From: Gemmatimonadota bacterium
GTDB taxonomy: Bacteria; Gemmatimonadota; Gemmatimonadetes; Gemmatimonadales; GWC2-71-9
DNA length: 64,000 bases
Reading direction: 5' to 3'
Assembly (NCBI GenBank): GCA_039588255.1
Contig: JBDHAF010000007.1
Location: 38,137 to 102,136, forward strand
Part shown: piece after piece, positions 1 through 64,000 of the stretch
How the letters are laid out: each line of letters begins with the position of its first letter
Numbering within the stretch: position 1 is the first letter of the stretch
Program-made: the position numbers and the translations under genes
Notes under the pieces: model-generated
What the model was told of the DNA's origin: nothing
Databases searched by the model: none
Seen by the model: only the letters and a program-made list of their open reading frames with translations

Positions 1-1
1 C

Positions 2-457
2 ATCGTGCACATCATTCCGCAAGACATGGTGGATTACGCGGTGGCCCATCCGATCGTGATGATCGCCAGCGACGGGGTGCCCTACATCGGGGGACGAGCA
101 CACCCGCGGGGAGCCGGCACCTACGCCCGGGTGTTGGGGCGCTACGTCCGCGAGCAAGGCACCATCCCGCTGATGGAAGCCCTCCGCAAGATGTCGCTGC
201 TGCCCGCGCGCCGGTTGGAACGCGCCGTGCCCCAGATGCACAACAAGGGGCGCATCCGGGTGGGTGCTGACGCCGACCTCGCCGTGTTCGACCCCGATCG
301 GGTGATCGACCGGGCCACGTACGCCGACCCCGCCCAGTATTCGGAGGGGATCGTGCACGTCCTGGTCAACGGCACGTTCGTCGTCCGGGACGAGCGACTC
401 CTCGACGGTGTGTTTCCGGGGATCGGGATTCGTCGACCGGTGGCGCCGATACAGTAG
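2..457 (+). CDS. Amidohydrolase, N-acyl-D-amino-acid deacylase (D-aminoacylase) family, C-terminal part; 5' end lies outside the window
   Basis: Frame is open from the window edge. The translation DGVPYIGGRAHPRGAGTYARVLGRYVRE...GRIRVGADADLAVFDPDRVIDRATYADP resembles the C-terminal region of D-aminoacylase-type amidohydrolases. Confidence 0.75.
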   Translation: MVHIIPQDMVDYAVAHPIVMIASDGVPYIGGRAHPRGAGTYARVLGRYVREQGTIPLMEALRKMSLLPARRLERAVPQMHNKGRIRVGADADLAVFDPDRVIDRATYADPAQYSEGIVHVLVNGTFVVRDERLLDGVFPGIGIRRPVAPIQ

Positions 458-562
458 ACTACGACGACGAAGATGGGCCTGGTGGACATCCCTGAGGCCC
501 ACGCCTAAACTCCTCCCAAGCCAACAGCGCCATCTCTCATTCGCATCTTGGAGGAACCAACA

Positions 563-2149
563 ATGAGGCGCAGTCTGCTCCCACTCATGGCTGCGGCGGC
601 GATCGTGGCTCCCGTCACCACCGCGCAGGCCCAAACCTTCACCAACACTGACCCCGTATTGCAGAGAATCTGGGCCGAGGGCATGGACAACTCCCACGCC
701 TACCGCCTCGCCCAAACACTCCTCGACTCCATCGGCCCGCGGCTCACCGGCTCTCCCGAGATGGCGGCCGGCAACGGGTGGCTGGTGAACATGTACCGGA
801 GTTGGGGCGTGAGCGCCGAAAACGAGCAGTACGGCACGTGGGTGCGCTGGCGCCGGGGCCGGACGCACATCGATCTGGTAGAACCGCGGGTCCGCTCTCT
901 GGAAGGCATGATGCTCGCCTGGAGCCCGGGAACCAACGGGCGGACGGTGCGTGGCGACCTGGTCGTGCTGCCCGAGGTAGACACCGAAGAGGCCTTCGCC
1001 TCCTGGCTCCCCAACGTTCGGGACAAGTTCGTCGCCATATCCTTTCCCCAACCCACCTGCCGACCCAACGACGACCTGGAGCAGTGGTCCACCGAGGCCT
1101 CACTCGAGCGTTTCATGGAAGAGCGGCAGGCCGCGACGGAGGTGTTCAACCAGCGCCTTGCCGCACTGGGTTTCCGCGGCCGGGGCGGAGCGGGCCAACT
1201 CGCCGGTCAGCTCGAAGCGGCCGGTGCAGCCGGCGTGGTAACCTCCACTTGGTCCAACGGTTGGGGGGTCCGGCGCGTGTTCAGTGCCAGCACCGAGGGG
1301 ATTCCCACCGTGGATCTGGGTTGTGAGGACTATGGGCTCGTATACCGCCTCGCCGAGAACAGCCAGGGTCCCGTCCTGGAAGTCTTGGCCGACGCGGAGT
1401 TCCAGGGTGAACACCCGGCATACAACACGGTCGCCATGATTCGCGGGAGCGAGCTGCCCGACGAGTACGTGCTGCTCTCCGCTCACTTCGACTCGTGGGA
1501 CGGGGGCTCCGGCGCGACGGACAACGGCACCGGGACGATCACGATGCTCGAGGCCATGCGGATCTTGAGCAACGTGTACCCCAACCCCAAGCGCACCATC
1601 GTCGTGGGACACTGGAACAGCGAGGAGCAGGGACTCAACGGCTCTCGCGCCTTCGCCGAAGACCATCCAGAGATCGTCGAGGGACTGCAGGCGGCCTTCA
1701 ACCAGGACAACGGCACCGGCCGCGTGTCCCGCATCACCGCCCAGGGATTGACCGAAGCATCGGGGCACTTCGCCCGATGGCTCTCGATGATCCCCAGTGA
1801 CATCACCAATCACATCAGATTCAGCTTCCCCGGCACGCCGTCGGGCGGCGGGAGCGACCAGGCGTCGTTCATCTGTTCGGGCGCACCGGCCTTCAGCCTG
1901 GGAGCCCTGAGCTGGAACTACGGCTCGTACACGTGGCACACGCAGCGCGACACGTTCGACAAGGTCTGGATGGACGACTTGAAGAACAACGCGACATTGA
2001 CGGCGATGCTGGTGTACCTAGCGTCAGAGGACCCCGATCGGGTGCCCCGGACACGCCGAAGCGTCATGCCCACTCGCGGCACACAGCAGATGACGTGGCC
2101 GGAGTGCCGTGCGGCAACCCGGTCATGGGAGCAGTATCGCAATCGTTGA
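563..2149 (+). CDS. Secreted M28 family zinc aminopeptidase
   Basis: ATG 563 follows GGAGGA (550-555). Signal peptide MRRSLLPLMAAAAIVAPVTTAQA. M28 metal-ligand regions SAHFDSWDGGSGATDNGTG and HWNSEEQGLNGS. The TTG at 548 in the ORF track is probably not the real start. Confidence 0.85.
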   Translation: MRRSLLPLMAAAAIVAPVTTAQAQTFTNTDPVLQRIWAEGMDNSHAYRLAQTLLDSIGPRLTGSPEMAAGNGWLVNMYRSWGVSAENEQYGTWVRWRRGRTHIDLVEPRVRSLEGMMLAWSPGTNGRTVRGDLVVLPEVDTEEAFASWLPNVRDKFVAISFPQPTCRPNDDLEQWSTEASLERFMEERQAATEVFNQRLAALGFRGRGGAGQLAGQLEAAGAAGVVTSTWSNGWGVRRVFSASTEGIPTVDLGCEDYGLVYRLAENSQGPVLEVLADAEFQGEHPAYNTVAMIRGSELPDEYVLLSAHFDSWDGGSGATDNGTGTITMLEAMRILSNVYPNPKRTIVVGHWNSEEQGLNGSRAFAEDHPEIVEGLQAAFNQDNGTGRVSRITAQGLTEASGHFARWLSMIPSDITNHIRFSFPGTPSGGGSDQASFICSGAPAFSLGALSWNYGSYTWHTQRDTFDKVWMDDLKNNATLTAMLVYLASEDPDRVPRTRRSVMPTRGTQQMTWPECRAATRSWEQYRNR

Positions 2150-2171
2150 TGTGACGTAGCGGTTGATAAAC

Positions 2172-2207
2172 AAAACCCGCGGAGGGCTGGCTGCCTCCGC
2201 GGGTTTT
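2172..2207. terminator. Bidirectional intrinsic terminator hairpin between convergent genes
   Basis: AAAA-cccgcggagg-(8 nt loop)-cctccgcggg-TTTT. Perfect 10-bp GC stem with an A-tract on one side and a T-tract on the other. It lies between the M28 peptidase stop (2149) and the yajQ stop (2227). Confidence 0.6.
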
Positions 2208-2226
2208 CCGTCTCTGCGTTTTGCGA

Positions 2227-2724
2227 CTAGCGGTAGTTGCCGAACGTCAGCTCGATCCCCCAATCCTCCTCTCGCAGGAATCCCATTACCTCCTGGAGCG
2301 AGTCCTTTGAGGGGCCCGACACCCTGAGCTGATCACCTTGGATGGCGACCTGTACCTTCTTCATCTTCCGCCCCTTCACGGCCTTGACCATCGCCCGGGC
2401 CGTCTCCGCGGGGATCGATTGGGTGAGGATGATCTCCTTGCGAACGCGGCCGCCGGCTGCCTCCTCGTTCTCCCCGATGGTGAGATTCTTCACCGGGACA
2501 CGCCGCTTGATGAGCTTGCCCTGCAGGACGTCGAATAGAGATTTCATGCGGAAGTCGTCGTCCGCTTCCAACTTGAGCTGGGCGTGGGCGCGGTCGAACT
2601 CGATGGTGCACTTGGTTCCCTTGAAGTCGTACCGCTGGTGCACTTCCTTCATCGCCTGGTTGACCGCGTTGTCGATTTCCTGCAGATCGGCGCCGGTCGT
2701 GACGTCAAATGAGTAGCTGGCCAT
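2227..2724 (-). CDS. yajQ: YajQ family (UPF0234) nucleotide / cyclic-di-GMP-binding protein
   Basis: 165 aa. MASYSFDVTTGADLQEIDNAVNQAMKEVHQRYDFKGTKCTIEFD... is full-length and collinear with the YajQ family as I remember it. Confidence 0.9.
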   Translation of the reverse strand: MASYSFDVTTGADLQEIDNAVNQAMKEVHQRYDFKGTKCTIEFDRAHAQLKLEADDDFRMKSLFDVLQGKLIKRRVPVKNLTIGENEEAAGGRVRKEIILTQSIPAETARAMVKAVKGRKMKKVQVAIQGDQLRVSGPSKDSLQEVMGFLREEDWGIELTFGNYR

Positions 2725-2888
2725 GCCAGGACATTACTCCACTATCTTCCAGAACGCGATCTAAATCGTGAAGAAGTCTTTAGTCTACGGGCACGAAACT
2801 TGAAAACCACGCGGTTGCGGCGGAGGTTGCCACACCAGTCTCCTGGGAAGAACTTCGGCTGAGACCACTAGTGATGACGGAGATCCAG

Positions 2889-3770
2889 ATGCGACTCAGC
2901 GCGATGGCGGGATTGACCGTCCTGGCCGTGGCGACCGGCCTTTCCCCGGCCGGTGCCCAGCAGGCAACAGACATCTACGTGGGCAGTCTTTCGATGCAGG
3001 AAGGCCGGTTGGCGGTGACGGGACTGATCAACGCCACTGACCGGGACGGCTACGACAACCAGCCCTCCTTCGGTCCCGACGGCTCTTTCCTTTTGTATAC
3101 CTCGGGCCGGGCCGACGGCCAGACAGACATCTTCCAATACGACTTCTCCTCGGGGCAGATCAGCAGGGTGACGGAGACACCGGAAAGTGAGTATTCACCC
3201 ACCGTCGTGCCCAGCGGGGAGTCCTTTTCCGTCATCCGGGTCGAAGCGGATTCCACGCAGCGGCTGTGGAGCTTCGACATGAGCGGGGGGAACCCGTCGG
3301 TCGTGCTCGAGGACGTCATGCCGGTGGGCTATCACGCCTGGGGCAACGACCGCCTGCTGGCCCTCTTCGTCCTCGGGTCGCCGCCCACCCTCCAGCTCGC
3401 CGACGTCCGCACGGGCCGCGCCGATGTGATCGCAGAGGGCATCGGGCGCTCGATCCACCGCATTCCTGGGCAGCTCGCCATCAGCTTCGTCCAAAAGGTC
3501 AGCGACGACGAGTGGTGGATCAAACGCCTCGATCTCCGGACGCAGCAGATCACGCCCCTTGCCCAAACCCTCCCCGGAGCCGAGGACTATGCGTGGACGC
3601 CCCAGGGCATCGCGGTGGTGGGCCAGGGGTCCGTCCTGTTTCACTGGGACACCAGCACCGCAGCGTGGCGGGAGCTGGCCGACCTGTCCGATCAGGGAAT
3701 CGTGGGGATCACGAGGATCGCCATCAGTCCGGCGGGGGATCGGATTGCGATCGTGGGGAATCGCAACTGA
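2889..3770 (+). CDS. Secreted TolB-like beta-propeller protein
   Basis: Signal peptide MRLSAMAGLTVLAVATGLSPAGAQQ. WD40-like/TolB repeat signatures (DGYDNQPSFGPDGSFLLYTS, ESEYSPTVVPSG). The start could instead be 2871 or 2874. Confidence 0.6.
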   Translation: MRLSAMAGLTVLAVATGLSPAGAQQATDIYVGSLSMQEGRLAVTGLINATDRDGYDNQPSFGPDGSFLLYTSGRADGQTDIFQYDFSSGQISRVTETPESEYSPTVVPSGESFSVIRVEADSTQRLWSFDMSGGNPSVVLEDVMPVGYHAWGNDRLLALFVLGSPPTLQLADVRTGRADVIAEGIGRSIHRIPGQLAISFVQKVSDDEWWIKRLDLRTQQITPLAQTLPGAEDYAWTPQGIAVVGQGSVLFHWDTSTAAWRELADLSDQGIVGITRIAISPAGDRIAIVGNRN

Positions 3771-3773
3771 GCG

Positions 3774-5579
3774 CTACTGGCCGCGCCGGGCCTCGGCGGA
3801 GACCGGCTTCCCCGCTAACACCTCCGGCTCGTCCACCACGTACACGTTGTAGTCCCCCCGCTCGTACACGCTGAACGCGATCTTGTCCACGTCCTTCGCC
3901 GCCGACAGCGCCGGGCTCAGCGCCGTGATGCCGCTGATACCGGTGAAGAGGTTGGTGATCTGGTAGATCTGATTCGTGGTCGTGTCGAGGCGGTACGCGT
4001 TGGTGATGCCCTGAGGATTCCCCAGGAAGTACAGACTTTCCCCGTCCGCCGACCACTGGGGATTTGTGTTCTTGCCTTCCGGGAAGCTCATCATCGGCTC
4101 GATGCGGCCCGTCGCCGGATCCAGCACGGCAAGTCGATAGTTGCCATACGCCAGGCGCGACAGATTGGTGGAGAAACGATCGGTGGAGAAGGCAATGCTC
4201 CGTCCGTCCGGGGACCACGCCGGGTGCAGGTCGGTGTACGGGTCTTCGGTCATGCGCTGGAGCACGTCGCCCGCGAGATCATAGATGTAGAAGTCGGAAA
4301 ACCCCCCCACCACGGCGGAGAAAGCCACGAAATCACCCGAGGGAGACCACGTCGGATTGAAGATCTCCCCCAGGTCGGGAAAGACTTTCTCCTGAACAGT
4401 CGCGCCGGTTGCCGCATCGACGATGGTGAGCACGGGGTCCGATCCCGTCACGGCGCCGAACACGAACCGGTCGCCGCCCGGATTCCACGCCCCGGCCGAG
4501 CGAATGAACTGGATGCTCTCGAAGTGGGGATCCGAGGCGCTCTCGATGAGTTTGTTCAGCACCTCACCGGTTTCCGCGTCGGCGCGGAACATGTCCAGCG
4601 AGAACACGTCCCTAATCGAGAGGAAAACCAGCTCCGTCCCATCGGGACTCAACGTGGGGCCGAGGTTGATACCGCTGCCCGCTTCCTTGTCCAGGATGAC
4701 CGTGCCGTAGGTCTCCGGCTTCTCGGTGGCTTCCAGCACGTCCCGATAGGCCAGTCTTACTTCGTCTTGCCACTCGGCGTTGACCGAGTCCACCGGAATT
4801 CCGAGCACCTGGCGCAGGGCCTGCTCGGCGCCACCCAAACGGGCCGCCGCGTTCAGGATGCGCCCCACCACGTCGTCCCCCCACCGACCAGCCACGTACG
4901 CCCAAAATGCCTGGCCGAACCGATACGGAAAAAACCGGGGATCGTTGAGCTGGGCCATCGTGGGCAACCGGTCGGTCTCTGACGCGTCCCGGATCCACAT
5001 CGCCGTGTGAGGATCGGCCGGCCCCACCGACAGGTACTCTGCCATGCCCTCGATGAACCACAGCGGCAATCCCAGCGCCCGGGGCAACACGGTGGGTCCG
5101 AATCCCTGATCCCGCGTCGTCATGTCGAACTGGAATGCGTGGACCAGCTCGTGACCCAGCACGTGGTCGGTCTCCGGGAGCGGACCCGCAAACGGCAGCA
5201 CGATGCGACGCTTGAGCGCTTCTGTCGCACCGCCGGTTCCCTCTCCCACACCGCCGCCGAGTTGGGTGGTCTGCTTGAAGTGGGGGTGACTGGCGTAGTA
5301 CATGACGGGCTGCCGATCCTGGAACTCGTGGTTCAACAGTCGCGACAACCGGGCATACCACCGCTCGGCCATGCGCCCCGCTTGCTGTGCGGCTTCTCGC
5401 TCTTCGTCGTAATAGTAGATGTCGAAGTGTTCCGTCTGCAGGATCTTGAAGTCGAAGCTGTCGTAACGGACGAGGTTTTGACCGAATCCCGTGTCCGGAA
5501 CGCCGACACACCCCGTGAGCAGGATGAGCCCGATCGTGGCTGCCAGCACTTTTGCGTTTCCCTTTTTCGATATCATCAT
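3774..5579 (-). CDS. Lipoprotein zinc metalloprotease (HExxH) with C-terminal TolB-like beta-propeller
   Basis: Lipobox LLTGC in the N-terminal signal. HVLGHELVHAFQ zinc-binding motif. C-terminal repeats of the type SPDG..LVF / WSPDGRSIAF / QWSADGESLYF. Confidence 0.75.
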   Translation of the reverse strand: MMISKKGNAKVLAATIGLILLTGCVGVPDTGFGQNLVRYDSFDFKILQTEHFDIYYYDEEREAAQQAGRMAERWYARLSRLLNHEFQDRQPVMYYASHPHFKQTTQLGGGVGEGTGGATEALKRRIVLPFAGPLPETDHVLGHELVHAFQFDMTTRDQGFGPTVLPRALGLPLWFIEGMAEYLSVGPADPHTAMWIRDASETDRLPTMAQLNDPRFFPYRFGQAFWAYVAGRWGDDVVGRILNAAARLGGAEQALRQVLGIPVDSVNAEWQDEVRLAYRDVLEATEKPETYGTVILDKEAGSGINLGPTLSPDGTELVFLSIRDVFSLDMFRADAETGEVLNKLIESASDPHFESIQFIRSAGAWNPGGDRFVFGAVTGSDPVLTIVDAATGATVQEKVFPDLGEIFNPTWSPSGDFVAFSAVVGGFSDFYIYDLAGDVLQRMTEDPYTDLHPAWSPDGRSIAFSTDRFSTNLSRLAYGNYRLAVLDPATGRIEPMMSFPEGKNTNPQWSADGESLYFLGNPQGITNAYRLDTTTNQIYQITNLFTGISGITALSPALSAAKDVDKIAFSVYERGDYNVYVVDEPEVLAGKPVSAEARRGQ

Positions 5580-5732
5580 GCTTCCTTCGCTGCTTCAGTT
5601 CCCTGCAGGCGGTCGAGGGTGGAACCACTGCCCACCCAGGAGCCGTTGCCTATAACGAAACCCCCGAAGGGGATCGCGGTTCCCCGTGACCGCGCTCACT
5701 ATCATCTAGAACAGTGGCTGGTATTATAGAGT

Positions 5733-6638
5733 ATGCGATCGCTCCTCGTCCTGGTACTCAGTTTGGGTCTCGCCGGCGCGGCCCGAGGCCAGGAGTTGGC
5801 CATGGCGGCGGACGTCCGCTGGGAGCCCGGGCAACTCCAACAGGGCACGCTCATCTACCTCATCGTCAATCCGAACCTCACAGACGACGGTATCACGATC
5901 ACCGGCCAGATGGCCGGCCAGGAGCTCCACTTCGAGCGGGACCCGTCGGGCGAGTTCCGCGCCGTGGCGCCCATTCCGGTCAACGCCATGGAGACCATAC
6001 CGTTTACATTCGCCGTGGTTCAACGCGCCGACACCTCGCACCGAATGGTTCGCGTGCCGGTGCAGCCGCGGGAGTTTCGCTCCTCGAGACTGTCCGTCGA
6101 CCCCCGCTTCTCTGACCAACCGGACTCCGCCCTCCGGGAGCGCATCCGGCGGGAGTCTGGCCAGTCGGTGGCGGTATCGCTGCGCTCGCACGATACCCCG
6201 CGGATGTGGGACGGAGAGTGGATTCCGCCGCGGCAGGATCGGATCACGAGCGAGTTCGGCGTTCGTCGGGTCTTCAACGGCGAGCTGCGTAGCCGGCACT
6301 ACGGTGTGGATTTCGACGGCGAGCCCGGCGACCCCATCGTGGCGTCCAACCGGGGCGTCGTCGCCCTGGTAGGCGATTTCTACTACTCCGGGAACGTCGT
6401 GTATCTCGACCACGGCAAGGGACTCATCACCATCTACATGCACATGAGCGAGGTCGATGTCACCGAAGGTCAGATCGTGGAGCGCGGCCAGCAGCTCGGG
6501 AGGGTGGGCGCCACCGGCCGGGTGACGGGTCCCCATGTGCATTGGATCGCCCGGTACAGCCGCATTTCGGTGGACGGGCTGAGTCTCTTCGACCTACCGA
6601 TTCCCGATGGGGACGCCGTCGTCGACGAAGGCACCTGA
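5733..6638 (+). CDS. Secreted M23 family (LytM-type) metallopeptidase
   Basis: Signal peptide MRSLLVLVLSLGLAGAARG. M23 catalytic core HYGVDFDG...DHGKGLITIYMHMS...GRVGATGRVTGPHVHW. Confidence 0.85.
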   Translation: MRSLLVLVLSLGLAGAARGQELAMAADVRWEPGQLQQGTLIYLIVNPNLTDDGITITGQMAGQELHFERDPSGEFRAVAPIPVNAMETIPFTFAVVQRADTSHRMVRVPVQPREFRSSRLSVDPRFSDQPDSALRERIRRESGQSVAVSLRSHDTPRMWDGEWIPPRQDRITSEFGVRRVFNGELRSRHYGVDFDGEPGDPIVASNRGVVALVGDFYYSGNVVYLDHGKGLITIYMHMSEVDVTEGQIVERGQQLGRVGATGRVTGPHVHWIARYSRISVDGLSLFDLPIPDGDAVVDEGT

Positions 6639-7159
6639 TCGAAGGGCCGCCGCGTGCGATTGGCCACCGCATGCACCGAGATGAATCGATCGACCCCTGC
6701 CAGGATGAGACCGGTGACGGACCCGATCCGGTTCGCCGGGACGGTCCCGAGACTGAGCCCCGATCTCCACGTGGGCCCGAACGTCGGCTGGGAGTCCCGC
6801 ACCATCGCCGCCAGCTGCCGCAGCTCCACCTCCACGCTGTAGATGTAGAGATACGGTGAGGGTTTCAGCAGGTTGAGCCGGGCGTGCAGCACGGGATTTC
6901 CAAGCGTGACCTTCCATTCTTCTTCCGTGAGCACCTTGATGCGGGCATCGGTCAGTTTCGCGACGATTAGCTGGTGCACGCTGTCGGGGTTGAACCCGTC
7001 GGCCAACGCCTCTGCCGTCACCCCACCCACTTCGATAAACACACCTGGAAGCCGGTGAAGGCTCATGGTGTCCATGGCCAGGGTTTGGGCGGAAATCGAC
7101 GCTGCGAAAAGCCCGTGCAACACCGCGACACCGATCGTCACTCTTCGAATCTGTTTCAT
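6470..7159 (-). CDS. Hypothetical secreted protein
   Basis: Signal peptide MKQIRRVTIGVAVLHGLFAASISAQ. The start ATG overlaps the stop of the upstream oxidoreductase (ATGA at 7156-7159). The last ~55 codons run antisense through the 3' end of the M23 gene, so the true C-terminus is uncertain. Confidence 0.5.
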   Translation of the reverse strand: MKQIRRVTIGVAVLHGLFAASISAQTLAMDTMSLHRLPGVFIEVGGVTAEALADGFNPDSVHQLIVAKLTDARIKVLTEEEWKVTLGNPVLHARLNLLKPSPYLYIYSVEVELRQLAAMVRDSQPTFGPTWRSGLSLGTVPANRIGSVTGLILAGVDRFISVHAVANRTRRPFDQVPSSTTASPSGIGRSKRLSPSTEMRLYRAIQCTWGPVTRPVAPTLPSCWPRSTI

Positions 7160-8388
7160 GACTCTGCGAACCGCGTGAGGGAAAGGAAGGGATCTACGTC
7201 CGCTTCGGCGACGACGCGCTGGGCAACGTACTCACCCACCACGGGACCGAGCTTGAAGCCGTGCCCCGAGCCGCCACCAACCAGCCACACGTCCTTCCCT
7301 TCAGGGTGCCGGTCGATGACGAAGTGGCCGTCCGGCGTGTTGGCGTACTGACAGACCCGCGCCTCCAGCATCGGCGCGCCGGCGAGCGCCGGGAAACGGC
7401 GCTCGATATACTGTTGCGCTCGCCGCAGCCCCTCGGGGGTCGGCGACCGGTCGGCGGTGGTGGGGTCGAGTTTCGCCCCTCGTGTATCATCCCCGATCTT
7501 GAACCCGCGCGAGGACGTCGCCGGGAAGCCGTAGTACATCGGCTCGTCGAAATCGATCCACACGGGAAGACGACCCTCATCGAAGCGGGCGTCGCCGGCG
7601 GGCGTGCCCATGTAATAAACTTCTTGGCGCGTCGAGACGATTACGTCTCCCATCACGTCGGGAAAGAGATCCGCGAGCCACGGCCCACAGGCGAACACAA
7701 CGCGGTCGGCGTCGAGCGACGTTCCGTCGGCCAACGTGACGCCTGCCGACGCGCACTGCTGCGCGACGTCAGCGTCGACCCGAACCGTCTGTTGCAGGTA
7801 CGTTCCGCCCTCCGCAACGAAGCGGTCCCGCACCATCCCGCACGCCGTTGCGGCGTACAAGAACCCCGCTTCGTGCTCGACCAGGGCCCACTCGACACCG
7901 TCGAAGTTGATTTGGGGAAATCGTGCGGCCGCCGCTGCCACATCCAGCTCGTCGAACGGCAGCCCGCACTCCGTGAGGTACGGGAGTGACGCGCGCACGT
8001 AGCGATCGTCGTCACCCACCATCCACAGCACGCCGGTTCGACGAAAGAGGGAGCTGCCCTCCTCTGCCTCGAACGCGCGCCACATCTGCAGGGCCCTCGC
8101 CGTCCACGCCACGTAGGCCCCATCACTTCCGTAGACACCACGCATCGCCCGGGTCACTCCGCCCGAGCTGGCACGGGCGTTCGCCGGTCCCCACGCGTCC
8201 ACCAGAGTGACGTCCGCACCTGCCCGGAGCAGGTGGAGGGCGGTCCAGCCGCCGAAGGCGCCCGCCCCGACGACCACCACCCGCAGCGATCGGGCCGCGG
8301 CCGGGTCGATCGCAGCATCGTCGTCGAAGGAGACGTTCGTCGGTGGTTCGGTGGTGCGGCTGGCCCACTGCGTGCGGTCGCGCGTCAA
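7156..8388 (-). CDS. FAD-dependent oxidoreductase (DAO / monomeric sarcosine-oxidase-like)
   Basis: Dinucleotide-binding motif VVVVGAGAFGG plus C-terminal GGGSGHGFKLGP. The ORF is open to 8586, but that part lies inside fdhD. I set the start at the in-frame TTG 8388, which overlaps the fdhD stop (TTGA). The start is uncertain. Confidence 0.8.
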   Translation of the reverse strand: MTRDRTQWASRTTEPPTNVSFDDDAAIDPAAARSLRVVVVGAGAFGGWTALHLLRAGADVTLVDAWGPANARASSGGVTRAMRGVYGSDGAYVAWTARALQMWRAFEAEEGSSLFRRTGVLWMVGDDDRYVRASLPYLTECGLPFDELDVAAAAARFPQINFDGVEWALVEHEAGFLYAATACGMVRDRFVAEGGTYLQQTVRVDADVAQQCASAGVTLADGTSLDADRVVFACGPWLADLFPDVMGDVIVSTRQEVYYMGTPAGDARFDEGRLPVWIDFDEPMYYGFPATSSRGFKIGDDTRGAKLDPTTADRSPTPEGLRRAQQYIERRFPALAGAPMLEARVCQYANTPDGHFVIDRHPEGKDVWLVGGGSGHGFKLGPVVGEYVAQRVVAEADVDPFLSLTRFAES

Positions 8389-9194
8389 TCGGCCAACCGG
8401 TCCTCTCCCGCATACACATTGAATCCCTCGCCGCGGGAAAACCCGACCAACAGCATGTCCGTTTCCCGGGCCAACTCCACGGCGAGTGAGGACGGGGCGG
8501 ACACTCCGACGAGTCCGCCGATGCCGGCCAGAGCCGCCTTCTGCACGACTTCGAAGCTCTGGCGTCCCGACACCGCGAGCAGGCACGGTGGCAACGGCCA
8601 GTGCAACTGAGTTGCAGCACCGATCGCCTTGTCCACGGCGTTGTGCCGACCGACGTCCTCGCGAACCGCGATCACTTCACCGTAGACGTCAAACAGACCA
8701 GCGGCGTGGAGCCCCCCCGTGACATCGAACGTCGGCTGATGGTCGCGCAACCGGTCGGTGAGGGACGCCGCTATGCTCTTCTCGATCGTCCACGACGCAA
8801 CCGGTCGCCCAAAGAGGCGCACTTGCTCGATGGAGGCCTTGCCACACACCCCGCACGAACTCGAGGCAAACATGTTGCGCTGGAACTGTGTCGCGTCCAC
8901 CTCGATCCCCTCGGCGAGCCGCACCGACAGGCGGGAGGCATCGAGGTGTTCGATGGCATGGATCTCGGTGGGGTCGAGGAGGATCCCCTCGGTGAGGCAG
9001 AAACCGCGGACGAGGTCTTCATCGTCGCCGGGCGTCCGCATCACCACGGCCAGCACCACATCGCCGAGTCGGATCTCCAGCGGTTCCTCTACCGCCACCG
9101 TGTCGTCATCCGATCCGGCGGACGCGGCCGCATGGCGCACGATCTCCACGTGGCGACTGCGCACCGACTCTTCCGTCTGCTCGGATGACTTCAT
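8385..9194 (-). CDS. fdhD: Formate dehydrogenase accessory sulfurtransferase FdhD
   Basis: 269 aa from ATG 9194 (MKSSEQTEE...). FdhD hallmarks SSCGVCGK and GRHNAVDKAIG. The ORF-track extension to 9752 is Arg/Gly-rich and overlaps another gene. Confidence 0.85.
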   Translation of the reverse strand: MKSSEQTEESVRSRHVEIVRHAAASAGSDDDTVAVEEPLEIRLGDVVLAVVMRTPGDDEDLVRGFCLTEGILLDPTEIHAIEHLDASRLSVRLAEGIEVDATQFQRNMFASSSCGVCGKASIEQVRLFGRPVASWTIEKSIAASLTDRLRDHQPTFDVTGGLHAAGLFDVYGEVIAVREDVGRHNAVDKAIGAATQLHWPLPPCLLAVSGRQSFEVVQKAALAGIGGLVGVSAPSSLAVELARETDMLLVGFSRGEGFNVYAGEDRLAD

Positions 9195-9232
9195 CGATGT
9201 AAAGTATCTCGTGGGGGTGCGTACCGCAGAGC

Positions 9233-9637
9233 CTACGTACCGGAGGTTTCCGCCATATCCGGGGATCGTCGCCGATCCTCTCCGGTCCACTCCTCCCGGG
9301 ATTGCACGGCGCTCACGAGGAGCGCGCCTCCGGACGCGATGGCACCCCCCGCCACCAAGGTCGGGACGTACAGCACCGCCATTGGGAGCGGGAGGACGAG
9401 ACCGAATAACCCGGCCAGCTGCCCCACCGGCCCCGCGGATCCCGTGAAGACCAGCAGGCCGACCCAGCCCGCCGTGGCCGCACCGGCCGTAACCCGTATG
9501 GGCTGATCCGATTTCCGCACGATAGCGGCCCAGACCGCTCCCACCACGAACACCACCCACCACCCGAAGGCGAGTGTGGCCATCGCAAACGCGACGGTGA
9601 GAACCAGGATGGCAATCGGCTGGCCTGGAGAGCGCAA
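9233..9637 (-). CDS. Hypothetical small integral membrane protein (about 4 TM segments)
   Basis: TTG start with GGAGGA 6 nt upstream. Hydrophobic segments IAILVLTVAFAMATLAFGWWVVFVVGAVWAAIV, ATAGWVGLLVF and LAGLFGLVLPLPMAVLYVPTLVAGGAIASGGALLV. No family recognised. Confidence 0.5.
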   Translation of the reverse strand: MRSPGQPIAILVLTVAFAMATLAFGWWVVFVVGAVWAAIVRKSDQPIRVTAGAATAGWVGLLVFTGSAGPVGQLAGLFGLVLPLPMAVLYVPTLVAGGAIASGGALLVSAVQSREEWTGEDRRRSPDMAETSGT

Positions 9638-9767
9638 CGCTCGTCCTCCAGTGTTCGGGCGACGGAGTCAGTTCAAGCTGAATCCTGTTGCATGGAATGC
9701 TCCGGCGCAAGAGTCTCAAGACCCCCCTTCCCCCTTGCGCTGGAGGCCACATTGAGCTTATGTATGC

Positions 9768-9787
9768 ATAATGCCTCTAGGCATTAT
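9768..9787. promoter_or_regulatory. Perfect inverted repeat ATAATGCC-TCTA-GGCATTAT, candidate operator upstream of the PadR-hybrid kinase
   Basis: 8-bp arms with a 4-bp spacer, sitting in the only AT-rich patch of the 9638-9810 intergenic region and ending 24 nt before ATG 9811. The arms extend imperfectly to 14 bp (GTATGCATAATGCC / GGCATTATTTGTAC). A related TATTATGCC overlaps the start codon. Confidence 0.35.
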
Positions 9788-9810
9788 TTGTACCTGAAAG
9801 GGCCTGTATT

Positions 9811-12513
9811 ATGCCGCCGAAGCGAAAACCGGCGTCCATGCTTCCCCTCAAGCCGGAGGTGTTCCTCACCCTCGTGATCCTTTCCGAGGGAGAGGCCCAC
9901 GGCTATCGCATGCGGAAAGAGGTGGAGCGCCGCTCCCGACAGGCCCTGCACCTCGACGCCGGCACCTTCTATCGGCTCCTCCGCCGCCTCATCGAGGACG
10001 GCCTCATCACCGAGTCCAGCCGCCGGGACCGGGAGGACGCCCGGCGGCGGTACTACCGCCTGTCGGCCCTGGGCAAGCGCGTGGTCACCGACGAGGCCAC
10101 CCGCATGGCCACCCTCGTGGCCGATGTCGGCTCCACACCCATCGGCCCGTCGACGGCGGCGGCCGCCCAACCACTCGTATCCGACGAGCAACCCACTGGC
10201 GAGCTCATGGATTCGCTTCCCGACCTCGTGTGGCAGATGGACCCCACGGGGAGGTGGACATATCTCAACGCCGCTTGCGAGAACGTGTACGGTGTGGTGG
10301 CGGCAGCCCTCGTCGGCAAGAGCTTCCTGGACCACGTGCCCCTCGACCGAAAGCCAGCAGACCAGGCGGCCTTCGACTCGGTGTTGGACGGACACGAGCT
10401 TGTGGACTACGAGACGGTCCACCTGGACCGCCACGGCTCACCCAGGGACCTGAGCTTCTCCGCTCTTCCGATCCGCGACGCCAACGGAGTCATCGTCGGT
10501 GCCCGCGGCACCGCCCGGATGGTTACCGACCGGATCCGGTCACGGGCGTCCCTGGAAGCCGAACGACGGGAAGCGGAACGTGCGTCCCAATCGAAGAGTG
10601 CTTTCCTGGCCAACATGAGCCATGAAATCCGCACGCCGATGAACGGCGTGCTGGGAATGGTCGAGCTCCTCCTCGACACCAAGTTGACCCCCGAGCAGCG
10701 CCGGTCGGCCGAGCTGGTGCGATCCTCTGCGGACTCTCTCTTGACCATCCTTAACGACATCCTCGACTTCTCGAAGATCGACGCCGGCCGCATGGAGATC
10801 GAAGACGTCCCCTTCGATCTCCATGAGCTCGCAACCAATACGGTGAGGATGTTTGCAGCGCGGACCGCGGACACCGGGGTCGAACTGGTGTGCGACGTTC
10901 CACCAGACGTGCCTCGAAAGGTCCGGGGTGACCCCGGGCGGCTTCGCCAGGTGCTGAACAACCTCGTGAGCAACGCCGTCAGATTCACCGAAAAGGGGGA
11001 GGTGACCGTCTCGGTGGACCTCAGGAGAAGGGGGCGCGCAGATGCTGCTCTCTCATTTGCCGTCCGCGACACCGGCGTGGGAATCCCCCATGATCGTCTG
11101 GACTCGATCTTCGAGGAGTTCACTCAGGCCGACGCCTCTGTGACCCGTACGCACGGGGGCACCGGCCTGGGACTGCCCATCTCGCGACGGTTGGTGCGGC
11201 TCATGGGTGGAGACCTGACCGTCACCAGCGAAGTCGGACAGGGCAGCGAGTTCCGCTTTCAGGTGAGCCTCCAAGTCGAAGCGGAGGGGGAGGCCGGCGA
11301 TAGATACGGCAACTTGGAAGAAAAACGGATCCTCGTCGTGGATGACAACCCCACCAGCCGCCGCATCGTGTTCGGCGTGTTGGCCTCCGCGCGAGCCGAC
11401 GTGCGGCAGTGCGACAACGCCGACTCGGCTCTCGCCGCCATGCTGAAGGCCGCTACCAGCGGTGCTCCCTACGACGTGGCGATCATCGACGGCTACATGC
11501 CGGGAACCGACGGGTTCGAGATGGCCGAACTCGTTCGGCGGGACCCCAACCTGGTGCGGACCCGATTGATGATGCTGACGTCCGCCGGTCAGCGGGGCGA
11601 CGGCATCCGCGCCCGAGACGCCGGCATCTCAGCCTATCTCACGAAACCCGTTTCCGATGTCGAGTTGCTGGAGATGACGGCAGCGGTGCTCGCTCGGCCT
11701 GCCGGGAGTCCGGAAGACCAAGATCTCATCACGCGCCACTCCATCAAGGAGACCCGGGAAAGGCTCACGATCCTCCTCGCCGAGGACAACCCGGTCAACC
11801 AGCAGGTCGCCACCACGATGCTCACCACCCGGGGACACACGGTGGACATAGCCGAGAACGGCCGCCTGGCGGTGGAAGCGGTCAAGGCCAAACGGTACGA
11901 TCTCGTGCTCATGGACGTACAGATGCCGGTGCTCGACGGCCTGGCCGCCACCGGCGAGATTCGCAACACGCTGGGCATGCGCGCTCTGCCCATCGTAGCC
12001 CTTACGGGCCGGGCGATGCCCTCCGAACGGGAGGAGTGCCTCCGCGCCGGGATGAACGCCGTCGTGACCAAGCCGATCAAGCCTCACGAGCTGTTCGCGG
12101 CGGTCGAAGGCTGGGCGGCCCCTTCATCCGCAGAGGCGGCGCCGGGCCCCGTCGAAACCGAGACGGTGTCGCCGTCGGTAGCGCTGGACGAGTTCTTCCA
12201 AATGATGAAGGAGGCGGGCGTCGAGGCCATGGCAGCCAATACGCTGGCGGTCTATCTCCGGGACACGCCCACCAGGATGGTGCTCCTCGAGGAGGCCACG
12301 CGCGACGCCGACCAGATACAGATCGAGGCCATCTCCCATTCCTTGAAATCGGCCTCCGGATCGATCCGGGCTGTCCCGTTGGCGGATCTGTTGGGGCAAA
12401 TGGAGGCGGCGGGCAAATCGGGAGACATCGAACGCAGCCGGGAGCTCTTGAAGGACATTCAAAAGGAGTACGCGGCCGTACAGGCGGCGTTGAAGGCTGT
12501 CGTCGAGGGATAG
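9811..12513 (+). CDS. Soluble hybrid sensor histidine kinase with N-terminal PadR-type winged-helix domain (PadR-PAS-HisKA-HATPase-REC-REC-HPt)
   Basis: PadR-like LKPEVFLTLVILSEGEAHGYRMRKEV...GTFYRLLRRLIEDGLI...RRRYYRLSALGKRVV. H-box MSHEIRTPMNG (His codon 10621-10623). HATPase DTGVGIP...GGTGLGLPISRRLV. Receiver Asp codons at 11488 (IIDGYMPGTDG) and 11914 (LMDVQMPVLDG). HPt ISHSLKSASGSI (His codon 12337). No TM segment. Confidence 0.9.
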   Translation: MPPKRKPASMLPLKPEVFLTLVILSEGEAHGYRMRKEVERRSRQALHLDAGTFYRLLRRLIEDGLITESSRRDREDARRRYYRLSALGKRVVTDEATRMATLVADVGSTPIGPSTAAAAQPLVSDEQPTGELMDSLPDLVWQMDPTGRWTYLNAACENVYGVVAAALVGKSFLDHVPLDRKPADQAAFDSVLDGHELVDYETVHLDRHGSPRDLSFSALPIRDANGVIVGARGTARMVTDRIRSRASLEAERREAERASQSKSAFLANMSHEIRTPMNGVLGMVELLLDTKLTPEQRRSAELVRSSADSLLTILNDILDFSKIDAGRMEIEDVPFDLHELATNTVRMFAARTADTGVELVCDVPPDVPRKVRGDPGRLRQVLNNLVSNAVRFTEKGEVTVSVDLRRRGRADAALSFAVRDTGVGIPHDRLDSIFEEFTQADASVTRTHGGTGLGLPISRRLVRLMGGDLTVTSEVGQGSEFRFQVSLQVEAEGEAGDRYGNLEEKRILVVDDNPTSRRIVFGVLASARADVRQCDNADSALAAMLKAATSGAPYDVAIIDGYMPGTDGFEMAELVRRDPNLVRTRLMMLTSAGQRGDGIRARDAGISAYLTKPVSDVELLEMTAAVLARPAGSPEDQDLITRHSIKETRERLTILLAEDNPVNQQVATTMLTTRGHTVDIAENGRLAVEAVKAKRYDLVLMDVQMPVLDGLAATGEIRNTLGMRALPIVALTGRAMPSEREECLRAGMNAVVTKPIKPHELFAAVEGWAAPSSAEAAPGPVETETVSPSVALDEFFQMMKEAGVEAMAANTLAVYLRDTPTRMVLLEEATRDADQIQIEAISHSLKSASGSIRAVPLADLLGQMEAAGKSGDIERSRELLKDIQKEYAAVQAALKAVVEG

Positions 12514-12604
12514 CTCACCGCGCTCACGTTCCCCCATGGGCCACCGGAGCTTATATTTGCTGCCAGATGGCCATTCGCTTTCACACCGACGGGCAGCGCC
12601 GCCG

Positions 12605-15073
12605 ATGAGCGAGTGTAGCAGCTGCGGCTCCAGCGTGCCCACCGACGCGCAGTTCTGCACCCAGTGCGGAACGGCGGTTTCTGGTGATCCCACTAACGCA
12701 GCCACTCAGCACTCCTCCAGCCGGAGTACCAAGTCCCAAGACCAGCTCCTCGAGGCGCTGCGCGAGGCAACGCTCGGCGAATACGAGGTCCTGACGGAGC
12801 TGGGTCGCGGCGGGATGGCCGTCGTCTACCTGGCGGAAGACCTGGCGCTCGGTCGCAAGGTGGCCATCAAGGTCATGTCGCCGGAGCTGCGACTCATGGG
12901 TGAGCAGGTCGTGGAGCGGTTCAACCGGGAAGCCAAGACGGCCGCCAAGCTCTCTCACCCCCACATCATTCCCATCTACGCGGTCCAGGAACGCAACGAC
13001 CTGACCTTCTTCGTCATGAAGTTCATTCAGGGACGGTCCCTCGAGCACGTGATGCGGGAGGAGGACCGGCTCCCGGCGGCCGTGGTCCAGACCATCCTGT
13101 CCCAGGTCGGGAGCGCCCTCGACTACGCCGACCGGAACGGTGTCATTCACCGCGACGTGAAGCCGGGCAACATCATGCTGGACGAAGAGGGATGGGCGGT
13201 GGTGACCGACTTCGGCATCGCCAAGGCGGTGGAGGCGGACGGTCTCACCATGACTGGTGCAGCCCTCGGCACCCCGTCGTACATGAGCCCGGAACAGTGT
13301 GCAGGGTTGGGCATCACGGGCGCGGCGGACCAGTACTCCCTCGGGGTGCTGGCCTTCGAGATGCTGAGCGGTGAGCTCCCCTTCGAAGGCGAATCGGCGA
13401 TGACGGTCATGTATCGCCACACTCATGAACCACCACCGCCCATCACCGACGTCTGGCCGGACTGCCCACCCGACCTCGCTGAGGCCGTGATGCGCATGCT
13501 GGCCAAAAAGCCGGAAGACCGCTGGCCGTCGGTAGCGGAAGCCATCGGCGCAATCGCCGCGGTCCAGCCGGTGAACGACAGCGCAGTCCGCACGCAGATG
13601 GTGACGATGGTGAAGCGGGCCAGCAACCAGAGCCTGTTGGCCCAGTTCCACACACCCCGGACACCCATCACCGCGGGCATGGGACGGTCCCGGGCCCGTG
13701 CCATTGGATCCGCTTCGGGGCAAGTCACGCCGGACACTGCCGCGGTGGCCGTGGCGCCTCCTCCGGCGGAGGGCGGAAAGCGCCGCAGCCTTGCCTGGCT
13801 CGTGGCGGTGCCCCTCGTCGGCGTGGCAGCGGCTGCGGGCTGGTTCCTGCGGCCGACGGCCACGACCATCGAACCAACCCCGGCAGCACCCCAAGTCGCC
13901 GAACCCCCACCGGCGAGCGCGACCCCTGCGTCGATGGTTACCTCACTGGCGGTCGAGCCCGGCACCGCCGCGCTGACCGTGGGGCAGGCACAATCCCTCA
14001 CCGCCATACCGCGGGATTCGTTCGGTGCCGCGCTCGCAACCGCCGCCGTGGAGTGGACCTCCAGCAACACCGGCGTCGCCAGCGTGTCGCCGGAGGGGAT
14101 CGTTACCGCCAGGGCCGCGGGGTTCGCCCAGCTGACGGCGCGGGTCTCCGGCCATTCCGCCACCGTGGGCATCACCGTCAACGCGCCGCCGCGCACCCAA
14201 CCGGCGGCTCCCGCCGCAGTCGCATCGGTCGGTGTGTCACCTTCTTCACCGACGCTTTCGGTTGGACAGGACGTGCGACTGCAAGCGACACCGTTGGACG
14301 CCGCGGGGACTGCGTTGGCCAATCGGGCGGCAACATGGAGCACGAGCGACGAGAGTGTTGCAGCGGTTTCCGCTGCGGGACTCGTGACGGGAGGCCGGGC
14401 GGGCAGCGCGGAGATCACCGTGACCATCGGCGGTCGGTCCGCCACAGCGGCGGTGCGCGTCACGGCGATTCCAGTGGCTTCGGTGCGGATTACGCCCAGC
14501 AGTCGCAGCATTCAGTCCGGTGAGACGCTCCGCTTGACCGCCGTGACTCTCTCTGCCGACGGAGCCGAGCTCCCGGGACGAGCGATCTCCTGGAGTACGT
14601 CGAGCGACATCTTCCTGGTGTCGTCGGCGGGCGTCGTCACGGGAGTCGCCGCCGGAACGGCCACGGTGACCGCCACCAGCGAATCGCGCACGGCGACTGC
14701 GACGATCACGGTGACCGCACCGCCCACGCCCGAAACGCCGGCACCCGACCCCGCCCGCGATCGCCAACAGATCGAGGCCGCATTGCAGGCATACGCCCGC
14801 GCCGTGGAATCGCGCGACCTCGACGAGTTGCGGCGAGTCTACCCCGGTCTGACCCGACAGCAGGCAGACGCGTGGCGCGGTTTCTTCGACAGCGTCAACG
14901 ATCTCAGCTTCACGCTCACCACTACCTCGGTCGAAACCGACGGCGACACGGCTACTACTGCCGTGGACGCGCTCCAGGAGTTTCGCACCAACCGGCAGGA
15001 GCGCCGAAGCTTCACATTCCGCGCCACCCTCGAGCGGACCGCGAACGGGTGGCGCATCACACGAATCCAATAA
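12605..15073 (+). CDS. Membrane Ser/Thr protein kinase: N-terminal zinc ribbon, Hanks kinase domain, one TM segment, three Big_2 Ig-like repeats, C-terminal NTF2/SnoaL-like domain
   Basis: CSSCGSSVPTDAQFCTQCG. Kinase motifs GRGGMAVVYLA, VAIKV, HRDVKPGNIML, DFGIAK, GTPSYMSPE. TM segment LAWLVAVPLVGVAAAAGWFL. Three ~80-aa repeats (VEPGTAALTVGQAQSLTA..., VSPSSPTLSVGQDVRLQA..., ITPSSRSIQSGETLRLTA...). Tail IEAALQAYARAVESRDLDELRRVYP...NGWRITRIQ. An alternative ATG lies at 12536. Confidence 0.85.
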   Translation: MSECSSCGSSVPTDAQFCTQCGTAVSGDPTNAATQHSSSRSTKSQDQLLEALREATLGEYEVLTELGRGGMAVVYLAEDLALGRKVAIKVMSPELRLMGEQVVERFNREAKTAAKLSHPHIIPIYAVQERNDLTFFVMKFIQGRSLEHVMREEDRLPAAVVQTILSQVGSALDYADRNGVIHRDVKPGNIMLDEEGWAVVTDFGIAKAVEADGLTMTGAALGTPSYMSPEQCAGLGITGAADQYSLGVLAFEMLSGELPFEGESAMTVMYRHTHEPPPPITDVWPDCPPDLAEAVMRMLAKKPEDRWPSVAEAIGAIAAVQPVNDSAVRTQMVTMVKRASNQSLLAQFHTPRTPITAGMGRSRARAIGSASGQVTPDTAAVAVAPPPAEGGKRRSLAWLVAVPLVGVAAAAGWFLRPTATTIEPTPAAPQVAEPPPASATPASMVTSLAVEPGTAALTVGQAQSLTAIPRDSFGAALATAAVEWTSSNTGVASVSPEGIVTARAAGFAQLTARVSGHSATVGITVNAPPRTQPAAPAAVASVGVSPSSPTLSVGQDVRLQATPLDAAGTALANRAATWSTSDESVAAVSAAGLVTGGRAGSAEITVTIGGRSATAAVRVTAIPVASVRITPSSRSIQSGETLRLTAVTLSADGAELPGRAISWSTSSDIFLVSSAGVVTGVAAGTATVTATSESRTATATITVTAPPTPETPAPDPARDRQQIEAALQAYARAVESRDLDELRRVYPGLTRQQADAWRGFFDSVNDLSFTLTTTSVETDGDTATTAVDALQEFRTNRQERRSFTFRATLERTANGWRITRIQ

Positions 15074-15096
15074 GCTCCGGCTCCGGAGGAGGTTCG

Positions 15097-16431
15097 ATGA
15101 CCCGCAGCGCATTGCTCCTTTTCTTGTTCCTCGTGGCACCTGGCAGCGTGGCAGCGCAGGGTCTCCGGGACATGATCAGCGATTTGTTCATCTTCGGGAC
15201 GGGTGAGGAGGCATTGTTCCTCGCCGGCACTGCCGATCCCGATAACCCGGCGTCGGTTCAGGCCCATAGCAGTCACTTCGTACCGTCGGCCGTTGGGAGC
15301 AACGCTACCCTCATCTCGTTCCTCACGAATGCCATCGGCACGAGCATCGCCGCCATTCCCATCAGCGCCACGAGCTCCGGTACCACGTTCCGGTTCGAAG
15401 GGGGCGTGCCGGTGCAAACCTCCACTTCCCCCGGACCCATCATCGCCGAGCGAGGCCAGACTTTGGGAAAGGGACGCGTCTTCGTGAGCGCCAGCGTGTC
15501 GCAATTGAACTTCAAAACGCTCCGCGGCGTGGATCTGGGCAACCTGGGGCTCAACTTCACCCACGCCAACGCCGACTTCCCAGGATGTGACACGATCTTC
15601 GGGGGCGACTGCACGCAGCAGGGCATTCCCGGCCTCGAGAACGATTTCATCCAACTGAACCTCGACCTGGAGCTCGACGTTCGCGCCACCACCTTCCAGA
15701 TCACATACGGGCTCCTCGACCGGGTGGACATCGGAGTCGCCGTGCCCATCATCTCCACCTCGTTGCGGGGTCAGAGCAATGCCCAGGTCGTGCCGTTCGG
15801 CGGGCCGACGGCGGCTCACTTTTTCGACGGGACACCGGCCGATCCCAATCTCTTTGCGACACGGTTCGTGGACGGCTCGGCGTCGGGACTCGGTGACATT
15901 GCCGCACGGGTCAAGATCGGCGTGGGAGAATCTCAGACCACGCGTTTTTCGATCCTCGGTGACGCACGGTTCGCCACCGGCGCCGAAGAGGACCTACTTG
16001 GCTCCGGCCACTTCGCGATTCGGGGACTCGGCGTAGTCTCGGCGGAGTTCGGAACCTTCGCGACCCACGCCAACGTGGGCTACTTGTATCGCGACGGGGA
16101 CGAGCAGAATGATGCCGTGCTCGCAACGGTCGGATTCGACCAGGTGCTCGCCCCGTGGGCCACCCTCGCCGCCGACCTGGTGTCCGAGCTCCAGGTCGGC
16201 GACAGCAAACTCGTCATCCCCGAGCCCCTCACCGTCGATCAGCCGTTTCGCCGCGTCATCGAGCCCACGTCGGTCCCGGACATCCGAGACGACATCGTCA
16301 ATGCGTCGGTGGGCTTCAAGTTCGTCACGTCGGCCGGCCTCACGATCGTGACCAACTCGATCTGGCCGCTGAACGACGGAGGCCTCCGGCCCAACGTGAT
16401 GTGGACCGCGGGATTGGAATACAGTTTCTAG
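15097..16431 (+). CDS. Putative outer-membrane beta-barrel protein
   Basis: ATG 15097 follows GGAGGAGG. Signal peptide MTRSALLLFLFLVAPGSVAAQG. Alternating-hydrophobicity strands and a C-terminal ...WTAGLEYSF with terminal Phe, typical of OMP beta-signals. Family not assigned with confidence. Confidence 0.6.
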   Translation: MTRSALLLFLFLVAPGSVAAQGLRDMISDLFIFGTGEEALFLAGTADPDNPASVQAHSSHFVPSAVGSNATLISFLTNAIGTSIAAIPISATSSGTTFRFEGGVPVQTSTSPGPIIAERGQTLGKGRVFVSASVSQLNFKTLRGVDLGNLGLNFTHANADFPGCDTIFGGDCTQQGIPGLENDFIQLNLDLELDVRATTFQITYGLLDRVDIGVAVPIISTSLRGQSNAQVVPFGGPTAAHFFDGTPADPNLFATRFVDGSASGLGDIAARVKIGVGESQTTRFSILGDARFATGAEEDLLGSGHFAIRGLGVVSAEFGTFATHANVGYLYRDGDEQNDAVLATVGFDQVLAPWATLAADLVSELQVGDSKLVIPEPLTVDQPFRRVIEPTSVPDIRDDIVNASVGFKFVTSAGLTIVTNSIWPLNDGGLRPNVMWTAGLEYSF

Positions 16432-16877
16432 TGAGCGGTACCTGCTGAGGATTCGCCCTTGTCGTATCGGGATTGCATGTAAGCGATGCCCGGGGCGACG
16501 GCGTTGCGCCACGCCTCCTCGGTTTCCGCCGTGTACGCGGGGTCGTGTCCCTCGACGGCTTCGATGAGACTGTCGACGAAGCACGGATAGAGACCGGGAT
16601 CGATGTCGAGGTCGTGAGCGGCGTGCCGGTCGGCGACCCGCTTCAGGACCCACGGTTCGGTCTCCATCCGCGACGGGAATAACAGCAGCATGCCGAGGGC
16701 GTGCTGCAACAACTTGTGCTGTCGCTCGAAATCCGTGTTGTCGAACTTTGGCCGGACTTCCGGGCACTTGGCGAAGAAGATCCGATAGAACGAGGGAAGA
16801 AAGTCCTCCGACGCACAACAGCGATCGAAACTCGCGCGGGCGGCGGCGGTGTGATCTGGATGAGGTGTTTCGCTCAT
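16428..16877 (-). CDS. Single-domain globin-like protein
   Basis: 149 aa. ...FDRCCASEDFLPSFYRIFFAKCPEVRPKFDNTDFERQHKLLQHALGMLL...ADRHAAHDLDIDPGLYPCFVDSLIEAV resembles bacterial globin-domain proteins. There is a 4-nt convergent overlap with the OMP gene. Confidence 0.7.
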   Translation of the reverse strand: MSETPHPDHTAAARASFDRCCASEDFLPSFYRIFFAKCPEVRPKFDNTDFERQHKLLQHALGMLLLFPSRMETEPWVLKRVADRHAAHDLDIDPGLYPCFVDSLIEAVEGHDPAYTAETEEAWRNAVAPGIAYMQSRYDKGESSAGTAH

Positions 16878-16976
16878 ACGCGTCGGATGCCAATCGTCGT
16901 TTCGGGTCGCTCACACAATCGCGCCCACCCCCGGCCGCGTCAAGAACCGTGCACCTTTTACCTCGGAGTAGAACCC

Positions 16977-17834
16977 GTGGACCAAGACGTCATCGATCTA
17001 TACGACCAGTTCACGCACAGTGACATGCCGCGTCGAGAGTTCCTGTCGAGACTCGCAAAGTTGGCGGGCGGTGCGGCTGCCGCCACCGCACTGCTGCCGC
17101 TGCTGGAGAACAACTACGCCCACGCCCGCGTCATCGGTGAAGACGATCGTCGCCTCCAAGAAGAGTACGTGGAGTTTCCCGGACCTCAGGGAGCCGTGCG
17201 TGCCTACTTGGCAACGCCCACAGGCAGCGGGCGGTCCCCAGCCGTGGTCGTCATTCACGAGAACCGTGGACTCAATCCGCACATCGAGGACGTTGCCAGG
17301 CGCGCGGCGACCGCCGGCTTTCTCGCGGTGGCCCCGGACGCGCTGTCGCCTCTCGGCGGGACACCCGATGACAGCGACCGAGCGCGGACGATGATGGGAC
17401 AGCTGGACGCCGGTGAAACCCGTGACAACTTCCTCGCCGCCGTGATGTACGCGAAGAACCATCCGCGGTCGACAGGCAAGGTGGGATGCGTGGGATTCTG
17501 TTGGGGCGGCGCCATGGCCAACCAGTTGGCCGTGCACTCCGGCGGCCTCGACGCCGCAGTAGCCTTCTATGGCAGGCAGCCCGCGGCGGAGGATGTCGCC
17601 AAGATCAGAGCGTCGCTGCTCCTCCATTACGCCGGTCTCGACCGGCGGATCAACGCAGGCATCGAGGCTTACGAGGCGGCGTTACGGGACGCGAGGGTCG
17701 ACTACGAGTTACACATGTACGAGGGGGTCAATCACGCCTTCCACAACGACACGTCTCTCACCCGCTACGACGAGGCGGCGGCCACACTGGCGTGGGAACG
17801 GACGATCGCTTTCTTCGACGACAAGCTGCGGTAA
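16977..17834 (+). CDS. Dienelactone hydrolase family protein with twin-arginine-type signal
   Basis: GTG 16977 gives [43 protein letters not shown], the usual N-terminus of this DLH subfamily. Core VVVIHENRGLNPHIEDVARR, GCVGFCWGG, HAFHND. The ORF-track start 16701 lies inside the divergent globin gene. Confidence 0.85.
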   Translation: MDQDVIDLYDQFTHSDMPRREFLSRLAKLAGGAAAATALLPLLENNYAHARVIGEDDRRLQEEYVEFPGPQGAVRAYLATPTGSGRSPAVVVIHENRGLNPHIEDVARRAATAGFLAVAPDALSPLGGTPDDSDRARTMMGQLDAGETRDNFLAAVMYAKNHPRSTGKVGCVGFCWGGAMANQLAVHSGGLDAAVAFYGRQPAAEDVAKIRASLLLHYAGLDRRINAGIEAYEAALRDARVDYELHMYEGVNHAFHNDTSLTRYDEAAATLAWERTIAFFDDKLR

Positions 17835-17998
17835 CGAACCGGCGACGCCCCACGCGCTCCGCAGCTCCTCCATGGGAATCACCCGGTTCGCCCGGCGAGG
17901 ATGGCTAGCACGCGGCCCCAATCGGAAAAGTGTTCGTGACCGTTCGAAACCGTTGGGACACTCCCCGCGTACGGCCCGAACGAGGCCCTAACGGAGGA

Positions 17999-19192
17999 AT
18001 GACGATGCAGCGCGCGTCGACACCATCGCTGCCGCACACGGTGGCAGCTCTCGCCGGATTCTTGGCAGTCCTGCCGGCGGTTCACTACGGCGAGCTCGCC
18101 GGACAGCAAGCGCCCCCACGGCACCAGCTCGAGGAACCGGACGCCACATTCCCGGAGCCCTTCAGCCTCATCCGGGGCCTGAGGGAGCTGAGCGACGGGC
18201 GGGTTCTGGTCACCGACTGGATCGAAGAACGCTTGGTGGCGCTCGACTTCCGCAGCGGCGAGGCCCGGGACATCGGGCGGGTGGGCGGCGGTCCGAGAGA
18301 GTTCCGCCTCCCCGCCAGTCTCGTGGCGCTCCCCGGCGACTCCACGCTGCTGGTGGACGTGGGCAACGGACGGTTCGCCATCGTCGGACCAGATCTGGCC
18401 ATTCACCGCACCATGTCCGCCCGTCCCACCGAGGTCCGCTTCGGCCCCACACCCCGGTCCGCGGATGCGGACGGCTTGCTCTATTTCACCACGTCGCCGT
18501 TCGCGAGAGGACCCGCCGCGGGACCCAGCGACTCGGTGGATATCGCCCGCTGGGATCCGGAGCAGCACACCGTCGAGTCCGTCGCCACCGTCAACGGCAT
18601 CACCCGCCGCCGTGACCAGAGCCCGAGCATGACGCCGCGATTCCCCAACGTCCCGTTCGCCCCTCAGGACGCGTGGGCCGTGACGCAGGCGGGCGAGGTG
18701 TTCGTCGTTCGCTCGGGGGACTACCACATCGAGCGGGTAACCCGTGACGGGAACCTGGTGGTGGGACCGCCCATCGAGTACCCGGTGCTTCCGGTTACGC
18801 ATGACGACAAGTACGCCTATGTCCTGTGGAACACGCTGAGCAGTCCCATCGGCGGCAGGGGCGAGGGGATGATGCACCAGCCGGCGGAATGGTCCGAGCC
18901 CGCGTACATCGAAGAGATGATCGCCAACAACGAGTTCGCCGAGGTGAAGCCGCCGTTCGTGCCAGGCAGCGCGTGGACCACGCTGGAAGGCGAATTGTGG
19001 GTGCAGCGGTCCATGCCGTTCGGCAAGCCCATAACGTATGACGTGTTCGACGATCAGGCGACGCGCGTCAAACAGGTGGCGCTGCCGGAGGGGCGGCGGT
19101 TACTCGGATTCGGAACGGGCGTGCTGTACGCGGTTGTCGAGGATGCGGATGGGCTGCAGACGATCGAGCGGTATCGGCGACCTTCCCTCTGA
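17999..19192 (+). CDS. Hypothetical secreted protein
   Basis: ATG 17999 follows GGAGGA. N-terminal hydrophobic segment VAALAGFLAVLPAV. Coding-like composition over 397 codons. No family recognised. Confidence 0.55.
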   Translation: MTMQRASTPSLPHTVAALAGFLAVLPAVHYGELAGQQAPPRHQLEEPDATFPEPFSLIRGLRELSDGRVLVTDWIEERLVALDFRSGEARDIGRVGGGPREFRLPASLVALPGDSTLLVDVGNGRFAIVGPDLAIHRTMSARPTEVRFGPTPRSADADGLLYFTTSPFARGPAAGPSDSVDIARWDPEQHTVESVATVNGITRRRDQSPSMTPRFPNVPFAPQDAWAVTQAGEVFVVRSGDYHIERVTRDGNLVVGPPIEYPVLPVTHDDKYAYVLWNTLSSPIGGRGEGMMHQPAEWSEPAYIEEMIANNEFAEVKPPFVPGSAWTTLEGELWVQRSMPFGKPITYDVFDDQATRVKQVALPEGRRLLGFGTGVLYAVVEDADGLQTIERYRRPSL

Positions 19193-20042
19193 AGCCCAAC
19201 CCAAGGTTTCGACAATCCGTACCGTTCATTCGGGCCACAGTCGGCGAGCCCGATCTCTCGGTCGGCCTCGTCGCATCGATCCGGACCCACGGCTCGCTGG
19301 CCAACTGGCACCCGCACCTCCATCTGCTGGTGACCGATGGCGGGTTCTGGGCGGACGGCACCTTCGTGCCGTTGCCGCTGCACGATATCACGACACTCAC
19401 CGAGGCGTTCCGACGGGCGGTGCTGCGGCTGTTCGTGCGCCGGGAACTCATGGATGGCGAGACGGCGCAGGGCATGCTCGCCTGGCCCCACTCAGGGTTT
19501 CACCTGCATGACGGGGTGTGGTTGCCGCCGACGATCGCGCCTTCGCCCTACGGCTGGCCCGGTACTGCGCCCGTAATCCCGTCGCGCTCGAGCGCCTGGA
19601 CTATCAGTCGGGCGGCGCCACGCTCACCTACCACTCTGACAAGGCCAGCGGCCCCACGGCGGGTAGCGAGACCGTGGATGCCCTGGAGTTCATGGCCCGC
19701 GTGGTGAGCCATATCCCCGACAAGGGGCAGGTGCTGCAGCGCTACTACGGCTGGTACGCCAACCGCACGCGCGGCGTACGGCGCCGAGTTCGCGGCGGCG
19801 AGGACCGGCCGGTGGTGTATGCCGAGCCGGTGGCGGTTCCGCTACGGGAGGCGCGCCGGCGTTGGGCCGAGCTGCTGCGGCGCATCTTCGAGATCGACCC
19901 GCTCGAGTGTCCCCGGTGCGGACACGAGATGCGCATCGTCGCATTCATTACCGAGCCCCATGTGATCGACCGCATCCTCAATCACCTGCGCCGCAGCGCG
20001 TGTGCAGACCGCCGTTCGCGTGCACCGCGGTATGCCCAATAG
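19193..20042 (+). mobile_element. IS91-family (HUH / Y2) transposase remnant, 5'-truncated and frameshifted
   Basis: Frame 1 (19201-~19510): VGLVASIRTHGSLANWHPHLHLLVTDGGFWADGTFVPLP...AWPHSGFHLHDGVW. This continues in another frame (19518-20042): AADDRAFALRLARYCARNPVALERLDYQ...VSHIPDKGQVLQRYYGWYANRTRG...LECPRCGHEMRIVAFI. No N-terminal region and no start codon. It begins immediately after the stop of the upstream gene. Confidence 0.75.
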
Positions 20043-20054
20043 AACGTCATGGAC

Positions 20055-21197
20055 TCAGGCGGTCGCCACGCGGTTGCGGCCGCTCTGCTTCGCTTCGTAC
20101 AGGGCTTCGTCCGCCCTGGCCAGCACGTCGTCGATGGATTCATCCTCCGGGCGAACCGACGCCACCCCAATGCTTACGGTGAGAATCAGGTCGGTCCCTT
20201 CGTCCAACGTCGTGCGCAGCCGCTCCACCGTGCGACGAAGACGATCCGCCTGATCCTGGCCGTCGTCCGTTTCGGGGAGCAGGATGGCAAACTCATCGCC
20301 GCCAAGCCGGCCCAGCACATCCGTTTCCCGCAACGTCGTAATGCAGGATTGGACAACCGCCTTGAGGACCTTGTCACCCGCCGAATGGCCATGCTTGTCG
20401 TTTACAATCTTGAATCCGTCGATATCGATCATCAACGCCGTCAATGGCCGCTGATAGCGTTTGGCTCGTGACAGTTCGTCGGCCGCCAACGTGAAGAAGT
20501 TGCGTCGGTTGTTGATCCCGGTCAGGCTGTCCGTGGTCGCCAAAGCTTCCAAGTCCGAGTTCAGTGCGCGTAACTCCTCGTTCAAGTGCCGCTGCTCGAT
20601 GAGGCGCAGATACTCGCGCCGCTTTGCCACATGGAGGCGGTGCGCGGTGATGGCGCCGAATACGTTGGCGATCGTCACCCCGCCTGCGAACGTGACCACC
20701 GGCGCTTCGAGGCCGAAGAACACCGCTACAGCAATCACGTATCCAAGACCTCCAAGGGCCCCGAGCCGCACCATGGTGACGAACCGGTTGGGAAAGACGA
20801 GATAAGACGCGAGCACGACAAAGAGAGCAACGAGCAGGTGCTCCGTGGACGCCAGGTACCCCAGTGCGACGAAATAATAGAGAACGAGAAAGAGGAACAC
20901 CTGGAGTACTGTCACCGCACGGTTGATGCTCTCTATCCGCGTCATCCGGCGTAGCCGGGTGAACTCGAACACGCCGAGCGCGACGAACAGCAGCCGCATG
21001 GGGAAGGCCAGTAGCAGGGCACGCCGCAGTCCCATGCTCACGACGTCGGTGGACAACCCCGCCATGACGAGCACCGGCACGACGAGTATGGCGATCCTCG
21101 CTTGATCGCACGTTTCACGGAACGACCAGTCTCGGAATTCACGCTCGTCGGTGGCACGCCGAAACTCGGCTCGCACACCTGTCAATGCTGTTTTCAT
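20055..21197 (-). CDS. Membrane diguanylate cyclase (multi-TM N-terminal domain + GGDEF)
   Basis: About 6 hydrophobic segments, a coiled linker, then DSLTGINNRRNF...DIDGFKIVNDKHGHSAGD...RLGGDEFAILL. An RETD (RxxD I-site) lies 5 residues before GGDEF. Confidence 0.9.
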   Translation of the reverse strand: MKTALTGVRAEFRRATDEREFRDWSFRETCDQARIAILVVPVLVMAGLSTDVVSMGLRRALLLAFPMRLLFVALGVFEFTRLRRMTRIESINRAVTVLQVFLFLVLYYFVALGYLASTEHLLVALFVVLASYLVFPNRFVTMVRLGALGGLGYVIAVAVFFGLEAPVVTFAGGVTIANVFGAITAHRLHVAKRREYLRLIEQRHLNEELRALNSDLEALATTDSLTGINNRRNFFTLAADELSRAKRYQRPLTALMIDIDGFKIVNDKHGHSAGDKVLKAVVQSCITTLRETDVLGRLGGDEFAILLPETDDGQDQADRLRRTVERLRTTLDEGTDLILTVSIGVASVRPEDESIDDVLARADEALYEAKQSGRNRVATA

Positions 21198-21322
21198 ATG
21201 CGGATCACTGTCCGAAACCTAGTTTCCCCGGAAGAGGCGCACAATGCGGCTGCGTTGTCTCCGTGTTGAAAGCGCGCGGCCTTGGTGTAAATATTCACCT
21301 CCGACCTTGGATGGGAGCAGTC

Positions 21323-21969
21323 ATGAAACCCCGTGCCCCGGGTTTCCTGGCCTGGCGTTCCTCATCATGGCATGCAGCACTTCCCAGGCGACAACCTTGC
21401 CGTCTCCTACTCCAACACGGGCGGACCGCCAAAGGTCCGATCAGCAAGAGGGCCCCAAGCGTGGCAGCGACACGCTCCCCATCTACCAGTCAGCGCAAAT
21501 CAATAACTTTGCACTAATCATCGCCGCGTTCGACGTGGAGACCATCGGTCCGGACAGCAACACCGTCGTCATCGACGTGACGAGCCTGTTCGAGACCGAC
21601 GTCCCGGCCATCAGCGGCTTGCGCCGCCAGCAGCGGACCAGCTTTGGAGTGCGGCGGCTCGATCCCAACCGCACATTTCTCGATCGCGCAAGCAGCTACC
21701 CGCTGAACGTCGATGTGCGACACAGCCTCACGTTCGAGGCCACGCAGCCACCCTCCGACGCCAATACGGGCGACTTCAGTCCCGAGGACGTGCGGTACTC
21801 TACGGTCCGTTACGTGGCCAACATGACCCGCAATGCCGTTGGGCCGAGCGTGTCGGATCCCCGCTCCGGATCGGCGCAGGCCCCATTGTGCGCTGCGGCA
21901 CAGCACCGCCCCCGTCGACCTGCCAGGTTGTGCCCCAACAGGGCTCGGATGCATCTTAATGTGAGGTGA
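21323..21969 (+). pseudogene. Remnant of a lipoprotein zinc metalloprotease (DUF5117/DUF5118-type), frameshifted, internally deleted and 3'-truncated
   Basis: ATG 21323 gives MKPRAPGFLA. It then needs a frame change to continue as LAFLIMACSTSQ (lipobox). Further on, TLPIYQSAQINNFALIIAAFDVETIGPDSNTVVIDVTSLFETDVPAISG...RRLDPNRTFLDRASSYPLNVDVRHSLTFEATQPP resembles, from memory, an internal block of ~800-aa DUF5117 metalloproteases. The catalytic part is absent. Confidence 0.4.
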
Positions 21970-21975
21970 ACGATC

Positions 21976-22140
21976 GTGAACACCAAACTCTTCTCGGTAT
22001 TTGGGGCGTCTGTCGGCGGGACGATCGGCGGCCTGGCGGGGGTCCAAATCGGGTTGATGACCGGCTTTTTTTCATCCGTTTTCGGTATCGGACTCGGCCT
22101 CTACCTCACCCGCCGTTTCGTGCGCGCGTACTTGGAGTGA
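21976..22140 (+). CDS. Small glycine-zipper membrane protein (54 aa), absent from the supplied ORF track
   Basis: GTG 21976 lies 7 nt after GAGGTG (21963-21968). Translation: (M)NTKLFSVFGASVGGTIGGLAGVQIGLMTGFFSSVFGIGLGLYLTRRFVRAYLE*. Stop TGA 22138-22140 overlaps the response-regulator GTG 22137 (GTGA). Confidence 0.5.
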   Translation: MNTKLFSVFGASVGGTIGGLAGVQIGLMTGFFSSVFGIGLGLYLTRRFVRAYLE

Positions 22141-22769
22141 CGGGAGACACGACCGTGAAGATCCTCATCGCCGAAGACGATCCGGTCTCCGCAACTCTGC
22201 TCAAGACGTTGCTGACCCAATGGACCTACGAAGTGGTCGTCACCGAAAACGGCGATGACGCCCTGGGCATCCTCACGACCGAGGACGGTCCTTCCCTAGC
22301 CATCCTGGACTGGATGATGCCGGGCTTGAACGGCGCTGAGGTCTGTCGAGCGGTGCGAGGCGCCTCGCTCTCTCGCCCGGTATATCTCATCCTGCTCACC
22401 CGGTTGGGGAAGCGGGAGAACATCGTGGAGGGGCTGGAGTCGGGCGCGGACGACTACCTGGCAAAACCCTTTGACGCCGCCGAGCTCCGGGCCCGCGTGC
22501 AGGCGGGTCTCAGAGTGGTCAAGCTGGAGAGAGAGCTGCATCATCGTGTTCGCGAGCTGGAGGAAGCCCTGTCTAACGTCAAGCAGCTCCAGGGTCTGCT
22601 GCCGATCTGCAGCTACTGCAAGAAGATTCGTGACGATCAAGATTATTGGCACCAAGTCGAAAGCTACGTGGGGCAGCACTCCCAAGTGGAATTCAGTCAC
22701 AGCATATGCCCGTCGTGTTTCGATACGGTCATGAAGCCTCAGTTAGACGATCAGGCGGACAAGAAGTAG
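22137..22769 (+). CDS. Response regulator: receiver domain + coiled coil + C-terminal Cys4 (CxxC...CxxC) module
   Basis: KILIAEDDPVSATLL...LAILDWMMPGLNGAEV...LTRLGKRENIVEGLESGADDYLAKP (REC). Tail LPICSYCKKIRDDQDYWHQVESYVGQHSQVEFSHSICPSCFD. Start is GTG 22137 (coupled) or GTG 22155 (after GGGAGA). The ORF-track start 21966 is upstream junk. Confidence 0.85.
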   Translation: MTGDTTVKILIAEDDPVSATLLKTLLTQWTYEVVVTENGDDALGILTTEDGPSLAILDWMMPGLNGAEVCRAVRGASLSRPVYLILLTRLGKRENIVEGLESGADDYLAKPFDAAELRARVQAGLRVVKLERELHHRVRELEEALSNVKQLQGLLPICSYCKKIRDDQDYWHQVESYVGQHSQVEFSHSICPSCFDTVMKPQLDDQADKK

Positions 22770-22771
22770 CC

Positions 22772-22954
22772 ATGACGGAAACGAGCGACGAGAAGAGCGA
22801 ACGCTCAGAAGAGAAGTCTAGTTTGGCGCTCGGATGGTACGACCCAGGCAACATCCTGCGGAGTATCGTACTTTCGTTGATGGACTCTGCGGATCACGTG
22901 GCCGAGTGGTTGTTGCCCAGGAAAGGAAACGAGGCGACACCTAAAAGAGATTGA
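22772..22954 (+). CDS. Hypothetical small acidic protein (60 aa)
   Basis: ATG lies 2 nt after the response-regulator stop. MTETSDEKSERSEEKSSLALGWYDPGNILRSIVLSLMDSADHVAEWLL.... No SD and no homology recognised. It overlaps the convergent gene by 14 nt. Confidence 0.3.
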   Translation: MTETSDEKSERSEEKSSLALGWYDPGNILRSIVLSLMDSADHVAEWLLPRKGNEATPKRD

Positions 22955-23357
22955 GGTAGTACGACCACTTCATGGTCTCACGCGTCAATCGCCACTTGGT
23001 GAGCTGGGAATACTCCATCCGGAAGTAACGCACCTCGTTGCCGAAGGGGGGCGGACCCCCGTCCACCCTGATCCGCACGCGCACCACCATGTCGTCGGGT
23101 GTTCCCCGTCCATTGATCTCCACGAAGTCGATGTTATCCAGCGCCAGCGCTCGCTGGGCCGTATCTTCGGTGGGAGCAGGGTTCTCTGCCATGAGCCGGC
23201 TCGCATACTCGCCCTGTAGCCAGAACTTCAGTTCATCCGCCGCGTCCGTCTCGATTGTGGATATGGCGCTGATGAAGCGGAAGCCGACAAAGGCCACCAC
23301 CACGATGATCGCGATGATGGCCTTGGCTCCTGTCAACTTGAACTCGATCTGACCCAT
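22941..23357 (-). CDS. Hypothetical membrane-anchored protein
   Basis: MGQIEFKLTGAKAIIAIIVVVAFVGFRFISAI (N-terminal anchor) followed by a ~100-aa soluble domain. It lies 60 nt downstream of the aminotransferase on the same strand. An alternative start is at 23399. Confidence 0.5.
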   Translation of the reverse strand: MGQIEFKLTGAKAIIAIIVVVAFVGFRFISAISTIETDAADELKFWLQGEYASRLMAENPAPTEDTAQRALALDNIDFVEINGRGTPDDMVVRVRIRVDGGPPPFGNEVRYFRMEYSQLTKWRLTRETMKWSYYLNLF

Positions 23358-23417
23358 GGCACTGCCCTTGGTGACGTCGTCTCCTACGACGACGTTCAAC
23401 CCGTTGCCACAGCGGCA

Positions 23418-24542
23418 CTACACCCAGTTGCGTGACCGGAAATTCCGCAGAGTTTCCGAGAACCGGGCCATGTCGTCCGGCATGGCCAACGAGACCCTGT
23501 TGTACGTCAGCATCGGGGGAAACGCGCGGCCCACGAGCCAGCCCTGTTCGCGCATCCGATCCCGATATGTCCTCAAGTCACCCGTGATGCGGTGCATGAG
23601 GAAGTTCGTGTGGGATGGGAGGTGCTCGATGCCGAGGTCGTCGAGCGTATCCTCCAGAATGCGTCTGGCGCGCGTGTTCGCATCGATGCTCCGCGGGATC
23701 ATTTGCTCATCGTTGAGGCTCGCAAGCCCTGCTACCGACGCCAGATGGTTGGCGTTGTTGCTGGCCGCAATAGCACCGACACGCTGGACGGTATCTTCGT
23801 GGGCTACACCGTACCCCAAACGCATCCCCGCCATACCGTAAATCTTGGAGAACGTACGCACGACGATCACGTTCGGTTTGCTCTCCACCCACTTCAACGC
23901 CGACCAATACCCTTCCGCGCTTTCTGCAAACTCGTAATAGGCCTCGTCGACCAGGAAGTACACGTTGTCCGGCGCCGATCCGATCCACGAATCAATCTCC
24001 GCACAAGACGTGATCGTGCCCGTCGGATTGTTGGGGTTACAGAGGTAAACGATGGCCGGACCACCCGACGCCCTGACCACTTCTTGCATGCGGCCGATGT
24101 CGTGTGAATAGTCTGCCCGCAGCGGCACCATCTCGAGGGGGATCGAGAACGGTCTTGCGTAACGCGGGACGTCCTCAAACGTAGGGTCGGCTGCGACGAT
24201 GGGCGCACCGCGACCGAAGAGTTGCACGAAGATTTGCAGGATCTCGGTCGACCCGGCCCCCAGCTGGATGTTGGCGGTCTTCACACCGTGTTTCTTCGCC
24301 AACGCCTCCATGACCGGCTCGCGCGACGCTCCCGGGTACCGGTTGCAGAGATCCAGCCCGTCGATGATGGCCTGGCGAGCCGCCGGTGAGATGCCGAGGG
24401 GATTCTCGTTGGAGTTGAGGCGCACCGATCCATCCGGGAGCCTCCGCGGTGTCGCACTCAGCAGTGAGGGGAAGGTGCCGGTCCCGCCAACACCAACCAA
24501 CCCTGCTGCCAGGCCCGTCCGTAGAAAGGCGCGTCGTTCCAT
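23418..24542 (-). CDS. Class I/II PLP-dependent aminotransferase (histidinol-phosphate aminotransferase-like) with twin-arginine signal
   Basis: ATG 24542 follows GGAGG. MERRAFLRTGLAAGLVGVGG (RRxFL). LNSNENPLGISP, CNPNNPTG and TFSKIYGMAGMRLGY (the Lys of SK is the expected PLP site). Confidence 0.85.
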   Translation of the reverse strand: MERRAFLRTGLAAGLVGVGGTGTFPSLLSATPRRLPDGSVRLNSNENPLGISPAARQAIIDGLDLCNRYPGASREPVMEALAKKHGVKTANIQLGAGSTEILQIFVQLFGRGAPIVAADPTFEDVPRYARPFSIPLEMVPLRADYSHDIGRMQEVVRASGGPAIVYLCNPNNPTGTITSCAEIDSWIGSAPDNVYFLVDEAYYEFAESAEGYWSALKWVESKPNVIVVRTFSKIYGMAGMRLGYGVAHEDTVQRVGAIAASNNANHLASVAGLASLNDEQMIPRSIDANTRARRILEDTLDDLGIEHLPSHTNFLMHRITGDLRTYRDRMREQGWLVGRAFPPMLTYNRVSLAMPDDMARFSETLRNFRSRNWV

Positions 24543-24604
24543 GGGAGCCTCCGAGTGGGGAAAGCGGTTGAGCAACAATACGGGTCGGAGGGGGATGTCG
24601 CCAG

Positions 24605-24987
24605 CTACCGGCGTCGCTCGAGAAATCCGACCAACTCCCTGGTGAACCGCCCGGGGTGCTCGAGGCGAACCGCATGGTCTCCGTTGGCCAGCGTCACCCA
24701 CCGCCGGTCCGTCGTCCCCAGCCTGGTGAACGTCTTGGCCAGGGATTCCGTCGGCGCGAAGGGCTCTCCCCTTCCACCTGGAGATCGAAATCGGGGACAC
24801 CGCTCCACGTGCGACCGTGGATCAGAACGATCGCCCCCACTGGAGCCGCGGGCCGCTTCTCCCACACAGCCACCGGATGCCCGTCCACCACGACAGTGTG
24901 GCGGGTCCCCTCCACCGGGCCCGTCCCCCCACACGCGGGGAGGGACAGCACGGCCGTCGCAATCCAAAGTGTTGGGAGACAACGCAT
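24605..24987 (-). pseudogene. Alpha/beta hydrolase lipoprotein remnant with internal deletion plus frameshift
   Basis: Frame A: MRCLPTLWIATAVLSLPACGG...HTVVVDGHPVAVWEKRPAAPVGAIVLIHGRTWSG...LQVEGE. Frame B continues PFAPTESLAKTFTRLGTTDRRWVTLANGDHAVRLEHPGRFTRELVGFLERRR*. The ~150 aa that should carry the GxSxG nucleophile are missing. Confidence 0.5.
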
Positions 24988-25093
24988 TAGAGCCTCAAGG
25001 GTGGGGGAGCGAAATGCAGGAATACCATCGGACCAGAGCCGCCGGTAGGAGACCGGTGCGCCGGTGAAACTCCGGGCCGGGATTCCCGTACTT

Positions 25094-25104
25094 CTACATT
25101 GTAG
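25094..25104. promoter_or_regulatory. Palindrome CTACA-T-TGTAG upstream of padR, candidate PadR operator
   Basis: 11-bp perfect palindrome ending 16 nt before the padR ATG (25121). It contains TACA/TGTA half-sites reminiscent of the ATGT/ACAT-type PadR operators I recall. Confidence 0.25.
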
Positions 25105-25120
25105 ATAACCGGAGATCCCC

Positions 25121-25459
25121 ATGCCCAAAGGCGACTTCCTGGGAGCGTTCGAAGAAATCGTGCTGCTGGCGTTGGTCCACCTCGGCGAGGACGCCTACGG
25201 CATGACGATCCGTCGCGAGATCGAAGAACGCGCCGGACGAGCGGTTTCGATCGGAGCGGTCTACTCGACCCTCGACCGGCTCCAGGCGAAGGGTTTCGTC
25301 TCCTCCCAATACGCCAACGGCTCCGAGGCGAGACGGGGCCGGGCGAGGCGGTATTTCAAGCTCGAGCCCGAAGGGGCCAAGAGTCTCGAGCGTTCCAAAG
25401 AGATCCTCGCCAACATGCGCCGCGGCCTCGAGCCCGAGTCGGAGCTCACCAAGTCATGA
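25121..25459 (+). CDS. PadR family transcriptional regulator
   Basis: FEEIVLLALVHLGEDAYGMTIRREIEERAGRAVSIGAVYSTLDRLQAKGFV...RRYFKLEPEGAKSL. The stop overlaps the permease start (ATGA 25456-25459), which is the known PadR + ADOP permease pairing. Confidence 0.9.
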   Translation: MPKGDFLGAFEEIVLLALVHLGEDAYGMTIRREIEERAGRAVSIGAVYSTLDRLQAKGFVSSQYANGSEARRGRARRYFKLEPEGAKSLERSKEILANMRRGLEPESELTKS

Positions 25460-28092
25460 GCCCGCGTACAGACCGGCACGCCGCGCCGCGGCTGCCCGAG
25501 TTGCTCCTCAACCTCTGCCTGGGTCCGGAGGAGCGGTTCGCCCTCACAGGCGACCTGAACGAGGAGTACGTGCTCTTCGTCCGTCCCAGCCGCGGGAAGC
25601 TCCGGGCGAACCTCTGGTACTGGAAGCAAACCCTCACTTCGCTGTGGCCCAGCCTCAGCAGACGGATGCGGCACCGGCCGTCGCGCCGTCCCAAACGCCC
25701 ACGACGGATTGGAGAGGTGATGTTCCACGGAATGTGGCAGGACATTCGGTTTGCGGCGCGGTCACTGCGCAAGCGCTTGGGTTTCACGACGCTCGCTGTG
25801 GCCACCCTCGCCCTCGGCATCGGCACCAACATCGCGATCTTCAGCACGCTGAATCCGTTTCTGTTCCGGTCGTTGCCCTTCGAGTATCCCGATCGCCTGG
25901 TGCACCTCTTCGGCGTCATCGAGGACTGGGAGGGGTTCGGCGGCGACATGGCCCGCTTCGGGCACGCGGATTTTGCCGACATCCAGTCCGAGGCCACGTC
26001 GTACGAGGAGCTGGGAGCCTACGTCTACGGCATCACCAACCTGACGGGCGGCGACGAGCCGCAGCACGTGACCGCCGGTTACGTCACCGACAACATGTTC
26101 AACATCCTCGGCGTCCGGGCCGCGATCGGTCGGGGAATCGTGCCTGGGAATGCCAGGGAAGACAGTGAGCGTGTGGTGGTGTTGAGCGACGGACTGTGGA
26201 GGCGCAGCTTCGGCGCCGATCCCGACATCGTCGGAAAGGCCGTCTCGATCAACAAGAACATGTACACCGTCACCGGCGTGATGCCGGCCGGGTTCAACTT
26301 CCCGTACGGCGGCGTGCGGATGTGGATCCCCTACCGAATAGACCGAAATGCCGAGCGGGGGGAGGGCAACCTGCTCGGGGTGGGCCGCCTGAAGCCGGGT
26401 GTCTCCATCGAGACAGCCCACGCCGAAATCAGCACAATCGCCAACCGGCTCAAGTCCGCATATCCCGAGACACACGAGAACAAGGGGATGCGGGTCGTTG
26501 CGTTGCGTGAGGGTCTCATATTCCTCTTCGACCTAGTGCGCCTTGCGTTCCTGGCTCTTGGTGCGGCGGTGGGACTGGTGTTGTTGATCGGATGCGCCAA
26601 CGTGGCCAACCTGGTACTCGCGTGGGGCACGGCCCGGGAGCGGGAGATCGCAGTGCGCACGGCCATGGGGGCCAGCCGGGCACGCATCGTACGCCAACTC
26701 CTCACCGAGAACACGCTGTTGGCCCTCATCGCCGGCGTGCTCGGCACCGCGATTGCGATTTTGGCCGTGCGGCCCATCGCCGCCGCCATGCCCGGCGATC
26801 TCTGGCGCGCGGGAGAGATCACCGTGGACGGGGCGGCGCTGGCGTTTGCTCTGATCGCTTCGGTGGGAACCGTCCTGATCTTCGGTCTCGTACCGGCGTT
26901 CCAGACCACGCGCACCAACATCACCAACGCCTTGAAGGAAGGCGGACGGTCGGGCAGCGAAAGCGCCCGGGGACGCCGTCTGAGCAACCTGCTGGTCGTC
27001 GGCGAGATGAGCATGGCCATGTTCCTGTTGATCGGTGCCGCGCTGCTCATCAAGAGCGTCGGCAACATGACCGACATGGACATAGGACTGGAGCCGGAGA
27101 ACGTCTTGACCGCGGAGGTAACGCTGCCTCGGGCGGATTACCAAAATGATTCAGACGTCCTCACGTTCTTGACGAACACCCTCGAGCAGCTCTCTGCGAC
27201 GTCCACCGTCTCGAGTGCTGCAGCGGTGTACCCGCTGCCCATGAACTTCGAGACCATGGGCATGGGCTTCACCATCGACGCCCTTGGCGAAGAGGCGGAC
27301 GACGCCCGTCTCGCCAGCGGGCATTGGGCAACGCCGGATTACTTCCGGACCATGCGCATTCCCCTCCTGGCGGGCCGGGGCTTCACCACGCAAGACACGG
27401 AGGGCACGCCCACCGTCGTCGCCGTCAACAAAGCCCTGGCGGAGCGTTACTGGCCCGGCGAAGATCCCGTCAGCCGGCGGATCACCCTCCACGACCCGCC
27501 CGCCGAGCCCACACCTGCGACGGTGGTCGGCGTGGTCGGCGACGTGATTCAAGGTGGGCTGTACGATCAGGTAGGTCCCCAGATCTACTTGCCGCTGCTC
27601 CAAGATCCGTCTCGTGGCTTTTACCTCGCCCTGGCCACCGGGGCCGACCCGTTGGACGCCGTATCCACCTTGCGGGGCGTCGTGTGGGGGGCCGACCCGA
27701 CCCTGCCGATCTCGGCAATCCGCTCGCTGCTCGCCGGCGGGGCGTTGATCCTCGCGGCCGGGGGCATCTACGGCGTGATCGCGTACTCTGTGAGCCGACG
27801 CATTCACGAGTTCGGCATCCGCACCGCGCTGGGCGCATCCGAGCACCACGTAATCCGCCAGGTCGTCGGTCAGGGAGCCCGGTTGACCCTGATTGGCGTG
27901 GGAATCGGCGTGGCGTTGGCGTTCGCCAGCACCCGGTTACTCAACAACTTGCTCTTCGGAATCGCCCCGGCCGACGTCGCGACGTTCATCGGAATTCCGC
28001 TGTCCCTCGCAGCCGTGGCCTTGCTGGCAAGCTACATTCCGGCGCGCCGGGCCACCCGGGTCGATCCCATGGAGGCATTGCGAATGGAGTGA
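25456..28092 (+). CDS. ADOP-type duplicated FtsX/MacB-like ABC permease with N-terminal prefix domain
   Basis: Prefix ...GDLNEEYVLFVRPSRGKLRANLWYWKQTL. Two MacB_PCD/FtsX units (LRKRLGFTTLAVATLALGIGTNIAIFS...; ...EIAVRTAMGASRARIVRQLL...; ...EFGIRTALGASEHHVIRQVV...ARRATRVDPMEALRME*). Confidence 0.85.
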   Translation: MSPRTDRHAAPRLPELLLNLCLGPEERFALTGDLNEEYVLFVRPSRGKLRANLWYWKQTLTSLWPSLSRRMRHRPSRRPKRPRRIGEVMFHGMWQDIRFAARSLRKRLGFTTLAVATLALGIGTNIAIFSTLNPFLFRSLPFEYPDRLVHLFGVIEDWEGFGGDMARFGHADFADIQSEATSYEELGAYVYGITNLTGGDEPQHVTAGYVTDNMFNILGVRAAIGRGIVPGNAREDSERVVVLSDGLWRRSFGADPDIVGKAVSINKNMYTVTGVMPAGFNFPYGGVRMWIPYRIDRNAERGEGNLLGVGRLKPGVSIETAHAEISTIANRLKSAYPETHENKGMRVVALREGLIFLFDLVRLAFLALGAAVGLVLLIGCANVANLVLAWGTAREREIAVRTAMGASRARIVRQLLTENTLLALIAGVLGTAIAILAVRPIAAAMPGDLWRAGEITVDGAALAFALIASVGTVLIFGLVPAFQTTRTNITNALKEGGRSGSESARGRRLSNLLVVGEMSMAMFLLIGAALLIKSVGNMTDMDIGLEPENVLTAEVTLPRADYQNDSDVLTFLTNTLEQLSATSTVSSAAAVYPLPMNFETMGMGFTIDALGEEADDARLASGHWATPDYFRTMRIPLLAGRGFTTQDTEGTPTVVAVNKALAERYWPGEDPVSRRITLHDPPAEPTPATVVGVVGDVIQGGLYDQVGPQIYLPLLQDPSRGFYLALATGADPLDAVSTLRGVVWGADPTLPISAIRSLLAGGALILAAGGIYGVIAYSVSRRIHEFGIRTALGASEHHVIRQVVGQGARLTLIGVGIGVALAFASTRLLNNLLFGIAPADVATFIGIPLSLAAVALLASYIPARRATRVDPMEALRME

Positions 28093-28137
28093 AGTGCGAT
28101 GAGCAGGGCGATAGCCCGATTGCCGATCCGGTTCACG

Positions 28138-28647
28138 TCACACCCCCACCGTTTCACTCCGCCGTTGGAGCAGCACCACATCCCGCCACGCACCCTTCAT
28201 CGGTCCGTAACTCATCTTCCCGACTCGCGAACGCGTGCCCACCTGGCGAAACCCGACCCTCTCGTGCAACGCTATGCTCGCCGCGTTCTCGGGAAACGTC
28301 TGTGCCTCCAGCGACCACAAGCCCGCCTGCTCCGACTCTACGACGGCGGCTTGCAGCAGCCGCGTCCCGACCCCCAGTCCCCGCCCCGCCGAACCCACGT
28401 ACACACTCGTCTCGGCGACGCCCCCGTAGACACAGCGGTCGGACACGGCGGTCAGCGCGGCCCACGCCACCACCTGACCGTCCACCTCGGCAACGAGGCG
28501 ACACGATTTCATGTGGGAGCCATCCCAATCCTCCCACGGGGGCACTTCGGTTTCGAACGTGGCGTGGCCCGTATCGATCCCCTCGCGAAACACCCGGGCC
28601 ACGGCCGGCCAGTCTGTCTCGGTCATCGGTCTGATCGTGATGTCCAT
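28138..28647 (-). CDS. GNAT family N-acetyltransferase (phosphinothricin acetyltransferase-like)
   Basis: 169 aa from ATG 28647. MDITIRPMTETDWPAVARVFREGIDTGHATFETEVPPWEDWD...YVGSAGRGLGVGTRLLQAAV...ASIALHERVGFRQVG. Confidence 0.85.
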   Translation of the reverse strand: MDITIRPMTETDWPAVARVFREGIDTGHATFETEVPPWEDWDGSHMKSCRLVAEVDGQVVAWAALTAVSDRCVYGGVAETSVYVGSAGRGLGVGTRLLQAAVVESEQAGLWSLEAQTFPENAASIALHERVGFRQVGTRSRVGKMSYGPMKGAWRDVVLLQRRSETVGV

Positions 28648-28685
28648 GATGCGGAATAGTCTGACAGACCGGCTGCCCCAGGGCA

Positions 28686-29171
28686 ATGGGTACCTCAACG
28701 CCTGAAACCAGCAGGGCATCTGTACCCATCGGGGAAGCGAACACGCTTGCCGGTGACATCTTGTTGGACAAGAAGGTGTTCGAGGTGTTCGGGCGACTGT
28801 TTCTCCTGTTCGGTGCCGCGGCGCTTTTCCTGGCATCAGTGGGATTGTACGGCGTCATGTCCTTTGGCGTGAGCCGACGGACGAAGGAGCTGGGCGTTCG
28901 TGTCGCGCTGGGCGCACAGGAAACCGATGTGCTCCGCCTCGTCATGCGGCAGGGCATGGTTCAGCTCGGTGTGGGCTTGACCCTTGGCCTCTCGCTCGCG
29001 GCCGCCCTGTCGCGAGCCATGTCGATGGCGTTCTTCCAAGTCGACCCGTGGGACAAGTCGATTTTCATCTTGATCGCGGTGTTGCTGTCGGGGACCGGCC
29101 TGCTCGCGACGATCATTCCGGCGCGACGCGCCACCCGCGTGGATCCCATGGTGGCGTTGCGATACGAGTAG
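28686..29171 (+). pseudogene. Orphan C-terminal FtsX-domain fragment of a second ADOP-type permease
   Basis: ...VFEVFGRLFLLFGAAALFLASVGLYGVMSFGVSRRTKELGVRVALGAQETDVLRLVMRQG...IIPARRATRVDPMVALRYE* parallels the last ~140 aa of the 25456-28092 permease. There is no N-terminal ~700 aa and no plausible start or SD. Confidence 0.6.
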
Positions 29172-29183
29172 GGACCGGTGGGC

Positions 29184-32100
29184 TCATGGCTCGCTGCTGG
29201 CCGCCCCGTACACTTTGTCCACATCCTCCAGCGCCGGCCACTCCATGATGCCCAGGGCATCCTGGACGTACTCCACACTCCGCATGCCGTTCAGCACGCA
29301 CGTCACGCCCGGCGTGCTCGCCACCGTCCACAGTGCCTTCCGCGAAAAACTCTCACCACCACGTTCCACGGGTAGCGCCGGATCCACCCGTGCGGCAATG
29401 GCCTCGCTCTTTGCCCGCGCGTCCATCGCGGACGCTCCGCGCATGGCCCGCATCAACTTGTTCAGCTCGGGGAAATACCGCATGCGCCAAGAATCCCACT
29501 GCTCTGCCGCTTCACCACTGAGATGCTGGTCGAGCGACGCGGACAGGCGTGCGACGGTGTAGCTGACCTGTCCCTCCATCTGGGCCCACTCCTCGAGACC
29601 CGGCAGCTGTGTGCGAATTGCGCGCAGGCGGTCCGCCCAGCGAAAGAACTCGGTTGGCTGCAGCGCGTCAGGTGGTGCCGTTATAGAAGGCACAATGCGC
29701 TCTTGGAAGGATTCCTCCAGCGCGCCCACACGCTCGAGCTGGGTGTCCCAATCCACATCCTCCTCGATGGGAAGAACGTCCGTGAGACGCAACATGCCGC
29801 CGGCCGTGAAGGCATTGAGGGGTCGGTTCACCATGACGGCAAAGCCGGCCTCCCGTGCTCCCTCCAATGCCGACATGCTCCGGCCCGGACCCGTGTTCCG
29901 CTCGTGGACGGCTCCCACCTCAAAGAGGTTCAAGGGCAGCTGGACCACCTTACACAAGTGCTGTTCGCCGGCCACCGCGTCCGCCGCGGATGCCAATCGG
30001 CTCACGGACACCGAGGCGTTGGCCGTCGCGGGCGACACAATCGTGTTCGACGACACGCCGTACCAGCGCAACCTTCCGGCGGCAATCTGATCCTCGAAGA
30101 AGCGGAATGCCGCCTCGATGCGACGATAGAATTCATCGCGGGCGCGCACCAGCGGTACCCCCTCGGCGGCGGCGGCTACCAGAAAATATTCCGGGTTGTG
30201 CAGCAGACACACGTCCAGGGTCTCGAGCTCGAGGCGCTCGAGCGACCGTTGAAATTGATCGTTGAGGAACTCCGGGTGAATACAGTGCCACAATCCTTCC
30301 TGGATCTTGACCATGTCCGGATAGGGGTTGCCCTGCTCTTCGCGCTCCGCCGCGATGGCATGATTCTCCCCTTGTACATAGCCGATTTTGGAAACGACCA
30401 CGAGCTCGTCCCGCAACAGCTCGCTTCCTTCGACCAGCTCGCGGATTACGCTCCCGATCAGCCGCTCGCTTCCGCCGTCCATGTAATTAGTCGACGTATC
30501 CACGACGTTCACACCCGAAAGCAACGCACGGATCAGCGATTCTCGGTGCTCCGGAATGCCGTCCGTCACGCGATAGCCCCCGAAGCCCACCGCGCTCGTC
30601 GTCAGGCCCGTGGTGCCGAATGACCGGTAGCCCCGCTCTCCGAACCGGGCCGCATATCGCTTGGTGCCGGCCCCGGTCGCACTGCCTGCGAGTGGAGCCG
30701 AGATGACTTGATCGGTGCGGGCGCCTTTCACCGACGACAGCGCTGACGCCGCCTCGGCGGGATCCACGATCGGGGCAAGACACGTGTAATCGCGACAGAT
30801 GTACAATGCCGCCTTGCCGTCCACCAACGTCTTCCCTCTCTCCAGCGGCCGAGAATCGTCACCGGGGCGATCCGGGTCGACGACCGCCTCAATGCGGTTG
30901 GGCAGAAAGTGCTTTGCGACTTCAGCTCGCAGCGCCTCCAGATCGGTCGACCCCGGCTTCCCGACTACGGCCAACTCCACCGGTCCCTCGAGGAGGAGAT
31001 CGACGACATGCAAGCTCTTCGCGAACACCCGCGGATGCCGGGCAATCATCCCCCCGTAGGCGCGGATGGCACGGACTGCAATCGTCTTGAGATCGTCCCG
31101 GTCCAGGTGATACGAGGCGCGCACGAGTGCCGCCGCCGCTACTGCGTTACTCGAGGGCGTCGCCCCGTCGGTTCCTTCGCGAAACCGCATCAGGAGCTCT
31201 TTGTGGTGGGTGGACGTGTTGAAGAATGACCCGCTCTCGGTGTCGAGGAAATCTGTCACGGTCCGATCGAGCAATCGCTCGGCTTCGCATAGGTATCGGA
31301 CCTCCCCTCCCACCTCGTAGAGATCCACCAGCGCTTCCGACAAGAAGGCGTAATCTTCGAGGTAGGCGTGCAGGTGTGCCTTCCCGTTCCTATACGTTCG
31401 AAGCAGGGCGCCGTCGTGATCTACAAGCTCCTCCAACAGAAAGTCTGCCGCTCGCGTCGCCGCCTCGAGATACCGGTTGTCCCGCAACACCCTGCTGGCG
31501 TGGGCAAACGCGCTGACCATCATCCCGTTCCACGCCGTGAGCACCTTGTCGTCTAAGCCGGGGTGGACACGCTCGAGCCGGGCTTCGTACACCTTGGATC
31601 GAAGTTCATCCAACCGCCGCTGCAACACGTCGGGGTCCAACCGAAACTGCAGGGCGACATCTTCCACCGGACGCGGTGTATGTGGAATGCTCTTTCCCTC
31701 CCAGTTCCCCGTGTCGCTGATATCGTAGAACGCACTGAAGAGTCGCGCGTCGTCAGCTCCCAACACCGCTTCGATCTCCTCGGGTGCCCACACGAAGAAT
31801 TTGCCCTCGACGCCTTCTGAATCCGCGTCCGTGGCCGAGTAGAAGCCACCTTCCGGCGCGGTCATCTCTCGGAGGACGTAGTCGAGCGTCTCGGTGACGA
31901 TGCGTCGGTAGAAGGGTTCCTCGGTCACCTGGTACGCTTCGAGGTACGCCGTCGACAGCAGCGCGTTGTCGTACAGCATCTTCTCGAAGTGTGGCACCAG
32001 CCACTGCGCATCCGTCGAGTATCGCGAGAAACCGCCACCGACCTGGTCGTATATGCCGCCCCTGGCCATGGCGTCCAAGGTCTTTCGCACCATCTGCAGG

Positions 32101-32804
32101 GCTTGGGACGCATCGAAGCGACGATGGAGGCGAAGGAGCAGCGAGAGCCCGGTGGCAGCAGGGAACTTCGGCGCGGGGCCGAATCCGCCGAACGTCTCGT
32201 CGAACTCGGCTTCGTACTGGGACAACGCCAGCTTCAGCTCGGTTTCACCGACGGAAAGCGTACCTGTTGCTTGACGTTGCGCTTTGAGATGCCCGACCAA
32301 CTTCGCAGCGCCATTCTGGAGGCTAGCTGGATCCTCCTGCCATGCGTGTGCGATCCGCTGCAGGAGTGACGGGAATCCGGGTTGGCCATGGCGATCGTCA
32401 GGCGGGAAGTAGGTGCCGGCAAACACCGGCGCAAGGTCGGGCGTGAGGAACACCGTCATCGGCCAGCCGCCGTGTCCTTGATTCATGGCCAGCGTAGCCG
32501 CCATGTAAATGTCATCGAGATCAGGACGCTCTTCGCGGTCAACCTTGATGTTGATGAAGTGCTCATTCATCAATTGCGCAATCGCCTCATCCTCGAACGA
32601 TTCCCGTTCCATCACATGGCACCAATGGCATGACGAATACCCGATCGAGAGCATTATGAGTCGTCTCTCGTCTCTTGCTTTGGCGAGGGCCTCCTCTCCC
32701 CACGGATACCAGTCCACCGGGTTGTGCGCGTGCTGCAAGAGATACGGACTCGTCTCGTCGATGAGACGGTTGGTATGCTCTGGTGACGTAGTGCTGTCAG
32801 TCAT
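29184..32804 (-). CDS. Fusion protein: thioredoxin-fold DUF255/YyaL-type (alpha/alpha)6 domain protein + C-terminal aldo/keto reductase
   Basis: ATG 32804. [48 protein letters not shown] (YyaL N-terminus) ...[15 protein letters not shown] (usual YyaL end). It then continues in the same ORF with [14 protein letters not shown]...[19 protein letters not shown]...[10 protein letters not shown]...WYGVSSN (AKR). Confidence 0.8.
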
Positions 32805-32886
32805 CCCGCTCCCTTGCCTTGGCCCTACGGAAACGCGCGCACCTTGTGCGCGCCGGAGCTGAAAACGTAGAATGGGTTGCTTGTAG

Positions 32887-33114
32887 TATGACAGGTCCCC
32901 ATCCAGGTGGGAAGCCGCGACGATCACCGTGTTGAGCCGCTCCACCGGGAAGGACACCGAAAGGTCGCAGTACTTCATCACCCACGTCATGTCCCCGCAT
33001 CTCGACGGGCGGTATACGGCGTTCGGATGGGTGGTCGACGGGCTCGACGTGGTGGACCGGATCTATCAGGGTGATCGCGTGGTCCGGGCCCGGGTTGTGA
33101 GAGGCAGGGGGTAG
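32887..33114 (+). pseudogene. C-terminal fragment of a cyclophilin-type peptidyl-prolyl isomerase
   Basis: Open only from the TAG at 32884. ...[60 protein letters not shown] matches the last ~65 aa of cyclophilins. The N-terminal ~100 aa are absent. Confidence 0.55.
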
Positions 33115-33199
33115 CGGCCGCCTCCACCGAGCCCGGCATGGCGCGCGCCCGTTTGGTGAGTATGTTTGACGGTCCTGCGAAGACAACGGAACAGCCAGC

Positions 33200-34387
33200 A
33201 TGAACGATCAGAAGGACCGATTCATCCCTCTCAGGGCCGACGCAGGCCCTCAGGACCTAGAGGATGCCCTCCGGCATCTCCACAAGGCCGTCGAGACCAT
33301 GCAGCTCGGCGTGACGATTACCGATATCAACGGCAAGATCGTCTATTCGAACTCGGCCGATGCCAGGATGCACGGGTATACGGTCGAGGAGCTGATCGGC
33401 AAGGACGTCAGCGTGTTCTGTATGCCGGGCTACCGGCGGTCGCTGCACCCAGCCCAGCTTCGAAGCATGAAGAGTTGGCGCAGGGAAAGCATGAACGTGC
33501 GGAAGGACGGTACCCTCTTGCCCGTGTCGCTCATGTCGGACGTCGTGCTGGACGCCGAGGACAAACCGATCGGCGTGGTGACGACCTGTGAAGACCTCAC
33601 CAACGTGAAGTTGGCCGAGGCCGAGCGGGAGCGTCTCCAGATTCAGGTGCAACAGTCCCGCAAGCTGGAAAGCCTCGCCGTGCTCGCCAGCGGCGTGGCC
33701 CACGACTTCAACAATCTCCTGTCGGTCATCTCGGCAAACGCGAGCCTCATCTTGAGCGAGCTTCCGGCGGAAGCGTCTCCCGTCCTCAATAAGGTCCTCG
33801 GGATGCAAAACGCCGCCCTTCGGATGTCAGAGCTGACCGGTCAGCTCCTGGCGTATTCCGGGCAGGGCCAGCGCAAGACGGTTACCGTCGATTTCAATGA
33901 CGTCGTGAAGGAGCTGGTCCACTTCATCGAGGTGTCCAAGGCGAGTCACGTCACGCTGCGCTACGACTTGTCAGAGAACATCCCGACCGTGACGGCCGAT
34001 CCCGTCCAACTCCAACAAGTCATTCGCCACCTCATCACCAACGCCTCCGAAGCCGTCGGTGACGAAGGTGGGGTCGTCACGATCCGCACCGGCTCGAAAT
34101 GGCTGGACCGGGATTACCTCGCCACGACTTTTTTGGGAGACGACGCGCCTCAGGGGAACTACGTGTTTCTCGAGGTGGTGGACACCGGTGTGGGGATGGA
34201 CCCCGAGACGAAGGCCAAGATCTTCGACCCCTTCTTCACCACGAAGTTCACCGGCCGCGGCCTGGGTTTGGCCGCCGTGATCGGGATCGTACGCAGCCAC
34301 GGGGGAGTCATCCGCATCGATTCCGCCACGCACCAAGGCACCTGCATCACGACCTTCTTCCCAGAAGATCGGCCCGCACAAGACTGA
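33200..34387 (+). CDS. Cytoplasmic PAS-domain sensor histidine kinase
   Basis: PAS MQLGVTITDINGKIVYSNSADARMHGYTVEELIGK. H-box LASGVAHDFNNLLSVI. HATPase DTGVGMDPETKAKIFDPFFTTKFTGRGLGLAAVIGIV. No TM segment. Confidence 0.85.
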   Translation: MNDQKDRFIPLRADAGPQDLEDALRHLHKAVETMQLGVTITDINGKIVYSNSADARMHGYTVEELIGKDVSVFCMPGYRRSLHPAQLRSMKSWRRESMNVRKDGTLLPVSLMSDVVLDAEDKPIGVVTTCEDLTNVKLAEAERERLQIQVQQSRKLESLAVLASGVAHDFNNLLSVISANASLILSELPAEASPVLNKVLGMQNAALRMSELTGQLLAYSGQGQRKTVTVDFNDVVKELVHFIEVSKASHVTLRYDLSENIPTVTADPVQLQQVIRHLITNASEAVGDEGGVVTIRTGSKWLDRDYLATTFLGDDAPQGNYVFLEVVDTGVGMDPETKAKIFDPFFTTKFTGRGLGLAAVIGIVRSHGGVIRIDSATHQGTCITTFFPEDRPAQD

Positions 34388-34396
34388 GTCGCCGGT

Positions 34397-35416
34397 CTAG
34401 GCGGCGGTCTCCATCGCCTCGGAATAGGAGCCGCTCCGTGCCGCGCCGTTGCACTGCGCCCGGTGCTGAAACGCATGCTGGGCCGCTGCGAGATTGGCCG
34501 TGTCCCCACCCCAGGCCTTGAGGGCGTGCTCCTGCAGGGCCCTGCCGTACGAGAAGCTCAACTCCCAGGGTTGATCGCCGAGCGCGTTTATGGCGTTCAA
34601 GTGAGCGGTGGCTAGTTCGGAGCTCTGGCCCCCGGAGAGGAAGACGATCCCGGGTACCGCCGCCGGAACCGACTGCCGGAGGCACTCGACCGTTGCCTTG
34701 GCAACCTCTTCGACACTCGCCTGCGTTGGGCAGTCCTTCCCGGAGAGCACCATGTTGGGCTTGAGGAGCGTTCCCTCGAGCTCCACCCCCTGCCCGTAGA
34801 GCTGCCCGTACACTGCGCGCAGTGTGCCCCCAGTCACTTGACCACACCGCTCGATGGTGTGATCGCCGTCCATCAAGACCTCGGGCTCGACGATGGGAAC
34901 CAATCCGGCCTCCTGGGACAGCGCCGCGTAGCGCGCCAGCGCGTGGGCATTGGCCCCGACGCAGGCGCGGCTGGGGATACCGTCCCCAATGGCGATCACG
35001 GCCCGCCACTTGGCGAAACGCGCACCCAGATCCCGATACTCTGCAAGGCGCTCCCGGAGTCCATCCAACCCTTCGGTGACCTTTTCGCCCGGGAATCCTG
35101 CCAGGGCCTTGGCGCCCCCGTCCACCTTGATCCCGGGAATGACACCCCGGTCCGTCAACACCTGGCCGAATGGGGTGCCGTTATCCGCACTCTGACGCAG
35201 CGTCTCATCGAACAGGATGACACCGCTGATGTGCTGCTCCATGCCCTCAGTGGTGAAGAGCAGCTGCCGATACGCTTGCCGGTTATCCTCGGTCGACGGC
35301 ACGTTGATGGAGTCGAAGCGCTTCTTGATCGTGGCCGAGCTCTCGTCGGCGGCGAGGATGCCCTTTCCCTTGGCAACGAGGGCTTGGGCGGTCGATGCCA
35401 GATCTGCAATGTTCAT
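34397..35416 (-). CDS. Class I fructose-bisphosphate aldolase
   Basis: ATG 35416 follows AGGAGA. MNIADLASTAQALVAKGKGILAADESSATIKKRF...LLKPNMV...FLSGGQS are hallmarks of the class I (Schiff-base) aldolase family. Confidence 0.9.
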   Translation of the reverse strand: MNIADLASTAQALVAKGKGILAADESSATIKKRFDSINVPSTEDNRQAYRQLLFTTEGMEQHISGVILFDETLRQSADNGTPFGQVLTDRGVIPGIKVDGGAKALAGFPGEKVTEGLDGLRERLAEYRDLGARFAKWRAVIAIGDGIPSRACVGANAHALARYAALSQEAGLVPIVEPEVLMDGDHTIERCGQVTGGTLRAVYGQLYGQGVELEGTLLKPNMVLSGKDCPTQASVEEVAKATVECLRQSVPAAVPGIVFLSGGQSSELATAHLNAINALGDQPWELSFSYGRALQEHALKAWGGDTANLAAAQHAFQHRAQCNGAARSGSYSEAMETAA

Positions 35417-35911
35417 GCGATCCAGTTCTCCTGAAGAACCCAGGGTGGCGAGACCGCCGGGTTGGTACCTGTGAATGCCGAAGTGGGGGCTGCGAGGAGG
35501 AACAATAACCAAGGGCTCCCGTCTTTGCACACCCACCACACCGGAGCCTTCCGACCCCCGTTTCCTCCGACTTTTCGGGCCTTAGGCCCTCCCCGAGGCC
35601 TGCCCCTGATCGATGCTACCGCCAGCCCGACTGGGCACCCGGGAACCCGTCGGAACCTATTGGGGTTGTTCGGATAAGAGGAACGTGCGTGCCTGGGCTC
35701 CAGGCAGGTGACAAGGAACCTTAAAAAAGCTCTGTCATTGGCCGTCACACCAACGTGGCAGGCGGGAAGGTAAGTGCCCATGACAACGATTGACGTCGGC
35801 GAACTCAGGACTCAGCTCAGGATCCCAGGCTCCCCTGGGACGGCAGCAGCCCCCTCAAACGACAGCGGCTCGCACGGGGAAGCTTCATCCAACGGGAACG
35901 GCAAGCCGGAA

Positions 35912-36127
35912 ATGACCAACCGGCTCCGCGTGCTACGGGGAGATTACGCCTGGTCCCAGGCAGAGCTGGCTCGGCGCCTCGGGGTGTCCCGCCAGACGGT
36001 GAATGCGCTGGAGCGGGGCAAGTACCATCCCAGCCTCCCTCTCGCATTCAAGATCGGCCGGCTCTTCGAGCGACCGATCGAAGAGGTCTTCCATGCCAAC
36101 TGGGAGCACGGTCAAAACCGCGAATGA
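35912..36127 (+). CDS. XRE-family helix-turn-helix transcriptional regulator (short YozG-like type)
   Basis: MTNRLRVLRGDYAWSQAELARRLGVSRQTVNALERGKYHPSLPLAFKIGRLFERPIEEVF. The ORF is open from 35774 (low-complexity extension), so the start is uncertain. Confidence 0.7.
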   Translation: MTNRLRVLRGDYAWSQAELARRLGVSRQTVNALERGKYHPSLPLAFKIGRLFERPIEEVFHANWEHGQNRE

Positions 36128-36158
36128 GATGGGTGACGGGGGTTCTGCGGAGCCCCCG

Positions 36159-36785
36159 TCAGGTTCCCGCCACCACCGGGTTTGACAGGACTCCCACACC
36201 CGGAATCTCCACCTCCACAAAGTCTCCCGGCTCCAACGGCCCCACCCCGGAAGGGGTTCCCGTCGCGACGAGGTCTCCCGGCTCCAGCGTCATGATCCCG
36301 GATATGTAGCTGAGGATGGTCGGGATATCGAAGGCCATGTGCCTCGCGTGCCCGTGCTGCCGTTCGTCGCCGTTCACCCGGCAGACGACCTCTAGCTCCT
36401 CCAGGGGCGGGAGTTGGTCCAGCGGCACGACGCGGGGGCCGACCGGGCAGAACGTATCAAACCCCTTGGCGCGCGTCCACTGACCGTCGGTCCGTTGGAG
36501 ATCCCGGGCGGTCACGTCGTTGACGCAGGTAACCCCTGCGATGGATGCCAGGGCTTCCCGCCGATCGCCACCACGCAGTTTGCTGCCCAGCACCACCCCG
36601 ATCTCCCCCTCGTGCTCAACTTGCTGCGACACGTTCGGGAGCCGGATCGGATCGCCGCCGGCAATCATGGCCGACGGCGGCTTGAAGAACAGCAGCGGTC
36701 GCTCGGGGATCTTGTTGCCGAGCTCCTCCGCGTGCTCGGCGTAGTTCCGGCCGACACATACGATCTTCGAAGGCCGTGGGATCAC
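36159..36785 (-). CDS. Fumarylacetoacetate hydrolase (FAH) family protein
   Basis: GTG start. KIVCVGRNYAEHAEELGNKIPERPLLFFKPPSA...HEGEIGVVLG...DVTARDLQ...GTPSGVG. Confidence 0.85.
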   Translation of the reverse strand: MIPRPSKIVCVGRNYAEHAEELGNKIPERPLLFFKPPSAMIAGGDPIRLPNVSQQVEHEGEIGVVLGSKLRGGDRREALASIAGVTCVNDVTARDLQRTDGQWTRAKGFDTFCPVGPRVVPLDQLPPLEELEVVCRVNGDERQHGHARHMAFDIPTILSYISGIMTLEPGDLVATGTPSGVGPLEPGDFVEVEIPGVGVLSNPVVAGT

Positions 36786-36813
36786 TGGATCACCGCCAAC
36801 AGCCCCCGTGCAC

Positions 36814-37218
36814 TCAGCGGCATCGGTCCTGATTAGCCCTATCCGAGTCCATGGGCTGTATGATCAATAAGAGATCGTCACCCGGATCCACCGACAACGA
36901 CTCGGTGATCACGCAGCCTTGGGCCAAGAAGTCGACCAGAAAGCGCAGCTCGTAGGTGGGCCACTCAAACGAGAACGTCTCGGTGCTGGCAGCTTCCACA
37001 AAGCCCAGCCTGTCGCGGAAGCCTTCCCGATACGCGTAGATGGTGGCTGCATTGTGATTGTGGTTCTGGATTTCCACGGTCAGGGTGGGCCGTTCCAACT
37101 GTGGTTGTGGTCGTACAGCTTCCTGCGTCTGCGAGCCACAAGCGGCCAACGTGAGGATCACACCACACCAGGCCAACGGGGTGCCGGTATGTACCATAAA
37201 ACCTCCTTGTCGAAACAC
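36814..37218 (-). CDS. Hypothetical lipoprotein
   Basis: Signal peptide with lipobox ...LAWCGVILTLAACGSQTQE. 134 codons with coding-like composition. No family recognised. Confidence 0.45.
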   Translation of the reverse strand: MFRQGGFMVHTGTPLAWCGVILTLAACGSQTQEAVRPQPQLERPTLTVEIQNHNHNAATIYAYREGFRDRLGFVEAASTETFSFEWPTYELRFLVDFLAQGCVITESLSVDPGDDLLLIIQPMDSDRANQDRCR

Positions 37219-37282
37219 ACGCCTGCTCGTACTGGATACCCCCCCGCGCAGGAGGGTTCACACTTCACGGACCGCGCCCAGC

Positions 37283-39807
37283 CTAGCGCTCGCCGTTTCT
37301 CGGGGCCGCCCAATCGTGATACGGTTGGTAGTCTCTGAGTTCCAGTAGATCTACGTTGAACTCGTCACCATAATCAAACCGGCGACCCTCGGCATTGGCT
37401 TGGTGCAGGTACTCCACCGCCGCCTCGCGATCCCCAAGAATGGCGGCGATACGGGCGTGCCAAAACGTAATCTCCCCGAACAGGTATGGTCGCTGCATGT
37501 CGGCGAGCGAGGCGACGATCCGCGAGGCCGCCTCCCGGTTTCCCCGCCTCGCGGCGACGGCGGCGAGGTATCCCACATACCCGATACTGTCGGGGCGTTC
37601 GCGGGCCAGCGCTTCGAACAACTCCTGCGATTCGTCGTATCCACCGGCCACGTAGAGCGCTCGCGCAAGTCCGTATCGATTTGCCTCGAGCGCTGCCTCG
37701 TCGGGCTGCAGTGATCGAAACCAGGCCAGAGAGCGCTGGATCATTTCGTCGGCCAGGGCGCGGTCACCGTGGATGCTGACCTCGAGCGCCCCCTTGCGCA
37801 TGACGTCGCCGACGCCGTCGAACGGGAGTTGCGCTGGGAGCGAGGCGAACAGATCCCAGAGGCTGTCCCACGGTTGCGGCTCACCGATGGTGGCAAGCAC
37901 CCGAAGCTCGGCTTCGAGTACACTTCGATTGTTGGGGAACTGGAGCCTCCCCCGCCGCACCTCCTGAAGCTCCTCGCGGTGGCGTCCCAGCTGATGCAGG
38001 GACCCGGCGACGAAATTCCAATAGATGAACAGGTCCCGGGTGAATCCCCTCTGGGGATCCACGCGCCGCATCGCGTCCAGCGCCTCTTGCTGTCGATTCG
38101 CCCACATCGCGGTGATGCCCAGGAAGAGCTGTGACTCGGAGCTCGTGATCTCGGCCGCTGCGCGAATCGCGACAAGGGCGGCCTCGATGTCTCCACGTGC
38201 CACCGCCGACACCCAATCCAACTGGTGTCGGTCCAGCGGGGAGAGTCTGTCCCGCGAGCGGCTGACGATCTGTGCGAGGGAGTCGGCCTGCTCCCACTGC
38301 TCCATGGTGCCGTACACGAATGCCGCCATGAGCAGCGGTGACACGAAGGTGGAATCCAACTCGGCGGCCCGAAGTAGATGGTCGATTGCCGTACGTTGTT
38401 GGAGGCGCATGAACTGGGTCATCCCCTCCACATATTGCTGGTACGCGTCGTACGACGGCGGCTCGCTGAAGGCCGCGGCCCACTGCGTGAGCCGGTCGTC
38501 TACCAGCGTGGCGAGGGCACCCATGACGCGCTGGCGCAGCAGCTCCACGGCCACCAGAGGACTGTCCACGGGCGCGGCGACGGGACTCAATGCCAACAGC
38601 AACCGATTCTCTTCCGCGTCGGTCAGACGCGTCTGGAACTGGACCTCCTGTCCTTGCTTGTAGTACGCGCCCGACACGATGAGCTCGGCCCCCGTCTCCT
38701 CCACGAGGGCCGCCATCCTGCTCTCGGCTGTCTCCTCGGGAGTTTCCCCCCCGGCCATTCCGCTGCGGGCCACCAGTCGGACGCCATCGGCCCCAAGTGC
38801 GCCAGGCCGGGGTCCCCAGTCTGGTTCTCGAACACGGCCACGACGACCCGCTCGAGGGTTTCGGCTCCTCCCCGCGCCGGCAGCAGGACACCAAACACCA
38901 CGGCAATCGAAACGGCAACGGCCCCGACGAGGGCACCGATTCCCACTGCTCGCTTGTGGGGATACGCGGCCGACCCGACCTGGTCGGGATCCTCCAGCGC
39001 TGCCCGAAATTCCTGGGCGCTCACGAAGCGCTCCTCGGGCTCTACCGCCAACGCTTTCCGGAGCACCGACTCGACCCCACCCCGGGTCACGTGTGAGGCG
39101 TCAGTGCCGCTGAGCGATTTGCGCACCGACTGGAGCCGGGTCTCGGGGCTCTGGCGTCTGGGCGGGGTGCCGCCCAGCATCTCCAGCAGCACACACGCCA
39201 GGCTGTACACGTCGGTCCGCCCGTCCACGTCTCGGCGGCCCTCGGCCTGCTCCGGGCTCATGTAGGCGGGGGTGCCCACCGCCATGCCGGCCTGGGTGAG
39301 GCTGTCGCCCCCCGCCATCCCCAGCGCCCGGGCGATGCCGAAGTCCGCCACCAGGGCGTGCCCTTCGGCGAGGAGGATGTTCTCCGGCTTGATATCGCGG
39401 TGGATGATCCCGAGACCGTGGGCGTAGTGGAGGGCGCTCGCCACCTCCCGCGTCAACTCCAGAGCCTCTCGCAGCGACAACCCCCGCTGCCGGGTCATCC
39501 GCTGACGCAACGACTCGCCCTCGACGAACGGCATGACGAAGTACAGCAGCCCGTCGGCCTCGCCGGCCGCAAACACCGGGACGATGTGGGGGTGGGTCAA
39601 CGTGGAGGCGAGGTTGACCTCTCGCAGGAAGCGTTCGCGAAGCAGCCGCGTCGCCACATCGGGCGTCAGGACCTTGATGGCGACCTTGCGTCTGGGGTGG
39701 TGCTCTTCGGCCAGGAACACCGTCGCCATGCCCCCGCGCCCAATCTCGCGCTCGACGGTGTAGCGGTCGGCCAACGCCGCTTGTATCCGCGTCAGTAAGT
39801 CTTCCAT
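37283..39807 (-). pseudogene. Ser/Thr protein kinase - TM - TPR-like sensor protein, split into two frames (frameshift near 38746-38778)
   Basis: Frame 1 from ATG 39807: MEDLLTRIQAALADRYTVEREIGRGGMATVFLAEE...HRDIKPENILL...DFGIARA...GTPAYMSPE, TM segment GIGALVGAVAVSIAVVFGVLL, then VVVAVFENQTGDPGLAHLGPMASDW. Frame 2 continues VARSGMAGGETPEE...GAELIVSGAYYKQGQEVQFQTRL... plus a ~400-aa helical-repeat region ending at 37283. The two ORFs overlap by 151 nt. Confidence 0.7.
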
Positions 39808-39866
39808 GTGGTGTGAAACATTAGGCGAACAGCGATGGACGGCAACCGCGGGATCAGCGCAACGCC

Positions 39867-41015
39867 TCACATGGCCGAGCCATCCAGCTCCTCAATGGTC
39901 TTCGTCGACGGCGGGCGTTCCCGCTGCAGTCGCCGAGCGGTTCGCTCCGCATCCCGTATGGCCCGCAGCAAGTTTTCGCCGGCCAGCTTCTTCAGGTCCT
40001 CGTCGCCCCACCCGCGGCGGGACAGCTCGGCAAACAGCGCCGGATAGGTGGACACGTCCTCCAGCCCGTGGGGCCCGGCCTCGATCCCGTCGAAGTCCCC
40101 ACCGATGCCCACGTGGTCGACTCCGGCGACTCGGCGCACGTGCTCGATGTGGTCCGCCACGTCCGCCAAAGAAGCGGCGGCCTCGTCGTTCGAGACAAAG
40201 GACCGCACGAAGGTCACCATGACGACTCCACCGTTCGCCGGCAGCCGCTGCAGGATGGAGTCGGGAACGTTGCGCGGGTGGTCCACCAACGCGCGGGCCG
40301 AGGAGTGGGAGAAGATCACGGGTGCCTCCGCCACGTTGAGCGCGTCACTCATGGACCCCGGCGACACGTGGGACAGGTCCACGAGCATACCCATGTGGTT
40401 CATCTCCCGGACGACTTCCTCGCCGAACCGTGTCAGCCCGCTGTGACGTTCCTCGTCGGTGGCCGAATCAGCCCAGTCCAGTGTCCCGCCGTGCGTGAGG
40501 GTCATGTAGCGGGCGCCGAGGTCGTAGTAGGTTCGGAGCACACCGAGGGAATTCTCGATGGCGTGTCCCCCTTCGACACCCAACATCGACGCGATCTTGC
40601 CGCTGGCGAAGATCCGCTCGATGTCGGACGCGCCGCGCGCCATCTCGAAGTGGCCGCTGTACTTCGCGATGAACTGGCGGGCGATGTCGATCTGCTCGAG
40701 CTGGACGCGGGCGAACCCCGAGTCGGCATAGCCGGCTGGGATGTACACCGACCAGAACTGCGCGCCCAGCATCCCCTGGCGCAACCGCTCCAAATCCGTG
40801 TGGCCGGGCGCACGCCGGGTGATGTCGTATGCCGCAACGCTCCGGGGCGCTGCTTCGAAAGCCCGAATCGCCCACGGAAGGTCGTTGTGCCCATCGATGA
40901 GCGGCGTCTGAGCGAGCACCCGCCTGGCCCGCTCCATGTGTCGATCGTTTGTTTGCCCGGCTACGGTCGAAGCGACCGCGACCAGGAGGCCGAGGGTAAG
41001 CGTGAGCGTTTTCAT
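39867..41015 (-). CDS. Secreted membrane-dipeptidase family (M19) peptidase
   Basis: Signal peptide MKTLTLTLGLLVAVASTVAG. PLIDGHNDLPWAIR, GVEGGHAIENS, LTHGGTLDWADS, DLSHVS, HVGIGGDFDG. Confidence 0.9.
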   Translation of the reverse strand: MKTLTLTLGLLVAVASTVAGQTNDRHMERARRVLAQTPLIDGHNDLPWAIRAFEAAPRSVAAYDITRRAPGHTDLERLRQGMLGAQFWSVYIPAGYADSGFARVQLEQIDIARQFIAKYSGHFEMARGASDIERIFASGKIASMLGVEGGHAIENSLGVLRTYYDLGARYMTLTHGGTLDWADSATDEERHSGLTRFGEEVVREMNHMGMLVDLSHVSPGSMSDALNVAEAPVIFSHSSARALVDHPRNVPDSILQRLPANGGVVMVTFVRSFVSNDEAAASLADVADHIEHVRRVAGVDHVGIGGDFDGIEAGPHGLEDVSTYPALFAELSRRGWGDEDLKKLAGENLLRAIRDAERTARRLQRERPPSTKTIEELDGSAM

Positions 41016-41025
41016 AACCGTGGAA

Positions 41026-41940
41026 TCAGCGCTCGATGAGGCTTCGGGCCGTGAGCTCCGCCATCCGGTCACCCGGGACGAAGGTCCCGTCCGGCGCCCA
41101 GTCGGCGTCCAGATCCGCCGTCGGCCTCGCCGCCACGATCTCCTCCACACTCATCCCGTCGTTCACCAGGGCCTGAATCCGGTCGCGCACCGTGATCAAC
41201 ATGGCGCGATACTCCCGCAGGTCGTCCGGCGTGGCGAGCTCGCCGTGGCCGGGGATGATCTGCGTTTCCGAATTGGCGATCGCCAGCACCGCCCCCGCCG
41301 CGTGGATCATCCCGTCGACGTTACCGCCACTGTTTACATCGATGAACGGGTAAGTCCCGTTGAAGAACGTGTCGCCCATGTGGATCACGTTGGCGTTGGT
41401 GTAGTGGATGATCGCATCCCCATCCGTATGGGCGCGAGCCACGTGGAACGCACGGATCTTCTCCCCATTCCAGTAGAACGTCACGCCATCGGTGAACGTG
41501 ACCACCGGTAGTGCGTCCGGAGGGGCCTGCTGGGTGTTCCCCATCACCTCGCGGAACTCTTCGGGGTTGAGGCGCTTCCGCACGTTCTCGTGGGCCACGA
41601 TCATGGCGCCGGCTCTGCCGAGGTTTTCGTTGCCGCCCACGTGGTCGCCGTGCCAATGGGTGTTCAGCACGAACCGCACCGATCCGTCGGTGACGCTCGC
41701 GACGGCGGCGAGAATCTTCTCGGTGAGCCCGGCGAATTGGTCGTCGACCACGAACGGGCCGTCCTCACCCACGGACAATCCGATGTTGCCTCCGGACCCC
41801 ATGAGCATGTACACGCCACCCCCCAACGAGGTGGTACGGATCTCCACATTCGAGAAATCCCGCTGCCCGGTCGCCGGCGTGGTCCCAGAGCCGGTGGCCA
41901 ACGCTGCGAGCACCACTCCCCAGAAAAATCGACGCTGCAT
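41026..41940 (-). CDS. Secreted MBL-fold metallo-hydrolase
   Basis: ATG 41940 follows AAGGAG. Signal peptide MQRRFFWGVVLAALATGSG. NTHWHGDHVGGN, HTDGDAIIHY, IIPGHG. The stop lies 10 nt before the dipeptidase start, so an operon is likely. Confidence 0.85.
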   Translation of the reverse strand: MQRRFFWGVVLAALATGSGTTPATGQRDFSNVEIRTTSLGGGVYMLMGSGGNIGLSVGEDGPFVVDDQFAGLTEKILAAVASVTDGSVRFVLNTHWHGDHVGGNENLGRAGAMIVAHENVRKRLNPEEFREVMGNTQQAPPDALPVVTFTDGVTFYWNGEKIRAFHVARAHTDGDAIIHYTNANVIHMGDTFFNGTYPFIDVNSGGNVDGMIHAAGAVLAIANSETQIIPGHGELATPDDLREYRAMLITVRDRIQALVNDGMSVEEIVAARPTADLDADWAPDGTFVPGDRMAELTARSLIER

Positions 41941-42029
41941 GTTCACTCCTTTGTTCATCCGTTGTCAGCCGAACGGCAAATCTGCATCGAGTTCGGTGAA
42001 CCGCAAGATTCGCGTTCCCTATTCATTAT

Positions 42030-42719
42030 TTATTGGGCGTTGCGCACGACGCCTTCAAGCACACGCCACACGGTGCGTGCTATGATCCGATGGCCCTCTG
42101 CGGTGGGATGGATCCCGTCGGCCTGGTTCAGTTCCATGATACCGCCGACGCTGTCGAGGAGGAACGGCACTAGGGCCGCCCCGTTTGCCTCGGCGATCTC
42201 GGGAAACACGCGCTGGAATGCCGCCGTATACTCGCGACCGAGGTTGGGCGGTGCCGCCATTCCAAGGATCACGACCTTGGCGTCGGGATACGCGCTCGTG
42301 GTCCGGTCGATGATGGTCTGGAGATTCGAGCGCATCGCCTCGACATCGAGCCCCCGCAGGCCGTCGTTGGCCCCGAGCTCCAGGACCAGGACGCTGACAG
42401 GCTGGCGCAGGAGCCAATCGATGCGACGGAGCCCGCCGGCCGAAGTCTCGCCGCTGACACCGGCGTTGATCACATGGGACTCGATTCCCAACGCTTCGAG
42501 TGTGTCCTGAATGAGCGCCGGGAACGCCTGGTCGCTCGGCAAGCCGAGCCCGGCGGTGAGACTGGTGCCGAGGAACACGATGGCGGGCGTGTCGGGCGGG
42601 TTCGCGGCCCGTCGCAAACTCTCGGCGGCCTCCCGGCGTTCCGCCTGTTGACGCTCGCCCGCCGAGCACGCGACGGCGAGTGCAAGGAGACCGCTTGCGA
42701 CTATCTTTCGAGGCACCAT
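42030..42719 (-). CDS. SGNH/GDSL arylesterase-lysophospholipase (TesA-like) lipoprotein
   Basis: Lipobox LALAVAC. Block I IVFLGTSLTAG, block III ELGANDGLRG, block V DGIHPTAEGH. An alternative ATG lies at 42731. Confidence 0.8.
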   Translation of the reverse strand: MVPRKIVASGLLALAVACSAGERQQAERREAAESLRRAANPPDTPAIVFLGTSLTAGLGLPSDQAFPALIQDTLEALGIESHVINAGVSGETSAGGLRRIDWLLRQPVSVLVLELGANDGLRGLDVEAMRSNLQTIIDRTTSAYPDAKVVILGMAAPPNLGREYTAAFQRVFPEIAEANGAALVPFLLDSVGGIMELNQADGIHPTAEGHRIIARTVWRVLEGVVRNAQ

Positions 42720-43404
42720 GATCGAAGCCATAGGACTTGGACAAACCTACTCGAGCGGTGGGCGACCCCTCACCGTCTTGAAAGATATCAATCTCACCGT
42801 GGAAGCCGGCGGGTTCCTCGCCATCGTGGGGCCGTCCGGCAGCGGGAAGACTACGCTGCTCGGTCTGCTCGCGGGATTGGACGAGGCCAGCAGCGGCACC
42901 GTGTTCGTCGACGGCGTGAATCTAGCAGGGTTAACGGAAGACGAGCGCTCAGAGTTTCGTGCCGGGAACGTGGGCTTCGTGTTCCAGACCTTCCAGCTGA
43001 TTCCGACATTGACCGCGCGGGAGAACGTGCTGGTGCCGTTGGAGCTCCTCGGGGTGAACGGCAACGCCCTCGAGGAGCGGATGGTGGAGCTCCTCAGCCA
43101 CGTCGGCCTCGCCGACCGGCTCGATCACTACCCCGCGCAGCTCTCAGGCGGCGAGCAACAGCGGGTCGCCCTCGCCCGGGCCTTCGCCAATCGTCCCAAA
43201 ATCCTCTTCGCCGACGAGCCCACCGGCAATCTCGACGTCGACACCGGTCACAAGATCATCGACCTCATGGTGGAGTTGAACCGGGATTTCGAAACCACGC
43301 TCGTCCTCGTGACCCACGATCCCGAGCTGGCGTCCCGAGCCAACCGCGTCATCCGGTTGAGCGGAGGCCAGATCATCTCCGACACCCGGAACGGGGATAA
43401 GTGA
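42718..43404 (+). CDS. ABC transporter ATP-binding protein (YbbA/LolD-like)
   Basis: Walker [11 protein letters not shown]-loop, signature [14 protein letters not shown], Walker [14 protein letters not shown]-loop VTHD. Confidence 0.9.
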
Positions 43405-45947
43405 GCCTCCGCTTCGCGTTGCGCCACGCCCGGCGGGAGGGTCGCTCGAGCGTGCGACGGATCGGCCTGTACATGGGGGCGATCACGCTGGGCGTGGCCG
43501 CGCTGGTCGCCATCAACTCATTCCGGGGCAACATCGTAGAGGCCATTCGCTCGGAGTCCCGGGCGCTCCTCGGAGCAGACCTCGAAGTGCACAGCAGCCG
43601 GCGATTTCCCGACCCGGTCCAGGGCATCCTGGATTCCGCCGCCGCAGCCGGTGTGCCCCGGTCCACCGTGACCAGTCTTCCGTCGATGGCCCGGTCGCCG
43701 GTCACCGAAATGAGCCGGCTGGTTCACCTCCGGGCAATCGAAGGCGACTTCCCCTACTACGGCGAGATCGGCACCGACCCGACCGACGCCTGGGGGCGCC
43801 TGCAGGAGGGCCGTCACGCCGTGGTGGAGGCCACCGTGACCGCGCAGCTCGACATCGCGGTCGGCGACAGCGTGACGGTTGGTGAGGCGGCGTTCCAGAT
43901 CATCGGGATCATCACGAGCTCCCCCGGGGAGGTGAGCTTCCAAAGCGCGGTGGGCCCACGCATATACATTCCCGCCGCGTACCTCGAGGAAACCGGCCTC
44001 ATCCAGTTCGGGAGCCTGGTGCGCTACCAGACGTACCTGCAGATCGAGGACAATCCCACACTCCAGGACTTCCTCAACCGGTACAACAGCGTTTTCGAGG
44101 ACAACCAGGTCGGTTACAACACCGTGGCGGAACAGGTGGAGAACCTCACCGAGGCGTTCGAGAACATGACCCGGTTCCTCGGCCTCGTGGGGCTTACGGC
44201 CTTGCTCCTCGGCGGCGTGGGCGTCGCCAGTGCGGTTCACGTCTACACCAAGGAGAAACTGAACACGGTTGCGGTGCTTCGCTGTCTCGGCGCCACGCAA
44301 AGAACCGTGTTCACCGCCTACCTCGTGCAGGCGGCGGCACTCGGGTTCCTGGGTGCGGCTGCGGGCGTGATACTGGGACTCGCGGTGCAGCGCACGCTGC
44401 CAAACGTGCTGGGCGACCTGCTGCCCATGGAGGTCAGCGTGGCCGTGGACTGGCTCGCCGTGGTCGCCGGGCTCGTCATCGGCGTGTGGGTTGCCAGCGT
44501 TTTCGCCCTCCTGCCCCTCGTCTCCGTTCGCGACATCCCGCCGCTCCGGGCGCTGCGGCGTGAACTAGAGGAGGTGCCCCGGCGGTTCACCGTCTCCCGG
44601 GGCGTGGCGGGCGGAGCCCTCCTCGCGAGCGTGCTGGTGATCAGCCTGTGGCAAGCGCCGCTACCCGCATTGGGGTGGGTCTACGCCGGGGGGATCGTGG
44701 GAACCGTCGTGCTGCTCTGGGTGACCGCACGCCTGTTGATGCGCATGACCCGCCGCCACTTCCCGAAGCGGGCGCGATATGTGATCCGACAGGGTGTCGC
44801 CAACCTCTTCCGACCGCAAAACCAAACCGCCGCCGTCATCATCGCTCTGGGCTTCGGCACTTTCTTGATCGCCACGATCTATCTGGTGCAGCGCAACATC
44901 CTCGAGCCATTCACCATCGACTCCGGCGCCGAAGCCCCGAACCTCTTCCTGTTCGACATTCAACACGATCAACAGGAGGGTGTCGCCGACCTGCTCAGGG
45001 AACACGGCGCGCCACCGCTCCAGCTCACCCCCCTCATCCCAGCCCGCCTGAGTGCCATCAACGGGCGCCCCGTGGACGAGATCCTCGCCGACAGCTCCGG
45101 CCCCGTCATTCCTAGGTGGGCGCTCCGTCGGGAATACCGTCACACGTATCGGGACACCCTGGCGCCAACGGAGGAACTCATCGCCGGTGAGTGGTGGGAT
45201 ACGGCGGCCCCCACCACTTCGGGCCTGCCGCAGGTGTCCATCGAGCAGGACATTGCCGACGAATTACACGTCGGTATCGGTGACCGCGTGACGTGGGACT
45301 TTCAGGGCATTCCCGTCGAGGTGGAGATCTCGAGCGTGCGGCGCGTGAATTGGGCCCGGTTCGAGCTGAACTTCTTCTTCGTGTTCGAGCCCCGTGCCCT
45401 GGCCGCAGCGCCACCGACGATCATCGCGTTCACACGGATCGACGACATGCAGCAGCGCGCCAACTTCCAACGTGATCTCGTCCGGCAATACCCCAACGTG
45501 TCGGTGGCCGACCTCGCCCTGCTGCAAGAGGCGCTGGAGAGCGTCCTCGACAAAGTCACCCTAGGCGTGCGCTTCATGGCCCTGTTCAGCATCGCCAGCG
45601 GCATCATCGTGCTGTTCGGCGCTATCGCCACGTCCCGCTTCCACCGCATTCGGGAAGGCGTGCTGCTCAAAACGTTGGGGGCCACCCGCAAACAGATCGG
45701 ACACATACTGCTCACGGAGTACCTCACCCTCGGCACCCTCGCGGGTCTCACGGGAATCCTCCTGGCGGGACTCTCCGCATGGGGACTGGTGCGGTTCATG
45801 TTCGAGCTCGACTTCCACCTGCCGAGCGCCCCCCTTGCGGCCCTGTGGCTCGGAGTGGCCGTGCTCACCGCGGGCATCGGCCTCCTCAACGGGCGGGATG
45901 TCCTGAAGAAGCCGCCCCTCGCCGTTATTCGGGAAATCGCGGAGTAG
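43401..45947 (+). CDS. ABC transporter permease, double FtsX-domain (YbbP-like)
   Basis: GTG start overlaps the ATPase stop (GTGA 43401-44). 848 aa with two FtsX-type 4-TM units (...VLRCLGATQRTVFTAYLVQA... and ...LLKTLGATRKQIGHILLTEY...). Confidence 0.85.
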   Translation: MSLRFALRHARREGRSSVRRIGLYMGAITLGVAALVAINSFRGNIVEAIRSESRALLGADLEVHSSRRFPDPVQGILDSAAAAGVPRSTVTSLPSMARSPVTEMSRLVHLRAIEGDFPYYGEIGTDPTDAWGRLQEGRHAVVEATVTAQLDIAVGDSVTVGEAAFQIIGIITSSPGEVSFQSAVGPRIYIPAAYLEETGLIQFGSLVRYQTYLQIEDNPTLQDFLNRYNSVFEDNQVGYNTVAEQVENLTEAFENMTRFLGLVGLTALLLGGVGVASAVHVYTKEKLNTVAVLRCLGATQRTVFTAYLVQAAALGFLGAAAGVILGLAVQRTLPNVLGDLLPMEVSVAVDWLAVVAGLVIGVWVASVFALLPLVSVRDIPPLRALRRELEEVPRRFTVSRGVAGGALLASVLVISLWQAPLPALGWVYAGGIVGTVVLLWVTARLLMRMTRRHFPKRARYVIRQGVANLFRPQNQTAAVIIALGFGTFLIATIYLVQRNILEPFTIDSGAEAPNLFLFDIQHDQQEGVADLLREHGAPPLQLTPLIPARLSAINGRPVDEILADSSGPVIPRWALRREYRHTYRDTLAPTEELIAGEWWDTAAPTTSGLPQVSIEQDIADELHVGIGDRVTWDFQGIPVEVEISSVRRVNWARFELNFFFVFEPRALAAAPPTIIAFTRIDDMQQRANFQRDLVRQYPNVSVADLALLQEALESVLDKVTLGVRFMALFSIASGIIVLFGAIATSRFHRIREGVLLKTLGATRKQIGHILLTEYLTLGTLAGLTGILLAGLSAWGLVRFMFELDFHLPSAPLAALWLGVAVLTAGIGLLNGRDVLKKPPLAVIREIAE

Positions 45948-45950
45948 GAC

Positions 45951-46769
45951 CTACCGCCTGGGCACCACGCCCACGATGCGCAGCGGCCCGCCGCTGCCCC
46001 CCTCGATCTTCATCGGGAGCGCAACGATGTAGCCACCCGTCTCGGGCATCGTCTCGAGGTTGGCCACGTTCTCGAAGCCGGGGATGTTCTCGGCGTAGAG
46101 GATCTGGTGGCTCTCGAAGGTGCTGGACTGGCCGTAGTCGATACTCGGCGTGTCGATCCCGATGGCTGCGATGGACCGGCTGTCCACCAGCCACCGTGCC
46201 GCGGCGGGGTCGAGCCCCGGGAAGTGCAATAGGGGTACGGCCTCGGCGCCGCGCATGCTGGTTCCCAAGTAGGCCTGTGGATCGGGCCAGCGTTCGCCCC
46301 ACCCGGTCAGCAGCAACACGATCGCTCCCGTGGGAATCGGCCCGTGGGCCGCCTCGAACGCCTCGATATCATCCACCGCCACGAGATAGTCGGGATTGCC
46401 TGCGGCCCGGTTGGTCACGTCGATCACTATGGCCGGGCCGATGAGCCTGGCCAGGGGGATCTCGTCGGTGGCGTGCCGCCCTTCGGAGAAGTGGACGGGC
46501 GCATCGAGGTGGGTGCCCCCGTGCTCCGCGGCGCTGAAGTTGTAGGCCGAGTAGTACCACCCGCCTTCGGTCACGCCCTCCGACACCGTCTCCAGCCGGA
46601 ACGCCTCAGCCGTGGGCCAGTAGACGGCGGAATCGTTGTACGAATGGGTGAGATCGATCCACGCGTCGGGATCTTGAAAGAGCTGCTCGATTCGCTGGTC
46701 GCCCACCGAGCACGCGACAACGACAAAGGAGACCGGGACCAACCAGCGCAGTGTGCGAACGGGGGCCAT
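45951..46769 (-). CDS. Secreted cyclase-family protein (kynurenine formamidase-like)
   Basis: ATG 46769, signal anchor LRWLVPVSFVVVACS. Motif AEHGGTHLDAPVHF, and LLHFPGLD. Confidence 0.8.
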   Translation of the reverse strand: MAPVRTLRWLVPVSFVVVACSVGDQRIEQLFQDPDAWIDLTHSYNDSAVYWPTAEAFRLETVSEGVTEGGWYYSAYNFSAAEHGGTHLDAPVHFSEGRHATDEIPLARLIGPAIVIDVTNRAAGNPDYLVAVDDIEAFEAAHGPIPTGAIVLLLTGWGERWPDPQAYLGTSMRGAEAVPLLHFPGLDPAAARWLVDSRSIAAIGIDTPSIDYGQSSTFESHQILYAENIPGFENVANLETMPETGGYIVALPMKIEGGSGGPLRIVGVVPRR

Positions 46770-46890
46770 TGGGAGACCTTGGGGGCTAGGGATGACGGTA
46801 GCTTGGAGGAATCGCGGTGGCCCGTCAAGCGGGTCTTCCGCGCGGTTGACCCCCAACACAGTTTGTCTCAATGCTCTTCAGGAGGCCCCC

Positions 46891-48927
46891 ATGCGCCGCA
46901 TAGTCCCGTTCTTTGCCGCTTGCCTCGTCCTGGCCATCGCCCTGCCGTCGCAGGCCGCCGCGCAGGACCAGGACGATCGAATCACCCTGGCCCAGTACCT
47001 GGATACCGAGCGGGTATCCGATCCCCAGATCTCCCCCGACGGGCGGCAAATCGTCTACAGCCGGCGCTGGGTGGACAAGATCAACGATCGGTGGACCTCG
47101 TCGCTCTGGATCATGAACGCCGACGGAAGCCGCAACCGGCATCTCACCGAAGGGTCGTCGCCTCGCTGGTCGCCCGATGGACAGCGTCTCGCGTTCACCC
47201 GCGAGGGCGAGCCCCAGGGGTCCCAGATCTTCGTCCGCTGGATGGACGCCGAAGGGGCCGAGACCCAGATCACCACCCTGGAGCAGGGACCCGGCAGCAT
47301 CGCATGGGCCCCCAACGGAGAGCACATCGCGTTCACCATGACCGTACCGGGGGATCCCCAGTGGCGGGTCTCGCTTCCAGGACGTCCCAGAGGCGCCAAG
47401 TGGACCGAGGACCCCAAAGTGGTCACGCGCCTCGACTACCGGCAGGACCGGGTGGGTTTCAACGACGACGGCTATCGCCACATCTTCGTCGTCCCGTCGG
47501 AGGGCGGCACCGCCCGGCAGCTCACCAGCGGCGACTGGCGTCACAACGGCGTGGCGTGGACCCCCGACTCCCGGGAGATCCTCTTCTCGGCAAATAGGGT
47601 CGAGGAAGCCGAGCACACCTGGCGCCAGTCCGACGTCTATGCGGTGAGTGTGGAGACCCGCGACATCCGCCAGCTCACCACGCGGAACGGACCCGACGGT
47701 AGCCCCGTCGTCTCACCCAACGGTCGCCTGGTGGCGTACACAGGCTACGATTGGACCGACGACACGTTCATCGCCGGTGACATCTACGTGATGAACATCG
47801 ACGGGTCGAATCCCCGGGAGATCTCGGGCGACCACGACCGGCGCGCCGGCGGCTTGACATGGGCGCCGGACAACGGCGGCGTCTACTTCGGGTCGAGCGA
47901 CCGGGGCACCCGCCACGTCTATTTCGCGTCGGTGAACGGCGGCGTGCGGAAGGTGACCGACGGCAACGTCCAGATCTCCATGTCCAGCATGACCGACGAC
48001 TTGTTCGCGGTCGGGACGCTGACGAGCTACCACGAGCCGGGGGACATTGTCTCGTTCAACCTGCGCAACGGGAACCCGACCCAGCTCACCCATGTGAACG
48101 CGGACATCCTGGCCGGCAAGCAGTTGGGTGAGGTCGAGGAGATCTGGTACAAGTCCGTCGACGACTACGACATCCAGGGGTGGATCGTCAAGCCGCCGGA
48201 CTTCGATCCCTCCAAGAAGTACCCCTTGATGCTCAAGATCCACGGCGGCCCCCACGGCATGTATGGGGTGGGCTTCAGCTTCGAGTGGCAGGAGCATGCC
48301 GCCAACGGGTACGTGGTGCTGTACACGAATCCCCGGGGCAGCGCGGGATACGGCTCACCGTTCGGCAACGCCATCAAGCGGGCCTATCCCGGCAAGGACT
48401 ACGACGATTTGATGGCCGGTGTGGACACAGTGATCGGCCGGGGGTACATCGACGCCCGCAACATGTTCGTGTACGGCTGCAGCGGTGGCGGAGTGTTGAC
48501 GTCGTGGGTGGTGGGCCACACCGACCGCTTTGCCGCCGCGTCGGCCAACTGCCCGGTGACCAACTGGTTCTCCTTTGTGGGGACCACGGACGGCACGACC
48601 TGGTACCGCAATTTCGACAAACTCCCCTGGGAGGATCCGTCGGAGCACCTGCAGCGCTCCCCGATCATGTACGTGGGCAACGTGACCACTCCGACGATGC
48701 TCATGACCGGCGTGAACGACCTGCGGACGCCGATGCCCCAGACCGAGGAGTACTATGTGGCGCTACGGTATCTCAGGGTGCCCACGGCGATGATCCGGTT
48801 CAACAACGAGTGGCACGGCACGAGCAGCACGCCGTCCAACTTCCTCCGGACGCAACTTTACCTCCGGGGGTGGTTCGAGAAGCATTCGACGAAGGACGAG
48901 GATCGGATTACGTCGGATCTGCAATGA
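46891..48927 (+). CDS. Secreted S9 family serine peptidase with N-terminal TolB-like beta-propeller
   Basis: ATG 46891 follows AGGAGG. Signal peptide MRRIVPFFAACLVLAIALPSQAAA. Propeller repeats (SPDGRQIVYS, WSPDGQRLAF, WAPNGEHIAF). Catalytic GCSGGG and a C-terminal D...H region. Confidence 0.9.
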   Translation: MRRIVPFFAACLVLAIALPSQAAAQDQDDRITLAQYLDTERVSDPQISPDGRQIVYSRRWVDKINDRWTSSLWIMNADGSRNRHLTEGSSPRWSPDGQRLAFTREGEPQGSQIFVRWMDAEGAETQITTLEQGPGSIAWAPNGEHIAFTMTVPGDPQWRVSLPGRPRGAKWTEDPKVVTRLDYRQDRVGFNDDGYRHIFVVPSEGGTARQLTSGDWRHNGVAWTPDSREILFSANRVEEAEHTWRQSDVYAVSVETRDIRQLTTRNGPDGSPVVSPNGRLVAYTGYDWTDDTFIAGDIYVMNIDGSNPREISGDHDRRAGGLTWAPDNGGVYFGSSDRGTRHVYFASVNGGVRKVTDGNVQISMSSMTDDLFAVGTLTSYHEPGDIVSFNLRNGNPTQLTHVNADILAGKQLGEVEEIWYKSVDDYDIQGWIVKPPDFDPSKKYPLMLKIHGGPHGMYGVGFSFEWQEHAANGYVVLYTNPRGSAGYGSPFGNAIKRAYPGKDYDDLMAGVDTVIGRGYIDARNMFVYGCSGGGVLTSWVVGHTDRFAAASANCPVTNWFSFVGTTDGTTWYRNFDKLPWEDPSEHLQRSPIMYVGNVTTPTMLMTGVNDLRTPMPQTEEYYVALRYLRVPTAMIRFNNEWHGTSSTPSNFLRTQLYLRGWFEKHSTKDEDRITSDLQ

Positions 48928-48951
48928 GGTAGGATGTCGCTGCTAGAAATG

Positions 48952-48978
48952 AGGCGGGCCGCACATCGCGGCCCGCCT
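48952..48978. terminator. Bidirectional intrinsic terminator hairpin between convergent genes
   Basis: aggcgggccgc-(acatc)-gcggcccgcct. Perfect 11-bp stem followed by tttcttgtcttgt and preceded by gaaat. It lies between the S9 peptidase stop (48927) and the kinase stop (49001). Confidence 0.6.
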
Positions 48979-49000
48979 TTCTTGTCTTGTCGATCCGTTG

Positions 49001-50290
49001 CTACTTGCCCACCTTCCGGCCACACCAGGGGCACTTCACCCAGTAGTCCGGCAACACCCCCCAACCACACCCCGAACACTTCGCCGTCACATGCTCGATC
49101 TTCCAGCGCCGCGTCACTTTGGTGCGGCACCACGGGCAGTACCGCATGAACGGCATGAGGTCTCCCCTGCACTCGCCACACCGGGCCGCGTACCGCACGT
49201 CGCTGTAGTGCCGGTCCGACGGCTGCTGCACGCGCCCGCCGTAACACCACGCGCAGAACGGCCAGTCCCGCTTGATGCCTCGGCCGCAGCGCCGGCAGCG
49301 CGCCGGTGCTCGCGTTGAGCCTCGAAAGGTTCGCCGCGCCGTGCCGCACCAGGGGCAGTGGAACATCGACTCGGCCACCGGCCTCCCGCACTTGCCGCAG
49401 CCGTGCCGCGCCTCCAGCGCCCTGCCGTAGCGCCGGCGGAATTCCCGCATGCGCACCGTTCTCCACTTGCTGTCTCCGCGGACCTTTGCTCTTCGCCTCC
49501 GCGCGGCGGTGCGCAACGCATGCTTCTTGATGCGGCGAAACGCCGCGAGCATGTGGCCGGAGTCTGCATAGCGCGCCCGTTCGTCCAACTCCATCGCCCG
49601 CCGCAGGAACGAGACGAAGTCCGGGTGCACGTTGCGGCGCAAGCGCGCGAACCCCACTGGCGGCCAGTCGTAGGGCCACTCGGGAAGTGAGCCCGAAAAC
49701 ATTCGATAGATCACCAGGCCCAAGGCAAACACGTCGGAGCGGAGTGACGGTCTCCCGATTCCCTGCTCCGGCGCCAGATACCCGAAGGTGCCTGTTCCCC
49801 CACCAACGAGCGTCCGCGACCGCAGCGCCACCTTGGCGATGCCGAAGTCCGTGAGCCGCACCCGGTTGTCGGGAAAGAGAATCAGGTTTTCGGGCTTGAT
49901 GTCACAGTGAATGATCCGGCGTTCATGAGCGTAGGCCACGGCCTCCAACAGTTGTTCGGCGAGGACAAGTGCCGTGCGGCCGGCGAGGCGGCGCTTGAGT
50001 CGTTCCGCCAGCGTGGCCTCGCCCAACGGGTAGACGATGACGAAACGCTTCCCGATGAAGCTGGCGGTCTTCATGGGAAGGATGTTGGGATGGTCGAGGC
50101 CAGCGGTGATGCGGACCTCGTTTCGGAAATCGTTCAGCGTCTCCTTATCTACGAGGTGGCTGTGGGGGATCTTGAGGGCCACCCGGACGCCCTCGATCGT
50201 GTCATAAGCCCGGTAGACGGTTGCGAAGCCGCCCTTCCCGACACGACCGATGATCCGGTACTTGCCGAGGGTGTCTCTCGCCTTCAGCAT
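49001..50290 (-). CDS. Cytoplasmic Ser/Thr protein kinase with four C-terminal zinc ribbons
   Basis: GKGGFATVYRA, VALKI, HCDIKPENLIL, DFGIAK, GYLAPE. Then four C-x2-C...C-x2-C units between residues 298 and 423. No TM segment. Confidence 0.85.
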   Translation of the reverse strand: MLKARDTLGKYRIIGRVGKGGFATVYRAYDTIEGVRVALKIPHSHLVDKETLNDFRNEVRITAGLDHPNILPMKTASFIGKRFVIVYPLGEATLAERLKRRLAGRTALVLAEQLLEAVAYAHERRIIHCDIKPENLILFPDNRVRLTDFGIAKVALRSRTLVGGGTGTFGYLAPEQGIGRPSLRSDVFALGLVIYRMFSGSLPEWPYDWPPVGFARLRRNVHPDFVSFLRRAMELDERARYADSGHMLAAFRRIKKHALRTAARRRRAKVRGDSKWRTVRMREFRRRYGRALEARHGCGKCGRPVAESMFHCPWCGTARRTFRGSTRAPARCRRCGRGIKRDWPFCAWCYGGRVQQPSDRHYSDVRYAARCGECRGDLMPFMRYCPWCRTKVTRRWKIEHVTAKCSGCGWGVLPDYWVKCPWCGRKVGK

Positions 50291-50320
50291 GCGGGAGATG
50301 GGCGGAGTGACAAACCGACG

Positions 50321-53284
50321 TCAGCTGGCCTGAGCCGCGCTGTCGTCGTCGCGCAGCTCCTTCACTGCGTCGTGGATCCGCTGGGTCATCTCCCGCTCCC
50401 GGCGCATCGCCTCGAGCAACCCCTCCGCTTCCTTGGCCTCGAAGGCCAGCTGTCCGGACTGCTCGATGACGTGATCCACCACGGCCTTTTGGCTGCCCAG
50501 CGTATCCAGTCCCGCGCGAATGTCCAGCAGCAGCCCCTGTGCCTGGGCCAACCGCGCCTCGGCAGACACTATCTTCTTCTGGTGCTCCTCAACGGCAGAC
50601 AGCACGGTCTCCATCTCGGCCGCCTTCCCCAGCACGATGTCCAACGCGCGGCTGGCCTCGTCCACCTCGTCCCGCGCCGCGGAAATTGCCTTAACGTCCG
50701 CCAACGCCTGCTCCGCGGTCCCAAAGAGCTTATGGAGATCGTCCCGCACAGCGTCGACGCTCTCCTGCCGCGACAGCAGCATTTCCAGCGAGCGGGCCAG
50801 CTCCTGTTCGGTCTGGTCGAGCTGCGCCAGCTTCTCCTCGAACTGGGTGACCCGTTTTTCGGCGAACCGGAGACTGCCGGCTCGCGCCTCGAGGCGCTCG
50901 GCGTGCAGCCCAACCTTGTCCGACTGCTTTTCGGCGGTCCTCAGCTCCGCCGACAGCTCAAGCAACCGGGATTCCAGCGATTGCACCACTTCGGCCGCGT
51001 CGCTGCGCAGCGCAGTCACCCGCTCGAGCTGCTCGGTGGCCTGGTCCAGAGCCTGTTGGCGTTGTTCGATCTCGCCGCCCACCCGGTCCACTCGCTTCGA
51101 CAACGCCTCCACCTCTTCGGCACGACCCTCAGCCGCGTCGACGCCCTCACCGACCTCCGCCATCCGCCGCTCCGCTTGCTCCACACTCGCCGTGACGGAC
51201 GTGATGACGTTGCCCACCCTGTCGGCCGCCGCCGCCTGCTCTGCCACCTTCTTGAAGCGGTGGTCCGCGTCGTCCAGGCTCGTGAGGAGATTGCTCGTGC
51301 GTTCGTCCAACTGCGCCCCCGTGCGCTGCAATTCCGTCATGCGCACTTCGAGCACGGCCAGTGTCTCTCGACGTGCGTCGAGATTAGACGCTGCGGAGAC
51401 GACCCGGTCGGCGTTCTGGCGCATGTGCTCGACGTTGCCGGCCAAGTCGTCGAGTAAGGCGATCTTCGTGCGGATGTCGCGGATTGAGTCCTGCACCGTC
51501 GAGAGCCACGCGCTCGTTTCGGTGTGACCGGTTTGCATCCGCTCGATTTCCGCGCGCGCGCCGCGCAACTGCTCCAGGGCGTCGCGCACCTCTTCCCGGG
51601 AGCCGCGCAGAGTTCCCAGGTCCCGCACGGCGTCTTCCACATCGGCTTTCGTAGCTTCGATCCGCTCGAGTCGTTGCGCCACCTCGGAGGCGGTGGCCTC
51701 GGCTCTATCCATCGCGCCGCGCATCCCTTCCACCCGCTCGGCCTGCTCGCCGAGTTGCGCAAGTTCCGACGACAACGTGCCCATCCGTGCCGCGACCGTA
51801 TCTGCTCGCTCAGTAGCCTCCGTGATGCGACCCACCGAGCTGTCGAACGTTTGGAATCTGCCTTCAATGTCCACCACGCCGCCCCGGAGGTCCACGATGC
51901 GTTGGCCGATGGCCTCGAGGTTGCCGCTCTCGATTCGGAAACGCTCGACACCCCTGCGGACCTCTTCCTCCAGACCGTTGAGGCGTTCCCGAACCGCGGC
52001 GGCATCCTGGTCCACTCTCGCTTGCTCGGCGCGCAGCTCGGTCGTGCGCCCCGACACCTGACGGTTGAGATCCCGCAATTCGCCGATGTTGGACTGGGCT
52101 TTCTTGACCTCCTTGACCTGCTCCTCCGCTCGCTTGATCTGGGACCGCAGGTCCTGCTGCATCTCGGACAGGTTGCGCAGCTGTGCCTCGGCGCGGTCGA
52201 CGGTTTCGCGTTGTCGCTCCAACGCCGCGGTCTTCTGCGTCACATGATCCGACATGCCCCGCAACGCGTTCAGGTGCCGCTCGGTCCGCACCGCCAACTC
52301 TTCAGCCTTGGAAAGGTCCTGCATGGTGGCTTCGACGGACGCCACGCGGGTAGTCGCTTCCCCGACGCCCTCGTTGAGCCGCTCTAGGTTTTTGCGGACT
52401 TCATCGTATTTGGACAGCGCGCTGCCTTGTGAGGAGCGAAGATCCGATTGGTCTTCCTTCACCCGGGCCACGTCGCCACCGAAATCCGACAGTTGTTTAT
52501 TCAATTCCTCGAGTTGACCGCGCAGCTTCACCATCAAGCCCGACGGGCCCAACAACCCTGATGCCTCTTGCCTGGCGGCTGTGAGCGCATCTACATCGCC
52601 ACGTAGCTGCGTAACCTCGGCTCCGACGCCCGAGAGTTCGGTGAACTTGGCGGCCAGCTCGTCCACGCCGCGGAGCGTCTGCTCGAGCTCTTTCGCAATT
52701 TCGATCTGCGTCTCCTTCACCTCCTCGGCGCGCTTCTCCGCCACGTCCACCCGGAATTCCACGTCCTTCAACCCGTCGCCGCGAGTCTCGACCTCCCGAA
52801 TGTGATCCTCGACCGCCGAGAGCTTCTCCCGCAGCTTGGTCACCATGCCCGCCGGCCCTGACAACTTCGCGAGCTCGTCCCTGGCCTCCGAGACTTCCGA
52901 CACGAACTGCCGCAGTTCCGTCAGCCGGTCGTCCAGATCGTTGGCGCTCTGGAGAGTATCTGCCAGCGAGCTGGTGGCCTGGTCTTGCGACGTTGCGAGA
53001 TCTCTGCCCCGCTCCTCCAGCGCCGCGATGCGGGACATCACCTCACGGACCGCCGCATTCTCTTGAAGCTCACCGAGCCGGTCGCCGAGCTCCTGGATGG
53101 CCGCCTGGGTCTTTTCCAGGGGAGCCGTGATCTTCTCGAAGTTCTCCGACGCAGACTCGGTCTTCTTCACCGCCGCGCCCAGGGCCTTCTTCTCGCGCCG
53201 GGCCTTTTCGATGAGCTTCTGAAGCTCTTCGGGGAGATTCTCGATCTCGCCCCGGCCCAACAGAGATTTGAACAGGGATGCCAT
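50321..53284 (-). CDS. Large (987 aa) coiled-coil protein, no recognisable enzymatic or membrane domain
   Basis: ATG 53284. Composition is dominated by E/R/A/L/Q/V with heptad-like periodicity throughout. No Walker motifs and no TM segment. Related internal blocks (LSGPAGMVTKLREKLS vs LLGPSGLMVKLRGQLE) suggest internal duplication. The stop lies 30 nt before the kinase start. Confidence 0.7.
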   Translation of the reverse strand: MASLFKSLLGRGEIENLPEELQKLIEKARREKKALGAAVKKTESASENFEKITAPLEKTQAAIQELGDRLGELQENAAVREVMSRIAALEERGRDLATSQDQATSSLADTLQSANDLDDRLTELRQFVSEVSEARDELAKLSGPAGMVTKLREKLSAVEDHIREVETRGDGLKDVEFRVDVAEKRAEEVKETQIEIAKELEQTLRGVDELAAKFTELSGVGAEVTQLRGDVDALTAARQEASGLLGPSGLMVKLRGQLEELNKQLSDFGGDVARVKEDQSDLRSSQGSALSKYDEVRKNLERLNEGVGEATTRVASVEATMQDLSKAEELAVRTERHLNALRGMSDHVTQKTAALERQRETVDRAEAQLRNLSEMQQDLRSQIKRAEEQVKEVKKAQSNIGELRDLNRQVSGRTTELRAEQARVDQDAAAVRERLNGLEEEVRRGVERFRIESGNLEAIGQRIVDLRGGVVDIEGRFQTFDSSVGRITEATERADTVAARMGTLSSELAQLGEQAERVEGMRGAMDRAEATASEVAQRLERIEATKADVEDAVRDLGTLRGSREEVRDALEQLRGARAEIERMQTGHTETSAWLSTVQDSIRDIRTKIALLDDLAGNVEHMRQNADRVVSAASNLDARRETLAVLEVRMTELQRTGAQLDERTSNLLTSLDDADHRFKKVAEQAAAADRVGNVITSVTASVEQAERRMAEVGEGVDAAEGRAEEVEALSKRVDRVGGEIEQRQQALDQATEQLERVTALRSDAAEVVQSLESRLLELSAELRTAEKQSDKVGLHAERLEARAGSLRFAEKRVTQFEEKLAQLDQTEQELARSLEMLLSRQESVDAVRDDLHKLFGTAEQALADVKAISAARDEVDEASRALDIVLGKAAEMETVLSAVEEHQKKIVSAEARLAQAQGLLLDIRAGLDTLGSQKAVVDHVIEQSGQLAFEAKEAEGLLEAMRREREMTQRIHDAVKELRDDDSAAQAS

Positions 53285-53396
53285 GAATCCTCGTCAACAG
53301 GGGACAAGGAGAAGTTGGCACCCGGTCACCGAAAAGCCAATACAGCCGGACCCTCATCCACTGGCGCCGGGGGGCCGTGGTGTCCACATTTGCGAC

Positions 53397-53774
53397 ATGA
53401 AAAAACCCTCAAAGAAACTGGTCGTCATGGGGGACCGGGTTCTCATCGCGCCTGAGGAAGGCGAGGAGCGAACCCGGGTGGGGCTCTATCTCCCGGCCAC
53501 GGCCGTAGACCGGCAGGCCGTGCAGAGCGGCCGGATCGTGGCCGTGGGACCTGGGACACCGATGGCCGAGCCCACCGCGCTGGACGACGAGCCGTGGCGC
53601 ATCGGCAAGAGCGATACGCGCTTCGTGCCGATGCAGGCGGAGGTGGGCGACTTCGCCATTTTCTTCAGGAAGGCCGCGGTCGAGATCACGTTCGAGGACG
53701 ACAGCTACTTGGTGGTCCCCCAGGCCGCCATTCTCGTGCTGACTCGGGCCGACGATCCCCTCGAAGATCTGTGA
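53397..53774 (+). CDS. GroES (Cpn10)-like protein, stand-alone
   Basis: MKKPSKKLVVMGDRVLIAPEEGEERTRVGLYLPATAVDRQAVQSGRIVAVGPG...GDFAIFFRKAAVEITFEDDSYLVVPQAAILVL has the Cpn10 pattern (R.L...........GI.LP......G.V.AVG.G). There is no groEL next to it. Confidence 0.65.
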   Translation: MKKPSKKLVVMGDRVLIAPEEGEERTRVGLYLPATAVDRQAVQSGRIVAVGPGTPMAEPTALDDEPWRIGKSDTRFVPMQAEVGDFAIFFRKAAVEITFEDDSYLVVPQAAILVLTRADDPLEDL

Positions 53775-54181
53775 CACGGGATCACCACGTCATTTTCCTC
53801 TGCGTCGCCAATTCGGCGCGGAGCCAGATGGCCGAGGGGCTGGCCCGCGCCGTTGCCCCGCCGGGCTGGACGGTCTCCAGCGCCGGCTCGGCCCCAGGGC
53901 ACCTGAGCTCCCGAGCCACCAATGTCATGGCAGAGATCGGGATCGACATCAGCTCCCACCACTCGAAGGGGCTGGACGAGGTCCCGTTGGACGGTGCGGA
54001 CATGGTCGTGACCCTCTGCGCCGAGGAGGCGTGTCCGGTCATCCCTCCCCACGTGGAGCACCTCGATTGGGCGATGCCCGACCCCGGGGCGGCCACCGGC
54101 TCCGAGGAGGCGGAGTTGGACGCGTTCCGGAAAGCCCGGGACGAGATCCGGCGACGCGTGGCCGGGCTGTGGCCTGGATGA
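53771..54181 (+). CDS. Low-molecular-weight phosphatase family protein (LMW-PTP / ArsC type)
   Basis: GTG start overlaps the GroES-like stop (GTGA 53771-74). P-loop FLCVANSARSQMAEG (C-x5-R-S). Later TLCAEEACP and DPG. Confidence 0.85.
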   Translation: MTRDHHVIFLCVANSARSQMAEGLARAVAPPGWTVSSAGSAPGHLSSRATNVMAEIGIDISSHHSKGLDEVPLDGADMVVTLCAEEACPVIPPHVEHLDWAMPDPGAATGSEEAELDAFRKARDEIRRRVAGLWPG

Positions 54182-54185
54182 GTCG

Positions 54186-54395
54186 ATGACCGGCGTGATG
54201 ATCGTGGTGCTCACGGGAGTGTTGGTTTGGCTGGTGTGGGCACCGGCCAAGCGGCGTGCCGCCGCATCTCAACCGGACGACGAGACGCTGGAGGCAGAAC
54301 GGGAGGTCCAAGACCTCGACGCGTCCACCACTCCCGAAGAGGCAGACGACCAGCTTCCGGACTGGGGCCCGGGCGTCCCCAAGGAACGCCGCTGA
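54186..54395 (+). CDS. Hypothetical small membrane protein (69 aa)
   Basis: ATG lies 4 nt after the phosphatase stop. One TM segment MTGVMIVVLTGVLVWLVWAP followed by an acidic tail. Confidence 0.4.
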   Translation: MTGVMIVVLTGVLVWLVWAPAKRRAAASQPDDETLEAEREVQDLDASTTPEEADDQLPDWGPGVPKERR

Positions 54396-54397
54396 GG

Positions 54398-54736
54398 TTA
54401 CTCGCGTCGCTGGCGGCGGCGGCGGATGCGTCGCCGCTGCCGGGACAGACCCCTGCGGGCATCGTCTCGCCAATCCTCGATGTGGTCCCGGGCATCGTCC
54501 CGTAGCTCCCGAAGTCGCTTCTTCACGCGGCGGCGGGTGACCTCACCTCGAGCCGGGGCACCCAGCCACACCGCTCCCGCACCCACCAGCGTCCCGAGCA
54601 GCAGCCCGGCGACAAAGAGACCGCTGCCGGACCTCGGGGATACGAACTCTTCGACGTCGTCCTCGGAGAGGTCCTCGTCGTCCAGTTCTTCGTCGAGGAT
54701 CTCCTCGTCGTCCTCAACTCTCAGCTTGCGAACCAT
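54398..54736 (-). CDS. YtxH-like domain protein
   Basis: Acidic N-terminus, then GLFVAGLLLGTLVGAGAVWLGAPARGEVTRRRVKKRLRELRDDARD, the YtxH pattern (hydrophobic helix + APxSGxxTR). Confidence 0.55.
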   Translation of the reverse strand: MVRKLRVEDDEEILDEELDDEDLSEDDVEEFVSPRSGSGLFVAGLLLGTLVGAGAVWLGAPARGEVTRRRVKKRLRELRDDARDHIEDWRDDARRGLSRQRRRIRRRRQRRE

Positions 54737-54749
54737 GGGACCTCCAACG

Positions 54750-56093
54750 TCAGGGAATACGTGAAGCGCCGCGCATCAACTCTTCGATTGCCTCCACGGT
54801 GCGCGGGGCATTGGCGGATAGAATCTCGGCGCCGGTTGCCGTCACCAATATGTCATCCTCGATCCGGATACCGAGGTTCTCGTCGTTGATGTACAGCCCA
54901 GGCTCGATAGTGAAGACCGCGCCGGCCTGCAACGGCAGTCTCCGGTCACCCACGTCGTGCACGCGCATGCCCAAGTGGTGGCTGATACCGTGCAGGGAAT
55001 AGCGATTGCACGACTGCCCGCCGCACAGCTCGCCGCTGTGCTCGTCGACGTAGGACCGGGCAATCCCGTTGAGCTCCTCGAAGGTGACACCGGGGCGCAC
55101 TGCGTCGATCGCCGCCTGCTGCGCTCCGAGAACCAGGCTGTAAATGTCCCGCTGGCGCGGAGTGAATCTGCCGTTTACCGGGATCGTGCGAGTCACGTCG
55201 GCGGTGTACTGCCCGTACTCGGCCCCGATGTCCATCACCACCACGTCGCCGGCCCCCATGCGCCGGCGGTTGATGTCGTAGTGCAAAGTCGTGCTGTTGG
55301 GACCCGATCCCACAATGGACGGAAAACCGACGCGATCGGCGCCGTTGACGCGGAACGTGTACTCGATCTCCGCCTCGAGTTGGTACTCGTACATGTTTGG
55401 CCGCACCGCCTGCATCGCCGCCCGATGCGCCAAGGCCGTGATGTCGATGGCCCGGCGCAGCCGCACCATCTCGGCGTCGTCCTTCACCGTCCGCAGGCTG
55501 TCGAGCAGGGGCCGGACGTCGATCAGCTCCTCGGCGGGGTCCAACCACCGCCGAATACGCCCGCTACCCTCCGACTGGCGCGCCACGACCGTGCGGAGCG
55601 GCCCGCCGCTCTGGCTCAGCGACGCCGCCATCAGGCTGTCGAGGGCGTCGAGGGACAGCACCGACATCACACCAGTCAGCTCTGCCGCCTCGGGGCCCGG
55701 GCCGAGCTTCCGGCCCGTCCACTGCTCCTGGCGCACGTTGCGCCGCGGGAGGACGAGGTGGGATTGCTCCACCCCCGACGCCCCGGCGGCGATGACCAAC
55801 CACGCATTGGGGGACTCGAGCCCCGTGAGATAGAAGAAGTAATCGTCTTGGCGAAAATCGTTGTCCTGCAGCACGAGATCTTCCAAGTCGCGGGATGTGG
55901 CCGCCGGGATCACGATGACCCCCGGCCCGGTGTGCAGTGCGAGCTGCTGACGTCGAAGCCGAGTGGCCTCCACGTCGACCGGCCGGCCGTAGCCGGGCAG
56001 AGCGGCGACAGGGTCGGGCGCCGGCCCGAGTGATTGCGCAGAGACGGGATTGACCGCGAGAACCAGGGCAAGACCAGCCAGGCGGATTATCAT
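54750..56093 (-). CDS. Secreted Xaa-Pro aminopeptidase (M24B, aminopeptidase P family)
   Basis: Signal peptide MIIRLAGLALVLAVNPVSAQ. M24 metal-ligand blocks VVMDIGAEYGQYTADVTRT, HGISHHLGMRVHD, FTIEPGLY and IRIEDDILV. Confidence 0.85.
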   Translation of the reverse strand: MIIRLAGLALVLAVNPVSAQSLGPAPDPVAALPGYGRPVDVEATRLRRQQLALHTGPGVIVIPAATSRDLEDLVLQDNDFRQDDYFFYLTGLESPNAWLVIAAGASGVEQSHLVLPRRNVRQEQWTGRKLGPGPEAAELTGVMSVLSLDALDSLMAASLSQSGGPLRTVVARQSEGSGRIRRWLDPAEELIDVRPLLDSLRTVKDDAEMVRLRRAIDITALAHRAAMQAVRPNMYEYQLEAEIEYTFRVNGADRVGFPSIVGSGPNSTTLHYDINRRRMGAGDVVVMDIGAEYGQYTADVTRTIPVNGRFTPRQRDIYSLVLGAQQAAIDAVRPGVTFEELNGIARSYVDEHSGELCGGQSCNRYSLHGISHHLGMRVHDVGDRRLPLQAGAVFTIEPGLYINDENLGIRIEDDILVTATGAEILSANAPRTVEAIEELMRGASRIP

Positions 56094-56201
56094 GAAGTCC
56101 TCTAACTCTCTCTCAAATCGTCACTTTCGGATTCTAGCGCCTTGACTCGGCTCCGTCGAGTCCGCCAACTTCCGACGTGTCGAACCCCCCGGAGCGCACC
56201 T

Positions 56202-59002
<2,801 letters not shown>

Positions 59003-59038
59003 GTTGCCCTATTCGACCCGAACCAATTTGGTGAACCC

Positions 59039-59587
59039 ATGACGGCAGCAGACAGCGCGAGCTTGGTGTGCGTAGGACCGGCGACGTTGCGTGCATTGCA
59101 TGAGTCACTCGAGCGCACCCTGGGCGACCAGGCGGCACCGCTTCTCCAAGAAGTGGGATATGCCTCGGGCCCCGAGCTCTTTCAAGCGTTCAAGTCGTGG
59201 TTGGGAACGCGGGCGAATGTCGCCGAGCCCGCAGAACTCGACGCGTCGTTTTTGGGTCCGATGGTGTCTGAATTCTTCGAAGAGATAGGATGGGGTACGC
59301 TCACCATCGAACAGCTGGGCGATGCCACGTTTGCCATCGACACAACGGATTGGGTCGAGGTCGGCGACGACACTGCGGCCCCCGTGCCTTCCTGTCACCT
59401 CACCACGGGCCTCCTGGCGGCATTCTTGACCGAGCTCGCCGGCGACGTCGTGGCCGTGATGCAGGTCGAGTGCCTCACTTGCGGTGACGATCGTTGCCGG
59501 TTTCTGGCAGGGGCTCCCGCGGCTCTGCAGCGGGTTTTCGACGCCATGACCGAGGGCAAGCACTACACCGAACTCCTCACCACCTGA
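59039..59587 (+). CDS. V4R (4-vinyl reductase-like) domain protein
   Basis: ...PSCHLTTGLLAAFLTELAGDVVAVMQVECLTCGDDRCRFLAG matches the C...G..G.....E..C...G...C.F pattern of V4R domains. Confidence 0.6.
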   Translation: MTAADSASLVCVGPATLRALHESLERTLGDQAAPLLQEVGYASGPELFQAFKSWLGTRANVAEPAELDASFLGPMVSEFFEEIGWGTLTIEQLGDATFAIDTTDWVEVGDDTAAPVPSCHLTTGLLAAFLTELAGDVVAVMQVECLTCGDDRCRFLAGAPAALQRVFDAMTEGKHYTELLTT

Positions 59588-59690
59588 CCGCCGCGCACCC
59601 GATACGGCGTTCATCCACCGAAACTGGCTACCACGCCGATTAGGGCCGCGTTGCCAAGAAAATTGGTGTACGGTATCTTGACGCTCAGCT

Positions 59691-60125
59691 ATGGCCTTCT
59701 GGAATCGTCTCTTCAAGCGCCGCAAGCGCCGTGACCTCCGACCTCAACGCCTGGATTACTTGAACGAGGCGCTGGCTCTCGAGCGACAGGGCGATTTCGA
59801 CGCGGCGCTCACTTCGTACCGCCTCGCGCTCCGCGACCACCCAACCGATATCCGGGTGTTGCAGAACATCGCCATCGCCTTTTCCAAAGCGGAACAGCAT
59901 GACGAGGCCATCCGCTACTACCGCAAGGCCCTCGATATCGATAGTACCTTGATGGGAGCGCATTACGGCCTGGCATTTCTCTTGATCAAGCGGGGTGAAA
60001 CCGAGGCGGCGGTCACCCATCTCAAAGCCTTTCTCGCAAATCCGCCGCGGGACGCCGAAGCACAAAAGTGGATCGACCACGCGCAACACACGCTGCAAAA
60101 TCTCGGGTACGTGGAGGAATTCTGA
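59691..60125 (+). CDS. TPR-repeat protein
   Basis: YLNEALALERQGDFDAALTSYRLALRDHPTD / AIAFSKAEQHDEAIRYYRKALDIDS / GLAFLLIKRGETEAAVTHLKAFL: three TPR-like units. Confidence 0.65.
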   Translation: MAFWNRLFKRRKRRDLRPQRLDYLNEALALERQGDFDAALTSYRLALRDHPTDIRVLQNIAIAFSKAEQHDEAIRYYRKALDIDSTLMGAHYGLAFLLIKRGETEAAVTHLKAFLANPPRDAEAQKWIDHAQHTLQNLGYVEEF

Positions 60126-60529
60126 GTCCACTGGCTCGAGCCGCCCTCGTCACGACCGTCACGGCCGCGTGTTCGATCTTCACGGCTGATTTCGATCGCA
60201 TCGTCGCGCTCCAGGTGGACCCGGCGAACCGCGGCATGGTGGTCGGCGACACCCTTCAGCTGGAAGCCCAAGCGATCAACGCTGCCGGCCAGACCGTCGC
60301 CGAGGCAGAGGTGTTCTGGGCGATCATCGACGTGGACTCCGGGCAAATCGGCTTCACCCTCGACACGCTGACGGGTCTGGTGGCCGCCCATCAACCCGGC
60401 TCCGGGCAGGTGCAAGCGCGGGTGGAGAACATCCGATCCAACCCCATCACCATCACGGTGCAGCTACCACCGGCGACGCTTTCTCGATGGCGGAGACCGG
60501 GCATGTACGCGTATCGGAGGCCGTCGTGA
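60068..60529 (+). CDS. Putative lipoprotein with a Big_2 Ig-like domain (start uncertain: GTG 60068 or CTG 60122)
   Basis: Lipobox VTAACS. IVALQVDPANRGMVVGDTLQLEAQAINAAGQTV...WAIIDVDSG...GLVAAHQPGSGQVQARV is Big_2-like. The stop overlaps the next start (GTGA 60526-29). Confidence 0.55.
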   Translation: MDRPRATHAAKSRVRGGILSPLARAALVTTVTAACSIFTADFDRIVALQVDPANRGMVVGDTLQLEAQAINAAGQTVAEAEVFWAIIDVDSGQIGFTLDTLTGLVAAHQPGSGQVQARVENIRSNPITITVQLPPATLSRWRRPGMYAYRRPS

Positions 60530-62313
60530 CCGCGCCCCAAACCATACCGCAACTCTTCTTTGATGCGGTCGATCGGTTTGGCACCAAGCGGGCCGCCCTC
60601 CGCTACAAGGCGGACGGCACCTGGCACGACATCACCCACCAGGAGTTCGCCCGCCGTGTCAAGCACATCGGTCTTGGTCTTCGCGAGCTGGGGATCGAGC
60701 CGGGAGACCGGGTGGCCATTCTTGCCACGAACCGTCCGGAGTGGGCCATCGCCGATCTCGGCAGCCTCACGGTCGGTTGCACCGACGTGTCGGTCTACCC
60801 GAGTCTCATGCCGCACCAGGTCCGCTACATCCTCCAGGACTCGGGAAGCTCAGCCGTTTTCGTCGAGGACATGGGCCAGCTCGATAAAGTGTTGCAGATC
60901 CGCGATGAGGTATCGTCCCTGAAACACGTGATCGCCTTCGAGCACGACGGCGCGGCACCGGCTTTGACGTTCCACGAGCTCGCGCTGATGGGCGAGGCGG
61001 CCGAGAAGAAGTACGCGACGTATCACGACGATGCCCTGGCCATACCGCCCGACGCCGTCGCGACAATCATCTACACGTCCGGAACGACAGGCGACCCCAA
61101 GGGCGTGATGTTGACGCACGGCAACCTGACGCGCAACGTCCAGGCCGCGCTCGAAGTCTTGCCCGTGAGCGCCAACGATGTTTGCCTTTCGGTTCTCCCG
61201 TTGTCCCACGCGTTCGAGCGAAACGCCGGCTTCTACGTCATGATAGGCGCCGGCGCCACCATCGCCTATGCGGAAGACCTGAACTCCGTCGGTCCGAACC
61301 TCAAGGAAATCAAGCCCACCGTCATGCTGGCCGTGCCCCGGCTTTATGAAAAGATGTATGCCAGAGTACTCGAGCGGGCGTTGTCCGGCGGTGCCGTGAA
61401 GAAACGGATCTTCCTGTGGGCACGGAGAACCGCGGACCGTTGGGCCAACCGCAGGCTCGCCAAGGAGCCCATTCCGGCCCCGCTCGCGTTTGCCTACCGT
61501 ATCGCCGATCGCCTCGTGTTCTCCAAGCTGAAAGCGCAGACGGGCGGGAGAATGCGGTTCTTCGTTTCAGGAGCGGCACCGCTGTTGCCGGAAATCGCCA
61601 AGTTCTTCTACGCGGCCGGCCTCCCGATCCTCGAGGGGTACGGGCTGACCGAGACCGCACCCATCATCAGCGTCAACCCGCTCGAGGCTCCTCGCGTCGG
61701 GACGGTCGGGATCTTCCTACCCGGTATCGACCACCGGATTGCCGACGACGGCGAGATCCTCGTGCGGGGCCCCAACGTGATGCAGGGCTACTACCACAAA
61801 TCTGAAAAGACCAGGGAAGTGATCGACGAGGACGGATGGTTTCACACCGGAGACATCGGCGAGGTCGACGACGCCGGCTATCTGCGCATCACGGATCGCA
61901 AGAAGGACATCATCGTGACCGCGGGCGGCAAGAACATTGCGCCACAGCCGATCGAGAACCGCGTCAAGGTCAGCACCTTCGTCGCCAACGCCGTCATGAT
62001 CGGGGACAAGCGCAAGTTTCCCATCATCCTCGTGGTGCCGGAGCGCGACGCCCTCAAGAATTGGGCGAAGGAGCGCAGCCTCGCTTCGGACGATCCCTCT
62101 CAACTCCTCGAGCTCCCCGACGTCACGGCAAAAATCGAGCGCGAAGTCATGGTGACGCTGCGGGATCTGGCCGGTTATCAGATGCCGAAAAAAATCGTTA
62201 TCATCGACGAGGATTTTACCGAAGAAAACGGCGCGCTCACCCCATCCCTCAAGGTGAAGCGGCACGTCATCGAAGAGCGGTACCGGGACCGCATCGAAGC
62301 CTGTTACGAGTAG
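60526..62313 (+). CDS. Long-chain fatty acid-CoA ligase (AMP-dependent synthetase)
   Basis: GTG 60526 lies 5 nt after GGAGG and overlaps the upstream stop. An alternative ATG is at 60487. AMP-binding motif IIYTSGTTGDPKGVMLTH, GYGLTET, TGDIGEVDDAGYLRITDRKKD and GKNIAP. Confidence 0.9.
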   Translation: MTAPQTIPQLFFDAVDRFGTKRAALRYKADGTWHDITHQEFARRVKHIGLGLRELGIEPGDRVAILATNRPEWAIADLGSLTVGCTDVSVYPSLMPHQVRYILQDSGSSAVFVEDMGQLDKVLQIRDEVSSLKHVIAFEHDGAAPALTFHELALMGEAAEKKYATYHDDALAIPPDAVATIIYTSGTTGDPKGVMLTHGNLTRNVQAALEVLPVSANDVCLSVLPLSHAFERNAGFYVMIGAGATIAYAEDLNSVGPNLKEIKPTVMLAVPRLYEKMYARVLERALSGGAVKKRIFLWARRTADRWANRRLAKEPIPAPLAFAYRIADRLVFSKLKAQTGGRMRFFVSGAAPLLPEIAKFFYAAGLPILEGYGLTETAPIISVNPLEAPRVGTVGIFLPGIDHRIADDGEILVRGPNVMQGYYHKSEKTREVIDEDGWFHTGDIGEVDDAGYLRITDRKKDIIVTAGGKNIAPQPIENRVKVSTFVANAVMIGDKRKFPIILVVPERDALKNWAKERSLASDDPSQLLELPDVTAKIEREVMVTLRDLAGYQMPKKIVIIDEDFTEENGALTPSLKVKRHVIEERYRDRIEACYE

Positions 62314-62314
62314 A

Positions 62315-62914
62315 TCAGGTCTTTTGCCCCACCCACAGACCCTCACCAGAAGCGAGCTGCTCGACGTTCGGGATGTTCACGCCTTCTAGTAGCACCACGA
62401 CCCGAAGGCCCTTCAACAAGACTCGCTCCCCTTCGGACAACCACGGCTCGATGCCGTACTCCCGGCCGATCACCACCCCGCGGGCCATCGAGCTGCGCAG
62501 CGGAACGGGCACCGGCCCGCGCAACACGCTCATCGCCAGGAACGGCTCGACCTCCTCCGGGGGATTGATGGCCACGAAGTGCACCCCCCCGATGTGGTCG
62601 GCGAGGTCGGCGGCGACATGCGCCGCCGACCCCATCAGGACGATGTAGCCGCCCGGCGCCGTCACGCCCAGCAGCGCCTGCACCGTGGCCGCGTCGGTGG
62701 ACACCGCCCCTGGTGCCGCCGGCAGCTCCACCAGCGGGTCGGCAGAACGAAAATCGGCGATTCCGCCATCGATGCGGTACTCCCGCTTCGACACCGGACA
62801 CGCAATAGTACCGGTCATTACCATACGGCCGACCATCTTGTCCGGCAGGACGATGCAGACGGATTCGGTCGTATCAATTGGACAACGAAGAAACTCGACG
62901 AGCTCTACAAACAT
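62315..62914 (-). CDS. Hypothetical protein with Trm112-like N-terminal motif
   Basis: ATG 62914. MFVELVEFLRCPIDTTESVCIVLPDKMVGRMVMTGTIACPVSKREYRIDGGIADF resembles Trm112/YcaR-type small zinc-ribbon folds. The rest is unassigned. Confidence 0.45.
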   Translation of the reverse strand: MFVELVEFLRCPIDTTESVCIVLPDKMVGRMVMTGTIACPVSKREYRIDGGIADFRSADPLVELPAAPGAVSTDAATVQALLGVTAPGGYIVLMGSAAHVAADLADHIGGVHFVAINPPEEVEPFLAMSVLRGPVPVPLRSSMARGVVIGREYGIEPWLSEGERVLLKGLRVVVLLEGVNIPNVEQLASGEGLWVGQKT

Positions 62915-64000
62915 GTCGAGATGCAACGGTCGGCCCAAGCGAGCATCAGGTCGCCGGCTAGCTCGATATCCTCTGCTCGCGAATCTTCGGCGGGGTTGTG
63001 GCTCACGCCGTCAATACTGGGGATGAAGAACATCGATGCCGGGCAGCGGTGGGCGGCCTGTTGCGTGTCGTGACCGGCCATGGACGGCAGCGTGCGAAAC
63101 GGGATGTTGCGTTGTTCCAGAAGCTCTGCCAAGAGACCGTTGAGCAAAGCGTCAGTGGGCGTCGCCGCGACGGACACCACCGGTTCCAACTCGACGGCGG
63201 CACACCGGCCGCCGGGCACCGCCGGTTTCGCCTCAGCGATCAGCGAACGTAATCGGGCTTCGATGGTGTTCAGTGTCGCTTCGTCCTGCCCGCGAATCTC
63301 CACAATCGCGCTACTGCGCCCCGGCACGACGTTCGGCGCTCCGGGCTCGACCTGCAACCGGCCGCACGTAATCACCGCATCCTCCAAATCGTCCACCAAG
63401 CCAGGAGACCGGGCCACCACATCCGCAACCGGAACCAGCGCATCCACGCGACGACGCATGTCGGTGGTGCCTGCGTGGTTCGCCATTCCCCGCCCCGCCA
63501 GCTTGAACCGTCGGATGCCCACGATCCCAGATACCACTCCCACCCGACAGTCGTGGGACACCAACCGCTCGCCCTGCTCGATGTGGCATTCCAGAAACGC
63601 CGCAGCATGGATCGGGGGCCGGTACGTGCAGCAACCACCAGGATCGGGAACGACGTCGCGAAGCCGTACGCCGTCGGTGCTCTGGACCTCGAGGTCACTC
63701 GCCACGCATTCGCCGGCGAACACACTCGACCCGAACAAACCGGTGTTGAATCGCACGCCTTCTTCGTCGCGGAAGATCACCAACCCCACGTGGGGATCCG
63801 CCGTGCCCCCATCCACTCTGCACTGGAGCGCGTGCATTCCGGCCACGACACCCAGTGCACCGTCGAGCCACCCGCCCTCGATTACCGTGTCGAGATGACT
63901 CCCGATGAGCATGATGGGCCTCGCGCCCTGGAGGGAGTCGGTCGGCACGATGAAGGTATTCCCGGCCGCGTCTTCCTCCCGCGAGAGTCCAGGAATGGCC
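62905..64000 (-). CDS. M20-family Zn-dependent amidohydrolase (allantoate amidohydrolase / N-carbamoyl-L-amino-acid hydrolase type); N-terminus outside the window
   Basis: The frame is open to the window edge (...DAAGNTFIVPTD...). IMLIGSHLDTVIEGGWLDGALGVVAGMHAL, GMANHAGTTDM and HNPAEDS are typical of this amidase family. Confidence 0.8.
   Translation of the reverse strand, partial: AIPGLSREEDAAGNTFIVPTDSLQGARPIMLIGSHLDTVIEGGWLDGALGVVAGMHALQCRVDGGTADPHVGLVIFRDEEGVRFNTGLFGSSVFAGECVASDLEVQSTDGVRLRDVVPDPGGCCTYRPPIHAAAFLECHIEQGERLVSHDCRVGVVSGIVGIRRFKLAGRGMANHAGTTDMRRRVDALVPVADVVARSPGLVDDLEDAVITCGRLQVEPGAPNVVPGRSSAIVEIRGQDEATLNTIEARLRSLIAEAKPAVPGGRCAAVELEPVVSVAATPTDALLNGLLAELLEQRNIPFRTLPSMAGHDTQQAAHRCPASMFFIPSIDGVSHNPAEDSRAEDIELAGDLMLAWADRCISTCL

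Follow-up and report, generated by a model that had tools for sequence, protein, structure and literature searches.

As a rule, histidine kinases stay away from DNA, and transcription falls to response regulators. A gene in the 64,000-nt stretch of Gemmatimonadota DNA analysed here (hereinafter designated the window) encodes a histidine kinase that begins with a PadR-type DNA-binding module, which raises the question of what a repressor module does at the head of a phosphorelay protein. We examined the protein, its orthologues and the DNA upstream of the gene, and compared them with known PadR proteins and kinases.

Architecture and conservation of the PadR-kinase fusion

The gene occupies positions 9811..12513 of the + strand as a single open reading frame of 900 codons plus stop, which starts with ATG and runs without interruption. 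Its product joins a complete PadR module and a complete hybrid kinase in one chain, as the original prediction had proposed, and Pfam matches, each above its cut-off, give the domain order PadR, PAS, HisKA, HATPase, REC, REC and Hpt. The PadR subfamily-2 (PadR-s2) module (aa 11-108; 9841..10134, +), a winged HTH with a single C-terminal dimerisation helix as delineated by Pfam and AF2, is followed by a flexible linker rich in Pro, Ala, Ser and Gly (aa 109-131; 10135..10203, +) and by a PAS sensor domain (aa 132-242; 10204..10536, +), the latter matching PAS_4 over aa 134-242 with an E value of 2.3e-14 and modelled at a pLDDT of ~90 in the full-length structure prediction. The kinase core (10594..11271, +) comprises HisKA (aa 262-326) and HATPase_c (aa 373-487). 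Two Response_reg domains, Receiver 1 (11329..11685, +) with Asp560 at nt 11488 and Receiver 2 (11767..12114, +) with Asp702 at nt 11914, precede the terminal Hpt domain (aa 812-893; 12244..12489, +; E 9.2e-10, 39.1 bits compared with a cut-off of 24.6). The protein contains no TM segment (maximal Kyte-Doolittle 19-residue mean of 1.26), in agreement with the soluble kinase initially described.

Because the orthologues conserve the N-terminal tail MPPKRKPAS at the protein level, the ATG at 9811 is favoured over Met10, from which the JGI gene call starts (P0272, 891 aa). A conserved internal start yielding a PadR-less kinase was ruled out, since the orthologues have Ile, Val or Leu in place of Met133 of the window protein.

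The H-box His271 (the phospho-acceptor, at nt 10621), Asp560 of Receiver 1, Asp702 of Receiver 2 and His843 of the Hpt domain (nt 12337) are all intact, as predicted, and invariant in 12 orthologues, in which the H, N, G1, F and G2 boxes are also kept. In the orthologue alignment both receivers are complete and conserved, Receiver 1 retains its DD, D, T and K residues, and the HSLKSASGSI motif of the Hpt domain is preserved.

We found the fusion again in full-length orthologues of at least 12 clusters (879-930 aa; 56-100% identity), recovered from assemblies made independently, which argues against an assembly artefact and settles the concern over a mis-join that had accompanied the original prediction. 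An error of assembly or sequencing that joined separate padR and kinase genes is refuted by these comparative data: the continuous ORF recurs across different samples and assemblers, also on megabase contigs (one of 3.13 Mb, ERZ26167216 ctg495773, and one of 2.17 Mb), and the length of the linker varies yet the frame is always kept. The orthologues with names come from Gemmatimonadota MAGs and are labelled only "response regulator", "PAS protein" or "PAS domain S-box protein". A search of representative proteins with residues 1-260 returned mostly multi-PAS proteins, with P0007 alone aligning across both domains, and the same query against species-genome contigs gave, among the matches listed, only an unrelated PAS match (L001). 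No padR gene lies near the nearest PadR-less paralogue locus (L024-L026). The searchable literature yielded no PadR-HisKA fusion, just as the original prediction knew of no characterised example.

The PF03551 match covers aa 21-92 (E 4.9e-15, 55.7 bits compared with a gathering cut-off of 27), and a PDB sequence search retrieves LmrR at an E value of 3e-9. The AF2 model of the module, built on a 94-sequence alignment, reaches a pLDDT of 84.7 and places helices at residues 15-25, 31-41 and 50-62, a wing at 66-68/81-84 and then a helix at 86-108; its top Foldseek matches are LmrR, Rv3488 and other PadR-s2 structures. The modelled topology is that of PadR-s2, a winged HTH plus one C-terminal helix. 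DNA-binding hot spots in the PadR family are the Tyr starting α2, the Tyr starting α3 and a basic wing residue (PMC5728393). Y32, Y54 and R78-R80, which correspond to these hot spots by position in the model, without structural superposition, are invariant in the 12 orthologues. Mean pairwise identity among orthologues is 0.73 for the PadR wHTH, 0.74 for HATPase, 0.75 for REC1 and 0.62 for PAS; the PadR wHTH is thus as conserved as the kinase core, indicating purifying selection on the PadR module. The linker between PadR and PAS has a mean pairwise identity of 0.33, measures 23-46 aa depending on the orthologue and is predicted by AF2 to be disordered (pLDDT < 50).

A conserved palindrome upstream of the kinase gene

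A 20-bp palindromic operator candidate, ATAATGCCT-CT-AGGCATTAT, lies at 9768..9787 and is separated from the ATG by 23 nt. The original prediction of a perfect inverted repeat holds for its coordinates and complementarity (the arms ATAATGCCT and AGGCATTAT are 100% complementary), but the proposed 8-4-8 organization is better described as 9-2-9. The repeat does sit in an AT-rich patch, with a GC content of 0.39 over 9750-9810 compared with 0.647 for the whole window. The palindrome is single in the 64-kb window at up to 3 mismatches and has no counterpart in shuffles. Perfect inverted repeats of similar size number five in the window compared with a mean of 2.4 in shuffles; such repeats are therefore not rare by themselves, and it is conservation in 12 loci that provides the real proof against chance.

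Across the 12 loci, pairwise identity is 0.91 in the palindrome compared with 0.30-0.40 in its flanks, and the distance from the palindrome to the ATG of the PadR-kinase gene is always 21-33 nt. Where the upstream gene is a padR-permease pair instead (L004 and L007), the palindrome still accompanies the kinase gene. Each orthologous locus contains one palindrome within ±10 kb and, in metagenome contigs of high GC content, every occurrence of the exact 19-mer is ahead of an orthologue. This pattern points to a strongly conserved footprint tied to the kinase gene, as expected of its operator. In the two orthologues that diverge most (56% identity; L008 and L009), the right arm is altered to GACATCA without compensation in the left arm, leaving 7/9 pairs, and the recognition helix changes from LLRRL to LINRL. 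Protein and operator may have changed together here, in one lineage only.

A putative -35-like element, TTGCGC (9735..9740, +), is suggested by a conserved hexamer, TTG(C/T)NN, located 27-28 nt upstream of the palindrome in most of the 12 loci. The putative -10-like element TTATGT (9758..9763, +) lies 17 nt past this hexamer, and the orthologous loci have a TA-rich hexamer (TATATA, TTATAT or TATTAT) at the equivalent position, ending 4-5 nt before the palindrome. The putative -10-like element would put the transcription start inside the candidate operator. A sigma-70 consensus promoter scan gave no site in the window or in L002 at the thresholds used, and so we infer the repressive position of the palindrome from the weak -35-like and -10-like elements.

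Relation to known PadR proteins and hybrid kinases

The fused module shares with PadR subfamily-2 proteins (LmrR of Lactococcus lactis, bcPadR1, cdPadR1 and Rv3488) the winged HTH with a single C-terminal helix, the Tyr/Tyr/basic residues and likewise a palindrome in its own promoter, here a candidate (PMC4534193, PMC5050560, PMC5728393). Those proteins stand alone at about 110 aa, whereas the module described here forms the N-terminus of a 900-aa kinase, and the in-frame attachment of ~790 aa of kinase in all orthologues sets it apart from the small stand-alone PadR type. By further contrast, the pore tryptophan of LmrR is missing, and the palindrome, ATGCC-N4-GGCAT, is unlike the motifs reported for LmrR, bcPadR1, cdPadR1 and Rv3488.

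The nearest sequence relatives are stand-alone PadR proteins of the TIGR03433 type, paired with ADOP/MacB-type permeases in Acidobacteria and Gemmatimonadota. The module is about 40-46% identical to stand-alone PadR proteins of 118-124 aa and 42% identical to the product of the padR gene beside the kinase gene in L007; the closest stand-alone PadR is P0003, with 60% identity. TIGR03433 is also its best NCBIfam match, at a score of 62.9 that falls below the cut-off of 101.8. The near-invariant H16, W17, H19, W49 and P50 of TIGR03433 are replaced in the fused module and, while padR genes of this type are paired with a permease gene, no permease follows the fusion. The conventional PadR originally noted at 25121 of the window is real and is followed by a MacB_PCD/FtsX-type permease. 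The same order of padR and permease is also annotated in L010.

On the kinase side, the HisKA-HATPase-REC(-REC)-Hpt core is shared with the unorthodox kinases BarA, TorS and ArcB. Unlike these, the present protein has no membrane or periplasmic sensor, and its bit scores lie far below the NCBIfam equivalog cut-offs for all three (462 vs 890 for BarA, 456 vs 676 for TorS and 370 vs 838 for ArcB). The core is 45-56% identical to Gemmatimonadota paralogues of 1000-1150 aa with a TM-PAS-PAS input; compared with them, the PadR module stands in place of the TM region and the first PAS. The general statement in the original prediction that hybrid kinases normally lack DNA-binding domains needs qualifying, since the hybrid two-component systems (HTCS) of Bacteroides carry kinase, receiver and DNA-binding domain in a single polypeptide (PMC11253607). 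That combination is shared by the present protein. However, HTCS are membrane-bound, with TM segments, a periplasmic sensor and an AraC-type HTH placed C-terminally after the receiver as the phosphorylation-controlled output, whereas the present protein is soluble, has its PadR wHTH N-terminally ahead of the sensor and carries an Hpt domain that points to a further, external partner. The 900-aa protein has no Pfam match to an AraC HTH and falls outside the HTCS.

Possible roles of the PadR module

Our analysis suggests that the PadR module probably lets the kinase repress its own promoter and that the Hpt domain relays its signal to a separate regulator. The protein would be a soluble, dimeric hybrid histidine kinase whose cytoplasmic PAS domain senses a signal, the phosphoryl group passing from His271 to a receiver Asp (D560 or D702), to His843 of the Hpt domain and on to a separate response regulator. 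One candidate for this partner is a REC protein (21966-22769 of the window) that is conserved 6-10 kb downstream. Two PadR modules, held together by the C-terminal helix of the module and by dimerisation of the kinase, would bind the conserved 20-bp palindrome; with the palindrome predicted to overlap the start region of the kinase promoter, such binding would result in negative autoregulation of kinase synthesis. Binding of this kind has precedent among PadR-s2 proteins, LmrR and cdPadR1 both binding palindromes in their own promoters (PMC4534193, PMC5050560). The disordered linker of 23-46 aa would make the PadR module a tethered repressor and not a rigidly coupled output, and its hypervariability in both sequence and length argues against rigid allosteric coupling. 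Further operator targets may lie beyond the 64-kb window and the 10-kb flanks, and a stand-alone PadR paralogue of the same genome could occupy the candidate site.

A closer connection between the two halves of the protein is conceivable, if rather unlikely, in which PadR sits on the same operator and its occupancy is set by the PAS signal or by the phosphorylation state. The protein would then act as one-component repressor and phosphorelay kinase at once, with the signal de-repressing its own gene in a feedback. All of the evidence that places PadR on the operator counts equally for such a switch, two-component genes are commonly autoregulated, two receivers are present where a simple relay needs one, and a receiver that docks onto PadR offers a possible route, given that an inhibitory contact between REC and the DNA-binding domain is documented in Bacteroides HTCS (PMC11253607). 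The REC-REC-Hpt tail, however, is shared by the PadR-less TM paralogues, a second receiver thus being no peculiarity of the fusion, and the hypervariable, predicted disordered linker provides no rigid helix between PadR and PAS. Nor are there confident interdomain contacts in the full-length AF2 model (pTM 0.30, pLDDT < 50 for residues 1-129), which rested on 12 sequences and is uninformative on both the PadR part and the contacts between domains. We are similarly doubtful of a one-component/two-component chimera in which the kinase dimer resides at the promoter of its own gene, with mutual influence between DNA occupancy and phosphorelay activity. If true, PadR would be released by a PAS signal or by phosphorylation of a receiver, setting off a feedback burst, or, alternatively, DNA binding would gate the kinase output, and the protein would represent a DNA-tethered sensor kinase, a type so far undescribed.

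It is improbable that the PadR module serves as a sensory or dimerisation input instead of a DNA-binding output, by taking up a small hydrophobic ligand (as in LmrR and PadR) or by aiding dimer formation, with the palindrome being the site of another protein or a hairpin in the 5' leader RNA. PadR proteins are effector-binding sensors (PMC5728393, PMC4534193), but the DNA-contacting residues of the fused module are invariant, and its helix 86-108 is devoid of the α4 Trp that forms part of the LmrR drug pore (PMC5050560). The palindrome can fold into a hairpin of -9.1 kcal/mol, and that of L002 was flagged by a terminator-like scan; yet the uncompensated arms of L008 and L009 are tolerable for a protein operator and unexpected for a selected hairpin, an Rfam search of the site gives no credible RNA family, and there is no + strand gene upstream for a terminator to act on.

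Autoregulation through a tethered PadR module remains our preferred reading. The fusion defines a small, well conserved Gemmatimonadota family in which a full repressor module stands ahead of a four-step phosphorelay kinase, together with what appears to be a matching conserved operator. The database annotation of its members, whose labels omit the PadR-kinase fusion, can be corrected. A poorly studied phylum supplies a defined candidate protein-operator pair, and the family offers a clean and directly testable case for asking both how a kinase sets its own abundance and whether DNA binding and phosphotransfer can couple in one chain.

A soluble hybrid kinase with an N-terminal PadR module

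The PadR-kinase ORF (9811-12513, + strand) comprises 900 codons in one frame, in which Pfam places PadR (aa 21-92; 55.7 bits, cut-off 27) ahead of PAS_4 (aa 134-242), HisKA (aa 262-326), HATPase_c (aa 373-487), two receivers between HATPase_c and Hpt, and Hpt itself (aa 812-893), all exceeding their gathering scores. This domain order, together with the absence of a membrane helix in 19-residue hydrophobicity windows (maximum 1.26), bears out the original prediction of a PadR domain joined to a complete soluble hybrid kinase. For the identical protein the JGI gene call (database protein P0272, 891 aa) begins at Met10 (9838 vs 9811); NCBI gives the member P0390 as 900 aa long. The N-terminal MPPKRKPAS tail is kept among orthologues and P0274, of the same family, starts with GTG, favouring the upstream start at 9811.

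Searching with the entire protein gave twelve full-length clusters (879-930 aa, 56-100% identity), each containing PF03551 together with PAS, HisKA, HATPase, REC and Hpt; a single 90% cluster holds 33 members. The fusion is real and not a mis-join, as the twelve clusters stem from different samples and assemblers and two of them lie on large contigs (3.13 and 2.17 Mb). Several orthologues belong to NCBI Gemmatimonadota MAGs, and the sources give these proteins no name beyond 'response regulator' or 'PAS domain S-box-containing protein'. Locus L004 (560-737), where the frame leaves the family after ~aa 110 and ends in an A-rich tail on a low-coverage contig (cov 1.7), probably reflects a sequencing or assembly error and not an unfused PadR.

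The kinase core resembles those of BarA, TorS and ArcB, yet scores far below their equivalog cut-offs. The next-best matches to the full protein (≤56% identity) are Gemmatimonadota kinases of 1000-1150 aa that share the HK-REC-REC-Hpt tail and carry a multi-TM region plus an extra PAS at the PadR position, which indicates that the PadR module took over the place of a membrane sensor in a single branch of this local family of kinases.

The fused PadR module looks functional. Its mean pairwise identity among the twelve orthologues is 0.73, with 0.74 for HATPase, 0.75 for REC1 and 0.62 for PAS. Y32, Y54 and R78-R80, assigned by position to the Tyr/Tyr/basic trio with which PadR proteins as a family bind DNA (signature defined in PMC5728393), are invariant. 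The AF2 model is confident (pLDDT 84.7, 94-sequence alignment); its three helices and beta wing are followed by a single long helix at the C-terminal end (residues 86-108), the topology of subfamily 2. LmrR and Rv3488 are the best PDB neighbours; the alpha4 tryptophan through which LmrR binds drugs (PMC5050560) is absent from the fused module. The nearest sequence relatives are stand-alone Acidobacteria PadR proteins (118-124 aa, ~40-46% identity). The linker that follows (residues 109-131) is rich in Pro/Ala/Ser/Gly, predicted disordered and variable among orthologues (identity 0.33, length 23 to 46 aa), and looks like a tether rather than a signalling helix.

The conventional stand-alone PadR anticipated at 25121 is also present: it has 112 aa, is 34% identical to the fused module and forms an overlapping pair with the 878-aa permease that follows it (25121-28092, +, for the two), the acidobacterial PadR-ADOP arrangement. 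The equivalent pair in L010, which has the same synteny, is annotated MacB_PCD/FtsX x2.

The palindrome upstream of the PadR-kinase gene

A perfect 9-2-9 palindrome (ATAATGCCT-CT-AGGCATTAT, 9768-9787), unique within the window, lies 23 nt before the ATG. The original prediction had its place and perfect arms right, the spacing class being given as 8-4-8, and the AT-rich patch that it described is confirmed (39% GC vs 64.7% for the window). Perfect inverted repeats of this size are by themselves no rarity (5 in the window vs 2.4 in shuffles), so the functional case rests on conservation. Across twelve non-redundant loci anchored on the site (the window, L002, L004-L010, L017, L021 and L023), mean pairwise identity is 0.91 over the 20 bp, 0.40 and 0.30 in the 20-nt flanks and 0.34 further upstream. 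In every locus the ATG follows the site at a distance of 21-33 nt. The palindrome still stands 22-23 nt ahead of the kinase gene in L004 and L007, where a padR-permease pair lies upstream in place of FdhD and the small membrane protein found in most loci; the L007 padR is 42% identical to the fused module. Each locus has one site (≤4 mismatches) in the DNA examined. The exact 19-mer has ten matches in the metagenome collection: three fall in GC-rich contigs, each time ahead of a PadR-kinase orthologue, and the seven in AT-rich contigs are all unrelated. These comparisons mark the palindrome as a phylogenetic footprint that belongs with the PadR-kinase gene. Within the window the ATGCC-N4-GGCAT core recurs only once more (ATGCCCTCCGGCAT, 33264-33277), probably by chance; the flanks of this second match are GC-rich, unlike those of the operator candidate.

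The footprint could reflect a protein operator or an RNA hairpin. The loci of the two most divergent orthologues (56% identity) combine an altered right arm, AGACATCA, with the usual left arm; 7 of 9 pairs are left and no change compensates, so that an asymmetric protein operator fits better than a selected hairpin; no Rfam family matches the palindrome region. The recognition helix of the same two proteins changes from LLRRL to LINRL, a joint change that is only suggestive because it occurs in a single lineage.

Putative promoter and neighbouring genes

Most of the twelve loci share a TTG(C/T)NN hexamer, a 17 ± 1 nt gap and a TA-rich hexamer ending 4-5 nt ahead of the palindrome, represented here by a putative -35-like TTGCGC (9735-9740) and -10-like TTATGT (9758-9763). 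Their assignment as the promoter of the PadR-kinase gene is weak because a consensus promoter scan called none. If correct, the left arm would contain the transcription start, and binding of a dimer there would block transcription.

A second inverted repeat (CTCCGGCGCAAG / CTTGCGCTGGAG, 9700-9711 / 9734-9745), whose right arm overlaps the putative -35, may belong to the divergent promoter. (G)CGCAAG paired with (C)TTGCG also occurs in L010, L002 and L006; L023 has the left arm only, and L004 and L007, with a different upstream gene, lack the repeat. The ORF at 8385-9752 (-, 455 aa) is over-extended, since FdhD matches just its last ~235 residues. The true divergent neighbour is a separate multi-TM ORF (9233-9637, -, 134 aa) with no Pfam match, which adjoins FdhD also in L002 and L006-L010.

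Immediately downstream lies a Ser/Thr protein kinase gene (12536-15073, +), whose product carries a zinc ribbon at the N-terminus and three Big_2 domains and is SnoaL-like at the C-terminus. L007 has a similar kinase further downstream, and the gene directly after the PadR-kinase varies (Lhr helicase in L007 and L008, methyltransferase in L006). A response regulator (21966-22769, +; receiver ~aa 66-179 of the ORF) with a Cys-rich C-terminal tail (LPICSYCKKIRDD...FSHSICPSC) that has no Pfam match is a possible phosphorelay partner. L006 and L010 encode a 204-208 aa REC protein at a similar distance downstream of the PadR-kinase gene, near a GGDEF gene.

Probable autoregulation and possible coupling to the kinase

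In the best-supported model, the protein is a hybrid kinase of the cytoplasm that would sense through PAS and hand phosphate on, via its receiver and Hpt, to a separate regulator. Its PadR module, dimerised by alpha4 and the kinase dimer, would occupy the palindrome and repress its own gene. PadR-s2 proteins are established repressors of their own genes, acting on a palindrome in the promoter (PMC4534193, PMC5050560). For the PadR-kinase, autoregulation is the most probable function, plausible but fairly mundane.

The original prediction held that hybrid kinases normally lack DNA-binding domains; to our knowledge, the Bacteroides hybrid two-component systems (HTCS) are the only well known kinases with one in the same chain. 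HTCS (PMC11253607) are membrane-bound and carry an AraC HTH after the receiver, at the C-terminus, as the phosphorylation output, whereas the PadR-kinase has PadR at its N-terminus and no predicted membrane helix. If signal or phosphorylation changes DNA binding, docking similar to the inhibition of the DBD by REC in HTCS (PMC11253607) is a possible route; the predicted disorder and variable length of the linker argue against rigid coupling of kinase and DNA binding.

No paper on a PadR-HisKA fusion was found in the literature searched. The parts are ordinary, a PadR-s2 module and an unorthodox hybrid kinase, and the combination is not; that PadR-kinases form a conserved family with a predicted cognate operator is well supported.

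Follow-up and report, generated by a model that had tools for sequence, protein, structure and literature searches.

A conserved family of long, nearly all-helical proteins with a hydrophobic period of 38 residues per 11 turns: candidate structural rods of Gemmatimonadota and allied lineages

Introduction

Several bacteria possess long cytoplasmic proteins that are almost entirely alpha-helical, among them crescentin of Caulobacter, FilP and Scy of Streptomyces and the Ccrp proteins of Helicobacter and Bdellovibrio. These proteins contain no enzymatic domain, transmembrane (TM) segment or nucleotide-binding motif, have short non-rod ends, play a structural role and are restricted to particular lineages. 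Crescentin is heptad-based with a stutter, while FilP and Scy follow a 51-residue repeat (a period of about 3.64). SpiroCoCo (NF047514 and NF047515; the LA_3659 family) is another group of large bacterial coiled-coil proteins, of unknown function. Breaks of the stammer type in coiled coils were reportedly analysed by Brown, Cohen and Parry in 1996.

Stammers are 3-residue insertions that push the periodicity of a coiled coil below 3.5 and raise its left-handed supercoiling (Hartmann et al. 2016, PMC4786415). In coiled coils that depart from the heptad, the period lies above 3.5 in the vast majority of cases, and the known stammers are isolated and local (10/3), being strained and mostly taken up by a short 3-10 segment (PMC4786415).

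Here we describe a 987-residue protein, hereafter referred to as the rod protein, encoded in a 64,000-nucleotide stretch of DNA from a Gemmatimonadota bacterium (the window). Like the proteins of the crescentin/FilP group it is long, cytoplasmic in character and helical in make-up, but it has no detectable sequence relationship to them. Its length is some two to three times that of crescentin or FilP. Where the repeats of crescentin, FilP and Scy are heptads or 51 residues long, the rod family keeps 38 residues per 11 turns (3.455) throughout.

Materials and Methods

Sixty-three genomic loci of the rod family were retrieved with a pattern for the QKTAALERQRE region taken from alignment A2; truncated members were left out. 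ORFs in the flanks were clustered on a GC3-filtered gene call, which excludes out-of-frame and antisense ORFs within the high-GC rod gene. Periodicity was assessed by Fourier power against 200 shuffles and by chi2/df over residue position modulo 38 or 7. A reversed-sequence control was used on the SpiroCoCo, SMC and ASRP models.

Results and Discussion

The rod gene and its family

The rod gene lies on the reverse strand of the window and contains the best-conserved motif of its family:

50321..53284, reverse strand: rod protein gene, 987 aa, all-helical (ORF, homologues, genomic loci, AF2 model and hydrophobic period)
52205..52237, reverse strand: QKTAALERQRE, residues 350–360, the best-conserved motif of the family (invariant residues in A2)

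The coordinates and length given in the initial annotation agree with the ORF list, and the N-terminus quoted there, MASLFKSLLGRG, is present in the translation. The gene occurs once in the window. Homologues down to 28% identity align with it end to end, and on this alignment evidence it is therefore a genuine gene and not a chance ORF. The sequence GAGGA stands 3 nt (TTC) ahead of its ATG. The protein consists of 13.2% E, 13.1% A, 11.0% L and 10.1% R, with four prolines, one tryptophan and no cysteine. Motif and Kyte-Doolittle scans upheld the earlier description of an E/R/A/L/Q-rich protein with no Walker motif, TM segment or signal peptide: the Walker A pattern ([AG]xxxxGK[ST]) was absent from the 987 residues, and, because the highest 19-residue mean is only 1.12, the scan gave neither a TM segment nor a signal-peptide-like hydrophobic core.

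A word-indexed search returned 14 homologues of 68–29% identity. With a profile, at least 266 representatives were found at E ≤ 1e-30 and 642 at E ≤ 1e-10. Full-length members match in a single alignment stretch (profile positions 1–885 of 891), so that the family is collinear end to end; most members are 870–920 aa long, and both length and sequence are kept across phyla. All 63 genomic loci belong to MAGs of Gemmatimonadota or Candidatus Eisenbacteria, and the range of the family comprises Gemmatimonadales and Longimicrobiales (Gemmatimonadota), Candidatus Eisenbacteria and further uncultured lineages. K351, A354, E356, Q358 and R359 are invariant in A2.

No enzymatic, DNA-binding, TM or secretion domains were found in the family. 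Every Pfam match of the rod protein was under its gathering score, and a profile search of the PDB with the family gave just generic coiled-coil matches (E ≥ 1e-5). A literature search for SpiroCoCo, LA_3659 or a Gemmatimonadota coiled-coil cytoskeleton returned nothing. The initial annotation could name no family for the protein, and Pfam and NCBIfam scores likewise revealed no convincing curated one. Judged by its alignments, the rod protein belongs to a conserved family of long, nearly all-helical rods that has not yet been given a name.

Hydrophobic period

The rod sequence had been described as heptad-like. The pattern is indeed of the coiled-coil type; it is not a plain heptad one, since the hydrophobic period is 3.455 instead of 3.50. 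Fourier power at 3.455 was 15.2, while none of 200 shuffles exceeded 2.1; at 3.50 it was only 0.43. The period corresponds to 38 residues per 11 turns, i.e. five heptads plus a 3-residue stammer, with a spacing of 3-4-3-4-3-4-3-4-3-3-4. Consistently, chi2/df was 5.45 modulo 38 versus 1.19 modulo 7, and hydrophobic columns appear when the sequence is arranged in rows of 38. Each third of the protein taken singly gave a period of 3.435–3.46.

The same period is found in the relatives. A Fourier peak at 3.455–3.46 with a power of 15–20 was present in all 11 family members tested, and the median chi2/df over 63 full-length members was 4.73 modulo 38 versus 1.11 modulo 7. In nearly all full-length members tested, the 38/11 period is phase-coherent along the entire protein. 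Register tracing in four members revealed stammers (+3) or double-stammer/−1 events and no stutters, and the rod protein contains about 26 stammer equivalents, evenly distributed along its roughly 1000 residues.

A synthetic, perfect 38/11 pattern with equal core occupancy gave a power of 12.5, and synthetic heptads with random breaks gave 2.5. In control proteins no coherent 3.455 period was detected: power was 1.4–2.2 for the MukB and SbcC arms and 3.2, at 3.595, for fibritin. The data do not bear out a true repeat of 38 residues at the sequence level: the columns hold little information beyond the hydrophobic pattern (mean KL 0.61 versus 0.47 for shuffled sequence), and modulo 45 performs about equally in some members. 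The period is therefore structural (3.455–3.46) and not a sequence motif. Core positions are occupied by LIVMF in only about 40–70% of cases and are otherwise rich in Ala and polar residues, which makes the stability of the rod as a canonical coiled coil uncertain.

The breaks of the rod family are thus of the same type as the described stammers; those, however, are isolated (PMC4786415), whereas here they are spread evenly with no stutter. The family departs from the heptad in the direction opposite to the published trend (PMC4786415), uniformly, conservedly and over about 1000 residues, and it offers a natural test of how far left-handed overwinding can be carried.

Rod architecture

Three elements interrupt or precede the long helices:

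53255..53284, reverse strand: codons 1–10, MASLFKSLLG, a short amphipathic helix followed by a G/S/N-rich linker (family conservation, AF2)
52847..52858, reverse strand: GPAG, residues 143–146, first helix break or hinge (AF2 break at 140–143)
52538..52549, reverse strand: GPSG, residues 246–249, second hinge (AF2 break at 246–249)

The AF2 monomer model, which is of low confidence (pLDDT 53, pTM 0.22), is about 97% helical, with unbroken helices at 250–455 and 546–986. At the N-terminus it places a helix at residues 2–8 and coil at 9–18. The rod is bounded by the 10-residue peptide with its linker at one end and by a short acidic tail at the other, and the protein thereby has the intermediate filament-like layout of a long central rod with short non-rod ends, with 38/11 as its repeat type. 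The N-terminal peptide is kept family-wide over 8–10 residues, in forms such as MASWIKSLFG, MATLLKSLLG, MLDALKKL and MFDALKRR.

The hydrophobic phase runs on across GPAG. The initial annotation had noted related internal blocks, and these are present, GPAGMVTKLREKL from residue 143 and GPSGLMVKLRGQL from residue 246; an internal duplication in the window protein is not clear, the GPxG-block alignment scoring 76, which falls inside the 49–84 range of alignments with other parts of the protein. The duplication is clear solely in Longimicrobiales relatives, where GPSG marks a module present in tandem copies. In the 1363-residue homologue L007, GPxG recurs at 157, 250, 343, 436, 529 and 622, with a spacing of exactly 93 aa. 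Lineage-specific lengthening of the family consists of added 93-aa modules, and, since 93 residues make 27 turns of 3.444, such duplications keep the phase.

Possible role of the rod

Gene neighbourhoods of the rod loci vary by clade and include no conserved partner, so that function has to be read from form alone. On balance, we lean towards the view that this long helical protein of an unnamed family is a structural rod or tether, of which the adjacent kinase and the divergent operon described below are not defining partners. A filament or scaffold role had been proposed in the initial annotation, and among possible functions one of this sort stays the most plausible.

The chain would form a continuous left-handed coiled coil wound tighter than the heptad type. 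With strands parallel and in register, the rod would be roughly 130–145 nm long. Its task in the cytoplasm would be structural, that of a rod, tether or spacer, and the N-terminal peptide would hold one of its ends at the inner membrane or at a partner protein.

Membrane-targeting by short amphipathic helices at the N- or C-terminus is used by cytoskeletal and division proteins such as MreB, MinD, FtsA, SepF and Noc. By analogy, the rod protein is possibly membrane-anchored through its N-terminal peptide: it likewise has a terminal amphipathic helix of 8–10 residues with a flexible linker, and a rod of this kind is expected to oligomerise, which would provide avidity. The hydrophobic moment of the peptide is, however, ordinary: MASLFKSLLG has a mean hydrophobicity of 0.42 and a moment of 0.41, the 56th percentile among 10-mers of the rod protein.

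A bolder form of the structural reading, which we advance only tentatively, is that the family comprises continuous, uniform 38/11 coiled coils of about 900–1360 residues, in which each stammer is regularly delocalised over five heptads and stutters never occur, with a supercoil markedly tighter than in any long coiled coil described, acting as fixed-length cytoskeletal rods or rulers with a membrane-held N-terminus. If true, Gemmatimonadota, Eisenbacteria and lineages allied to them would possess a cytoskeletal rod or molecular ruler that has gone unrecognised until now. Both phyla abound in soil and sediment and their cell biology is scant; a conserved rod of constrained length, inferred at about 130 nm, would give a handle on their cell organisation.

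Adjacent kinase and divergent operon

Downstream of the rod gene, the window contains the following features:

49001..50290, reverse strand: cytoplasmic Hanks-type Ser/Thr kinase, 429 aa (Pfam Pkinase, DZR)
50291..50320, reverse strand: 30-nt spacer from the rod stop TGA to the kinase ATG, with no terminator-like site
48951..48979, no strand assigned: GC-rich hairpin where the kinase and S9-peptidase genes converge (12 base pairs, of which 10 are G-C; a consensus match only)

Upstream, a divergent operon begins:

53285..53396, no strand assigned: divergent intergenic region, 112 nt (83% mean column identity with L004, L005 and L006)
53397..53774, forward strand: GroES (Cpn10)-like gene, 125 aa (Pfam Cpn10, 50.8 bits versus a cutoff of 21.1)
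53771..54181, forward strand: ArsC-type gene of the LMWPc fold with the P-loop CVANSARS (Pfam LMWPc, E 4.4e-18)
54186..54395, forward strand: 69-aa ORF with a hydrophobic N-terminal segment and an acidic tail, last gene of the operon (ORF list)

This arrangement had led to the proposal that the kinase switches the assembly of the rod, taken as a cytoskeletal or scaffold element, and that a low-molecular-weight (LMW) phosphatase encoded across the divergent promoter resets it. The layout itself was described correctly. The gap between the rod TGA and the same-strand kinase ATG is exactly 30 nt, the kinase scores 121.5 bits on Pkinase (cutoff 31.7, E 5.4e-35; DZR, E 5.9e-10), and the 112-nt divergent region, the GroES-like gene, its GTGA coupling to the next gene, the CVANSARS P-loop and the 69-aa ORF with a hydrophobic N-terminus were all recovered from the sequence, the ORFs and Pfam.

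Some of this speaks for the switch. The kinase translation contains GKGGFATV, VALK, HCDIKPEN, DFG and APE, i.e. an intact catalytic core; the enzyme has an HCD catalytic loop, which makes it non-RD, and its C-terminal part contains four zinc ribbons of the form CxxC...CxxC. The spacer has no terminator-like site. In the window the kinase is probably co-transcribed with the rod gene, and their shared transcript is likely to end at the hairpin. Two further genomes have a full kinase after the rod gene, L004 (kinase 89% identical) and L011 (80%).

Conservation of the pair beyond these genomes, however, argues against it. Among about 60 loci, the window, L004 and L011 were the only ones with a full kinase after the rod gene. 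The catalytic domain has been deleted in two of the five close relatives, which retain an intact rod gene, and zinc-ribbon stumps remain of the kinase, corresponding to residues 339–426 in L001 and L006 and 388–429 in L005. None of the roughly 55 other rod loci has an adjacent kinase, and Longimicrobiales, the other Gemmatimonadales and Eisenbacteria all lack one. The few kinases within 6 kb of the rod gene (L025, L033, L057, L063 and L064) are large and unrelated, and their rate is no higher than the density in the window, which holds three Hanks kinases per 64 kb; at that density a kinase neighbour by chance is not improbable, and adjacency in so kinase-rich a genome is weak evidence for regulation. 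The kinase family itself is found with 57–65% identity and equal length across Gemmatimonadota and Planctomycetota. Its orthologues in three other genomes (57–60% identical) lie in other operons: none adjoins a coiled-coil gene and two precede PP2C. By these comparisons the kinase comes from a family that is widely conserved and located independently of the rod gene; its place beside the rod gene is specific to one lineage and does not make it a defining partner.

The supposed phosphatase fares no better. Its best solved relative is the Bacillus subtilis thioredoxin-coupled arsenate reductase 1JL3 (E 2e-28), and the top solved relatives are all arsenate reductases. In the alignment with 1JL3, C(VANSA)R corresponds to C(TGNSC)R and tlCaeea--Cp to tlCgdaadkCp, so that all three redox cysteines (the P-loop Cys and the equivalents of Cys82 and Cys89) are kept. 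The score on TIGR02691 arsC_pI258, 128.1 bits, is below the equivalog cutoff of 174.3. No arsR, arsB or acr3 was found among the neighbours of the gene, which are the GroES-like gene and the 69-aa ORF. In place of the LMW-type phosphatase role assigned earlier, the protein looks like an arsenate reductase; its gene, moreover, sits in an operon separate from the rod gene and transcribed divergently.

As neither the kinase nor the 'phosphatase' is a conserved partner, the phosphorylation-controlled element proposed in the initial annotation is unsupported, and we consider the switch unlikely; two of the three outcomes that the annotation itself had listed as speaking against it were observed. 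Three genomes retain the kinase together with the rod gene and the spacer, so that a kinase-substrate relation specific to this clade is possible, and the kinase could phosphorylate the rod protein in the window's own clade.

The operon of GroES-like gene, ArsC-like gene and 69-aa ORF is a syntenic block unrelated to the rod system. The GroES-like TGA (53772–53774) overlaps the ArsC-type GTG (53771–53773). The GroES-like ORF is below cutoff on all NCBIfam GroES equivalog models (best 50 versus 136), its best solved relatives are Cpn10/Cpn20 (E 4.5e-9), and the gene that follows it is ArsC-like, not groEL. The 69-aa ORF is kept at 63–76% identity in the close clade only and matched no Pfam or NCBIfam family. 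The divergent region contains a conserved inverted repeat, TTGGC-N16-GCCAA, at 53315–53340; a scan of 48800–54800 for sigma-70-type promoters, which is uninformative for the host phylum, found none.

Alternative classifications

The rod protein could already be classified if it were a true member of SpiroCoCo, the NCBIfam family from spirochaetes. Only within this group does it exceed curated cutoffs: NF047515 (SpiroCoCo_C) gives 160 bits versus a cutoff of 125 and LA_3659_fam 67 bits versus 36, and the relative P0003 reaches 145.5 bits on SpiroCoCo_C. The reversed, non-biological rod sequence, however, scores 110 bits on the same model, and the forward score is a sum over 4–7 overlapping stretches. 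Relatives P0009 (111.6) and P0013 (124.2) are under the cutoff, the matched profile region shifts among members (17–241, 73–243, 39–235 and 3–191), and SpiroCoCo_N (NF047514) gives 67.3 bits versus a cutoff of 75, with relatives at 35–45 bits. The match thus acts like generic coiled-coil similarity with a register inconsistent between members. Because it survives sequence reversal, no curated family holds the rod protein convincingly, and SpiroCoCo membership is quite improbable.

Automatic IMG names of relatives, 'chromosome segregation ATPase' and 'SbcCD ATPase subunit', suggest instead a headless arm of the SMC/Rad50/MukB type or another nucleoid-associated tether, as do weak matches to SMC, Rad50, JetC and LmuB models within their coiled-coil regions and the convergent RecX gene downstream of the rod gene in Longimicrobiales. 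The rod protein nevertheless has no Walker A, head or hinge domain; SMC-type scores are 72–102 bits versus cutoffs of 567–1087 and cover arm regions only; the reversed sequence scores about as well as the forward one on SMC and ASRP models; and no coherent 3.455 period is present in the arms of MukB and SbcC. We regard an SMC-type arm as highly improbable.

A phage tape-measure-like or secreted fibrous protein, to which PHROG tape-measure models point with 24–59 bits along helical stretches, is scarcely credible for a single-copy gene (in the window) whose product has no signal peptide or TM segment and keeps its length and sequence across phyla, whose context is chromosomal housekeeping (LigA, M24 peptidase, GAF, YtxH, S9 peptidase and kinase), syntenic in MAG contigs of up to 3.1 Mb and with no phage genes nearby, and of whose family no members were seen in prophages or virions.

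Two further candidates were rejected. An MCP identity was not borne out, Pfam detecting no MCPsignal and the only profile match being a weak one to 2CH7 (E 1.4e-5, 140 positions). Among defence-system readings, the PADLOC matches to LmuB and JetC were to arm regions, and those to PD-T4-6 were plain kinase-domain matches. Under a structural rod as the preferred reading, the ATPase names carried by relatives are mislabels, and members of the family may pass SpiroCoCo_C on coiled-coil character alone.

The rod gene and its protein

The rod gene encodes a coiled-coil-type protein and lies between a kinase gene and a divergent operon:

48951-48979, strong hairpin after the kinase gene
49001-50290 (-), Hanks kinase of 429 aa with GKGGFATV, VALK, HCDIKPEN, DFG and APE; Pfam Pkinase and double zinc ribbons
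50321-53284 (-), rod gene, ORF of 987 residues
53315-53340, inverted repeat TTGGC-N16-GCCAA
53397-53774 (+), GroES-like ORF, Pfam Cpn10; its TGA and the start codon (GTG) of the next ORF overlap
53771-54181 (+), LMWPc-fold (ArsC-type) ORF, Pfam LMWPc; P-loop CVANSARS
54186-54395 (+), 69-aa ORF after the LMWPc-fold ORF, with a hydrophobic N-terminus

The rod protein is rich in E (13.2%), A (13.1%), L (11.0%) and R (10.1%), with four Pro, one Trp and no Cys. A motif search of its 987 residues revealed no Walker A motif. The maximal Kyte-Doolittle mean over 19 residues is 1.12, and therefore the protein has neither a transmembrane segment nor a signal-peptide core. Exactly 30 nt separate its stop codon from the ATG of the kinase gene; on its other side, a 112-nt intergenic region leads to the divergent genes. 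The sequence readings of the initial annotation, from the ORF, its composition and absent motifs to both gaps, the GTGA overlap and the CVANSARS loop, were all borne out.

The rod family and its relation to known families

The rod protein is no orphan. Word-indexed searching gave 14 relatives, 68-29% identical over most of the length, and an exhaustive profile search returned 642 cluster representatives at E<=1e-10, of which 266 reached E<=1e-30. Full-length homologues are mostly 866-917 aa long and align in one single stretch across nearly the whole profile. With each species represented by a single genome, a scan found 63 loci, all in MAGs labelled Gemmatimonadota (Gemmatimonadales, Gemmatimonadaceae and Longimicrobiales), Candidatus Eisenbacteria or "uncultured bacterium"; the nearest is in a Gemmatimonadota MAG (87%). 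Source-database names, where given, are automatic, e.g., "chromosome segregation ATPase". One Eisenbacteria MAG (CAVSAC01) contains two matching loci, L061 and L064, and therefore the family has paralogues in at least some Eisenbacteria.

No Pfam match of the rod protein reached the gathering score, and a profile run against every PDB sequence gave generic coiled-coil matches alone (best E 1.4e-5). In PHROG and PADLOC, models of tape-measure proteins, LmuB and JetC were matched in their helical parts; on SMC and ASRP models the reversed rod sequence scored equal to the forward one. The sole curated model surpassed was NCBIfam SpiroCoCo_C (160 bits vs a cutoff of 125). The protein was not assigned to this family, since the reversed sequence scored 110 bits, two relatives fell under the cutoff, the profile region matched was not constant among family members and the cutoff of the SpiroCoCo N-domain model was not reached. 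Composition-preserving and phase-preserving shuffles did not score on SpiroCoCo_C, and therefore its signal reflects a local coiled-coil "grammar", not homology; a distant kinship may exist. With Pfam, PDB, PHROG/PADLOC and SpiroCoCo specificity checked, the description of a filament-type protein of no named family stands.

Hydrophobic periodicity

Fourier analysis of L/I/V/M/F positions in the rod protein gave a peak at 3.455, not 3.50, with a power of 15.2; the maximum of 200 shuffles was 2.1, and the power at 3.50 was 0.43. Each third of the protein separately gave the same period as the whole, and a peak at 3.455-3.46 with a power of 15-20 was found in all 11 family members tested, down to 28% identity. 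Autocorrelation maxima were at 7, 14, 17, 24, 31, 38, 45, 55, 62, 69 and 76. Written in rows of 38 residues, the sequence forms vertical hydrophobic columns at 3, 6, 10, 13, 17, 20, 24, 27, 31, 34 and 37; the spacing, 3-4-3-4-3-4-3-4-3-3-4, equals five heptads plus one three-residue stammer. The chi2/df was 5.45 modulo 38 vs 1.19 modulo 7, with medians of 4.73 and 1.11, respectively, for 63 full-length members (a few outliers are down to 0.84). Viterbi register traces of four diverse members contained stammers or double-stammer/-1 events only, and no stutters.

A synthetic perfect 38/11 chain of equal core occupancy gave a power of 12.5, and heptads with random register breaks 2.5. Compared to 15.2 at 3.455 for the rod protein, E. 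coli MukB and SbcC arms gave 1.4-2.2 and T4-type fibritin 3.2 at 3.595. The phase carries on across the GPxG motifs, and the rod protein behaves as a single 38/11 pattern without interruption along its whole length. Stammers reduce periodicity and raise left-handed supercoiling (Hartmann et al. 2016, PMC4786415). Known stammers are strained, local features, and by far most non-heptad coiled coils have periods >3.5 (same source); compared to these, a uniform, conserved period of 3.455 across ~1000 residues is unusual.

Anatomy of the rod protein

In a low-confidence AF2 model (pLDDT 53) built on 11 sequences, ~97% of the chain is helical, with unbroken helices at 250-455 and 546-986 and breaks at 9-18, GPAG 140-143, GPSG 246-249 and 456-468. 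Family members share a short amphipathic N-terminal peptide (here MASLFKSLLG; elsewhere MASWIKSLFG or MATLLKSLLG; the most distant members have MLDALKKL or MFDALKRR) followed by a G/S/N-rich linker, and the invariant motifs QKTAALExQRE, ETxAWL and SLRFxEKRxTQFEE.

Length differences come in whole modules. A 1363-aa Longimicrobiales homologue (locus L007, 5965-10053) has GPxG at 157, 250, 343, 436, 529 and 622; these belong to six tandem modules of exactly 93 residues with one GPxG each. As 93 residues equal 27 x 3.444, the phase is kept; the tandem shows recent rod lengthening in Longimicrobiales by phase-preserving units. Of the related internal blocks reported earlier in the window protein, the two GPxG motifs hold up; beyond the motif, the blocks are as alike as any two pieces.

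Gene neighbourhoods and possible role

RecX is convergent and downstream of the rod gene in Longimicrobiales. In one Gemmatimonadales subclade, genes of a TamB-domain protein and an Omp85/POTRA protein lie directly upstream on the same strand, with gaps of 21-731 nt. Loci with the TamB/Omp85 (TamA/BamA-like) context are L019, L021, L023, L024, L028, L032, L033, L052-L054 and L056. In a distant member the rod gene follows a CDP-alcohol phosphatidyltransferase gene, and neighbourhoods in Eisenbacteria are heterogeneous. No neighbour is universal across the family loci, and therefore function can be deduced from form only.

The homologues very probably make up one conserved family, domain-less and helical throughout, whose members align collinearly, carry an amphipathic peptide at the N-terminus and keep to a uniform 38/11 pattern of hydrophobic residues. 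The chain would form a continuous, tightly left-handed coiled coil, with a predicted length of ~130-145 nm if parallel and about half of that if folded back, and could have a structural role, be it as tether, spacer or subunit of a filament. MreB, MinD, FtsA, SepF and Noc have terminal amphipathic helices; by analogy, the N-terminal peptide may be an anchor to a membrane or partner. We regard a membrane-tethered scaffold function as a tentative, somewhat doubtful assignment. The family belongs with bacterial coiled-coil-rich proteins; its regular sub-heptad periodicity is of more interest to structural biologists than the genomic neighbourhood.

The adjacent kinase

The kinase is complete and non-RD, and its C-terminal part carries four CxxC...CxxC ribbons. 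Since the 30-nt spacer contains no terminator-like site and a strong hairpin lies past the kinase gene, the two genes are probably co-transcribed. Two further Hanks-type kinase domains, at 12770-13381 (+) and 38992-39765 (-), are 30-33% identical to this kinase; three Hanks kinases per 64 kb indicate a kinase-rich genome.

Among five close relatives (rod protein at least 67% identical), a full kinase accompanies the rod gene in L004 and L011. Just kinase residues 339-426 are left in L001/L006, and 388-429 in L005, where a 38-codon ORF encodes the final zinc ribbon; in both cases the rod gene is intact. The remnants (L001 11232-11498 and L005 9000-9128, with ORFs of 48 and 38 codons) are ~80% identical to the window kinase, without frameshift. 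Two independent deletions removed the catalytic domain and left the last one or two ribbons, which could reflect recent loss or retained mini-proteins. At rod-family loci beyond these relatives no window-type kinase was found; a few have unrelated large kinases <=6 kb away.

Members of the kinase family, from Gemmatimonadota and Planctomycetota (Phycisphaerae, Pirellulales), are 57-65% identical and of near-constant length (~430-445 aa), and so high a degree of conservation is unusual among bacterial Hanks kinases. In three other genomes (kinase-family loci L070, L071 and L072) the gene lies behind an aminotransferase gene or before a PP2C phosphatase gene, which comes directly after it at two of the three loci; none of the three has a coiled-coil gene beside the kinase orthologue. 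The kinase-rod pairing is phylogenetically shallow, and the kinase is a clade-specific passenger. The rod protein may or may not be its substrate. The initial annotation proposed a phosphorylation-controlled element; with the full kinase found only in L004 and L011 besides the window, comparative data do not support this reading.

The divergent operon

The GroES-like, ArsC-like and 69-aa ORFs form one block with YtxH, M24 peptidase, GAF and LigA genes, syntenic in the close clade only; Pfam matches further out in the window include YtxH and GAF. The LMWPc-fold protein aligns best with the thioredoxin-coupled arsenate reductase of B. subtilis (1JL3, E 2e-28), keeping the P-loop Cys and both downstream redox Cys, with an inter-Cys loop two residues shorter; its other solved relatives are nearly all arsenate reductases. 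Nothing points to the proposed phosphatase counterpart of the kinase, arsenate reductase being the closest match. The substrate assignment is kept tentative, since the protein scores 128 on TIGR02691 vs an equivalog cutoff of 174 and no ars genes neighbour the ArsC-like gene.

No groEL follows the GroES-like gene, whose product is a divergent paralogue of canonical GroES with a changed mobile-loop region and a ~25-residue insertion. The GroES-like/ArsC-type pair and the 69-aa ORF are conserved in the close clade. GAGGA precedes the ATG of the rod gene. Aligned with close relatives, the intergenic region has 83% column identity; both arms of TTGGC-N16-GCCAA show no variation among the four close relatives in the alignment, and this repeat may be an operator site.
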